A stretch of 64,000 nt of DNA. Source: Felis catus. Its lineage: Eukaryota. The notes under the pieces are model-generated. The model was not told the origin of the DNA and did not search any database. It saw only the letters and a list, made by a program, of their open reading frames with translations. Both the position numbers and the translations under genes were made by a program. This document shows positions 1 through 64,000 of the stretch, one piece after another. Location of the stretch: assembly GCF_018350175.1 (NCBI RefSeq), contig NC_058368.1, forward strand, positions 96,288,001 to 96,352,000, read 5' to 3'. Position 1 is the stretch's first letter. Every line of letters begins with the position of its first letter.

Positions 1-320
1 ATATTATATATCTCTTGTTCCTGGTGAAGGTCCTGAAGGCCAAGTGTGCCCAGTGTGGGGCTTGATCTCCTTACTCCTCTGTGCTTGTAATATCCCTCCC
101 TTTTGTGGGCAACCACACGGGGCATTTGGTTCCCAACCGTGTCTCTGCTGTTTTTCCCCTTTGCTGTGTGGCCTTCTCTTTATATCTTCAACTGTGGAAG
201 GTCTGTTTTGCCCGTTTTCAGGTTGTTTTCAGAGTGAGAAGCATTACATGTAGTTGTCTTGGTGTGTCCAGGGGGGGAGGTGAGCTCAGGATCCTCCTCC
301 TACACTGCCATCATCCCCGA
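1..320 (-). mobile_element. LINE-1 5' UTR end (element continues beyond window start)
   Basis: Minus strand reads GATGATGGCAGTGTAGGAGGAGGATCCTGAGCTCACCTCC, the same 5' terminus motif as the L1s ending at ~14280 and ~30357 and starting at ~30980. Confidence 0.85.
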
Positions 321-2944
321 GAGTCTGTTCAACAATTCACTTTCTTAAATACATACATACATGTCTTGTAATTTTGTTCACTTTAGTTATCTGCTTTTTG
401 ATAAAAAGAAAAGCTATTTATATTACTCTAAGTGAATAAGGTGCACTATAAATCCAGAACAGCCTCAGGCTCTGAATGAAGCAGCCAGAACTGCTGAGAA
501 AAAAAAAGGCAACTTTAAGTTATCCATTATGGACATGTGCTTTCCAGCCCTAACTGAATACTTTCAAATAGAATCCCCATCAGTCTTCGGGTGTGTAGGT
601 TTTGATCCTCCAAAAACTAAGAATTTGACTCAAAATGAATGATCCATATCTGTAAACGGCAACCTTCAGAATATCCCAGTAGTAAAATTGGGTAGAATTC
701 TTTAAGAATGCATGCAAAAGGAACTCTGTCATTAAATGGAAACAAATGCTGCTATTTCTTTAAAGGATTATGACTCTGGTTTTCTAACTTTACCCACGTT
801 ATAGTCAGGTAAGAATATTTATGCATAGACACAGGACTAGGTAAAGATGAGCTGCCCTGTGGGTTAAAAGAACTCCCCAGGTCAATTGTTTCATCTTAAA
901 ACCTAAACACATTCTTATAAAACTTAATAGACTTATACATTGGTTGGTTAACTACATAATAAATAAAATTTTACCACAGGCCAAAACATATGTCTTACAG
1001 GAGCAAATGTAAAAAAAAATAATCACAAAGAGCAAACCTCTTCTCTTTTCTGTGTGTTTTCTAATAAAAGAGATGTCAATTCTATAAAGTAGCCAGTGGT
1101 TTTTAAAAGAAAAAATAGCATGGATTCTTTAACTCTTAATGAGGCAATATTTCCATAGGATTGACTCATTAAAAACAGATTGATTCCATGTCATAATTAA
1201 ACTATATGACCTAAAGTTTGTGTTTAGTTTGAAAAATAAATATAAAAATAAATGATAGTTGCTGTCAAGACATAATGCACAAGATCATTAAGGAGATGGT
1301 TTTATTCAGTTCAGTAAAATATGGAGAATTTTCATTAATGAGAAACATCTCACAGGAAGGACAACTGGGTTTGATAAAAGGGGACATTCATTAGGAAGGG
1401 CAGAAGTGCGTGGTATCTTGAAACACACAAGGTTCCAAGTTGGCCTTTGCAGATAGCAGTGTCCCAGAATGCAAACAATGTATGTGGGGGTATGGGGGTT
1501 AGAGAGAAAATGATGGAGGAATTTATTAACTATTTTTTTTCTGACAGTACAGGCTCAAAAGTTCAACATTGTCACTGTCACTTATTTAAACCTTCAAAAA
1601 CCTTGCTAGAATAATCACACATTAGGCATACACATACAGATCTCAAAACTCCTTAATATTTATTGTCCCCACTTTACCGGTGCAGAGATAAATGTACTTG
1701 GGGGTAGTTTGGAGTAGGGTACCAGCTTGTTCCACTGAAAAATTCAGCTTGGGTGTAAGAAGAAAAGGTTATTGTCTCAACTTTAGTATCCATAAAAGTT
1801 CTACCTAATGGCAATGCAATAGCCATTTCCTAAACTTTATTTATTTTCATCACATTATGGGTACAATAAAATCTGCAGATTTGATTTTTAATGAAATGGA
1901 AGAAAGTTGCCATGAAATACTTAAGGAGCTCTGGAATGACACACTGGCCTGACTGGGCTGCTAGACACAAAAGAATAGATGAAGGACAGAGGAACAGGCT
2001 CTGCCCATGGCTGGGCATGCATCTCATTTTGCGAGCATGGGCTTCTGGGGAAAAAAAAAAAGCATCAGGTAGAGGGCCAGAAAAATGGTGGGAGATAGTT
2101 TGGTTTTTAATGTGATCTTTCCTTACAAATTTCAAATTAAAGAAATGTTCATAAAAAATAAAAATAAAAATAAAATAAAACCATGATTGATTAGTAATGC
2201 CTGGTAAGGGCATGGATTAGTAAATGATAGCATACATGCTATATGTTTGACTTCCATGCCCTCTACTAGCAAGAACAAACAGATCATTAACACATCAGTT
2301 TGACTTTCACTCTATTTTCTTTCCTTTTTTAATTTTTGGAGTACACACTTGCCTTCTACGTTTTAGTATTTAGTATGGAATAAACTAAAAGTCTTAGCTT
2401 CCTCGGCAATAAATTTCTAGCACTGGGAAGCAAGTAATGGAGACATTTGCTTGGGAGGACAGCACTGCCTTTCCAAAATTGTGTCATATGATACAACAAC
2501 TCACTTCACTCTGGCTGAAATTGCTCCTTCATTTTTGTGACTCCACAAATTTATTTGCCTTAGACAAATGGAAGATTTACCTTAATAATCTTCCCTTAAT
2601 AAAAGCTCTACTCACAACCTAAAAAAAAATGATTCAAGTGTTCTGAAAAGTCTGTGAATACGTGGCAACAGTGAACATATCGTGATGTTGCCATTGCTTC
2701 CAGGCCATTCTGTCACAGCCTGTGTATCTTGTGTATGTTGTGGTTGGTGAATCCGAGGAATTACATACTTCAGAATGATCTCTAGAAGGTTTCACATGAA
2801 AAATCTCTCCGGCAAATTATAAAAGTGTGACTTCATCTAAGGAACCATTGGGTTTTCCCTTATCTGAATGCGATGATTCCTTATTGATTCATAGAATCCC
2901 TTTTGTTTTGGTGCCTGGGAAGCTCTTAGTCAAGTTTGAACACT

Positions 2945-3022
2945 CTTGAATTATGTTCTCCCAAAACAACATGTTGACATTCTAACCCCAGTACCTCTGA
3001 ATGTAACCTTATTTGGAAATAA
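2945..3022 (+). mobile_element. MaLR (MLT1-like) LTR fragment
   Basis: TGAATTATGTTCTCCCAAAA...CTAACCCCAGTACCTCTGAATGTAACCTTATTTGGAAATA resembles the recalled MLT1B/C 5' end. Confidence 0.7.
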
Positions 3023-3156
3023 CAGCATGATTCACAGGTTGTATCGTGGAAGAAAGGTCCACCAATATATTTTTCAAGTGATAAATTGAGGACAACAATT
3101 TTACTGCCCCCTGCATTTTTTACTTAATTGATCAGTATAAACAAATTTACTCTAAA

Positions 3157-3364
3157 TTTTTGTTTAATGTTTATTTCTGACAGGGAGAGAGACAGAGCAT
3201 GAGTCGGAGAGGGTCAGAGAGAGAGGGAGACACAGAATCCAAAGCAGGCTCCAGGCTCTGAGCTGTCAGCACAGAGCCCTATGCGGGGCTCGAACCCACG
3301 GACTGAGAGATCATGACCTGAGCCGAAGTCGGACGCTCAACTGACTGAGCCACCCAGGCGCCCC
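3157..3364 (-). mobile_element. Can-SINE (felid SINEC_Fc type)
   Basis: GGGGCGCCTGGGTGGCTCAGTCAG head, (CT)n, A tail; TSD TAA(A/G)CAAATTTACT. Confidence 0.97.
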
Positions 3365-3724
3365 TAAGCAAATTTACTTTAAAACTTAGTATACTGCCAA
3401 GAGTTGGATTCTGTCGGGAGCCCAGGTCATAGGAGAACTGTGCCTGTGCCCCGTCTGCGTAATAGCCAATATTGACACCACTCAACCTCCCTCAACATCT
3501 ACGGATGGCTCATTGAGGTCCTTATCTGCTCCTAAGTGCAAATGTTCCATTTTCAAAATTTTAGGTCTCATTCACTATCTGTAAAGTCTTCCCAAAGTGC
3601 TAACACTTATTTATAAAGACCATTGCCTCTGGTTTTCCTAACTGCTTTCAAGCCCAGGCTTGAGCTGGGTTTCTCCACACTAGCTGGGAATTTGATCTGC
3701 CTTCCAGTAGCATTCTGGGGGAGC

Positions 3725-4120
3725 GTATTAGTTTCCCAGAGCTACCATAATAAAGTACCACAAACTGGGTGGCTTTAAAAAACAGATACTCTCTCACAGT
3801 TCTGGAGGCTGAGTTTGAGCTCCAAACAGACAGAGCACCGTTTGCTCTGTCTGAAGGTTCTGGGGGATGATCAGTACAATGCCTTTCCCTTAGCTTCTGG
3901 TGTTGCTGGCAATCCTTGACTTACAAATGCTTCACTCCAATCCCCACTCTTGTCAACACGTGGCATTCTCTCTCTCCATTTCCTCACATGCCTTCTCTGT
4001 GATTATCATCTATCTCTGTGTCTTTTCTCTTCTTACAAGGACACAGTCATATTGCATTAGAAGCCACTCTACTCCAGTATCATCTTACAAATATATCAGT
4101 GGACCTTTACTTTCCTGATA
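3725..4120 (-). mobile_element. MaLR (MLT1B/C-like) solo LTR
   Basis: GTATTAGTTTCCCAGAGCTACCATAATAAAGTACCACAAACTGGGTGGCTT...CTCTCACAGTTCTGGAGGCT, a typical MLT1 end. Confidence 0.85.
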
Positions 4121-4292
4121 GAACCTGATAATCACACTGTATCCTTAGGCTTTTATCTCCATTCATCCTTCCTCAGTGTATAGTGTTCAACATCACACAT
4201 GTAAAACGTGGCTTGATAAAAGTCTTTAAAAACATGTATATGGAGTGATTCAAATTAATTGGAAAAATAAAGAAATTTCCACATGTTACTGA

Positions 4293-4723
4293 ATGTAGGA
4301 GAAGAAAACTTTTCCTTCTTCTCGGTTCTCTGTCTATTCTCTAATTATATGAAGTCCCAAAGATAGGAGGCTCAAAGAAGTGACCGGACAGCCTTTATAC
4401 CCTTTAGATAAAGAAACAATACATTTGTGTAGAATTGACAAAACAAAGGATTTTGGACTTGGGGTAGTAAAAAAGTGAAGAAGTAACAATCTTTTTTATG
4501 CAGTTTTCTTAGCCCTAAATTTCCTATCTCTGGTGATAAGGATGCTTTCTTCCCTCCTGGTATAGGGAGGGTGCCCTCCCATAGGAAATTCATTTCCTGC
4601 TCTCAGAGAGACACTGGAGGGTCAGAATGTCCTTGCACCTGCTGTTTCTTAAATAACTTTAATTCAAAACAATCAGTATGTCAAAGTGGTATTTTTTGAG
4701 GAGGCATATTCTGCCCCCCCTCA
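4293..4723 (-). mobile_element. ERV1-class solo LTR (MER34-like/carnivore LTR)
   Basis: Ends with ATGTCAAAGTGGTATTTTTTGAGGAGGCATATTCTGCCCCCCCTCA; same terminal motifs as the copy at ~49.9-50.4 kb. Confidence 0.7.
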
Positions 4724-5838
4724 GGTTGTGTTCAGTAGGTTCTAACTTTCTAACTCCTGTTACAGCACAGGAGTACCCCATAAATGTATGAGGCAAAAGA
4801 AATCATCACAGCAAGGCCCTGATCTTAAGTCTCAGAAGGCAAGGATAGCAAACAATAATGAGCTTATTTCTAGCCAAATGAGCCTTTTATTACTTACCCT
4901 TAACTTCTGAATATTTCATCAGTGCTTCACTGAGACAGAAATGACACTGTATTATTTTTTTAAATAAGGTATCAGTGAATACGTGGTAATGGTTATTGAA
5001 TCAGAAAATTTGTTCTAAGGAGGGTATAAATAAAAGTTATGGTAAAGAGGCTACAGCACCTTTATCGCACCAGGCTTTCATTCCAAAGAACCAGACTTTT
5101 GATAAATGTGCAGTCTAGTTGTTTTAATAAGATTGAAGTTTGCAGTGGAGGTTAGATTACATCCCTTCAGAGTGGCTCATTAAATTCTACTATCACTTCT
5201 TGTCCATTACCGAACAGTGTCCAGCCTTCATGGGAGAAAAAGGGGGGAAAAGTGTTCTAAGGTTCTTTACATAAAGATACAACTACATTTTATGCTGTGT
5301 CCCTAAACTTTTCCTACTTTTTCAGTAACGTATCTATTTCAGGTACTTATTTTCTTTTTAAGACACAGGTGATATTTACCCAGATCATCAAATTTACCAA
5401 TATTCACTCAGTGTACATTTAGTTATCTTCAAGATCTATGGAAAAGTTATTTTCTGGGCTTGGTTGATTAATGAGGGGAAGTTTCACATTTCCCTATGTT
5501 TGCATTGAGTCCATCAGGAGTTGATGTCATTGTTGCAGCCGATCCCATATGGAGTTACCAGCAGCCTCCTTCCTTAGTATTACCAGACTAAATAGTAATG
5601 TAGTTTTTTGTACATTTGTTTGTAGCTGCTAGTTTCCTGAACACATCATCCTTTGGAAGATCCCATTCTTTTTCACCAGTCTAATAAATTATTTCTCACT
5701 GAATTAAAAAAGTATTTAATTTTTAGTCACCCAAGGAGTGAGATCAGAATAAGCTATTCCTATATTAAAAGGAGGGAAATAAAAGTGACCTCCATCCCCA
5801 GCCAACCGCCCCAAGACAAAGGGAAAGAAATGTCTAAG

Positions 5839-6059
5839 TTTTTTTTTAACTTTTTTAATGTTTATTTATTTTTGAGACACAGAGAGACAGAGCATGAATG
5901 GGGGAGGGTCAGAGACAGAGGGAGACACAGAATCTGAAGCAGGCTCCAGGCTCCGAGCTGTCAGCACAGAGCCCAACACAGGGCTCGAACTCACTGACCG
6001 TGAGATCATGACCTGAGCCAATATAGGATGCCCAAACGACTGAGCCACCCATGCACCCC
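5839..6059 (-). mobile_element. Can-SINE (felid type)
   Basis: Full SINE consensus; TSD GAAATG(T/C)CTA(A/G)GTTT. Confidence 0.97.
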
Positions 6060-8998
6060 TGAAATGCCTAGGTTTCAACTCCTGTTTTTAAAACTCTTCT
6101 CCTCCCAAAATTCTTCATAAGATGGAATTCAGCTAATTCTGATTCACCTAAGCATTTGCCATGTTCTGTCACTACCAAAATGTGTAAATGCAGAATAAGT
6201 AATAATTATAGCATAGTTAGGGGTTTCTTATGGTTGCTTGGTGTTGTATGGCAGACTCCTGGAAGGCAGGGATGATTCCCACTGTTTATTTGTGGCTTTC
6301 ATAGTGTCAACTACAAAATCATAACAAGGCAGTGATGCCTGTTATCAACGTTGTTTTTCATATGTATAAGATACATTTTTTCCTTATCATTTCCAGTGCA
6401 ATATCAAGGAATCGTGTTAGACATTGACAGCCAAGCATACAGGGACTACAGAATCAACTTTCCAGGTCTTTTCCCTACTATTCCCCTTTGGAAACTCACC
6501 AAGACTAGTCAAGGCATTACCTGCCATTTTCTCCAGTTAAAATAATGCTCACTCTGGCCCTTTCATTGGCATAAGTGAGCCCTTTCTACTGAAATATATA
6601 TTTTTTGGTGTTACCCTTCTTTTCCTGTCACCTCTACTTAAAAGTTTTCTGAGAAACAAACTTCACTTACTAGCTAGTTAACTATAACACTGCCTTTAAA
6701 ATGTTGAAGGATTTTAAGATCTGCTTTCTTTATTCACTAGTCTAGATTATATGAGATAATACACTTTTGTATATTCATCATTTGTAGCTTCACTTAATTG
6801 TCAGCTTTCTTGAAAGTTTACTTCTGCATTATTCCCATAAACCAGGCCATAAAAATTGTTTTGAAAAAAAAAAAAACACAAATAAGAAAGTTGAATGAAT
6901 CACTTTCTCTCCATTTAGAAAGTTTGCCTTTTACTGTGTCAATAAAAGCTTCCATCATTCTATACTCTTTACCACTCGAGGAAAAAAAAAAGGATACTAT
7001 ATAAATTATATCACAGTATTATTTTTTAAAGTACCAGCTCTGTAACTATAACAGTATATAATACCAAGAGTATTTTTAACTAAACTTTAGAAAGTTATGT
7101 ATAATGAATAAGAATTTAGTTTACATTTTGACACAAACGACAATTTAATATTTTCTTTTTATGAATCTAAGTATGTGAAATCAAAGATTTGGGGAAGGTT
7201 TATTTTTATTTTTATTTGAAATGCCAGCATAAAATATTATATTAGCTTTAGTTGTACAACATAGTGAGTTGACAATTACGTGCATTACAAAATGCTTACC
7301 ACGATAAATGTAGCTACCATCTGCCACCATGCAAAGCTGGCACAATATTTTTATTATAGTCCCTATGGTGCACTTTTCATTCCCCTCACTTGCTTATTTT
7401 ATAACTGGAAGTTTGGACCTTTTAATCCCCTTTACCCCTTCCGCATGTGCCCCCTATCCACCCCTCTAACTACCACCAGTTTGTTCTCTCTGCTCATGAG
7501 TCTGTTTCTGTTTTTTTGTCAGTTTGTTTTGTTTTTTAGATTGCACATATAAGTGAAATCACATGGTATTGGTCTTCCTCTGACTTACTTTGCACAAAAC
7601 CTTCTATGTCCGTTCACGTTCTCCTGAATAGCAAGATCTCACTCTTTTTATGGCTGAGTAATAGTTCATCAGATATGCCACATCTTCTTTCTCCGTGCAT
7701 CTATCAGTACATAGTTAGTGTTTGCACATCTTTGCAACTGTAAATACTGATGCAATAAACAGAGGGGTGCATATATCTTTTTGAATCAGTATTTTAAGTC
7801 AAGTAAAAATTCAGAAGTAGAATTAGATCATCGTGTATTTCTATTTTAATCTGAGGAATCTCCATACTGTTTTCCACGGTAGCTGCACCATTTTTCATTC
7901 CTACTAACAGTGCATGAGGGTTCATTTCCACACATTCTCTCTGACACGTGTTATTTCTTGTCAGTTTGATACTAGCCATTCTGACTAGTGTGACTTGCTA
8001 TCTCCTTGTGGTTTTGATTTGCATTTCCCTAATAATTAGTGATGTTGAGCATCTTTTAATGTGCCTTGTGGCCACCTTTCTGTCTTTGGAAAAGTATCTA
8101 TTCAGGTCCTCTACCCATTTTTTAAACAGATGTTTTTGTTGTTGTCGAGTTATAACAGCATATTTTGTGTTTTGGATATTAATCTCTTAGCAAATATATC
8201 ATTTATAAATATATTTTCCCATTCAGTTGGCTGACTTTTCATTTTGTTGTTGGTTTCCTTCACTCTGGAAGAGCTTTTTAGTTTGATGTTGCCGCAACTA
8301 TTTATTTTTGCTTTTGTTTCCCTTGTCTGGGGAGACATGAAGAAAAATAATGCTAAGGCCACTGTCCAAAAGTTTATTGCATGTGCTTTCTTTTAGGAGT
8401 TTTTTCAGTCCATTTTGAGTTTATTTTTGAGTACAGTCAAAAAAGTAGTCCAGTTTCATTCTTTGGCTCATAGCTGTCACATTGCCAGCATCATTTATTG
8501 AAGAGAAGGTCTTTTCCCCATTGAATATTCTTGCTTCCTTTGTCATAGTTTAGTTTACTATATAAATATGGATTTATTTCTGGACTCTCTATTCTCCAAT
8601 GATCTATGTATCTACTTTTGTGCCAGTGCCATACTGTTTTAATTAGTATAGCTTTTTAGTATATCTTGAGCTTTGGGATTATGATACCTCCAGCTTTGTT
8701 CTTTATCAAGTTTTCCTTGGCTAGTCAGGGTCTTTTGTACTTCCATATGTATTTTAGGATGTTCATTTTAGTTCTGTGAAAAATACTCATGGTATTTTGA
8801 TCTACAGTGCATTAAATCAATAGATTACTTGGGGTAGTATGGGCATTTAAGAATATTAATTCTTATAATCCACGCACATGGAATATCTTTCCATTTGTTT
8901 CTGTTGTCTTCAATATCTTTCATCAGTGTCTTAAAGTTTTTAGAGTACAAATATTTCACCTCCTTTTTTAAATGTATTCCTAGGTATTTTACTCTTTT

Positions 8999-9213
8999 TT
9001 TAAAATTTTTTAACGTTTTATTTATTTTTGAGACAGGGAGAGACAGAGCATGAACAGGGGAGGGTCAGAGAGAGGGAGACACAGAATCTGAAACAGGCTC
9101 CAGGCTCTGAGCTGTCAGCACAGAGCCCGACGCGGGGCTCAAACTCACGGAGCACGAGATCATGACCTGAGCCGAAGTCGGCCACTTAACCAACTGAACC
9201 ACACAGGTGCCCC
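8999..9213 (-). mobile_element. Can-SINE inserted in L1
   Basis: SINE consensus; TSD GGTATTTTACTCTTTTT. Confidence 0.97.
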
Positions 9214-11872
9214 GGTATTTTACTCTTTTTAATGCAACTGTAAACATCCTTGTTTTCTTAATTTCTTTTTCTGTCATTTCATTACTAGTGGAGAGAAACA
9301 CAACAGATTTCTAAATAGTCATTTGTATCCTGCAACTTTATTGAACCTATTTATTTATTACATCTACTTTTATTTTTCTTCAGTCTTTAGAGCTTTACAT
9401 ATATGGAATCATTTCATCTGCAAATGGTGACAGTCGAATCTTCCTTACCAATTTGGATGCCTGTTATTTCTTTTTCTTGTCTGATTGGCCTGATTATGTC
9501 TTCATAAACTACGTTGAAAACACGTGGTGAAAGTAGATCTCTTAGTCTTGTCTGATCTTAGAAGAAAAGCTTTCAGCTTTTCCCTGCTAAGTATGAAGTT
9601 AGCCATGGTTTTGTAATATGTGGCCTTTATTATGGTGAGGTAGGTTTCTTCTTTTCGTACTTTGTTGAGAATTTCTATCATGAATTGGTGTCGTATTTTG
9701 TCAAATGCTCTTTCCGCATCTATTGAGGTGGTAATACAATTTTTATATTTCATTTTCATAATGTGTACTGTGCTGATTAATTTGCATAATTGAATCATCC
9801 TTGCATCCCTGAACAAAATCCCACTTAGTCTTTGTGTATGATCCTTTCTATTCATTTTTAAATTCTGTATGTTAATATTTTATTGAGGATCTTTGCATCT
9901 AAGTTAATCAGGGATATTGGTCTGTAATTTTTTTTTTTTTTTCCTACTGTCATTGTGTGGTTTTGGAATCAAGGTAATGCTGGCTCTACAGAATGAGTTT
10001 GGAAGCATTCATTCCTCTTCTGTTTTCCAGAATAGTTTGAGAAGGATAAGTATTAACTCTTCTTTAGATGCTTAGTAGATTTCATCTGTGAGGCCATCTG
10101 GTCTCGGAGTTTTTGTTGGCAGCTTTTTTATTGCCAACACTATTTCATTATTAATAATTGATTTATTCAGATTTTTTATTTCTTCTTGATTCAGTTTTGG
10201 GCATTTTAGATTTCTTGGAATTTATCCATTTATTCTAAGTTGTCCAATTTTCTTCTAGGTTGTCCAATTTTGCACTGTAGTGTCTTACAATCTTTTGTAT
10301 TTCTGTGGTATTAATTTTAACTTCTGTTTCATTTCTGGTCCTCTCTCATTTCTTGATGAATCCAGCTAAAGGTTTATCAATTTTGTTTATTTTCAAAAAG
10401 CAAAGTCTTAGTTTTATCTTTTGTTGTCGTTGTTGTTTTTTTTACTCTATATTTCTTTTTTTTTTTTCTGCTCTAATCTTTATTATTTCTTTCCTTCTAC
10501 TAAATTTGGGCTTTGTTTTTTTTCTTCTTTTTCTAGTTCTTTGGGTATAAGTTTGGACTGTTTAATTGAAATTTTTCTTGTTTCTTCAAATAGACCTGTA
10601 TCACTAGCAACTTCCCTCTTAGAACTGCTTTTGCTTTGTACAAAGATTTTGAACTGTTGTGTTTCCATTGACATTAGCCTCAAGGTATTTTTTGACCCAT
10701 TGGTTATTTAGGAGCATGTCATTTACCCATAGTTGGTTTATGTTTTTTCCATATTTCTTATTGTAATTGATTCCTAGTTTCATAACCACTGTGGTTAGAA
10801 AATAAGTTTGATATTATTTCAGTGTCCTTGAAATTTGTGAGACTTTTTCTGTGATACAATGTGTGAAGTATCCTGGAAAATAGTCCACATGTACTTGAAA
10901 AGAATATTAATTCTGCTGTTAGGGCATGGAATATTCTGTATGTATCTTTTAAGTCCATTTCATCTAGTGTGTCATTTAAAGTGTTTTTCCTTAGTGATTT
11001 TTTGTCTGGATGATCTGTCCACTAATGTAAGTGGGGTGTTAAAGTCTCCTACTATTATTGTATTATTGTCAATTTCTCCCTTTCTATCTGTTAGTATTTG
11101 CCTTTTGTATTTAGGTACTCCTGTGTTGGGTGCATCGATATTTACAATTGCTATATCCTATTGCTGGATTGATCCTTTTGTCATTATGTAATACCCTTCT
11201 TGGTCTCTTATTATAGTCTCTGTTTTAAAGTCTACTTTGTCTGAGTAGTGCTACCTAAAATTTTTTCGCTTGTATTCACATGAATTACCTTTTACCAATC
11301 TTTCACTTTCAGTCTATATATGTCTTTATGTCTCAAGTCTGTCTTTGGCAGGCAACAAATACATTGTTCTTGTTTTTTTTGTTTTTGTTGTTGTTTCTCT
11401 TTTTGTTTGTTTTTTAATTCAGTCACTCTGTATTTTTTGATTGGAACATTTAGTCTACTTACATTTAAGGTAATTATTGATAGGTATGTACTGATTGCTG
11501 TTTTCAGGTTATTTTTGTAGTTCTTTGTTCCTTTCTACTACTTTTGATCTCTTTTCCTGTTATTTGATGACTTTCTTTAGTGTTATGCTTAGGTTCCTTT
11601 CTCTCTATTTTTTTGTGAATCTTTATAAGTTTTTAGTTTGTGATTATCATGAGGTTTATATATAATATCCTATGTATATAGCTCTGTGCATTAAATTGAT
11701 GGTTGCTCAAGTTTGAACACTTATGTTTTGCTATATGTGATATATCTTTTTACTTTGTGTATTCCTTGACAAATATTTATAGATATATTGATTTTACTAC
11801 TATTTTAACCTTCATACTAGCTTTATAAGTAATTGACTCACCACCTGTACTGTATGTTTGATTTTATCAGTG

Positions 11873-12059
11873 ATTTTTTTTTTTTAAATTTCAGAGAGTG
11901 TGAGTGGGGAAGAGGAGCAGAGGGAGAGAGACAGAATCTCAAGCAGGCCCCACACCTAGTGTGGATCCACACACAGGGCTCCATCTCCTAAGTGCAAGAT
12001 CAAGATGTGAGCCAAAATCAAGAATCAGACACTTAATTGACTGAGCAACCCAGGTACCC
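11873..12059 (-). mobile_element. Older Can-SINE inserted in L1
   Basis: Diverged GGGTACCTGGGTTGCTCAGTC head; TSD TGATTTTTTTTT. Confidence 0.9.
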
Positions 12060-14782
12060 TGATTTTTTTTTTATATTTATAATTTTATTCCTTCTAGTTA
12101 TGGACTTTTCTCTTCCACTTCAAGAAGTCCTTTTATCACTTCTTGTCAGGTCATTTTAGTGGTGATAAAGTCCTTTAATTTTTGTTTGTCCAGGAAATTC
12201 TTCCTCTCTTTATCTCTCCTTCAATTTTTAATGATATCTTGGTTATTCCTGGATATGTTTTTTTTTCTTTTTATCAATTTGATTTTATCATTTACTTCTT
12301 TTTTGTTGTTGTTGTTTTTGTTTGTTTGCTTGCTTGCTTTTCTAAGATCACTCCTTACTGGCCTGTAAATTTTCTCCTGGAAAATCAGCTGTTAGCTTTT
12401 TGGGATTTCCCTTGCATGTAACTGTTTGCTTTTCTTTCGCTGCTTTTAAGATTATCTTTAATTTTTGCCATTTTAATGATTATATGTCCTGTTGGGGTCC
12501 TCCTTGGGCTTATCTGGTTTGGGGCTTGCTATGCTTCCTGAACCTGGATGTCTCTTTCCTTCCCCAGGTTAGAGATGTTTCCAACTATTGTTTCTTCAGC
12601 AGGTTCTCTTCTCTCCCTTCTCCTCCTAGGATCCCTGTGATGCAAATTTGTGTGTTTAGTGTTGTCCCAGAGGTCCCTTAACCTATTGTCATTTTTTAAT
12701 CCTTTTGTTGTTGTTCAGCTTGGGTGCTTTCCATGACTCTCTCTTCTAGACTGGGATCTTGTCTTCTGCCTCCTATAATCTGGTGTTGCTTACCTCTACT
12801 ATATTTTTCATTTCAGATAGTGTACTCCTCTGCTATGATTCATTCTTTTTTCTATTTTCTATCTTTGTTGAAGTTCTGAGTTCATCCACTCTTCCCTCAG
12901 GCCTGCTGAGTATGTTTATGACCATTACTTTGAACTTTTTATCAGGTTTTTAACTCCATTTTGTTTAACTCTTTTTCTGAGGGTTTGTCGTACTCTGTGA
13001 TTTGCAGCATATTTCTATGTCTCCACATCTTGCCTTTCTGTGTTTATTTCTGTGTATTACATTAGCTATATCTCTTGGTCTTAAAAGTATGTATGCCTTA
13101 TGTAGAAGGTATCCTTTGGTGCCAAACAGCACAACACCCCCACCCCTTGTTACAAGAACCACACACTCCAAGGCATGTCCCTTGTCTGGACTGCCTGTGC
13201 ATTGTTATTATGGCTGGACTCATCTGCTGTGGGTGACCTTGTTGGTGAGGCCAGCCCCTAGCCCAAATGGCTGTGGCGCACAGTTGTGGCTATTTCAGGT
13301 GCATTACTGGGTGGGGTGGACCCTCAGCCTGAATTTCAGCAATGAATGTCTGGGATTACTGTGAATGTACTGTGGTCAGTGGTAGGTTCCTCCCTCCTCG
13401 AGGCAGGAATCGCTCTGGATGGACACCAGTCCCAATTGATGCTGCCTGGTGAATGCGGCAAGATGGTAGTCACTCTTTGGGGATGCCAGTCCCTACTCAG
13501 TCTGCCTGCCAGGTGTGGCAGTGTGTGAGGCAGTTTAGAGGGCTACCCACCAACATGAACTTATTGGGTGGGGCAGATCCACTGGGGAATGCCAAGGCAG
13601 GGCAACTAGTGCTAGCTAGGTAGATGGAAAACATCATAACTGGCCCATGCAAGCATTCAGACAGCTAGGGCAGAAGAGGGGAAAAAAAAATGGTGCCCAC
13701 AAGCGCTTCCATTTCCAGAGGGATCTCCAGCAGATTACTGCCTTTCTAGCAGCTCTCCTAAAATTTGTCAATAAATCTCCTTCTTGTATAACCCAGGTTC
13801 TTTTCAAACTGCTGCTTCTCTGCTGTACTTTGGATGGAGTAATATAGCAAGCTGGCCCTTTAAGAGAGGAGGCTCATTTTTCCTTAACCCTCTGGTTCTA
13901 CTGGAGTTCAGCCCCACTGATTTTTAAAGCTCCCAGGGGTGAGCCCCCGGTTTTCAAAGCCATGCGTTATGAGGGATCATGATCTAGTGCAGGGCTGGGT
14001 TGTTTGATATGGGGCTTGATTTCCTCTCTCCCCCATGCCTATGATATCTGTCCCACTTGAGGGTCACAGTGCTGAGGGTCTGGTTCCTAACTGTACTCCT
14101 GTTGCTCCTACCATTCTTGAGGTGGCCTCTTTTTTTATGTCCTTAGGTGTGAAATATTTGCTCTGCTAGTTTTTAGGTCATTTTCAGAGCAAATTGCGGT
14201 GCATGTAGTTGTTGCTTTAGTGTGTCTGTGGGAGGAGGTGAGCTGAGGGTCCTCCCATTCTGCCATCCTCCCTGAGAGTCCTGAAATGGAAATTTTAGAT
14301 GCTGAAAACATAGCTGCTGCATACACAGAGCTAGTCCAATGGTACGAGCTACATATAAATTAATGAATTTCTATAAGTCCTAGAAAGGGACTTTTATATT
14401 CTAATAATTAAAGATATAGGTGAAGATAATATACAAACTTTTTTCATAATAATCAGTTGCTTATCAAAGCCTCTTTTCTGTTAGGTATTCAATTCTGAGA
14501 ATTAGACATACTGGTATCACTTGTGTTTCGATGAATTACATATAACCCTTTCTCAAATTGTAAAGGAGGTTTCAGAATGGGCTCTGAGTTTCTCAATAGA
14601 CAATGAGAAAAGAATGAGTATTCATTTCCCTATATATACTTCCAAGCAAAACACACTGGATGCCAACCTTATTTTAGGCGTTGTGCTTACACTGGTGCTA
14701 TAAAAAAATTAAGACAAGAAATTCTTCCCTGGACATGGTAATTAAAGACAGAAATTTAGCTCCTTTTAAAAGCAAATGTTAA

Positions 14783-15010
14783 GGGCGCCTGGGTGACTCC
14801 CTCGGTTGAGCATCCAACTCTTGGTTTTGGCTCAGGTCATGATCCCAGGGTCGTGGGATTGAGCCCCGTGTCAGGCTCTGCACTGAGCATGGAGCCTGCT
14901 TGAGATTCTCTCTTTCCCTCTGCCCCTCTCCCCTGCATTCTCTCTCACTCACTCTCTCTCTGTCTCTCTCTCTCTCTGTCTCTCAAATAAATAAAATGAA
15001 AAATAAATTA
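14783..15010 (+). mobile_element. Can-SINE (older carnivore subtype)
   Basis: GGGCGCCTGGGTGACTC...GGTCATGATCCCAGGGTCGTGGGATTGAGCCCC, (CT)n, AAATAAATAAA tail. Confidence 0.95.
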
Positions 15011-15254
15011 AGTGTTTAAACTTTTTCTAGCATATAAACCTTTGCCAGAAAAGTAACTGTGGATTGGTAGAGTCAGACACACTATCGTCTTTACTTATCA
15101 GATCTGTTCCAGTGACAATTAATGGTTTTCCGATTACTGGGGACAGAGAATATTTTTTTAAAGTGTGTGTTATTTTTAGGGTGTTGATACTTAAGCACAA
15201 TTGTCAATATAACAAATTAGAGGAAGGGGGAGAGGGACGGTCAACAAGAGGAAA

Positions 15255-15480
15255 ATAGCATTGTTTATATACCCATTACATTCCATGAATTATGTTTACT
15301 TCATGTATTATTCTTAACAGGTCTTCTGAGATAGCAGTTATTACCCTATTCCTGATAAGAAACTCATAACATTTAGAGATTGACGAATTTAATGAAAGTC
15401 ATTCAGCTACTATATGGACAAAGATTTGAACCTATGTGGGCCTCTTCCACAGTCCACCCTCTTGCCTCTACACCATGTTC
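15255..15480. mobile_element. MIR relic
   Basis: TTATTACCCTATT...GATAAGAAACT...AAAGTCATTCAGCTA...GATTTGAACCTATG core MIR pattern. Confidence 0.7.
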
Positions 15481-15641
15481 TCTTCTCCAAGTAATAGAAA
15501 AAATGTAAAGAATCATTCAACAAGCCCACTGGTTTTGTTACTAATAGGATAGTAAGCAGTTTGAATTTTTTTCTTTTGAAATGATAAATTGATTACTTAC
15601 GGTTTCCTTGAAATGCGATGGTTAAACAACATGGCTTCAAA

Positions 15642-16092
15642 GTTACTGAGGCAATAAATGAAGACCACCCAAATGAAAACAGAGGCTATTTATTCAGAGC
15701 CTGTTAGAGCAATGTAATCATCACCATCACTTGCATTGGGCAGAGATTCCAAGGCAGACAGCGTTGGAAGAAGAGTTTTATAGGAAAAAAGATGGAAGTC
15801 TCCAGGTACACTCCAGTTGAAGGGTCATTGACATGAGGTAGCTGGAGGCAAGCTAACCAGAGTGGGACACCCCTTGTGTTTGGTTTGGGGAGCATATTTG
15901 GCTTTGTCTCCTTGGTTCTGAGTTGGAATGAGGAGTAATCTATAGAGAGGGTGGCATGCATTGACCAAGCTATGACTGTTCTACAGAGGGGGTGTTTTGA
16001 CTTTTTGGGCCAATTGCTGCAGAAGCTGTAGGTCAGAGATTTGTTGTCATATGTGGTCTGGCTATTGATTTGTATATCTAGCCTCAATATTA
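15642..16092 (-). mobile_element. Solo LTR-like element (ERV)
   Basis: About 450 bp GC-richer block with minus-strand AATAAA (TATTTATTC) near one end; subfamily not identified. Confidence 0.5.
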
Positions 16093-16355
16093 ATGACATG
16101 AAAGTATTTCTTAGGATTCAAGGTATTTAATGCTATGATTAGACTGTACAAATCTGAAAGTATGCACAACAGAATTCATGGCTTCCTATATTTTCCCTAC
16201 CTGTTTACACTCACCTACTTGTGGCAAACTGTCTAAACTCTCCTCTCTTAGCAAAGTTCCCACCTCTAGTTCTCTTACATCATCACTCATGTACTGAGCA
16301 CACTGACTCATTTGCAGAGAAAAAGTAAAAGGCACATTTAGAAAAGGATACCCAT

Positions 16356-16557
16356 GGGGCACCTGGGTAGCTCAGTTCGTTGAGTGTCTGAGCTCTTGAT
16401 TTCAGCTTAGGTCAAGATCTCATGATCGTGAGATCCAGCCCTGTGTCAGGTTCCATGCATGGAACCTGCTTTAGACTCCCTCTGTCCCTTTCCTGCTCAC
16501 ACACATACACTCTCTCAAAAATAAATAAACTCTTTAAAAAGCCAGAAAAAAAAGAAA
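16356..16557 (+). mobile_element. Can-SINE
   Basis: SINE consensus; TSD AAAAGGATA(C/T)CCAT. Confidence 0.95.
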
Positions 16558-16569
16558 AGGATATCCATC

Positions 16570-16860
16570 GTTTCCCAATACTTGCTTTACTCATCTTCCT
16601 GCAAATGCACCTGTGTTCCATCTCCCTTCCTGTTACTCCTAATGAATTGTCTACACTCACATGTAATGCCAGTCTTGCTACTCACATACTGGATTTCATG
16701 CCCTTCACCCACTCAAGGGTATCTCTCCAGCATGTCTCCCTTTCCTCAGATTAAACATTTTTCCATTTCCTCTGTATTATTTCCAGGAGCATATTTAACA
16801 TGTCATAAATTATACCATCTTAACACAGTCTTCTTTAGACCTTATATTATCCTTCAATAG
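16570..16860 (+). mobile_element. LINE-2 relic
   Basis: Pyrimidine-rich CTGGATTTCATGCCCTTCACCCACTCAAGG...TTCCAGGAGCATATTTAACATG similar to recalled L2 ORF2 consensus. Confidence 0.55.
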
Positions 16861-16867
16861 CCCTGTT

Positions 16868-17083
16868 GTTTTTTTTATTTTTTTAATGTTTGTTTATTTT
16901 TGAGAGAAAGAAAGAGTATGAGTAGGGGAGGGGCAGAGAGAGAGGGAGACACAGAATCTGAAGCAGGCTCTAGGCTCTGAGCTGTAGGCACAGAGCCCGA
17001 CACAGGGCTCGAACCTACGAGCCATGAGATCATGACCTGAGCCAAAGTCAGATGCCCAACCGACTGAGCTACCCAGGTGCCTC
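16868..17083 (-). mobile_element. Can-SINE (felid type)
   Basis: SINE consensus; TSD TCAATAGCC. Confidence 0.97.
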
Positions 17084-17969
17084 TCAATAGCCGCATTTCT
17101 AAGGACCTTATAGCAAAATGCCACAAAGAAAAAAATTCCATTCCATCTCACCATTATTATTTTCACGAATCCAAATCTGTTTGATTTTTACTACTCTGTG
17201 CTCTTTTTCTGAAATTACGTAGTTAAAAGGCCACTTGTGTTTTTGACCTATAGATCAATAGGATGGTATGGAAATTTTCAAGTTTTTTTGTAGAATGTAA
17301 GCAGGAAAAGGTATACAACAAAATACACTAAAATATAGATTATGAAGATTTCCTCTTTCCATTTATTAATTCTAGTTTTTATTCAAATATATACTTGGGG
17401 CCTAGAAGTATGTATCGTTACAAAATATTCAACAAGGTATACCTTTTTGACATTCTAGTAGATTTTGGAGTTCAGTTTTTAAATATGCTTTCTCTAAAAT
17501 ATGAGGAATATTTCCAATAGGGTTTCTAGGTGGGAAGCAGTGAAGCATGACAAAACACCCAAAAAATGTCGAGAAGGTAGCAATTTATTAGATTCCTCAG
17601 GGCTTGACATCTTATTATGATTCATTTGCCATGTAAATGGGCTTTAAAAAGATTAAGCTTTATGTGATAATCATTCACTCAAACATTGTAAGAAATTTTT
17701 CTTTGAAATCCCTAATCATACTTGCCCAAAGAGATTTACTACTTTTTTGTCTTATATTTGAAATAACTTAAAACTTTATTCAATTAAAAGAGGATTATTA
17801 GGATAATTGACAAACAGAATTCTGTACATAAAGATTAAAAAGGTCACTTCTTGACTCAGGATGTAGTATTCCTAGGATGTAGTATTCCAGGATAACTCAG
17901 GATTTGATATTCCAGTTGAATGGACAGGACAAGGAGTTGAGAAAAATGTGTTGAGGCATTCATCAATAC

Positions 17970-18920
17970 ATATTTTTAAATTAATCTTATTATTTATAGC
18001 TATTTTATATTTATAGAAAAATTGATTTGAAAATGCAAAGATTTTCATATACACCTCTCTTGACCCTCTACAGTTTACTATATTATTTACATTTTGTATT
18101 AGTGTGGTACATTTATTAAAATCAATGAATATATCTACATTATTATTAAAGTCCATCATTTACATTAGTTCTATTAGTTCTGTAGATTTGTGCTGTTCTA
18201 TAGACTTGAACAAGTATATAATATGTCCGTCATTATCATATCGTACAAAATAGTTTTGGTGTCTCAAAAAATCTCGTTTTCTACCTATTCACGGCCCCTC
18301 CTTTCCTGGCAACCACTGAACCCTTTACTGAATTTTTTTAGAATGCCATATTATTGGAATCATACAGTGTGCAGTCTTTTCAGATTGACTCCTTTGGTTT
18401 ATGAATATATTTTTAAAGTTTCTCCATGTCTTTTTGTTGCTTGATACCTCATTCATTTTTATTGCTACGTAATATTCCATTCTCTGGATGTACAATAGTT
18501 GATCCATTTACCTACTGAAGGACACCTTGGTTGCTTCCAAATTTTGCTATTGGTGAGAAAAAAAAAACCATGAACATTTATGTGCAAGTTCTTGGGCAGA
18601 CATCCGTTTTTAACCTTATTTGGGTAAACACCAAGGAGTGTCATAGATGGATGGTACATTGAGTATATTTAGTTTAGAAACTAAGAAAGACTACCAAACT
18701 GTTTTCCAAAATGGCTGTACCATTTTCCATTTCCACTAGAAGTGAGTAAGAATTCCTCTTGCTCTACATCCTTGTCAGCATTTGGTATTGTTGGTGTTTT
18801 GAATTTTAACCACTCTACTATATGTGTAATAGTATCTGATTGTTGTTTTAATTTGTAATTCCTTCATGACACACAACGTTGCACAACTTTTCATATGTTT
18901 ATTTGCCATCTGTAGATCTT
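17970..18920 (-). mobile_element. Old LINE-1 3' fragment (L1MC/MB-like)
   Basis: ORF2 C-terminal remnant (KIWKQPRCPSVGKWIN) followed by an L1MC-like 3' UTR. Confidence 0.85.
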
Positions 18921-19209
18921 TTTTTTTCCCCCTGAAGAACACATTTTAATGAACCCTATTTACCAATCATTGCATTATATGGCAGGAATATTTGTTAATC
19001 TTTCACACAGGAAAATATATACTGAATTTACTATATCGTTTTTGCTCAAAAAAGTCAATTCACTTTCTAAGTAAAGTGGCAGGTTAGCCAAAGGTAGAAG
19101 CCATCTCATTCAGAGGGAAATTCACCATGGAGCCCCTATTCTTAAATTACACAGAAAACATAGAAGCATAAAGATGTATATTTGTATTCTGCATAGCTTT
19201 TGTATCTGA

Positions 19210-19290
19210 GTGTGTGTGTGTGTGTGTGTATGTGTGTGTGTGTGTAATATAGGTACATATACATATATATACACATATTTAATATATATA
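19210..19290. repeat. (TG)n/(TA)n microsatellite
   Basis: Direct reading. Confidence 0.95.
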
Positions 19291-22200
19291 ATTTCCATAT
19301 CTTAACTGTATTTCTACTTCTATTTAATCTTTTTATTTGTAATTGAAATCTAGTTTATATGTAGTATTATATTTGTTTCAGGTGTTCCAGGTAGTTATTT
19401 GCCTTTTATATACATTATGAAATGCTCACCCCAATAAGTATAGTTACAATCTGTCACCAAAGTTATTACAGTATTGTTGACAATTTTCTCTATGCTGTAC
19501 TTTGCATCACTTTGACTCATTTATATTGTAACTGACAGTTTGTACCTCTTAAACCCATCCCTTCTATCACCTATCTCCCCCAAGCCCTCCCTGCTGGCAA
19601 CCACCAGTTTGTTCTTTGTATGTATCAGCCTGTCTCTGTTTCGTATTGTTTGAGGGCTGGTTGGTTGATTTGTTTCTTTTGTTTATTAGATTCCACACAT
19701 AAGCAAAATTATTTGGTATTTTTTTAATCTGGCTTATTTCACGTAGCATGATACCCTCTGGGTCCATCTATGTTGTCCACAATGGCAAATTTCATTCTTT
19801 TTTTAAAGGAGACTAATTCCCATTGTGTATATATTCCTTATCTTTTCTATCCATTCATCTGCTGATAGACATTTTGATTGCCTTCATATCTTGGAAATTG
19901 TAAACAATGCTGTAGTAAACATAGGAGTGTGAATATTCTTCTAAATTAGCTGTGTATGTTTTCTTTGGGCAAATGCCCACAAGCAGAATTACTGGGTCAT
20001 GTGGAATTTCTATTTTTAATTTTTTGAGCACCCTCCATACTGTATGCCATAGTGGCTGCACCAATTTACATACCCACCATAACACAAATGGGTTCCTTCC
20101 ATTTTTACCACATCCTCAACAATGCTTGTTTTTATTTCTTCTCTTTTTGACACAGGCCATTCAGACAGGTGTCAAGTGACATCTCACTGGGGTTTTGATT
20201 TGCATTTCCCTAATGATTACTGATGTTGACTATCTTTTCAGGTGTTTGTGGCCATTTCTATGTTTCCTTTGAAAAAAAAATATTCAGGTACTCTGTCCAT
20301 TTTTTACTGGATTATTTGGGGATTTTTTTGCTGTAGAGTTGTAGCAGTTCTTTATATACCTTCTTCCATTCAGTGGACTGCCTTTTCATTTTGTTGATAG
20401 TTTACTTCATGCAAAAGCTTTTCAGTTTGAGGTAGTCCCAATTATTAATTTTTGCTTTGTTGCTTTTGCCTGTAAGGAAAGATCCAGAGAAGTACTGTGA
20501 AAAAGATGTAGAAGTCTACTACTTATGTTTTCTTTTAGGTATTTTATCTGTTCACATGTAACATTTAGGACTTTGATCCATTTTGAGTATGATTAAGAAA
20601 ACGGTCCAGTTTTCCGGGTACCATTTATTGAAGAGAATGTCTTTTCCTGATTTTCTACCTTTGTCCCCTGTGCCATGGATAGAATGACCAGAGATGTGAG
20701 ATTATTTTGGGGCTATTTTCCAATGATATATGTGTATTTTTGTTCCAGTACCATCCTATTTTGATACCTAGAGAGCCTACTATTATAGTTCCAAGTCTAG
20801 GATTGTGACACCTCCAGCTTTGTTCCTCTCAGATTGCTTTGGGTAGCCTGGACAGCTTAACATTATTAATTCTTCCATTCCTTGAGCATGAGTATCTTTC
20901 CATTTATTTGTGTCATCTTCAATCCCTTTCATCAGCATTTTATAGATTTCAGAGTACAGTTCTTTGGTCAAATTTATTCTTAGGTATTTTATTCCTTTTG
21001 ATACAACTATAAATGGGATTGTTTTCTGTATACTGATTTGTATAGCTCTTCTGAATTAGTTCATTTGTCCTAATAGTTTTTTGGCAGGTCTGTTTATTTT
21101 CTATATATATTATCATCTGCAGATACAATTTCACTTGTTCCTTACCACTGTGAAAACATTTTTTTTTTCTTGTCTGATTGCTGTGTCTAGGACTTCCAGT
21201 CCTTAAATGAATAAAAGTGGTGAAAGTGGACATCTTTGTTTTGTTCCTGATCTTGGAGGAGATATCTTTAGCATTTCACCATTGAGTATGATGTCCCCTG
21301 TGGGTTTGTCATATATGGTCTTTATTATGTTAAGGGATGTTCCCTCTAAAGCCACTCTATGGAAAGTTTTTATCATGAACAGACAGTGAATTTTGTCAAA
21401 TGCTTTTTTTCTATTGACAAGTTCATATTATGTTTATTATGCATTTTGTTAACGTGGTGTACACATTGATTTGCAAATAATGAACCATTCTTGCAACCTT
21501 GGAATAAGTCCCATGTGATTGTGGTAAACGATCCTTTTAATGTATTGTTAAACTTGACTTGCTGATACTGTGTTGAGGATTTTTGCATCTTAATCGTCAA
21601 GGAGATTAGCCTGTGATATTTTTGTGGTAGAGTTGTCTAGTTTTGGTATCAGGGTCATGCTAGCCTTACAGGATGAATCTGTAAGCATTACTTTGAGCCT
21701 GAGAAGTATAGGTATTAACTCTTCATTAAATATTTGGTAAATCACCTGTGAAGCCATTTGATTCTAGACATTTGTTTGTTGGAAATGTTTTCATTACCAG
21801 GTCAATTTTATTACTAGCAATCAAATTTTTAAGATTTTCTATTTCTTCCTGATTCTCTTCTGGAGCATTTTAGTTTTCTATAAATTGATGCATTTCTTCT
21901 CATGTGTCTAAATTGTTTGCATTTTTTTTTCATAGTACTCTTGTAATCCTTTTGATTAACTTCTCTTTCATTCCTAAGTTTATTTTGTTTTCCTACCCAA
22001 GTTTTAATTTAAATTCCACTTAGTTAACATTTGGTGTAATATTAGTTTCAGGTATAGAATTTAGTGACTTATCACTTATATACAACAGCTGGTTCTCATC
22101 ACAAGTACCCTCCTTACTAACCATCACCTGTTTCACCCATCCTCCCTGCCCACCTCCCTTCTGGTAACCATGAGTTTGTTCCCTAGAGTTAAGAATCTGT

Positions 22201-22341
22201 TTACTGGTCTTCCTTTCTCTTCTTTTACCAACCCTCTGTACACTTGTTCTATTTTTAAATTCCACATATGCGTGGAATCATGGGGTATTTATCTTTCTTT
22301 GACTTATTTCACTTAGCATAATAACTCTGTAGCTCCATCCA

Positions 22342-23080
22342 CATCATTTTTATCTCATTTTTTTGTTAATTTTTGGATGATTATTCGTTTGGGGATGAAT
22401 CCTAAGAGTGCTGGAAGGCACCCCCCCTACAGATAGTGTTAGTATCAGGATGAGTGAGGTGATTAGGGGTGTTTTACTCCATGTTTGTGATAGGGATAAT
22501 GTTGTTGTAGCAGAGCTGTGTATGAGTACTATGAAGGTGGCTAATGTTGCTGTTATATAACCTATATGGACGATTGAGGAGTATGCTAGGATTTTTCAGT
22601 TGTGTTGGGTTGAGTCCCCTTCATCCCCCTATTTGACTGACATGATAGCTATTGTTAGGAGTAGATTGGGATTGCTGGTGGGCAAAATTTGGTAGAGGAC
22701 AGATGATGGTGCAATTTTTTGTCATGTTAATACAATTAGGCCTGAGGATAGGGAGATTCCTTGTTCAACTTCGGGAATTCAGAAGTGAAATGGGGCCAAG
22801 CCCAGTTTTATTGCTAAAGCAGCGGTTATTATAATCGATGCTATGGGGTCGAGACTTTTTTGATATCCTTCATTGTCCTGAATATAGGTTAACGATAATT
22901 CCTATCACTAGGAGTACGGATGTGGTTGCTTGTGTTGGGAAGTATTTTGTGGATACTTCTATGGCTCATTAATTTTTTTATAAGAACGGGGATAATGGCT
23001 AGTATATTTATTTCAAAGCCAATTCAGATTATTAGTGAGAACTTGTTGCTACAATTATGGTTCCTGAGATGACAGTTTCT
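22342..23080 (-). pseudogene. MT-ND2: NUMT: decayed mitochondrial ND2 fragment
   Basis: Minus strand in the vertebrate mitochondrial code gives [109 protein letters not shown]; frameshifts and an internal deletion. Confidence 0.97.
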
Positions 23081-25467
23081 GTGGAACTCTGTGTCTGTTT
23101 TTGTGCCAGTACCATACTGTCTTGATGACTACAGCTTTGTAACGTAACTTGATGTCTGGAATTGTGATGCCTCCAGCTTTGCTTTTCTTCTCCAAGATTG
23201 CTTTGGTTATTTGTGGTCTTTTGTGATTCCATACAAATTTTAGGATTGTATGGTCTCTGTACAAAATGCTGATGGTTTTTAACAGGAATTGCACTAACTG
23301 TGTAGACTGCTTTGGGTATTTTAAACATTTTAACAATATTTGTTCTTCCAATTTGTGACCATGGAATATTTTCCATTTCTTTTATCAGCGTTTTAAAAAG
23401 TATAGACATTTACTTCTTTGGTTAGGTTTATTCCTGGGTATCTTAAGATTTTTGGTGCAACTGTAAATGGGATCAATTCCTTTATTTTTCTGTCTGCTGC
23501 TCCATTATTTGTGTATAGAAATGCAAAAGAGTTCTGTGGGTTGATTTGGCATTCTGTGATTTTACTGAATTCATGTATCAGTTGTATAAATTTTTCTGGT
23601 GGTGTCTTTTGGTTTCCCATATAGGGTATCACGTCATTTACAAATACTGAAAGTCTCACTTCTTCCTTGCCAGTTTAGATTCCTTTTATTACTTTGTATT
23701 GTCTGATGGCTATGGCTAGGACTTCCAATACAAAGTTAAATAAAAACAGTGAAAATGGACATCCCTGTCTTGTTCCTGACCATACAGGAGAACCTCTCAG
23801 GGTTGCCCCATTTATGATGATATTTGCTGTGGGTTTTTTGTATATGGCTTTTATGATGCTGAGGATTTTTTTTCTTATCAAGAAAGGATGCTGTATTTTG
23901 TCTAATACTTTTTCTGCATCTATTGACAGGATCATATGGTTTCTATCCTTTCTTTTATTCATGTGGTGTATCACAATGATTGATTTGGGAATAATGAAAC
24001 ACCCTTGGATTTATTCCAGCCCAGAAATAAATCTCACTGGATCATGGTGAATGATTCTTTTAATGTACTGTTGCATTCGGTTTGGTACTATCTTTTTGAG
24101 GATATCTGCATCCATTTTCATGAGAGATATTGACCTGTAATTCTCCTTTTTAGTGGAGTTTTTGTCTGGTTTTCATATCATGATAATTCAGGCCTCATAG
24201 AATGTGTTTGGAACATTTCCTTCCATTTCTATGTTTTTGGAATAATTCAAGAAGAGTAAGTATTAACTGATTTAAGTGTTGGTAGAATTCATCATTGAAG
24301 CCATCTGGCCCTGCACTTTGGTTTGTTGAGAAAGTTCTGATTATTTATTCAATTTCTTTGCTGGTTATCAATATGTTCAATTTTTCTCTTTCTTACTGCT
24401 TCAGTTGTGATCATTTATCTTTCTGGATATTTATCCATTTCTCCCAGGTTGTCCAATTTGTTGTCATATAGTTTTTCATAACATTCTTTTAGAATTGTTT
24501 ATATTTTTGTGGTGTTGGTTATTTCTCATCTCTCCTTCGTGTTTTTATCTATTTGGGTCCTTTATCTTTTCTTTTTCAAATTCTGCCTAGGAGGTTATCA
24601 GTTTTATTAATTTTTTCCAAGAAACAGTTCCTGGTTTCATTGATCTGTTCTATTGTTTTTTAGTTTCTCTATCATTTATTTTTGTTCTAATCTTTATTAT
24701 TTCCCTTCTTTCTGGCTTTAGGCTTCATTTGCTGTTTCTTTTATAGTTCCTTTAGGTGTTAAGGACAGGTTGTTAGAGATTGTTTGTTTTTGTTTTTTTT
24801 TTTACTTCTTGAGGTAGTTCTGTATTGCTATATACTTTCCTCTTAAAACTACTTTTGCTGCAACCCAAAGGTTTGGGACTGTGGTGTTTTCATTTGCTTC
24901 CATATATAGTTTTACTTCTTTTTTGATTTCCTGGTTGACCCATTCATTGTTTAGTAGTGCACTGTTTGACTGCCATGTATTTATAGTCCTTCCAGATTTC
25001 TTCTTGTGGTTGGCTTCAGTTTCATAGCATTGTGATCTCATGCATGGTACGATTTCAATCTTTTTGAACGTTTTGATGATTCGTGACCTAGTATGTGATC
25101 GATTCTGGAGAATGTCCCATGTACATTTTAAAAGAATGTGTATTCTGCTTCATGATGAAAGTTCTGAATATGTCTGTCATGCCCATCTGGTCCAGGAAGT
25201 CATTCAAAACTATTGTTTCCTTGTTGATTTTCTGCTTAGTGCTTACATTAATGGACACATCATCTATGTTAAATTCCCCTGGAATATTGTATTATTATCA
25301 GTAAGTTTCTTTGTGTTTGTTATTGTTTTATATATTTGGCTGCCCACATGTCGGATTCATAAATATTTACAACTGTTAGAACTTCTTGTTGGATGGTTCC
25401 CTTTATTATTATATATTGTCCATCGTCATCTCTTGTTACAGATTTTGGTTTAAAATCTAGGTTGTCT

Positions 25468-25675
25468 GTGGCCCCTGGGTAGCTCAGTTGATTGTATGAC
25501 TCTTGGTCTTGACCCAGGACATGATCTCAGGGCCATGAGATCAAGCCCTGTGTCGGGCTCTGTGCTGGGTGTAGAGCCTGCTTAAGATTCTTTCTTTCTT
25601 TCTCCCTCTGTCCCTCCCTCTCTCTCCCTCCCTCCATAGGTTGTGTTCTTTTTCTCTCTCAAATAGAGTAGAATA
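25468..25675 (+). mobile_element. Older Can-SINE in nested L1
   Basis: GCCCCTGGGTAGCTCAGTTG...CATGATCTCAGG, (CT)n; diverged TSD A(A/G)AATCTA..TT.TCT. Confidence 0.9.
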
Positions 25676-28600
25676 GAATCTATTTTATCTGATATAAGTA
25701 TTATGACTCTGGCTTTGTTTTGATGTCCATTTGCAGGATAAATGTTTCTTATCCCCTCACTTTCTATCTGAAAGTGCCCTGAAGTCTAACATCATTCTCT
25801 TAAAGGCAGCATATCAATAGGTCTTGGGTTTTTGTTTTGTTTTGTTTGGGTTTTTTTTTTTTTGAATCGATTCTGACATCCTAAGTCTTCATGAGAGGGT
25901 TTAGTCCATTTACATTCTGAGTAATTATGTGTGTGTGTGTGTATATGTATGTGTGTAACAAAAGTGCCATTGTGTTACTTGTTTTGTCACAATTTCTGGA
26001 GATTTTCCCTGATCCTTTCTTGCCTTTGTCCCTTTGGTCTTTCCTTTTCATTCAAAGAGTTCCTTTTAATATTATTTCTTGCAGTGTTGGTTTAGTGGTC
26101 ATGTACTCCTTTAGTTTTTGTTTGGGAAACTCTTAATCTCTACTTCTTTTCTGATTACTAGCCTTGCTGGATAGTGTATTCTTGGCTGCAGATTTTGTAC
26201 CATTCAGCATGTTGAATATATCATGCCACTACCTTCTGACTTGCCAAGTTTCTGTGGAGGGATCTATAGCTAGCCTTATTGTTCTTCCCTTTTAAGTTAG
26301 AGACTGCTTTTAAGATTTTTTTCTTTCTCACTACATTTTGCAAATCTAATTACAATAAGTCTTGGTGTTGTCCTGCTTTTGTTGATTTTGATGGGAGTTC
26401 TCTGTTTCCCCTGGATTTGTGTCTGTTTCCTTCTCTAGATTAGGAAAGCTTTTAACTTTTATTTCTTCAAATAAATTTTTGGCCCCCTTCTCTCTCTTCT
26501 TCTTCTTCTGGGACTCCTATAATACAAATGTTATTATGTTTGGTGAAGTCATTGAGTTCCTGAAGGCTATTTTTGTGTTCCATAATTCTTCTTTGTCTCT
26601 TTTGTTCACCTATGTAATCTTCTATTTCATTTATGCATTCCTCTGTTTTAACCATACTTATGTACACTGCATCCAGTCTGTTTCAAATCTCACTTACTTT
26701 ATTTTTCACTTCTGAATTTTTAAAATCCTTTACCTATGCCATAAGGGCCTCCCTTAAGACTTCCATTCTCTTCTCAAACCCAGTGAGTGTCCTTACAATT
26801 ATGGCTTTAACTCTCCATCAGGCATATTACTTATCTCTCTTTCAATTAGATCTCTGGCTGTAACCTTATCTTGTTTCATGCACCATGAATGCCACAGTAT
26901 TAGCACTTTGACTAAGTCTCTGTCTTCTTTTCTGTGTTAGAAAAACCTGTTATGTTTCCTGCTCCTAAGAGTAAGGGCTTCATCATTTCTGATATTATTT
27001 TAATCTTTTCTCTTTTTTTCCTAATCAATTTTGTAAACATTTTGCAATATTTTATTAATTGTGTAAGTATTTTAAAGTCTCAGCTATTAGTTTCATTGAT
27101 CTTCTGAAATTTCTATAGGCTTTATTTCTACTAGGATATTTCTTTTATTTCCTTTATTCTACTAACTTTGGATATTATTTGTTCTTCTTTTTTCCAATTC
27201 TTTTAGGTGTAATGTTAGATTGTGTATTTGAAAATTTTCTTATTTCCTGAGGCAAGCCCGAATCCCCATAAACTTCCCTCTTAGAACTCTGATAATGTCA
27301 AAGGGTTGGAACTGATGTTTCCATTTTCATTTGTGTTAAGGTATTGAGTTCCTCTTTGATTCTTTCATTGATACATTGGTTTCTTGATGCATGTTGTTTA
27401 GCTTCCATGTATTAGTATTTTTTTTCTTAAAATTGATTTCTAGTTCCATACTATTATAGTTTGAAATTATACAGACATGATTTCAAACTTCTGAAATTTA
27501 CTGAGACTTCTTTTGTGGCCTGGATTGTGTCTACATCACAGGGAAATGTTTCCTGTGGTTTGCTGTTTTGGGATGGAACATTCCGTATATAGGTGTTAAA
27601 GTACATCTGTCCTAATGTGTGGCTCAAAGCTACTTTTTTTTTCCTTATTGATTTTCTTTCTCGATGGTCTATGCATTGATGTGAGGTGTTAAAGTCCTTT
27701 CCTATTGTTGTATTATTGCAATGTTTCCCTTTATGACTGTTAATATGTGATTTATATATTTAGAAGCTATTATAGTGGGTTCACAGGTATTTACCATTGT
27801 ATGTTCTGGTTGCATTGATAACTTTATCATTATGGAATGCCCTTCTTTATGTCCTCTTAGAGTCTATTTAAAATCTAGTCTGATATAAGTAATGCTAGCC
27901 AATCTTTTGTTTTGTTTTCCTTCCATTTTCATGGAATACTTCTTCCATTACTTTACTTTTAGTCTGTATGTCTTTAGGTCTGTAGCAAATCTCTTGTAGA
28001 CAGCACATAGATGAGCCTTGTTCTTTCATCCATTCATTAATCTTATGTCTTTTCATTGGAGCACATAGTCCACTTACATTTAAAATAATTATTGATAGGT
28101 ATTACTTATTCCCATTTTGTTGATCGACTGTTTTCATAGTTCTCTTTTCCTTTCTTCTTCTACTGATCTACTTCCCTTGAGATAGTCTCTTTGGCATAAT
28201 GTTTAGATTCCTTTATTTTTTGTGTATCTATTTTAGATTTTTCATTTGTGGTATCCATGACATTCATATGTAACATCCTATGTATATAGTAGTGTTTATT
28301 AAGTGGATGGTAGCTTAAGTAAGAACACATTTTAAAAGCACATTTTTATTTGCAAATCAATGTTTTATGATGTGATGTTATTTTTTTACATCTTTTAAAT
28401 TGTGTATCCCTTGACTAATTTTTATAGATGTAATTGATTTTACTACTGTCATCTTTTAAACTTCATAGTAGCTTTAAAAATGATTTATCTACTACCTTTA
28501 CTGTGTGTATGCTTTTACAAGTGAAATTTTTTTCCTTTCATAATTTTTCTTCTAATTATGGCTTTTTCTTTTCCGCTTAAAAGATCCCCTTTAATATTTT

Positions 28601-30979
28601 TTGTAACATCAATTTAGTGGTAATTGACTCCTTTAACTTTTGTTTGTCTGGGACACTCTTTATTTCTCCTTTAATCTTGAATGATAACCTTGATCCATAG
28701 GGTATTCTGGGTTGTAGGGATTTTCTCCCCCTTAGCTATTTGCAATCCAGAAAGGAGAGGCATGATATATTCAATGTTTCTCCTGAAAATCCTGCTGATA
28801 GTCTTATGGATTTTCCTTCTATGTAATTCTTTCCTTTTCTCTTGCTACTTGTAACATTCTCTCTTTAATTTTTGCTATTATAATTACAGAATTATTTAAC
28901 TTCGTATTGTTTGGATCTGCTTCCTGGATGTCTGTTCATTTGCCCAGATTAGGGAGATTTTTCAGCCATTATTTATTCAAATAAGCTTTATGCTCCTTTC
29001 TCTCTCTCTTCTTCTGGGAATCCCTATATAGCACCAACAAACGTTAGGATGCTTGATGTTGGGTACAGAGGTCTTTTAACCTATCCTTTTTTTTTTCTTC
29101 TTGCTGTTCACTCTGGTTTCTCTCCACTATTCTTTCAGATTGCTGATCCGTTCTTCTGCATCCTCTAGTCGACTATTCATCCAGTCTTCTCTCAAGTCTC
29201 GTGAGTATGTATATGACCATTTTTGAGCTTTTTAACAGATAGATTAGGAAAGAACCAAAAGAAACAGAAATAACCAGAGTTTTGTCTTGTTCTTGTTCCT
29301 GTGTATTAAGTCTCCTAGTCTTGGAAGTATTGACGTTAGGTGGAAGTATAATGTAGTGCCCAGCAGTGCAATCCCCCATGGTTATCAGAATCAGGTATTC
29401 TAGGGGCATCCCCCCCCTGTGAGGTGTATGCACCCTCCTATTATGGCTGGACTGTGACTGTTTTCAGCAGGGCTTGCCCCCCAGTTAAGTGCCTGAGAGG
29501 CCTGGCTACAGGGGCTTTGGGAGCACTTGTGGCTGAGGATAGACCTCAGCCTGGCTGTTTGCAGTGACTCAGTGCAAAGACTTTAGGTGTGTTGATCGGA
29601 ATATCCTCCCCCCACACACACTTTCTCAAAGCAGAAGTTGCTTGAGAAAGGCAGCAATAACTGGGGGGTTTCAGGACCCAACTATGTCTGCCTGGCAGGT
29701 GTGTTGGGTGGGGCAGGTTCATAGGGGAGTACTAGGGCAGGGTATGCCTGTTAGCAAAATAAATGAAGAGTGTCACAATTAGTTCCTACAAGTGTCCAAC
29801 CACCTAGGCTGGAGGGCAAGAGCAATGGGAGAGAGAAAATATCCCTCTCCCTCCAGCACATAATAAATCCCCATGATCTTTCAAATCTTTTCTTTGGTGC
29901 TGGGTCACAGACTAAGTGATATAGCATGCTAGTTCTTTACGAGCCAAGAATCATTTTACTATAACATTCTGGCTCTCTTGGACTCAAACCTTTCTAATTT
30001 TCAAAAGTCCTAGAGATGAGACACACTAGTTTTAAAAAAAAACATTTTAGGGGTCATCTTCCTACTGCAGGGTCCCATGGCCGGGGGTACTCAATGTGGG
30101 ATTTGACCAGCTTGCTTTTCAGGGACGACGTCCCTGCCTGTGATATCCTTTCCATATTTGGACTGGCCACACTATACCCATTCTGGTTCCTAATCATGTG
30201 TCTCCCCTTCCTATCCTTTTGATGTGGTCTTCTCTTTATGTCCCTAGTCCTTAGACTTAAGGGTTATTTGGGAGTGAGTTTATTACATATAGTTGTAGCC
30301 TTCTCGGGTCCTAGGAGGACATGAGCTCAGCATCCTCCTACTCAGCCATCTTCCCCATTCTCTTCATTATCTTTTGGAATCATAATATATGGTTATCAGT
30401 TTGCAAATAAGTCACAATGGATATTCAAACTGTATAATGGGGAGTACATTACTGACAGTGATTCCTTCACGATATAATTATGTGTGTGTTTATTTTTCCT
30501 GGCCAGGCTTTCACAAATAACAGTGTAACTGTGTAAGATAGCAAAGTACATAACATGGGCCATTCAGTTCTGTAGTGCACAGTGTCTTCAGCGTGGGCAC
30601 CACTAGATCATAGTGTCACATTTTGGTACTACTGAAATGTATTTACAAAAGGAGTATACCTTAAGACTGTTTCCAGTTTTAAAGATTCTGTTTAGCTCAC
30701 CAATCAATTGGTAAGTTCATTCATGAATACCACTCTTCTTCATACAGCTATTTTCAAATCCTACCCTAACTCCTCATATTGCTAAGCTAAAAAAAAAAAA
30801 AAAAAAGTTTTAGCCACATGTTCCTCAAGCCTAGTTAGAGTACTGGAAGGAAATATTTTATTTCCTAGGGAGGAAAAAGCAAAGGCAGGGGGAACCTTGG
30901 ATAGGAAGGGTGAGATCTTGGACCATCTGGCAATAGTGTTAACTGTCCAGTGTTTCATTAAGAATTAAGCTAGTTGGAG

Positions 30980-33900
30980 AAAGTGGGGAAAGATGGCTGA
31001 GTAGGAGGATCCTGACCTCACCTCCTCCCATGGAAACACCAAAGCAACAACTACATGTATTGCAACTCATTCTGAAATTGACCTCTTCCACAGCTACAGG
31101 TATAAGGGAAAGGCCACAGAGAGAAGCACAGGATGGGCTGAGACACAGTTGGGAACCACACTCCTGGAGCAGGAATGTACACACAGGAGAGAGATCACAG
31201 GTGTGGAGGAATAAGAGGGATCAAGCCTCACACCTGGGAAACCACACAAAGAAGATGAGCCTCTCCCCCTGCCCCCCCCCCCCACCTGATGTGTGGCTTT
31301 CAAAATCAGCTGGGCTTACCTCCAGGAACATCAGAGGGTTACAGAACACTGACTAGCTGCTCATAAGGAGCCAGTGCTTTATCATTCGGTCCAAGACTCA
31401 GCTCCAATGCAGCAGTTTATAACGCACCTGAGTTACACAAGACAGAGATTTATTGACTAATTTTAGAATGTGTGCCGGAGAGACATGTATCAGCAGTTTA
31501 CCCTGAGGATGGAAGAGCTGGCAGGTACTATTTGTATTGCCCTTTTTCAGCGTAGCTACCTGGAAACTTACTAGGGCCTGTTCTGACATTCTCCATTTAC
31601 CTTACTAGCACTCTTTGCCCCATTCAGGCAGGGGCCCCTGCAAAACAACTGCCAACTTACCACACATCCCATATGTCTCAGTTATGACTATTGTCCTCTC
31701 GGGGTGACCAGCCCAATGCTTCACTCAGTGGCCAGCACCAGAGCCCCTAGAGAATCATTCCAGCTCCAGGGATGGGGAAGATAGTCCTATCTACCAACAT
31801 GGCCCCAGTAGTGAAATTCATGCCTCTCAGGCAGCTGTACCAGGTGCAAGTCTTGCCTGCCAGTGCACACAGGGTGGTCTGGTGAGTCACTGCTGACAGC
31901 CAGGATGAGCCTGCCTACCAGCATTCACACAGCCACTGGGGACATCTAGAGCATTTGGTTCTGGTGACCCGAGGGGATTGCTAACCAGGAACCACAAGAC
32001 ACCTACCTAAGGCCACACAGACAGAGACCCAATGAGGAGTAGAAGAATATGTTGCAAATGAAAGAACAAAACTTCAGAAGAAGAGCTTACAGAAATAGAT
32101 ATAAGCAATCTACCTGATAAAGAGTTCAAAGTAATGGCCATAAAGCTACTAAAACGTGAGAGAAGACTGAATGAGAACTTCAACAAAGAGAAAATAGAAA
32201 AAGTATCAGATCTGAAAGACACCATAACTGAAATATACAATATACTACAAGGAATCAACAGCAGATAAGAGGACACAGAAGAATACAGCTGGAAGACAGG
32301 GTCCTAGAAAGCAACTACCCTGAACAAAAAGAAAGCCAAATTAAAAATAAAAGAAATGGGTTAAGGGACAAATTCAAGCATATTAAGGGTCCTAGAAGGG
32401 AAAGGGGCAGAAGACACATGTGAAGGAAGGATATCTGAATACTTCCCCACCTGGGGAAAAATCAGACATCCAGGAAGCACAAAGAGCCCAAAACAAGATG
32501 AACCTAAGTGGCACACAACAACACATAGTAATTACAATGTTGAAAATTTAAAGACATAATCTTAAAAGCAGCAAGAGAAAAGGAAACAGTTACATTCATT
32601 TCAGCTAAAACTTTATAGGCCACTGGGAATAGCATGACATATTCAAAGTGCTGAAAGAAAAATGAAAAACTTACTACCAAGAACACTCTAACTTCAATTC
32701 ATTCAGAATTGAAGGAGAAACAGTTTCCCAGACAAAAGTTTATGAGATGTTAAAGAGACTTCTTTGAGTAGAGAAGAAAATGCCATAGCTAGAAGTAAAT
32801 TTCACTGGGTAAAGCAAACATGGAGTAATTGTATATCAGTCACTTATATCTACAAACGTAGTCAAATGAAACAATACATGAAGAGGTAAAGTATGACATG
32901 TACAGAAAACATGGATAAGGAAGTGAAAGTACAGTGTTTTAGAATGTATTTGAACTTCAGCAACCATCAAGTTAATATAGACAGACTGCTAAATACATAG
33001 GATATTATATGAAACTCATGGCAACCACAAACCCAACACCTACAGTAGATACACAGCAATCATGTAAATCATATCACAAGGGAAAACAACACGAGAAGAA
33101 AAAAGGGAGCAGACCCATAAAAATAACAGAAAAATCCCCATGTAAAAATGGCAATAAATACATAAATATCAACAATTATTTTAAATGTACATGGATTACA
33201 TGCTCTAAAAGATATAGAATGACTGAATATATTCAAAAAACAAAACCAATGATGCTGCCTATAAGGGACTTAATTCAGACCTAAAAACACATACAGACTG
33301 AAAGTGAAGGTATGGGACAACGTATTTCATGCAGTGTTGTGGGGCGGGGGGAGGTTGGGGTAGCAATATTCATACCAGACAAAATCTACTTCAAAATAAA
33401 GACTGTCAAAAGAGACAAAGAGGGCATGACATAATGATAAAAGGTTCAATCCAACAATAGGGTATAACAGTGGTAAATATCTATGCATCCAACATTGGAG
33501 CACCTAAATACATAAAGCAAATATTAACAAATTTAGACGGAAGAATTTTTTAGTATGTATACACTAAGAGCAAAGTAGCAGAAAGAGAATTTGCAAAACC
33601 AAACACATTTAAAATTGCATCAAAAAGAAGTCAATACCTGGGAATAAATTTAATCAAAGAGGTAAAAAAAACTGGTACTCTGAAAACAGTAAGACTTTGA
33701 TGAAAGAAATTGAAGACAACACAAATAAATGGAAAGATAAACCATGCGCCTGGATTTTAAGAATGATGTTACAATGTCCATACTATCAAAAGCAATTGAC
33801 AGATTCAATGCTGTCCCTACCAAAATACTAATAGCATTTTTCACAGAACTGTAACAAATAATTCTACAACTTGTATTGAACCACAACAGATGCCAAATAG

Positions 33901-35440
33901 CCAAAGCAATCTTGAGAAAGAACAATAGCCCTGGAGATTTTCACAATCCCAGATTTCAAACTCTATTACAAAGCTACATTAATAAAAACAGTATGGTATT
34001 GGCACAAAAATAAACACAAAGATTAATGAAACAGAAAAGAGAGCCCAGAAATAAACCCATGTTTATATGGTAAATTAATCTATGACAAAGGAGGCAAGAA
34101 TATACAATGAGAAATAGTCACTTCAATAAATGGTGCTGGGAAAATGGAATAGCTACATTCCAAAGAATGAAATTGGGTCACTTTCCTGCACCATACACAA
34201 AAATTAATTCAAATTATACTAAAGACCGAAATGTAAGACCCTAAACTGTGAAACTCCTAAAGGAAAGTGTAGGCAGCTAAGTCTTGAACATTGGCTTTTG
34301 CATATCTTTTTGGATATAACTCCCCAACCAAGGGAAACCTAAGCAAAAATAAGCAATCAGGACACACACTAAAAATGTTTTGCACAGTGAAGGAAACCAT
34401 AACCCAAACAAAAAGACAACCTACTGAATGGGATGTGATATTTGCAAATGATACATTCAATAAGGGGTTAATATCCAAAATATATAAGGAATTTACACGT
34501 CTCAATGTCAGAACAAAACAAAAACACATAGAATCTGATTATAAAATGCATACAAAGGACCTGAATGGACTTTTTTCTAAAGACAACATACAGATGGTCA
34601 ACAAACACCTGCAAAGATATGTAAAATTTCATACCAGCCAGATTTGCTAAGGGAAGATCAGGCATAGCAAGTGTTGGTGGGCAAGAGAGGAGAGAGAAAT
34701 AAATAACTCAGTATTTATTGAGTAAATATTTATGAGAAATACCGAGTATTACTGAGTAATGCCGAGTATTACTCAGGTACCCGAGTAATAAATCTCTCAT
34801 GTACTGATGGTAGGAATGTAAATTGGTGTAGCCACTATGAAAAACATACCTTGTGACCAAGGAATTCTACTGGCAGGTACCTGCTCAAAGAAAACGAAAA
34901 CTCCAATATGTGTACCTATGCTCTTTGTAGCATTATTTACAACAGCCAAGATATTGAAGCAACCTAAGTGTGTACTGACAGGTGAATGGATAAAGAAAAT
35001 GTGGTATATAAGCACAATGGAATAATATTGAGCCATAAAAAAGAATGGTTATCTTGCCACTTACAACATAGTTGGACCAAGAAGGCATTTTACTAAGAGA
35101 AAGAAATCAGAAAGAGAAACACAGCTATTTTATGAACAATAAAAATGAATGAGATCATAAATACACAGAACAAACTTGCCAAAGGGGAGGTTCGTGGGGA
35201 AACAGATGAAGTAGGGGAAGGGAATTAAGAGGTACAAACTTCCAGTTATAAAATAAATAAGTCATGGGGATGAAAAGTACAAAACAGGGAATATACTCAA
35301 AAATATTTTAATAACTTTGTATAGTGACAGTAACTACACTTACTGTGGTACACATTTTATAATGTATATAATTGTAGACTTACTATGTCGTACATGGAAG
35401 CCAATATATATCAACTACACTTCAGTCAAAAATAAAATTT
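30980..35440 (+). mobile_element. LINE-1 with intact ends and a large internal ORF2 deletion
   Basis: 5' GGGGAAAGATGGCTGAGTAGGAGGATCCTGACCTCACC; ORF1; EN start; jump at ~33540; ORF2 C-terminus (KRQPTEWDVIFAN, KQPKC); 3' end CAACTACACTTCAGTCAAAAAT. Confidence 0.92.
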
Positions 35441-35441
35441 A

Positions 35442-35622
35442 GGGGCACCTGGGTGGCTCAGTCGGTTGAGTCTGACTTCAGCTCAAGTCATGATCTTATC
35501 CGTGAGTTTGAGCCCCTTGTCAGGCTCTGTGCTGACAACTCAGAGCCTGGAGCATGCTTTGCATTCTGTGTCCCCCTCTCTCTCTCTGCCTCTCAAAAAA
35601 ATTTAAAAATCAAATTAAAAAA
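35442..35622 (+). mobile_element. Can-SINE inserted in L1 tail
   Basis: GGGGCACCTGGGTGGCTCAGTCGG head and A-rich tail. Confidence 0.95.
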
Positions 35623-36544
35623 AGAATTAATTTGGATGGAACTACAGTGAACCAGTCAGTGACAACAGCAGAAAAAATAGTGCTATAATTTTTGGGGTCA
35701 TTAATCTAGCAGTAACTGATCATCTAGCTTCTGCAAATCAAGTGATTATGTGAAAACTCCTACAAGTGGGGGCTTTGTGTTACTCTTCGAAGTAACTGGG
35801 TCATTCTGTTTCCAAGTCTGATCACATTATAATTTCTGTGGCAGGGATCAATGATGTACCAAATAAGATTGGTAGTTAGAAATGGAATTAGACCTGGTCT
35901 ATAGTACAAAGTACTAGAAGCAAACATTCTATAGCTCCCATTTCAAGGCAGACATCTTGAAAATGTTACAATATTTGGGTTTAAAAAATATATTAGAAAG
36001 ATTCATACTACAATCGTGTTATTTCCAATATATCAAACATGAAAAACCAAACTTTGAGGTGATAAAATCACATATATACTTGTCCGCTTCTAATAGCCAT
36101 TCATAAAATGGAGGAAATAGGAAAATATATTTTAAAATTCTTTTTGCGTATTATTTAAATTGCAGGCCTGACTTTCTAAACTGACCAGCTGCTAATCTGA
36201 TGTGGAAGTCTTCTTTGTGCAATGAGTCCGCTGTTTCCAAGGCTTTTAGAAATGCTTGGTTTGCCACTAAACTAGCTTCAATACGACATTCCCTGGAGCT
36301 ATGTTCATCAGCGGAATATTCCAAGTCTTCCCAGAACATACAACCCAGCATTCATGCATATGTACATACAAGCATTTGCATACTACTTACTGTTTATGGA
36401 TTTTAGAAGACATACCAAGTTGGAGACACAGGACAGTTGGCACTATTAATTACATCGTCATTAGGAATACCATCGTCCTTATTAAACACGGATGTTCTCG
36501 ATGGTGATTAAACTTTCTGTCCAGCGGTTTCACAGAGATGATAG

Positions 36545-36718
36545 TGATGCTGCTACTATCTAAATCTTACTTACCGTGTGCCGAAGCTGTTGTAAGCATT
36601 TTCACATGCCGTATATCAACTTCTCTCACTCGTTCTATGGGGTTGCTACTACTTTACAGCAGACAAAACTGCAGTATAGCGATGTTGAATACAACGTAAG
36701 TGTACATAGCTATAAGTA
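36545..36718. mobile_element. MIR relic (unusually CpG-rich)
   Basis: CTTACCGTGTGCCGAAGCTGTTGTAAGCATTTTCACATG...TTTACAGCAGACAAAACTG MIR pattern. Confidence 0.65.
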
Positions 36719-39700
36719 AAGACCTTTGTTTCATGAAGTGTATTCAATAAATATGTGTAAAATAGAGGGATAATGACCACAGAAAGAAAGTCTGAGGCAT
36801 GTACAATTGAACTGCACATTTGTCACCCCCAGTACTCAAAGAATATCATTCAAACTATTTCAGATCGGCCTAAAATTTTTCAGAGCAATTCGAGGTTCTG
36901 TTCAATTCCATCAAAAAGTGAATTTTGTTTTGTTGTGCTTTAGTTTCATCTCAATACTGGAAATACTCCGACATATTTTATATTGGCCTCAACCCTCTAA
37001 CTGCATGTTTTGCTTCAGCTAGATAGTTTAAAAAAAAAAATAGGAGAAAATGAAGAAGCCTAGCCTCACAAACTTATTTTAAAAAGAGCACTGGGGTAGG
37101 GGCTGAATAAAGCTGTAAATGAAAAATAAGAAGTCAAAGATCCCTCTAACCACATCAGATAAAATGCTTAAACATGTTTCAGAATGGGATACTTTCAATC
37201 CAAATGTAATGAAAATAGAAAACTTCTATGGAAAACCAAATATGTTAACCAGTTGAATAAATGAGGCTCAACAAAACATGAGAAAGTACATTGGAAGAAA
37301 TAATCTTGTTTAGAGGAGGAAATAGATTGGATAATATTATTTTGGAAAAAAAAAAAAACCTAAAAACATGCCTTAATGTTGACTAAGTACCTAGATCCAT
37401 TTCCTAGGATTTTGAGGAAAATAAAGTCATTATGTTTACTCCCACTTTTAACATTATATCAAAATTTGTATCAAAATTTAAAAGTCAACTTTGATTAAAA
37501 CATAATATTATTAGTTAATATATTAACTTATTAATAAGTTAATTATTAACTTATTAACTTAACAATATTAGTAAGTGAAAAGTAAGAAGACAATGTCTAC
37601 ACTGCTGTGGCATGGATATGATGCTTAGAAAGTAGCTGGAGGGTCAGGATTTAGCAACTGTATGCTAAATCCATAAAACCAGGTCTGAGTTTTTTAATTG
37701 AATATCTGTGAGGAAAGTATACACCTTACTAAAGAGACAAATACACAGGGAAAAGTATTCGAAGATAAATTTCATAGTTAAAAGTAAGTGGACTGTTCCA
37801 AAAAGGAAAAAAGTGATAGAGAAAAGATTAAAGCAGAGGAACCCTACTGATAAGAATGAAGAATATGTGGGATTCTTTAATGAGTTGGTCAACACAGTAA
37901 CAAATGCCTTGCCTGATAACCCAACCGTCAACAGGCCTAAGGTCCTTACTATAATTAAATGTGCGGTAAACTGTTACATCTGACTACAACCATATACTTT
38001 AGGCTCCAAAATGCCAGACCCCATATAATTGCTTCTTTGCCGAGAGGAAAGGTAAAGGTAAAATCTTTATGAATGTATTCAGGAAACAGAAGCAAATGTG
38101 TACTAATTCTGAACCCTCACAACACAAAAAGTACAAAACAACCTTGTATTAAAAGTTCAAATGGGCCTTCGAGGTCCAAGATGGCAGCCACACAACCTAC
38201 AACTACATATGGAGGAATGCCTCTTGAGGAAGAACTAAGGGGTGATTGAATGCTTCTGCACAACAGAAAGTAGAGGGAAGATACATGGAAAGGCAGTGTG
38301 ACAGAGAAACAGTAACCCATCACTGTTGCTGCAAAATGCTGAACAGAGGGAGATCAGTGAGGGGCCCATGTGTAGATTTCTTGCCCTTAAAAAAAAAAGT
38401 GATTTGAAGGACAGTTACACTTTAAGTGAAGGGAATCCATTTACTAACCCTAGAACTTCCCCACATGTGGGAGAATTACTGGATCTTTCTCCCAGCATCA
38501 CAGGCACTGGCAAGTGCCGTAGTTTATGTTCCCTCTCCAACATGATAGCACAGACAGAACAGTCTAGGTGCTCTAGCCAGCCTTCTAGGGCAGCCATGGT
38601 GATCCCTGGGCTCCCAGCCCACACTAGCTCCAGCTGGCCCACCAAGGGAACTATAGTGTGACCTTGATGAGGAGAACCCGAACCTGTTTCCAGTCTAACT
38701 CCAGCCACCTTAACAGGTGGCCTGCACACACCTGAGAAGCATGTGGCCCGTGCCCACTCAAATGCCATCCGTCTCACCACAGCATCCACTGTATGGAGTA
38801 CCCCAGCCTATGCCTACTCTACCTCCAGTTATCTTGCCAGCATGGTCCAGGCATGGAGTACCCTTGTCCATACCCACTCCAGTCACCCTGCCAAGGTGAA
38901 TGCAACACCCCATCAGGCATCTGTTCCAGTTGGCCCTCTAGGCTGGCCCCCATATGGAGTGTGCCAGGACTTCTAGCACATGCCAGCTCCAGCTGTAGCT
39001 ATTCCTGTGTAAAGAACACTGCAGGCATTGCCCGCTTCAGCTTTAGACTTTCTGCTATTGTGGCTCTGGTGCAAAGAATCCTGGAGATGCCTGGTTTGGG
39101 GCTCTTACAGCTCCAGCTATCCTTTTGGGGTGGCCATAGTGCAGAGCAACCCAGGAACCAGATCCTACACCTGCTCTAACCAGCCAGCCAAAGCCACAAG
39201 GTACGTACAATTTCTACACAGTACGTTCCTACACAAGGCACCTCGTTTAAGACAGGAAAAGTAGCTGTTCCACCTAATTCATAGAAACAAATATAGAAAA
39301 GAACACAGAGTGAGAAAGCATAAAACTGTGTTCCAAATGAAAGAACAAAACCTTAGAAAGAACCACCTGAAATGGAGATAAGCCATCTACTTCGTAAAAA
39401 GTACAAAGTAATGATCACAAAGGTGCTCCAGGGACTTGAGAGAAAGGTGGATGTACTCAGGGACAATGTCAACAAAGAGACAGAAAATATGAAAAAATAT
39501 ATCAAATTTGAATAAAATGAAAATTAGAATAGAAAGAATCAACAGCAGATTGGACCATGCAGAAGCAGTGATCAGTGATTTACAAGACAGGGTGGTGGAA
39601 AGCACCCAAGCTGAGCAGCAGAAAGAAAGAAGAATTTAAAAATTAGGATGGCTTAAGGAAATTCTGTGATGAAGTCAAGAACAATAACTTTCACATTATG

Positions 39701-40680
39701 GCCCTTCCAGAAGAAGAAGAGACAGAGGAGGTAAAACACTTGTTTGAAAAAATGATAGCTTAAAGTATCCCCAACATGGGAAAATAAGCAAATATCCAGG
39801 CCTATGAAATAGAGAAAGCCTTTTCCAAGATTAACACCAAAGAAGTACACAACAAGACATATAATAATTAAAATGGCAAAAATAAAAGAGAATCTAAAAG
39901 TGGAAAGACAAAAAACCAAAAGTTACATACCAGAGAAACCCAATAAGGCTATCACTGATTGTTCAGTAGAAACGCTGCTGACCAGAAGGGTGGGACATGA
40001 TATATTCAAAGGGCTGAAAGAAAAAACAAAAACAAAAATATAACCAAAAATATTGTGCACAGCAAGATTATCATTTAGAATTGAAGAAGGAATAAAGAAT
40101 TTTAAAGAAAAACGTGAAGTTCATCACCACTAAATCAGCCTTACCTGAAACATTAAAGGGACTTCTCTATATGGAAAAGAAAAGGTCATCAGAAGAAAAT
40201 TATGAAAAGAAAAAAATTTCATTGGTAAAAGCAAACATACAATAAAAGTAGTAGATTAATCACTTACAAAGGTAGTATAACATTAAAATACACTAATAGT
40301 AAAATCAAGTCTATCTAAAAAATAAAGGGTACACAAAATGACATAAAATGTGACAGTTATATTTAAAAATACGGAGGGGGATAATAAAAACGTAGCTCTT
40401 TTAGAAGGTGTTCATACTGCTATATATATAGGATTTTATATATGGACCTCACAGTTCACAAAACAAAAACCTACGATTCATTCACAAAGGTAAAGAGAAA
40501 GGATTCCAAACATGACACTAAAGAAAATCATCATATCTATCCCAAGGGAAGAGAAAAAAGAAGGAACAGAGAACTACAAAAAAACAACCCGGAAAACAAT
40601 TAAGAAAATGGCAGTAAGTACCTATCTATCAATAACCACTTTAATGTAAATGAAATAAATGATCCAATCAAAAGAGTATC

Positions 40681-41029
40681 GGAGAGTGTGATGCTAAGTG
40701 AAATAAGCCATACAGAGAAAGACAGATACCATATGGTTTCACTTTTATGTGGACCCTGAGAAACTTAACAGGAACCCATGGGGGAGGGGAAGGAAAAAAA
40801 AAAAAACAGGTTAGAGTGGGAGAGAGCCAAAGCATAAGAGACTCTTAAAAACTGAGAACAAACTGAGGGTTGATGGGGGGTGGGAGGGAGGAGAGGGTGG
40901 GTGATGGGTATTGAGGAGGGCACCTTTTGGGATGAGCACTGGGTGTTGTATGGAAACCAATTTGTCAATAAATTTCATATAAAAAAAAATTAAAAAAAAA
41001 ATAGAGCTCAGGTTGAAAAAAAAAAAAAA
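40681..41029 (+). mobile_element. Young felid L1 3' fragment (5'-truncated) with double poly(A)
   Basis: GGGATGAGCACTGGGTGTTGTATGGAAACCAATTTG 3' UTR; perfect TSD AAAAGAGTATC. Confidence 0.95.
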
Positions 41030-41206
41030 AAAAGAGTATCTAAGTAGATAAGACAAAACCAAAACCAAAACAAAAACGAAGTACATTCTTCCCACAATAG
41101 ATTCACTTCAGAACTAAAGACACATACACTCTGAAAGTAAAGGTGTGGAAAAATATACTCCACCTAAAAGAAAGAAGGAAAATAAGGCTGGATTAGCAAT
41201 AGACAT

Positions 41207-41416
41207 TATGTATGTATGTACTTATTTATTTCATGTTTGCTCATTTGAGAGAGAGAGAGCGTGAGCAGAGGAGGGGCAGAGAGAGGGAGACACAGAATCC
41301 AAAGCAGGCTCCAGGATCTGAGCTTCCAGCACAGAGCCAGAAGTGGCACTCGAATCCACAAACCCTGAGATCATGAACCGAGCTGAAGTCAATTGACTGA
41401 GCCACCCAAGCACCCC
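41207..41416 (-). mobile_element. Can-SINE in L1
   Basis: SINE consensus; TSD AGCAATAGAC(A/T)TTA. Confidence 0.95.
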
Positions 41417-42229
41417 AGCAATAGACTTTAAAATCAAAACTGTAACAAGAGACAGAGAAGGGTATTACAGAATGATAAAAGGCTGAGTCCAACAAGAGGA
41501 AGTAACAATTGTAAACATCTGTGCTTCCAACACAGGAGGATCTAAATATAGAAAGTAAATATTAACAGATAATAAAGGAAGAAACTGATAATAATATAAT
41601 AATAGTAGGGATTTTAACACCCCACTTGTATCAATGGATAAATCATCCAGATAGAAAATCAACAGGGAAACAATGGCTTTAAATGACACCTTAGACCAGA
41701 TGGACTAAAAAGATATATGCAGAATATTCTATCCAAAATCAACATAATAAACATTCTTTTCAGGTACATATGGAACATTCTCCAGGATGTATCACATTAG
41801 GCCACAAAAAAAGTTTCAAACATTTTTAAATGGTTGAACTAATAAAGCTTATTCTCTGGCCACAAGGTTATGAAACTAGAAATAAATTTCAAGAAGAAAA
41901 AAATCAACAAAATACAAATGGAGGCAAATTAAAAAAAAAATGTTACTCAAAACCTAGAGGCTAAGGAGCAAAATCAGAGAGAAAATTTAAAAATATCTAG
42001 AGACTGACAAAAAAAGAAAGAAACAGAATGTTTAAAAATTGGGGGAATGCAGCAAAAGCTATTCTAAATGGGAAATTTATAGAAAATAAGCCTACCTCAA
42101 AAATAAGGAAAAATCTCAAAAATGACACAATCTAAACTTTGCCTAGAGGAATTAATAATACGAACAAAGTCCAAAGTTAGGAGAAGGAAGGAAATCATTA
42201 TGATCATGTAAACTATTAAGAAAACAATA

Positions 42230-42422
42230 GGGGAGCACCTGTGTGGCTCAGTCAGTTGACTGCCCAACTCTTGATTTGGGCTCAGGTCGTAGCAACAGTC
42301 ATGAGATTGAGCCCTGCATAGGGCTCCGTGGTGAACATGTTGCCTGCTTGGGATTCTCTCTCTCCCTCTCTCTCTGCCTCCTTTTCTCTTCCTCTCAAAA
42401 TAAACAAACATTAAAAAAAAAT
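42230..42422 (+). mobile_element. Can-SINE in L1
   Basis: Diverged SINE head, (CT)n, A tail. Confidence 0.92.
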
Positions 42423-42621
42423 AGGAAAAAATCAAAACTGAGAGTTGGTTCTTTGAAAACAAAAACAAAATTGATAAATGTTTATCCAGAGTTATCACAA
42501 CAAAACAAAACAAAAAAAACAAAAAAGGAGGACTCAAATAAAAGTAGAAATAAAAGTTAAAACTGACACCCAGAAACAGAAATACAAATAGTAGAAGAGA
42601 CTCGGTAAAAATTATAAATCA

Positions 42622-42820
42622 GGGGCACCTGGGTGGCTCAGTAAGTGTCCAAATTTACCTCAGGTCATGATCTCAGGGTTTGTGAGTCTGATCCCCACAT
42701 TGGGCTCTGTGCTGACAGCGCACAGCCTAGAGCTTGCTTCACATTCTGTGTCTCCTTCTTTCTCTGCCCCTCCCCTGCTCGTCCTCTCTCCGTCTCTCAA
42801 AATCAAATAATCATTAAAAA
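42622..42820 (+). mobile_element. Can-SINE in L1
   Basis: TSD AAAATT(A/T)TAAATCA. Confidence 0.95.
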
Positions 42821-43151
42821 TTTTAAATCAACAAATTGGAAAACCTAGCAGAAATTGATAAATTCCTAGAAACATATCTTTAAAAACTGAATCAGGAGAA
42901 AATAGAAAACCTAGAAAGACCAATTACTAGTAATGAAATAAAATCAGTGATCAAAAGCTCCCAATGAACACAAGTCCAGGACCAGATGGCTTCACATATT
43001 AATTTTATCAAAATTTAAAGAAGAGCTAATATATATCCTTGCCAGAATATTCCAAAAATTTGAGGAAGAAACTTTTCCCAATTTCTATTATGAGCCTGCA
43101 TTACCCTGAAACCATAACCAGACAAAGACACTATAAAAAAAGTTAAAATTA

Positions 43152-43358
43152 GGGGCGCCTGGGTGGCAGTCGGTTCAGCGTCTGACTTCGGCTCAGGTCA
43201 TGATCTCAGGGCTCGTGGGTTCGAGCCCCACATCAGGCTCTGTGCTGACAGCTCAGAGCCTGGAGCCTCTTCAGATTCTGTGCCTCCCTCTCTCTCTGAC
43301 CCTGACCCACTTGCATTCTGTCTCTCTCTCTCAAAAATAAATAAACATTAAAAAAAAA
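43152..43358 (+). mobile_element. Can-SINE in L1
   Basis: TSD AAAGTTAAAATTA. Confidence 0.96.
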
Positions 43359-43372
43359 AAGTTAAAATTACA

Positions 43373-43790
43373 GGAGCCCCTGGGTGATTCAGTTCGTTAA
43401 GTTCCAGACTTTGGCTCAGGTTCTTTGAAAACATAAACAAAATTGATAAATGTTTATCCAGAATTATCAAAACAAAAAACAAAAACAAAAAAAAGGAAGA
43501 CTCAAATAAAGTTAAAACTGACACCCAGAAACACAAATACAAATATTAAAAGAGACTCTGTAAAAATTATAAATCAGGGGCACCTGGGTGGCTCAGTCAT
43601 TTAAGTGTCCAGCTTTGGCTCAGGTCATGATCTCATGGTTTGTGAGTTTGAGCCCTGTACTGGGCTCTGTGCTGACAGCTTAGAGCCTGGAGTCTGCTTC
43701 AGGTTCTGTGTCTCCCCCTCTCACTGCTCCTCCCCTGCTCACAGTTTGTCTCTATCTCTCAAAAATAAATAAAACATTAAAAAAAATTAA
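43373..43790 (+). mobile_element. Can-SINE split by a duplicated L1/SINE segment
   Basis: SINE head at 43373-43420, copy of ~42447-42640, then SINE body to 43790; TSD TTAAAATTACAG encloses the whole unit. Confidence 0.85.
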
Positions 43791-46589
43791 AATTACAGAC
43801 TAATATCCCTGATGAACATAGTTACAAAAATCCTCCACAAAATATTAGCAAGCCAAATCCAACAATACATTAAGAGGATCGTTCACCACCATCACCTGCG
43901 TTTTATTCAGGGGATGCAAGGATGGCTCAATATCTGTAAATCAATTAACATATATATCACATTAATAAAAAAAAACAAAAATCACATGATTATCTCAACA
44001 AATGGAAAAAAGGCATATGACAAAATTAAACATCGATTTGTGATAAAAAAAAAAATCTCAACAGAGTGGGATTAGAGGGAACATAGCTCAACATAATAAA
44101 GGCCATACATGAAAAACCCACAGCTAACATTGTATTCAATGGTGAAAAGCTAAAGATTTTTCTTTAAGATTAGGAACAAGGCAAAGTTGTCCACTCTTAC
44201 TACTTTTATTCTGCATAGTACTAGAAGTCCTGGACACAGCAGTAAGACCAGAAATGAAATAAAAGTGTCCAAATTGATAAGGAAGAAGTTATACTGTTAC
44301 TCTTTGTAGTGACATATTCCATATAGAAAATCCTGAAGACTCCATCAGAAAACTAAACATATAAATAATTTCAGTTAGGGTATAGGAATCAATAATCAAT
44401 ATACAGCATCTGGTACGTTTTTACACACTAAAAACAAAGTAGCAAAAAGAGAAAATAAGAAAACAGTTCCATTTACAATTGCATCATAAAAAAATAAAAT
44501 ACCTAGGAATAAATTTAACAAAGGAGATGAAAGTCCTATATTCTGAAAATTATAAAACCTGGATAAATCAAGTCAGAGATGGCACAAATAAATGAAAAAA
44601 TATATACCACTAATAAGAATATTATTAAAAAACCTATTCCACCGAAACCATTCAGTGCAGTCCCTAACATGATACCAATAGTATTTTTCGCAGACCTAAA
44701 CCAAAAAATCCTAAAATTTATAGGGAAGGACAAAACACCCTGAACAGCTAAAGCAATCTTGAGATAAAACAACAACAACAACAACAAAACAAAACAAAAC
44801 AAAAAAACTAGAGAGCTATCACAATCTCAGAACTCAAACTATTTTATAAAGGTGTAGCAATCAAAACAGTATGGTACTATACAAAGTAGACATGTGGATG
44901 AGTGGAACAGAATAGAGAACCCAGAAATAATCCCATGCTTATATGGTCACTTAATCTTCAATAAAGGAGGCAGGAATCTACTATAGGAAAAGGCAGTCTT
45001 TAATAAATGGTTATGGGAAAACTGGACAGCTACATACAAAAGAATGAAACTGGACCATTTTCTTACACTACAGACAAAAATAAACCCAAATGTATTAAAG
45101 ACCTGTATTAGGACCTAAAACCATAAAACTCCTAGAAGAAAATATAAACAGTAATCTCTTGAACATTGATCTGAATCTGTATCTTCAGGCAAGGGAAACA
45201 AAAGCAAAAATAAACTATTAGGACTACATCAAACCAAAAAGTTTTGCAAAGCAAAGGTAACCATCAACAAAATGAAAAGGCAGCCTACTGAATGGAAGAT
45301 GTTTGAAGATGATTTAGCTGATAGGATGTTAATTTCCAAAATATATAAAGTCCTCCTACAACTCAAAAAAAGAAAAGATTAAAAAATGGGCAGAGGACGA
45401 GAATACATATATTTCCAAAGACTTACAGATGGGCAACAGACACGTGAAAAGATGCTCAACATCGCTAATCATCAGAGAAATGCAAATCAAAACTACAATT
45501 GAGTATCACTCTTTTGGCTAGTGTCAAAAAGACAATAAATGACAAGTGGTGGCAAGGATGTGGAGAAAAGGGGACCCTCATGCACTGTTGGCAGGAATAT
45601 AAAACTAGGGCAGCCAGTATGGAAAACTGTAGGAGGATCCTCAAAAAAGTAAAAATAGAAATACCATACGACCCAGTAATTTCACTCCTGGTTATCTGCC
45701 ATAAGAAAATGGAAATGCCAATAAAAAAAATGAAAATACTAATTCAAAATATATATGGATCTATGCAGTCCTATGTTTACTGCAACATTACTTACTATTT
45801 GCAATAGCCACAATATGAAAGCAACCTAAGTGTCCAAATGGATAAAGAAAATGTGGTATACCAAATGAAATATCACTTATTCATAGAAATAGATATAATT
45901 TTGCCAGTTCCAGCATCACAGACTGACTTAGAGGATATTATGCTAAGTGAAATAAATGAGACAGAAAAAGTCAGAGACAGTGGGATTTGTACACGTAAAA
46001 AGCAAAACCCATAACAAAAATAGAAATAGGCTGATAATTATGGACAACAAAGTAGTGGTTTCCAGAAGGGGAGTCTGTGGGGGGATAGGTGAAATACATA
46101 GAAGAGATTAAAAGGTACAAACTTGCAGTTATGAAATAAATAATTCATGAGCATCTAAAGTATAGCATGGGAAATGCAGTCAACAATATTATAATAATTT
46201 TATATGGTGACAGATGGTAACTAGATTTACAGTGATCATTTTATAATGGATATAATTGTTGAATCACTATGTTTTTGAAATATTGTACATCAACTATATT
46301 TGAATTAAAAATTTAAAAATACAAATAGAAAAGGAGAAGCAGTCTTTATATTAAAGAGAAAGGATAACCCTAAAACTTATCTTTTGAGCTGGAAAAGTGC
46401 TATCTATTCAGAGAACTTGATAGAAGATCATGAGATCTTTATGAGCAAAGGTTTAATGTTTTCATTCCCAATACATTTACATTGGTGTACGCAATGTTTA
46501 CTATAGAATAGACTCTCAATAAATATATATTTCAAATAAAACCTTGTTACATCTACTATGGAACTTCCCTTCTGAAAATATTTAACCAG

Positions 46590-47110
46590 AATTCTATAAA
46601 TCCTTTACATTCAATTTCTGACTTACAATGCAAAGGATAGAGGAACACTTTCAGTGTCATCAAAAGAAAAAATGTGAGAAATCTAGAATGTAAGACATTT
46701 TATTAGACAACTGGTGGGGTTTCTTCAAAACTCCATGAAAGTCATAAAAAGGTATTTTTAAAATTAAAAGAAACACAAATTAATTATAACATTAATATGT
46801 TATGATCAAGAGGTTTTGCATGAAACTGAGTATGATGTAAATGTTAGATGGTGTCAGGGAATTACTGGTAGGTATGATAAAGGTATTAAGTGGTACTTAA
46901 CACAATGTCCTTATTTCCTATTGATCCCATACTGAAGTACATAAGGTGAATGCTATGATTTTTGTACCTCACTATAAAATTATTCTAGCAAGTAGATGAA
47001 ACAAATATGCCAAATGTTAACAGCTGCTAAGCCAGTGTTGGGTATATTGTTACTCATTATATAATTATTTTCATATGTTTGAAAATACTATAATAAAAAA
47101 TAAAGTTATA
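46590..47110 (+). mobile_element. Ancient L1 3' UTR (L1MC4/L1ME-like)
   Basis: AATCTAGAATGTAAGACATTTTATTAGACAACTGG...GATGAAACAAATATGCCAAATGTTAACA...TAATAAAAAA. Confidence 0.7.
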
Positions 47111-47349
47111 AAAGAAAAAAAGAGAATTATTGGTGGAGTAGCAAAGACTTTTTCCCCAATCTACATCAATATATGAATTGACATTTTTATTTAATACAAG
47201 TCTCAAAATTCCTTATTTGGGGAATAAAAACTTTCTAAGAATTCTATCCCTTTGATACATTAATTTCAGGTTTGATTTGATACATTCTATAATAGCATTT
47301 TTATTTCCTTTGTGCATTCAATACCTTCCTCTTCAATAATGTCTTCTAA

Positions 47350-47445
47350 GAAAGATGAAAAAAAGGAAGAAAGAAAGAAGGGAGAAATGGAGGGAAGAAA
47401 TAAAAGAAGGAAGGAGAGAATGAAAAAAGGAAGGCAGGCAGACAG
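47350..47445. repeat. Purine-rich (GAAA/GGAA) low-complexity tract
   Basis: Direct reading. Confidence 0.9.
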
Positions 47446-47656
47446 GCTGGCAAGCTGGATTACACTCGATTGGATGCAACTAAACTTTCTCATCAGTTAA
47501 AATTTCCCACAAGGTCCTTGCTTGAGGGGTTATAGGAAAACACAGAAAGTGACTCCTAAAGGCAGGCATCTCTTATGAATGGCATGCATTTTTTGAGCAT
47601 TATCTGCAATTTCAGAGATAACCCAGTGATATATCAGTATTAAAAAATTCATCACA

Positions 47657-48060
47657 TGAGTGGATAAAGAAATTGTGGTTTATATACACCACGGAATACT
47701 ACATGGCAATGAAAAGGAATGAAATCTGGCCTTTTGTAGCAAGGTGGATGGAACTGGAGAGTGTTATGCTAAGTGAAATAAGTCATACAGAGAAAGACAG
47801 ATACCATATGTTTTCACTCTTATGTGGATCCTGAGAAACTTGACAGAAGACCATGGAGGAAGGGAAGGGGAAAAAGTAAAGTTAGGGAGGGAGCCAAAAC
47901 ATAAGAGACTCTTAAGGGTTGACAACAAACTAAGGGTAGATGGGGGTTGGGAGAGAGGGGAGAGTGGGTGATGGGCATTGAAGAAGGCACCTGTTGGGAT
48001 GAGCACTGGTTGTTGTATGGAAACCAATGTGACAATATATTACATGTTAAAAAAAAAAAA
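47657..48060 (+). mobile_element. Felid L1 3' fragment
   Basis: Same 3' UTR as 40681-41029; poly(A); TSD AATT(C/A)ATCACA. Confidence 0.93.
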
Positions 48061-48494
48061 GAAGGAATTAATCACAGTATTTCTTATGACAAATTTCATG
48101 GAATTCTGTTTTTTCTTTGGTTTTTATTTTTGTTTTTCCTGTGGCTATCAATGTCGTTTTTGCCATTGGTCACTAATAGTTATTGCTACTCTTGAAACCA
48201 ATACTACATGGTATGGTAACTAACTTGAAGTTAAATAAATATAAAAAACAGTTATGCTTTTTTAAAGTTTTCTGTTGGTCCAAAAAGCTGAGGAAATTAA
48301 GAGTTAAACCAAACAGGCAAATTTATGTGCGGAACTTTTCAAATCCTTAAATATAGCACAATATTAGTGCTTTCCTAATTTAGTCTGGAATAAAACTTTA
48401 AAAAATTATCTTGAGAAAGACGTGTTCTATGTAACATCCTGAGAAAAGCTGCTTCCAATTTTTCCTCCAGACCAGGGAATATAAAATTAAGACT

Positions 48495-49030
48495 ATTAAA
48501 GTTTGAGTCCCTCTGTAAACCAGAGCCTGAGACAATCTTCTTTAAATAGGTAAATATATTATGGGAACTTATCCCAGGGAATATGAATGAAAAAATAGTT
48601 ATTATGAAACTGTTAAGGCATTTGAAATAACCAATTCAAGGATGCAATGAGTTGCTCACTGCCATGGGCAACTTGGAGTTTATGCTTCTTGGCATTCTTC
48701 CATGAACCATGGAGAAAAAAAATGCTGAATTGTCCAGCTGGGAGACTGTAGTTCCCTATTAATTAAGAATTTTCTGATAAGTCGTTAATTAGCTCATACT
48801 TGCAAGTTCATGCCTGAGTTAGAATGGATGCCTAGATCCACGTGGGTTCTGCACACCATGCAGCTTTGGCAAGATGTTGGCCCGGAATATGTGAAGCATA
48901 AGTCAAGACAGATCACGCTGCAGTGGGTCAGCAAAAATGGACACTGGCCTGGGGCTGGATACTGAAATCATTGATGGAACGACAGAGAGGAGTCCATAAA
49001 GAGAAGAGAGGTACTAAGATATCTTTCTGT
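48495..49030 (-). mobile_element. ERVL LTR relic (LTR16-like)
   Basis: CAGAGCCTGAGACAA...ATCCCAGGGA...ACTGCCATGGGCAACTTGGAG matches recalled LTR16 motifs; right boundary uncertain. Confidence 0.55.
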
Positions 49031-49913
49031 GTCAGAGAACTAAATGTGAACAGAGTAGGACACGTATTAGAAGAAATACATCAAGTAAACCATTAACAAG
49101 TAGGACAAAGTGTCCTTGAGGAAAGGTGAATATATAGGAACAGGTGACTGAACCTGAACAGAAGACATGAAGTCCTCTGAAAAGAAAGTAACTCTTCTCT
49201 TGTGGAATTCTCACCACTTCTTGTCCCTGTGGGGGTATCTGTTGTTGCACATCAGCCTTCTAATAAAGGACTGGCATTCTAATTATCATACTCTTGTAGC
49301 ACCATGGCAGCAATCCTTCATAAAACCAAGCAATCTTAGCTGACAATTGCACGAACTAGTGCTGAAGTTTATAGCAACAGTACTACTAGATTCACAGAGT
49401 ATACTTTCTTGGTGTATTGTCATCAAACAGCTATGTCAGCTCAGTCCTTCTAGTTGATTTCTGTCATCGTTTTGTATTACTTCTATTGGCATCCAAGACT
49501 TTAGATCTAATAGTCACTCATCTTGTTTCACACTGCCAGCACACAGGCTCCTGCTAATACTATTATCTTGCTTGCCTATCTTGGTTTGTGTACTAAGCCT
49601 TCCCTCTTTGCAGCCACATATCCAGGATCCTGGCTTCTCATTATACCAAGGTGAATCTCTTGGAACTGGGAGTAAGACTCCTTTAAATGTGCTTAAAGCA
49701 TTGTGATTCCTGATAGTGACACTTTATTGTACAGTTATGATAGATGAACAATCAGGTTGCATTACCCATTCTGGAAGTCCCACCATAAATTAATTCTCAT
49801 GAGAAATGTGTAAGAATGTTTCAGTCCCCATTTACATTCCTAGACACATCTTTTGAAGGATAGGAGACAAACTGACCCAACTAGATTCCCTTTTTTTTCC
49901 ATCCTTTACCTTC

Positions 49914-50435
49914 ATGGGGAGGAAAAAAATTTCCTTCTACCCTTCTAGGTTCTTTGGGTGGTCCAATAATCAAACTAACCTAACACAGATTCACAGGAGA
50001 AAAAGAAATTTAATGACACATGCAGGGGCCCCAAAAGAAAGTCAGACCCAAGAAGAAGCTATATTCTATATAGAAGAAGCTATATAATACCCAAGAAGAA
50101 GCCAAGTGAGGCTTATATGCCATTTTGAGGTAAGGAATGGGATAGAGCCCAGCCTTCAAATGGGAAGAGGGTAATTCACATACAATAACAAGAGCAGATG
50201 TTTGGCAATTAAATGTTTCTCTTTCCATACAGATAGGCCATTCAGATGAAAAAAAAAAAGTTATCTCTTGGTACTAGCTCTCTTTCTGGATGAGGCTCTC
50301 TATCTAAATTATTTTAAGTAGTTTAAGGGTGAAAGTGTTTTTTCTTGAGTCTTCTGGGTTTGAATTGCCTTCAGTTCAAAATAGTCCACATGCCAAAGTG
50401 GCAGATTTTGGGGTGACTTACTCTAAATGCTTTCA
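49914..50435 (-). mobile_element. ERV1-class solo LTR (MER34-like)
   Basis: GGGGAGGAAAAAAATTTCCTTCTACCCTTCTAGG start; ends ATGCCAAAGTGGCAGATTTTGGGGTGACTTACTCTAAATGCTTTCA. Confidence 0.75.
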
Positions 50436-51427
50436 CTTTTCCATCTTTATTTCAAGGTTACAGAGTATCTCTATAATTTGCAAAAAAGAAAATAAAAAGA
50501 ATAGAATGTATAGGTATGAACTCCCAATTAATTGCTGATGAAAGCATGTTACCCCCCATATGAATTTTATACAGCAAGTTAAAAGTCTGAATTTGTAAAT
50601 TGAGTTCATTCAAGCTTAAACTGGATTTGAGCTTCAAAAGCTCATAGCATTTGGTTTTGCTTATAAATAGTGCTTGACACTTCCCAAATTCAATTAGTTT
50701 CGATTCTTGCAAAGTCACATTATAAGCAAAACTTGAGTCTATAAGCCTATTTTAAAGTAGCCTAAGTATATTTTGGTGTGTGAGATTATATTTTTGCTTT
50801 ATTTCTTAAATTGTTACTTCATTTCCGGGAATAGATTAGTCCATTTTTTTATCATGAGTATTGCACTATTGGATATTTGGGGGACTGAAGGCTTTTTGTT
50901 TGATCCTTTTCAGTTTTTGCACTCTTTAATGACTTCTTTTCAGGGCTGAAATCAGGGAAACTATGATTCAGTTTTTCTTGCCTTGTGTAAGCTAGAAATG
51001 CCTTAAGTAGGTTTTTACTTGCTGTCCAGAAACTCTATGGAGAGATTTTTTTCATTTACTTCTTTTCTCTTTAAGACTAGCAAGTGTTTAGAATACAGTA
51101 AGCAAACATTATATACACTTAAAGCCATGATTAGAGATATCCATTGTTTGTGAAATGTTATTTTGAAATGTCTTTTTCCTAAATCACATGGTGTCTTTAA
51201 GAGCCTGATTACAAGACAAAATAAAAGAGCAAAAAGAGGAACTATCTCCTATAGATCTTTTTTATTATAATGATAAGATAGGTTTACAGATGAACATTTA
51301 GAAAAGAGAGGTCAACACAACATAAAACAATCTTCTATACTCCCAACACTCAAAGATAAATTTTAACAGTTTTATGCACACTCTGACTCTTCTCTACACA
51401 TATGAGATTAAAAATATAAGACTATAT

Positions 51428-51607
51428 GGGGTTCTTGGGTGGCTCAGTCAGTAAGTGTACCACTCTTGATTTCAGCTGAGGTCATGATCTCATGGTTCAT
51501 GACTTCAATCCCCACATCAAGCTGTGTGCTGACCTTGTGGAGCCTGCTTGGGGATTCTCTCTCCTCTCTCTGCCCCTCTCTCACTCTCTCTTTCTCAAAT
51601 AAACATT
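51428..51607 (+). mobile_element. Can-SINE
   Basis: SINE head, (CT)n, AAATAAAC tail followed by TA-rich sequence. Confidence 0.93.
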
Positions 51608-51744
51608 ACATATATACATATGTATGTAAAATATAATGTACATATATATGAAATATAAGAATCACTCAAAAAGTGACCAGCAATGTCAATACTCACATTG
51701 TTGTTATAGCTACATTTAGGCCACTTGATAGTGTGTTAGATCAG

Positions 51745-52272
51745 CCATTCGTATATTCATCCAACATATCATTTGACTATCTACTATGCTTTAGGCACTA
51801 TTCCTGGAGATGAGGAAAAAGCAATAGAAAAAGCAGGTAACAATCCTTATTCTTTTGGAATTTACATTCCAGTGGAAGCAGATATGCTAGGGTGTGTGTG
51901 TGTGTGTGTGTGTGTGTGATAAAGAGACAGGTAAGTAGTACAGTAAGTGCTATGTGCTATGAAGTGTTAGGTGCTATGAAGAATGTAAAGCAATGTAAAA
52001 GAACAAGGAGGCAACAATAGATGGTGGGAAAATGGTGTAATTTAAAATAAGTCAGTTAGGAAAGCATCACTTGTATTAAGGGAATATTTGAACAGGTTTT
52101 AAAAAGGTAAGGGAGACAATTATGGGCAAATTTTGGAACAGAACATTCCTAGAAGCAAGTGAATGCCAAGCATGGAGATGAAGTTAAGTGTGATAAGGTA
52201 AGGGTTGCTGCTCTTGCCTTCTTACTTATTCTGTTTCTGCCATCCTGGCTTTCTTGCTCTTCTTAGACATTT
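51745..52272 (-). mobile_element. LINE-2 3' end containing (TG)n at ~51892-51918; last ~75 bp inverted
   Basis: CATTCGTATATTCATCCAACATATCATTTGACTATCTACTATGCTTTAGGCACT typical L2 tail. Confidence 0.75.
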
Positions 52273-52985
52273 TCCCACAATCTATTGTGGTGGAAATTCA
52301 CTAGCAAAAACAATCATACGTTACAGGTAGTAGATCAATCACTTATGAAGCTACTAGGAAGATTAAAAGACAATGGTAGTTAAATCAATTATATTGATGA
52401 AAACTAGTGAAGGGATACACAAAGTGAAAAGATGGCAAGTATGACATCATATATATGAAGTGGGGAGGGAGGAGGAAAAATGTAGTGCTTTTAGAATGTG
52501 TTTAAACTTAAGCTACCATTGACTTATTATAGACTGCTATATGCATAGGATGTTATATATGAACATCATGGTAACCACAAACCAAAAACCTATTGCAGTA
52601 TAAAAAAGATAAAAAGAAAGGAATCCAAGTATAACACTAAAGAAAATCATCAAATTACAAAGGAAAAGAGCAAATAAAAAAAGAGAGAACTACAAATACA
52701 ACCAGAAAACCATGACAAAATGACAATAGGTACATACCTATGAGCGATTACTTTAAATATAAATTGAATAAATACTCCATTCAAAAGACGTAAGGTGACT
52801 GAAGGGATTAAAAAAGAAAAGACCCAACAATATGCTGCCTACAAGAAACTCACTTTAGATTTAAAGACACATACAGACTGAAAGCGAAGAGATGGAAAAA
52901 GATATTCTAAGCAAATGAAGAGAAAAATAATCTGGGAGAACAATACATATATCAGGCAAAATACACTTTAAAACAAAGACTGAAA

Positions 52986-53128
52986 GGAGCACTTGGGTGG
53001 CTCAGTTGGTTAAGCGTCCTACTTGGCTCAGCTCATGATCTCACTGTTTGTGGGTTCAAGCCCCACATCAGACTCCATGCTCTGTCTCTCTCAAAAATAA
53101 ATAAATGTTAAAAATTAAAAAAAAAAAA
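52986..53128 (+). mobile_element. Internally deleted Can-SINE in L1
   Basis: SINE head joined directly to the (CT)/A tail; TSD AAAACA(A/C)AGAC(T/C)GAAA. Confidence 0.9.
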
Positions 53129-53755
53129 AACACAGACCGAAAAAATACAAGGAAGGATATTACATAATGATAAAAAGATCAATTCAACAAGAGAATATAA
53201 TAATTGTAAATACCTATGCACTTAACAGAGAAGCACCTAAATATAAAAAGCAAATACTAACATATATAAAGGGAAAAATTAACAGTACAATAATAACAGT
53301 AAGGGACTTTACCACTCCAGCTATACCAATGGATATTTCATCCAGATACAAAAGCAGTATGAAAAAGGGTTAGAATGACACATTAGAACAGAGGGACTTA
53401 ACATATATGCACACAACATTCCGTCCAAAAACAGCTTAATATACTCCTTTGCAAGTACACATGGGTCATTTTCCAAGATACATCATGTATTAGGCCACAA
53501 AATAAGTTTCAACAAATTTAAGAAGACTGAAATCATATCAGGCATCTTTTCTAACCACAACAATATAAACTCAAAATCATTACATGAAAATAAAAATGGA
53601 AAAAAAAAAACAGGACAAAACAAAATAGAAACATGTGGAACCTAAACTATGTGCCACTAAACAACCAATGCTTCATACAAGAAATCAAGAAGAAAACGAA
53701 AATTACCTGGAGAAAAATACAAATGGAAAAAAATGGTTCAAAAAGTGATGCAGCA

Positions 53756-53968
53756 GGGGTTCCTGGGTGGCTCAATCAGTTAAGCATTGGACTTCAGCTC
53801 GGGTCATGATCTCAAGGTTTGTGAGTTTGAGCCCAGCATTGGACTCTGTCCTGACAGCTCAGAGCCTGAGCCTCCTTTGGATTCTATGTCCCGCCCTCTC
53901 TCTGCCCCTTCCCCACTCACTCTCTGTCTCCATCTTGGTCTCTCAAAAATAAATAAACATTTTTTTTT
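53756..53968 (+). mobile_element. Can-SINE in L1
   Basis: Perfect TSD AAAAAGTGATGCAGCA. Confidence 0.97.
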
Positions 53969-56900
53969 AAAAAGTGATGCAGCAAAAGTAGTTCTAAAAG
54001 GAAACTTCGTACTGATTAAGTCCTCCCTTAGCAAACTAGAAAAATCTCCAACAATCTAACCTGAAACCTAGAGAAATGAAAACAATGACAAAGTTTGAAG
54101 TTATTAGAACACACATTAATAAAGATCAGAGTTGAAATAGAGACCAAAAATGTTTTTTTCCATGGAAAAAAATCAATGAAACTAAGAGCTGGTTTTTTGA
54201 AGACATAAACAAAATTGATAAACTTTTGTCTACAGCTCATCACGGGAAGAGAAAAAGGGCTAAAATCAAATTCAGAAAAGAAAATTCCAAATGGCATACA
54301 GAAATAAAAATATTTTAAAGACTATAATGAAAAATTACAGACAAAAAATATTTTAAAAACTGCAATAAATATTACAATGAAAAATTAATAAATTCCTAGA
54401 ACATACAATCTTCTAATACTGTATCAGGAAAAAATAGAAAATCTGAACAGACTGCTTACTAGTAATGAAATTAAATCATTATTTAAAAAAATCTAATAAA
54501 CTAAAATCCATTATCAGAATGTTTCACAAATGATTCATACCAAGCATTTAAAAAGTTAATACCTATAGTTCTCAAACTATTCCAAAATAGAAGAGGGAGG
54601 ATGTAATTTCAATGTTTCCAAATTAATTCTATAAGGCATTACCCAGATGCTAATACCAAATTTACTATAGAAAAGCAATTATAGGTCAATACCCCTGATG
54701 AACAAGATGTAAAAATTCTCAACAAAATATTAGTAAACCAACTCAAATACATTAAAGGAATCCATCACCACAATCAAGTAGGATGTAAATGATTATGAGG
54801 GGATAGTTCAATATTTGAAAAATAATGATATAGAAAATTAACAAAATGAAAGGTAACAATCATATGATCATCTCAATAAAGAAAAAAACTTTTGACAAAA
54901 TTCAACACCCATTCATGATAAAAAGAAAAAAAAACTCTCAACAAAGATGGTATGGAGGTAATATACCTCAACATAATAAAGGCCTTATATGATGAATCTA
55001 GCTGACATCCTACTCAATGGTAGAAAGCTGAAAGCTTTTTCTCTAAGCTTAGAACAAAAGTAGTAGGTCCACCTTTATCACTTTTATTCAACACAGTACT
55101 TGAATTCCTAGCTACAACAATCAAAGAGAAAGAAATAAATCATCCAAATTGAAAATGAATAAAACTGTCAATGTTTGCAGTTGACATGACACTATATATA
55201 GAAAAACCTATAGACCCCAACAAATAACCCTTAGAACTAATGAATGAATTCAGTAAAATCCCAGGATACAAGATCAGTAAACAAAAATGTGTTGTATTTC
55301 TATACACCAATAACAAAGTAGCAGAAAGAAAAATTAAGAAAACAATCCCACATACAATTTTATTTAGAAGAAGAAAATACCTAGGAATAAATTTAATGTA
55401 GAAGAAAGAAATTGGAGAGGACACAAATAAATGAAAAGATATTCAAAGTTCATGGATTGGAAAAATTAATATTGTTAAAATGCCTATATCACCCACAGCA
55501 ATGTTCAGATCAGTGCTATCTCAATCAAAATATCAAGAATATTTTTCACAGAACTAAAACGAATAATACTAAAATTTGTATGGAACCATAAAAGACCCCA
55601 AATAATCCACAGAATATTGAAAAAGAAGAATAAGCTGGAGGTATCATGATCCTAGTTTCCAACCTATACTATAAAGCTATAGTAATCAAAACTGTGGCGC
55701 TGCCATAAAAACAGATACACAGATCAATAAAACACAATAGGGAGCCCAGTAATAAACCCACGCATATAGGAGCAATTACACTATGACAGAAAAGACAATA
55801 ATATACAATGGAAAAAAGTCTCTTCAATTGCGAAAACTATACCAATTCATGCAAAGAATGAATGTGGACCACTTTTCTTACACCAGATTCAAAAATACAC
55901 TTAAAATAGTTAAGGAACTAAATGTATGACATAAAGCCATCAAAGTCCTAAAAGAAAATATAGACAAACTTATGGACATCACCTTTAGTGATATATTTCC
56001 AGATCTGTCTCCTCAGTCAAGGAAAACAAAGCTTTAACAAACAGATGGGATCACATCAAACTAAAAAGCGTATGCACAATTAACAAAATCATCAATAAAA
56101 TGTCAAGGCAACCAAGTGAATGGAAGGTATTTGAAAATGGTATGTCCGATAAAAAAAGTTAATATGCAATAAATATAAAAAGTTAGACAACTCAACAGGA
56201 AACAAAACAAATAATCTGATTGGAAAGGGGCAAAGAACCTGAATGGACATTTTGCTAAAGAAGACCTACAGATGGCCAACAATCACATGAAAATTTGTTC
56301 TACATCACTAATCACCACGGAAATGCAAACTGAAACCACAGTGAGATATCACTTCATACTAGTCACAATGGCTAGTATCAAATACGTATGAAATAATAAG
56401 AGTTTCCAAGGATGTAGATAAAAGGGACCCTCATGTCTTATTGGTAAAAATATAAATTGGAGCAGCCACTATAGAAAATAGTAAGAAAGTTTCTCAAAAA
56501 TTAAAAATACTATATGATCTAGTAAATATTTTTCTGTGTATTTACCCAAAGAAAATGAAATCACTCACTTGAAAGGACATAAGCACCTCTAGGTTTATTG
56601 TAGCATTATTTACAATAGCCAACAAACAGAGCAATCTAAGTGTTCATTAATAGACTAAAAGATAAAGAAGATGTAGTATATATACAATGGAAAATTACTC
56701 TGTCATAAAAAAGAATACTATCTTGTCATCTGTGACAACATGGAGGGACATGGAAGGTATTATGGCAAATGAAATACATCAGATAGAGAAAGACTAATAC
56801 CACATGATTTCACTTATATGTTTTATCTAAAAATAAATAAAACAAACTATCAAACAAAACACACGTGTACGTACACACGCACACACAGGGAAAAACAAAC

Positions 56901-57979
56901 AAACCAACAAACAGAAATAAACCCATAAATACAGAGGACAAAAATAGGCAGCTGCCCCCAGGGTGAGGGGATAGGTGAAGTAGGTGAAGGAGATTAGGAG
57001 GTATAAACTTCCAGTTTTAAAATAAGTAAGTCATCGGGATGGAAGTACATAATAGAGAATATAGTCAAGAATACTGTAACAACTTTGGTTGTAACAGTTT
57101 GTAATTACACTTAGCGTAGGGAGCATTTTATAATGTAGGAATTGTAGAATCACTATGTTGTACACCTACAAATAATGTCAACTACACTTCAATTAAAAAT
57201 TATTTTAAAATTGTATCACAGATTATATGATGACCTAAATTATGACCACAGAACTATGACCACAGGAAAGAAGTAGCATTGGAGAGAGTCGGGAGATAAA
57301 ATCTTCAAGGTCTGAGGGGGTATAGCTTGGGTTTAGTAGATGACTGAGAGATAGTGGGCCACATAATATGACATTCAGAGCTGAAGGTTTTTGGGAGAAG
57401 GGAGGAAGGATAATATGGATATGGTAATGAGCAAACAGGGAGGATCTCTCTTTTACTTTGGATCCAACAGTATGAGAGATGTGGAAAAAAAAAAAAAAGA
57501 GCCAGCATTTGAGAAGCTTCGAAGAAAACAGTTCATTTAGGAAAAGGGCAGGTTATTAGAGTCAGAAGAGAGAAGAACGGTAAAATATAGAGGAGTTCAC
57601 TAGTTATTGATTTTGGCTTTTAAAGAGCACAGTGGAAGGATTAAAGAAGTTAGAGAACGGAGGGAGATGGGATTCAAAAAAATAAAAAGGGTGGTATTAA
57701 AAGCCTGAAATATGTTAGAATCCAGAGCATAATGAAATAACTGGAAGTCTTGAGCTTCTGGCAATCACTGACATAACCATTATCCTGATGGTACAATTAC
57801 CGTTAGTCCTACTGTTCTCAAGGCAGTGTTGTCTTGCCAGTTAAGAATTAAGGGTAATGAGAGCAGCGATCTCTTTGACATTGGCCTGAGGAACATTTTT
57901 CTAGGTATGTCTCCTCAAGCAAAGAAAAAAAACAAACAAACATAAACTATTAGGACTACACCAAAATAAAAAGCTTTTC

Positions 57980-58191
57980 TTTTTTTTTAATGTTTATTTA
58001 TTTTTGAGACAGAGAGAGACAGAGCATGAACAGGGGAGGGTCTGAGAGAGAGGGAGACACAGAATCTGAAACAGGCTCCGGGCTCCGAGCTGTCAGCACA
58101 GAGCCTGATGCGGGGCTCAAACCCACGGACCGCGAGATCATGACCTGGGCCGAAGTCAGACGCTCAACCGACTGAGCCACCCAGGCGCCCC
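57980..58191 (-). mobile_element. Can-SINE (young felid type)
   Basis: TSD AATAAAAAGCTTTTC. Confidence 0.97.
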
Positions 58192-58640
58192 AATAAAAAG
58201 CTTTTCAACAGTGAAGGAAACCATCAACAAACAAAAAGTCAGCCTCCTGAACCAAAGTATAGAAGGAATTCATACAACTCAACACCGAAACAGAACAGAA
58301 CAAAATAAAACCCACAAGTAATCCAATTGAAAAATGAGCTGAGCGCCTGACTAGGCATTTGTCCAATGAAGACATAAAGATGGGCAACCACCACATAAAA
58401 AGATGCTCAACATCATTAATCATCAGGGAAATGTATATGAAAACTACAATGAGCTGTCACCTTATACACGTCAGAATGGCTAGTAACAGACATGGAGAGA
58501 TAACCAGTGTTGGCAAGGATATGGGTAAAAAAAAAAACAAAACACTAATTCAGAGAGATATATGCAACATTACTTATAATAACCAAGATATGGAAGCAAC
58601 CCAAGACTCCAGCAATAAATGAATGGATAAAGAAGAGGTA

Positions 58641-58643
<3 letters not shown>

Positions 58644-58686
<43 letters not shown>
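58644..58686. repeat. (CA)n microsatellite, about 21 units
   Basis: Direct reading. Confidence 0.97.
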
Positions 58687-58687
<1 letters not shown>

Positions 58688-59764
58688 GTGGAATATTATT
58701 CAGCCATAAAAAAGAATGAGATCTTGCCATTTGCAACAACATGGATGGACCTTATACTAAGTGAGTTGTGCAGAAAATAACAAATACCCTATGATTGCAC
58801 TTATATCTGGAATTGAAAAAACCAAACAAGGCAAAAACAGAGCTATAACTTAAGAGAACAAAGTGGTGGTTACCAGATGGAACAGGGGTGCGGGTAGGAG
58901 CCAAATGGGTGAATGGGAGTGGGAATTACAGGCTTCTAGCTATGAAATGTATAAGTCATAGGTATGAATGGTACAACACAGGGGATAGAGTCAAAGGTAT
59001 TATAATAGCAGTGTATGGAGACACATGGTAGCTACACTTGTGTTGAACACAACATAACATAAAATTGTTGAAACACTACATTGGATCACCTGAAACCAAG
59101 GTAACATTGTATCAAGTACAATTCAGTGAAAAAATTAAGTGTAGTGGGTGAGGGGATAATTGCTTTTGGTTAGCTCTATGTCAAGAGCCATTACTAAAGT
59201 CATCAAATATGCTATGACCTCACTGTAATGGATGAAGTGTATTCTATTGTATAGACACAAAATAATTCACAAAGTTAACTCAATAAGCACTATTAAATGC
59301 CTACAAGGTGCCAGTCGCAAATGCTAGGGAGGCAGCCCAGAAATTCCACTACGGATTTTGCCTTGATCGAACTGGAAATACAACAGGGAAATATACAGGA
59401 TGAGAAAGGGAATGAGCAATCCTAAATTACTATCAACGCTCAGGAGCAGTGGGCATGGGATAGAGGGTGGTGAGAAGCGAATGATGCTGAATTACTAGGC
59501 AGAGATAAAAGTGTTGGATTGAATGAGAAAATAAACAGCACCTCTGGAGAACTAAAAGGACATAAATCTTGAGATGACAGTGGATGGTTACTGGACAGTG
59601 GCATAAAGCCGAAGCAATGAGCAAATGCAGAACACACGGCCTTGTACATCTTGGTACAATATTTTTGTTTCCTTTCATTTTGCAACTACTAGATAGTTGT
59701 ATAGTTGTCACTTTTTTGCTGTTATGCATGACCTGTTTGTTGTTTATGACAATGACTGTGTCTT

Positions 59765-59978
59765 AAATTTTTTTTTAATGTTTATTTATTTTTGAAGGAG
59801 AGAGAGACAGAGTGTGAGTGTGGGAGGGGCAGAGAGAGACACACACATAGAATCTGAAGCAGGCTCCAGGCTCTGAGCTGTCAGCACAGAGCCCGACGCA
59901 GGGCTCGAACTCACAAACCCGAGATCATGACCTGAACCAAAGTCGGACGCTCAACCTACTGAGCCTTCCAGGCACCCC
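59765..59978 (-). mobile_element. Can-SINE
   Basis: TSD ACAATGACTGTGTC. Confidence 0.97.
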
Positions 59979-60447
59979 AACAATGACTGTGTCCGAATCT
60001 TTCCCTTTGGATGCTCTCTCTAGAATTGTTCAGTGGGAAGAAAAACAACATGAATATTTTAATCTAATTTTAAAATAATCTTTAATTAGTAAAGCCTCTT
60101 CCCCTTTGCTTTTCCCAAAACTTTGTATGACCATTTTTAAATTCTTTATGATAGATGAATCTTGAGGTCTCATTTTATTTCTTGTGATACTGAGCATTTC
60201 TTTTTCACTTAAACTTGGCTATATCTATTCCCTCTTCCCCTACCAGCCTAGTACATGCCTTTTGCTTATTTTTATTAGAATTTTTTTCTTTACTTGATTT
60301 TGAGAGTTTATTCTTATTGGTATAATTAGTTTTTCACCTTATAATAATATTTTTCTGGTTTATCTCTGTCTTGACTTTTATATGATGTTGTTGCTATACA
60401 AAGATGTATTCTTGTTTTTTTTTTACATTTATAATTTTTATGGTCAA

Positions 60448-60480
60448 TTTTTTTTGAGGGAGGGAGGGAGGGAGGGAGGG

Positions 60481-60512
<32 letters not shown>

Positions 60513-60633
60513 TCTTCAGCAGGCTCTATGACCAGTGCAGAGCCTGATGCAGGCATTCTCATAACCATGAGATCATGACCTGAGCCAAAATCAAGAGTAG
60601 GATGCTTAGCCCGATAAGCCACCCAGGCGCCCC
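60448..60633 (-). mobile_element. Can-SINE (older subtype) within ancient L1ME-like sequence (~60130-60800)
   Basis: GGGGCGCCTGGGTGGCTTATCGG head, (CT)/(CCCT)n tract. Confidence 0.92.
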
Positions 60634-61070
60634 TCCAGTAAAAAAATTTTAATAGTCTTTTCATTTATGATTAAATATCTCATGTTATACTTAGAAAGGC
60701 TTTTCCCATTGTGAGATCTGTGGGGGTTTTTACTAGAATATCTGTGATTTGTCTTTATTTTTTGTTCTTTGTAATTTTTATACAACTAGAATATGGAGTC
60801 TGAGGAAGAATGACTCAAAGATGTCCCTAGGATTTAAACCTACAGATTAAGAAACTAAACATGCCATTACTTAAAAGAAAAAAGTACAGGAAGAGGTGCC
60901 AAGGAGTAGCTCATGATAGAAACAGTTTTGTTTTGGGGGCTGGAATATTACTTACCTTCCAGAATTCTCAATTAACAGCTCCTTAAAAAAAAAAAAAGGT
61001 TAAGTGATCCTAATTGCCTTATAAGATTATGACACTCAAAAAAAACCAAGAGCTTTAGAAAGAATTCCAG

Positions 61071-62190
61071 GTATCAGTCACATACGTTCACAGCACAAGT
61101 AGCCTACAGGATTATCCAAGCAGATTCCTGGTACAAGTCACTGTAAATTATCAAGAAAATAATTTCTCTCCTGCCCTCCATTAAAAGTGTGCTAGGGATA
61201 TGCCCCTGAAAATGGCTATGATACATCATAGCTGGCTGGAATCTAAGTTATATTTAAGGTAAGTGGTTCTGAAAGGAGATAAAATGAAAATTCATAAAGC
61301 CTTTCACAAAAGGTATCACGTTGGTAATTATAGTTATTAGTTCCCATCCAAATCTTCTAGGTGGACTTTTGTAGCTCTCTACTGTCTGCACATCTGCAAG
61401 TATAATAGGCTTCATTTCCATATTGTAGTCCTCATTTGAATATCATTTCCTGTTTACTCAGAGCCAAGAAGTGAGTGCTTTTGGGCAACATATGGACAAG
61501 TTGTGTCCAGATAATAATGGAAAGACAGCATCTCATCACCATGATCAATAGAAATTGGAAACTATGGGGAAAAAGTTGCTGTTCTTGATTAAATATTAGC
61601 ATTAATATTTTAGTAATAGTAACTATGAAACGTCCTTTCTCTCCTTGAATTCATTAAGCCACCAGAGAAGCTTTATAGACTCATTATCTTATTCACGTCG
61701 GGCTTTTCATCTATGAATCTCAAAGACTAAAAATTAGATTTAATAACTTTTGAGGTCATGGGACTTTTCACATCTACAGTATTATCCAGAACATCTACTT
61801 TATCGACTTGACTTTGACTGGCAATGTGATCTCTGAACTTCAAAAATTTAAATTCCACAAAGGTCCTTTTTTTGTTCAAGTACAGTACAAGTACAAAGAC
61901 TGCACAAATCATAAAGAGATACCTCAATATATCATCACAAATTTGAGCACAACAGTGAAAGCCCAACCAATGCAATAAATAGAACACATCAGCACTTCAG
62001 AGCATCACTTTTTTTAACATTTAAAAAAAGATGGCTTTTTTTCCTCCTCCTTTCCCGCCTTTTCTTCTGCCTTCCATTATTTTTTATCTAAATGGAACTA
62101 CCATTTTTATAGTTAATGAATCAGACTCTACACTCATTAACCTCAGTGAAAAGCATTCTGAAATATTTGAGTACCTAGGTACTATTTGTT
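61071..62190 (+). pseudogene. Putative decayed single-exon LRR + Ig-domain (LIG-type) gene relic
   Basis: Manual translation across stops and frameshifts gives, in order: LRRNT-like YVHSTSSLQDYPSRFLVQVTVNYQENNF; LRR-like LYLR*VVLKGDKMKIHKAF, TFVALYCLHICKYNRL, MDKLCPDNNG, SFLSLNSLSHQRSFIDSLSYSRRAF, (L)QRLKIRFNN; LRRCT-like LYRLDFDWQCD; Ig-like GF..PPP and YLNGTTIFIVNESDS. Confidence 0.55.
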
Positions 62191-62582
62191 TACATTTTCT
62201 ATCAAATCTTAACCTCTGGTTCCAAGGACTGGGCAAGTGAACTGATGTTTTAGGACATAAAAAATTCTCCATCTCCAAATATGTTCACACAGATGTATCC
62301 CTAATCATCAGACAGTTTTTCTTGTAGCTTGTGATTAACTCTCCATAATTTCCAATAAATAACACTAATACTTTATATAACAGCACAAAAATATTTAATT
62401 TGCATTGCACCACTAGAATTTTGAACTTTTGGGTTCAGTGTGAATTCCAAGACCCTAACTCTTACATAAGGGTCACTTCCTGAGTTCTTTGACAGACCCT
62501 GAGTGGAGTTTGTCTTCATATCTGACTACTTGGCTGCCTCATTTATCTTTTCTAATACTTTACTTAATAAATACTTATTCTT

Positions 62583-62772
62583 GGGGTGCCTGGGTGGCTC
62601 AGTTAGTTAGGCGTCATGATCTCACAGTCCTTGGGTTCAAGCCCTGCCTCGGCCTTTGTGCTGCTGGCTCAGAGCGTGGAGCCTGCTTCAGATTCTGTGT
62701 CTCCCTCTCTCTCTGAGCCCCTCCCCTGCTTGTGCTCTCTCTCTTTCAAAAAATGAGTAACATTAAAATAAA
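62583..62772 (+). mobile_element. Can-SINE with a small internal deletion
   Basis: GGGGTGCCTGGGTGGCTCAG head, (CT)n, A tail. Confidence 0.95.
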
Positions 62773-62929
62773 TAATCTTACTTATAAAAATATTTTATAG
62801 TGCTCATTAATTCTTAAGTCCCCAATTGGTGGACAACAATTTTAGTCTAAGCTGTCTGATACATGGGCAGTTACACAACTAAATGCATTTGTGTGTGTGA
62901 TTAATACCTGTATTTGATTTATGCAAGTG

Positions 62930-63480
62930 GCTTTTCTATTATTTTTAATTTTAAGAATTTTCTAACTGATAAAAGTTACAGTTGTAGCTAAGGCTCCACT
63001 CCGTACCATTTGCCCCTTTTTGCCAGGTGGTACTCACTTCCCTCAAGTTGCTCTCTAAAGTTTCCATATATATTTTTATATTTTTTGAGTTAATGTTTAT
63101 ACTCATAAATAAGATATTCTATAATGTTGTAACCTTTTACAACTTGATTCTTTATTTTACATTATGGCAGTTATTTCTGTGTAATAAAGCCATTTTTATA
63201 TCTATGTAACATTTCACCAGTGAATAAACCAGAGTTATCCATTCACCTATTAGTAAAAATTAAGCTGCTTCTAATATATCCATGCTACAATGAACACTGT
63301 TATTCCTGGAGGTTTAAATTAAGCTGAGTAAAACTATGAAGTGCAGTCTTTAACTTTACTAAGAATTTCAAATTATTGTCCAGAGAAGTTACACTAATTT
63401 TACTTGAAATGACAATATGCAAGTGTTCTCATTTCTCAAAACCTTGTCAATATTTTGCATTGTAAAACACTTTGTTGTTC
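62930..63480 (-). mobile_element. Ancient L1ME-like 3' fragment
   Basis: TTATCCATTCACCTATT...GTCCAGAGAAGTTACACTAATTTTAC...AGTGTTCTCATTTCTC, degenerate L1 ORF2 end/3' UTR. Confidence 0.6.
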
Positions 63481-63829
63481 AATGACGAAGGGGTAATGGT
63501 GTGTTTCCATAGCACTGAATCAGAGACAGTCCTACAACTTGTAGTTACAAAAAAGGGGGGAGGGTAAGATGCGAAGGGGAACTTCTGCATGGCTTAAACA
63601 TCCAAGTTCAAAACTGTGGCTTTAATTAAAAAAAAAAAAGAAAAAGTAGGATTATTAGGCCATCATCCATGGATGCAGAAGGTTCCTATTTTTGCATTTA
63701 TGATACAACATACTACTTTAAGTGCTCTGGAAATCCTAATGAGTGTGAATAGATATTTATTTTTATAGTATGAATATTTATGACTGGAAACTTACAGCAT
63801 TACCAACTAGTGGGAGAAAGTGGACTATC

Positions 63830-64000
63830 TTTTTTTTTTTTTTTTTTTTTTCAACGTTTATTTATTTTTGGGACAGAGAGAGAGCATGAACGGGGGAGGG
63901 GCAGAGAGAGAGGGAGACACAGAATCAGAAACAGGCTCCAGGCTCCGAGCCATCAGCCCAGAGCCTGACGCGGGGCTCGAACTCACGGACCGCGAGATTA
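63830..64000 (-). mobile_element. Young Can-SINE (cut by window end)
   Basis: Long uninterrupted poly(T), CpG-rich near-consensus body. Confidence 0.96.

Follow-up and report, generated by a model that had tools for sequence, protein, structure and literature searches.

A decayed fragment of the mitochondrial ND2 gene lies on the minus strand at positions 22350-23076 of the stretch of Felis catus DNA analysed here (64 kb, referred to as the window). This NUMT is 727 bp long and comprises ND2 codons 12-275 and the first base of codon 276. An earlier note had placed about 740 bp of ND2 at 22342-23080; the mitochondrial ND2 identity was upheld, and the extent was corrected to about 22350-23076. 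The NUMT interrupts an L1, the host L1, which is itself nested in an older L1 (B). The features of the locus are the following.

19330..21975, minus strand: 3′ part of the older L1 (B), target of the host L1 insertion (paralog map, ORF2 divergence)
21961..21977, plus strand: candidate TSD of the host L1, 3′ copy, 15/17 identical to 27008-27024
21978..22348, minus strand: 3′ arm of the host L1, with ORF2 codons 1244-1275, 3′ UTR and decayed tail (paralogs, dog ORF2p)
22342..22348, plus strand: CATCATT, claimed as microhomology and best read as L1 ORF2 codons 1244-1246 only
22350..23076, minus strand: the NUMT, ND2 codons 12-275, decayed (frameshift-aware alignment, base composition)
22354..22547, minus strand: 3′ piece of the NUMT, codons 212-274, 194 bp, with the length and mitochondrial span of Fcat_numt9
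22547..22548, minus strand: joint of the 57-nt deletion, codons 193-211, with the same gap in the published table (mt 4490 to 4548)
22548..23076, minus strand: 5′ piece of the NUMT, codons 12-192, 529 bp, with the length and mitochondrial span of Fcat_numt10
23077..23090, plus strand: right junction zone, with five L1-like bases and a 6-mer that reverse-complements the expected L1 (five paralogs)
23091..27007, minus strand: 5′ arm of the host L1, from ORF2 codon 895 to about codon 6, then the ORF1/5′ region (PDB ORF2p, tblastn with dog ORF2p, paralogs)
about 25469-25670: SINE-like insert in the 5′ arm of the host L1 (paralog map)
27008..27024, plus strand: candidate TSD of the host L1, 5′ copy, where the older L1 resumes

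Translation of the minus strand of 22340-23095 with the vertebrate mitochondrial code yielded pieces of ND2 in all three frames. The longest open piece matched solved ND2 chains (E 7e-30) and Pfam PF00361, and its best matches among 440 proteins were felid ND2 (84-88%), followed by those of Prionodon and the viverrids. In a frameshift-aware alignment that starts at codon 12 (position 23076), 186/237 residues were identical to felid ND2 (Panthera or Catopuma) and 185/232 to that of Prionodon linsang. The same alignment showed a disabled reading frame, with 7 frameshift events, 2 stops and an in-frame internal deletion of 57 nt, in agreement with the old capture that had been proposed from the many indels. 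Third-position base counts (A118, C66, T35, G15) are mitochondrial in make-up, and Met is encoded by ATA 21 times and by ATG once. Of 213 first- and second-position sites of invariant ND2 residues, 17 were changed (JC 0.084, CI 0.049-0.136). With its homology to mtDNA, its nuclear surroundings and its broken frame, the fragment is a NUMT without function that decayed neutrally after capture. A search of the 64-kb window found no second ND2 piece, and neither Rfam nor ARAGORN reported a mitochondrial tRNA at the site.

Some observations lie to the side of these results. Among the NUMT's own changes (22354-23076) transitions were in excess (16/213, against 4/288 for transversions), and their share was higher than in the host L1 (46:25); this could be chance or could reflect changes from the mitochondrial donor. 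ARAGORN called tRNAs at 16993-17078, 43157-43240 and 58101-58186, and since the SINE at 9000-9213 has copies that overlap the first and the second of these, all three are probably tRNA-derived SINE heads. Direct repeats of SINE and L1 sequence (42447-42820 and 43419-43783, 82.5%) are found inside L1 copy C (42447-43829), possibly as an old local duplication or as the result of several SINE insertions. SINE and L1 subfamily names follow general usage rather than assignment with a repeat library.

Mapping on the paralogous L1s of the window assigned both flanks of the NUMT to one near full-length antisense L1 (about 21978-27007), with the flanking L1 motifs at 22333-22347 and 23090-23113. The earlier note was therefore right about the positions of the two motifs, about the single L1 and about the absence of some 950-1000 bp of it. 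When full-length dog ORF2p was used as a reference, the 5′ arm stopped at ORF2 codon 895 and the 3′ arm began at the last base of codon 1244, so that codons 896-1244 are missing. In coding terms this amounts to about 1.03-1.05 kb, a value independent of the length of the 3′ UTR; four decayed paralogous L1s of the window hold 951-1015 bases between the equivalents of 22348 and 23090. Residues 841-895 of the PDB L1 ORF2p matched the 5′ arm (E 4e-19). Insertion of the host L1 interrupted L1 B, which picks up again near 27000, at the paralog coordinate where it had stopped, and continues beyond 29000. The candidate TSD match was equalled by 4/300 shuffles and 2/195 other L1 windows, and is thus modest taken alone; the exact resumption of L1 B carries the weight. 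Changed invariant ORF2 sites amounted to 22.4% in L1 B and 14.4% in the host L1, the order that nesting demands (p 0.001). One of the five other L1 copies measured, copy E, has lost ORF2 codons 133-740 (about 1.8 kb, at 33535-33554) with no filler in their place. Between the ORF2 start and ORF1 (25928-26040), beside a TG microsatellite, the host L1 also lacks about 500 bp relative to paralog A, and this shortfall may be a subfamily difference in the spacer or a second deletion.

At the left junction, L1 matches run through 22348 and ND2 starts at 22350, with one T unexplained. It had been proposed that CATCATT (22342-22348) is shared by L1 and ND2 and that the insertion used it as microhomology, and this proposal did not survive. 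The heptamer is in frame with L1 ORF2 codons 1244-1246, directly before W1247 at 22339-22341 (dog ORF2p). Its match to ND2 exists only at the protein level, as Met-Met, and against crown-cat ND2. To be common to both sequences at the DNA level, it would need a donor with ATG at both codon 277 and codon 278, in a NUMT where ATG occurs once. Met277 was present in 11/11 felid proteins and in 0/32 other carnivoran proteins, yet the donor lies outside the crown cats, as discussed below. The published match of Fcat_numt9 to cat mtDNA ends at ND2 codon 274, short of CATCATT (PMC10764098, rows compared), and the red panda ND2 DNA given in PMC12491944 reads, by eye, Ile-Ile-Ile at the equivalent codons. 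The joint shows no sign of the 2 or more bases common to flank and donor that such an insertion requires. Another microhomology considered for the left side, between L1 about 12 nt past the break and ND2 codons 271-275, was rejected because it would have retained the intervening 12 nt and because the simple reading leaves a single base unexplained. The end of ND2 at 22352-22364 does resemble the L1 expected about 12 nt past the left breakpoint (12/13 bases, against one paralog), a resemblance judged to be chance.

At the right junction ND2 stops at 23076, and L1 resumes 14 nt later. The intervening zone perhaps contains a 6-bp micro-inversion of L1, which may come from end processing or from chance. 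Both NUMT joints look blunt or near-blunt, with at most 1 shared base as judged from protein-level comparison with feliform ND2, and a 1-nt overlap may exist at either joint. No TSD was visible at the NUMT ends, as the earlier note had reported. Neither poly(A) nor long homology between donor and flanks was found in the sequence or the junction alignments, which is the picture expected of end-joining filler.

The locus is real and has been catalogued. Of the sequencing runs listed for 22250-23200, 20/24 contained 98-99% of 89 words sampled from the NUMT and its flanks; 14 of these 20 are marked as possible sources, and the other 6 come from 3 studies. Given that few words were missing, those across both NUMT junctions are probably among the ones present. 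An assembly chimera or mitochondrial contamination has a practically negligible probability: the copy carries stops and frameshifts and is only 78-80% identical to cat mtDNA, the words occur in 6 runs that are not marked as possible sources, and the same anatomy appears in a published annotation. Neither of two signs of an artefact was observed: the published identities to cat mtDNA (77.6-79.9%) are far from near identity, and the words are not missing from the runs. That annotation is Supplementary Table S3 of Uvizl et al. (PMC10764098), of which rows 1-23 of the 446 in the Felis catus sheet were compared. It includes Fcat_numt10 (529 bp, mt 3948-4490, span 543 nt, 77.6% identical to cat mtDNA) and Fcat_numt9 (194 bp, mt 4548-4736, span 189 nt, 79.9%), which are adjacent minus-strand pieces of ND2, with the nearest other rows 2.5 and 5.9 Mb away. 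The two lengths, the two spans and the 57-nt gap, all five numbers, equal those of the NUMT described here (total 723 bp), so that this locus, or its ortholog, is almost certainly Fcat_numt9 plus Fcat_numt10. What these rows provide is coordinates and identity; in the parts of the paper compared there is no mention of the L1 host, the kilobase missing from it, the junctions or the placement of the donor. A literature search carried out mostly without subscription papers, the cat NUMT survey cited in PMC2820518 being one of these, returned no description of the L1 context of the locus.

The identity of the donor was approached through protein residues and topology tests. Four ND2 positions, 23, 37, 228 and 249, separate felids from almost every other carnivoran; at these four, and also at 56, 124 and 224, the NUMT carries the non-felid residue. 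In a free ML tree (47 of 120 proteins) the NUMT fell outside Felidae, but support was weak (55-60) and the backbone partly wrong; topology tests on a fixed backbone were used instead. The AU tests included 27 of the 120 proteins, with the backbone topology taken from general knowledge and the junction codons masked. Placement in Felinae or Pantherinae was rejected (p 0.0004), as were stem Carnivora and stem Caniformia (p 0.017) and, marginally, stem Feliformia including Nandinia (p 0.043). The best placement was on the stem of Felidae plus Prionodon (p 0.89), but the tests did not distinguish it from three others: stem Felidae (0.25), a position as sister to Prionodon (0.26) and the base of the non-Nandinia feliforms (0.41). 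Taken together, the topology tests place the donor outside the crown cats and favour an early feliform. The NUMT had been described as a fossil of an ancestral carnivore mtDNA; it does appear ancestral, and early feliform is the more exact term, with both stem Carnivora and crown cats rejected. The same results, and the single ND2 piece in the window, set it apart from the large tandem cat Numt. Scanning metagenome contigs with the carnivoran ND2 alignment gave 73 candidate stretches and, from these, one locus, which was 36% identical, did not look mammalian and was not used.

At a neutral rate of 2-2.5e-9 per year, the divergence at invariant residues corresponds to an age of about 34-42 million years (range 20-68). 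The hyena split is dated at 33.36 Mya in Table S9 of PMC10764098. In hyena rows 6-354 of the same compilation no two-piece ND2 entry with these ends was found; a single row, Hhya_numt337 (mt 3985-4442, 82.0%), overlaps the NUMT span and may be the same locus. The hyena rows thus weakly fit a capture after that split. Of 243 dog NUMTs, 8 were reported to be common to cat (10.1101/2024.09.13.612826).

The relative age of the host L1 and the NUMT bears on how they came together. Changed invariant sites amounted to 71/493 in the host L1 (14.4%, CI 11.4-17.8) and 17/200 in the NUMT (8.5%, CI 5.0-13.3), with a Fisher p of 0.043, which rose to 0.055 when the sites were chosen more strictly. Choosing sites by their invariance in present-day L1s may exaggerate the change in old L1 copies. 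Transversions at these sites were 25/493 and 2/200, respectively. Frameshifts were not rarer in the NUMT (6 in 232 codons, 2.6 per 100) than in the host L1 (16 in 851, 1.9 per 100). By the substitutions the host L1 is probably the older of the two; the density of frameshifts does not show it.

In the explanation that we consider best, a dead, near full-length L1 would already have been fixed at the site, as the observed nesting and candidate TSD and the probably greater age of the L1 suggest. In an early feliform ancestor, after the caniform split and before the crown cats, the L1 ORF2 may have suffered a double-strand break (alternatively two breaks close together, or resection) that was closed by end joining with a piece of mtDNA of about 0.8 kb as filler. 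About 1.0 kb of L1 would have been lost in the same repair, which would have used no 7-nt microhomology and left one unexplained T at the left joint and a scrambled 14-nt zone at the right one. Neutral decay would have followed, changing about 8% of invariant sites and leaving 6-7 frameshifts and the 57-nt deletion. End joining is the described route of NUMT capture, and 65% of the junctions in primates were blunt or 1-nt (PMC2567098); NUMTs occur at large deletions in human genomes (PMC9630118). We give even chances to the part of this explanation in which capture and the loss of about 1 kb of L1 were one repair event. One event is the most parsimonious count, and the NUMT ends lie within 1-14 nt of the L1 breakpoints on both sides. 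Against it, no deletion at any of 90 primate NUMT insertions exceeded 317 bp, and 49 of these insertions removed nothing (text and Table S1 of PMC2567098), in a set drawn from alignment nets where large deletions may be missed. The loss without filler in the neighbouring copy E and the NUMT's own later deletion also count against it, since they indicate that later deletions do occur here.

The same anatomy would result from two steps: capture of a longer NUMT that cost the target few bases or none, and afterwards a deletion spanning one of the junctions, which removed about 1 kb of L1 together with some of the NUMT. On the base rates found this is about as likely as one event, and with all the evidence considered we regard it as a serious possibility of somewhat less than even probability. 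Typical NUMT insertions delete from zero to a few bases (PMC2567098), and one filler-free kb-scale ORF2 deletion was counted over some 5,000 aligned codons of the other five L1 copies. Scaled to the age of the NUMT, this gives a chance of a few percent, a rough estimate from a single event and of the same order as the bound of <3.3% derived from 0/90. The internal deletion of the NUMT points in the same direction. However, two events are required at one spot, no leftover ND2 piece was found elsewhere in the window, and the deletion rate rests on that one event. The filler could also have been copied from an older nuclear NUMT elsewhere, by templated insertion or duplication, rather than from the mitochondrion. 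Templated filler is an established outcome of repair. The cat genome has long, old NUMTs at 78-83% identity that could have served as donors (PMC10764098, rows compared), but no flank of another locus accompanies the NUMT and at most 1/90 recent primate NUMTs fitted this route (PMC2567098). We consider it improbable.

A different origin would bring the L1 and the NUMT in together, if the L1 reverse transcriptase had switched template twice, from L1 RNA to ND2 mRNA and then, about 1 kb further upstream, back to the same L1 RNA. Chimeras that arose by L1 template switching, for example U6/L1, carry a foreign RNA-sense sequence collinear with L1 inside one TSD. The locus shares these properties: ND2 sense and L1 sense are on the same strand, the ND2 piece is wholly within one mRNA, about 0.79 kb was gained for about 1.0 kb lost, and a single candidate TSD encloses the whole composite. 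The density of frameshifts, not lower in the NUMT than in the L1, is also as this origin predicts. In contrast to U6/L1, the insert has L1 on both sides, and that L1 is apparently older than the insert, as the substitutions and transversions given above indicate. Agreement in orientation has an even chance of arising at random, a piece of 0.8 kb will often lie inside one gene, and the literature search returned no paper on such a case. We hold two template switches to be very improbable.

Returning to capture by end joining, the NUMT resembles ordinary NUMTs captured by this route (as described in PMC2567098, PMC2820518 and PMC9630118) in being a short piece of mtDNA with no poly(A), no flanking mitochondrial homology and joints that are blunt or nearly so. 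Like them it was dead on arrival and lies in DNA rich in repeats. It differs in the missing L1 of about 1 kb, compared with the maximum target loss of 317 bp among the primate cases of PMC2567098. The 7.9-kb tandem cat Numt (Lopez 1994) and the Panthera Numt (Kim 2006) are also nuclear copies of felid mtDNA. As summarised in 10.1101/2022.04.04.487049 and PMC2820518, they are long, occur in tandem or in multiple copies, and date to about 1.8 and 3 million years ago, whereas here there is one 0.73-kb piece with a donor outside the crown cats. None of the marks of those families, a multi-kb unit, tandem copies or a recent crown-cat donor, was found.

Only the double template switch would surprise a specialist. 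If true, it would mean that a NUMT derived from RNA had been fixed in the germline within an L1 bounded by a TSD, and no carnivoran would have the L1 without the NUMT; on balance the evidence speaks against it. Should orthologs reveal that capture and loss of 1 kb took place in one step, the locus would be an example beyond the size range reported for primate NUMT insertions, and would slightly qualify the idea that NUMTs restrict deletion at breaks. In itself it is one of the 446 catalogued cat NUMT pieces (PMC10764098), an ordinary nuclear fossil of early feliform mtDNA that can also serve as a presence/absence marker.
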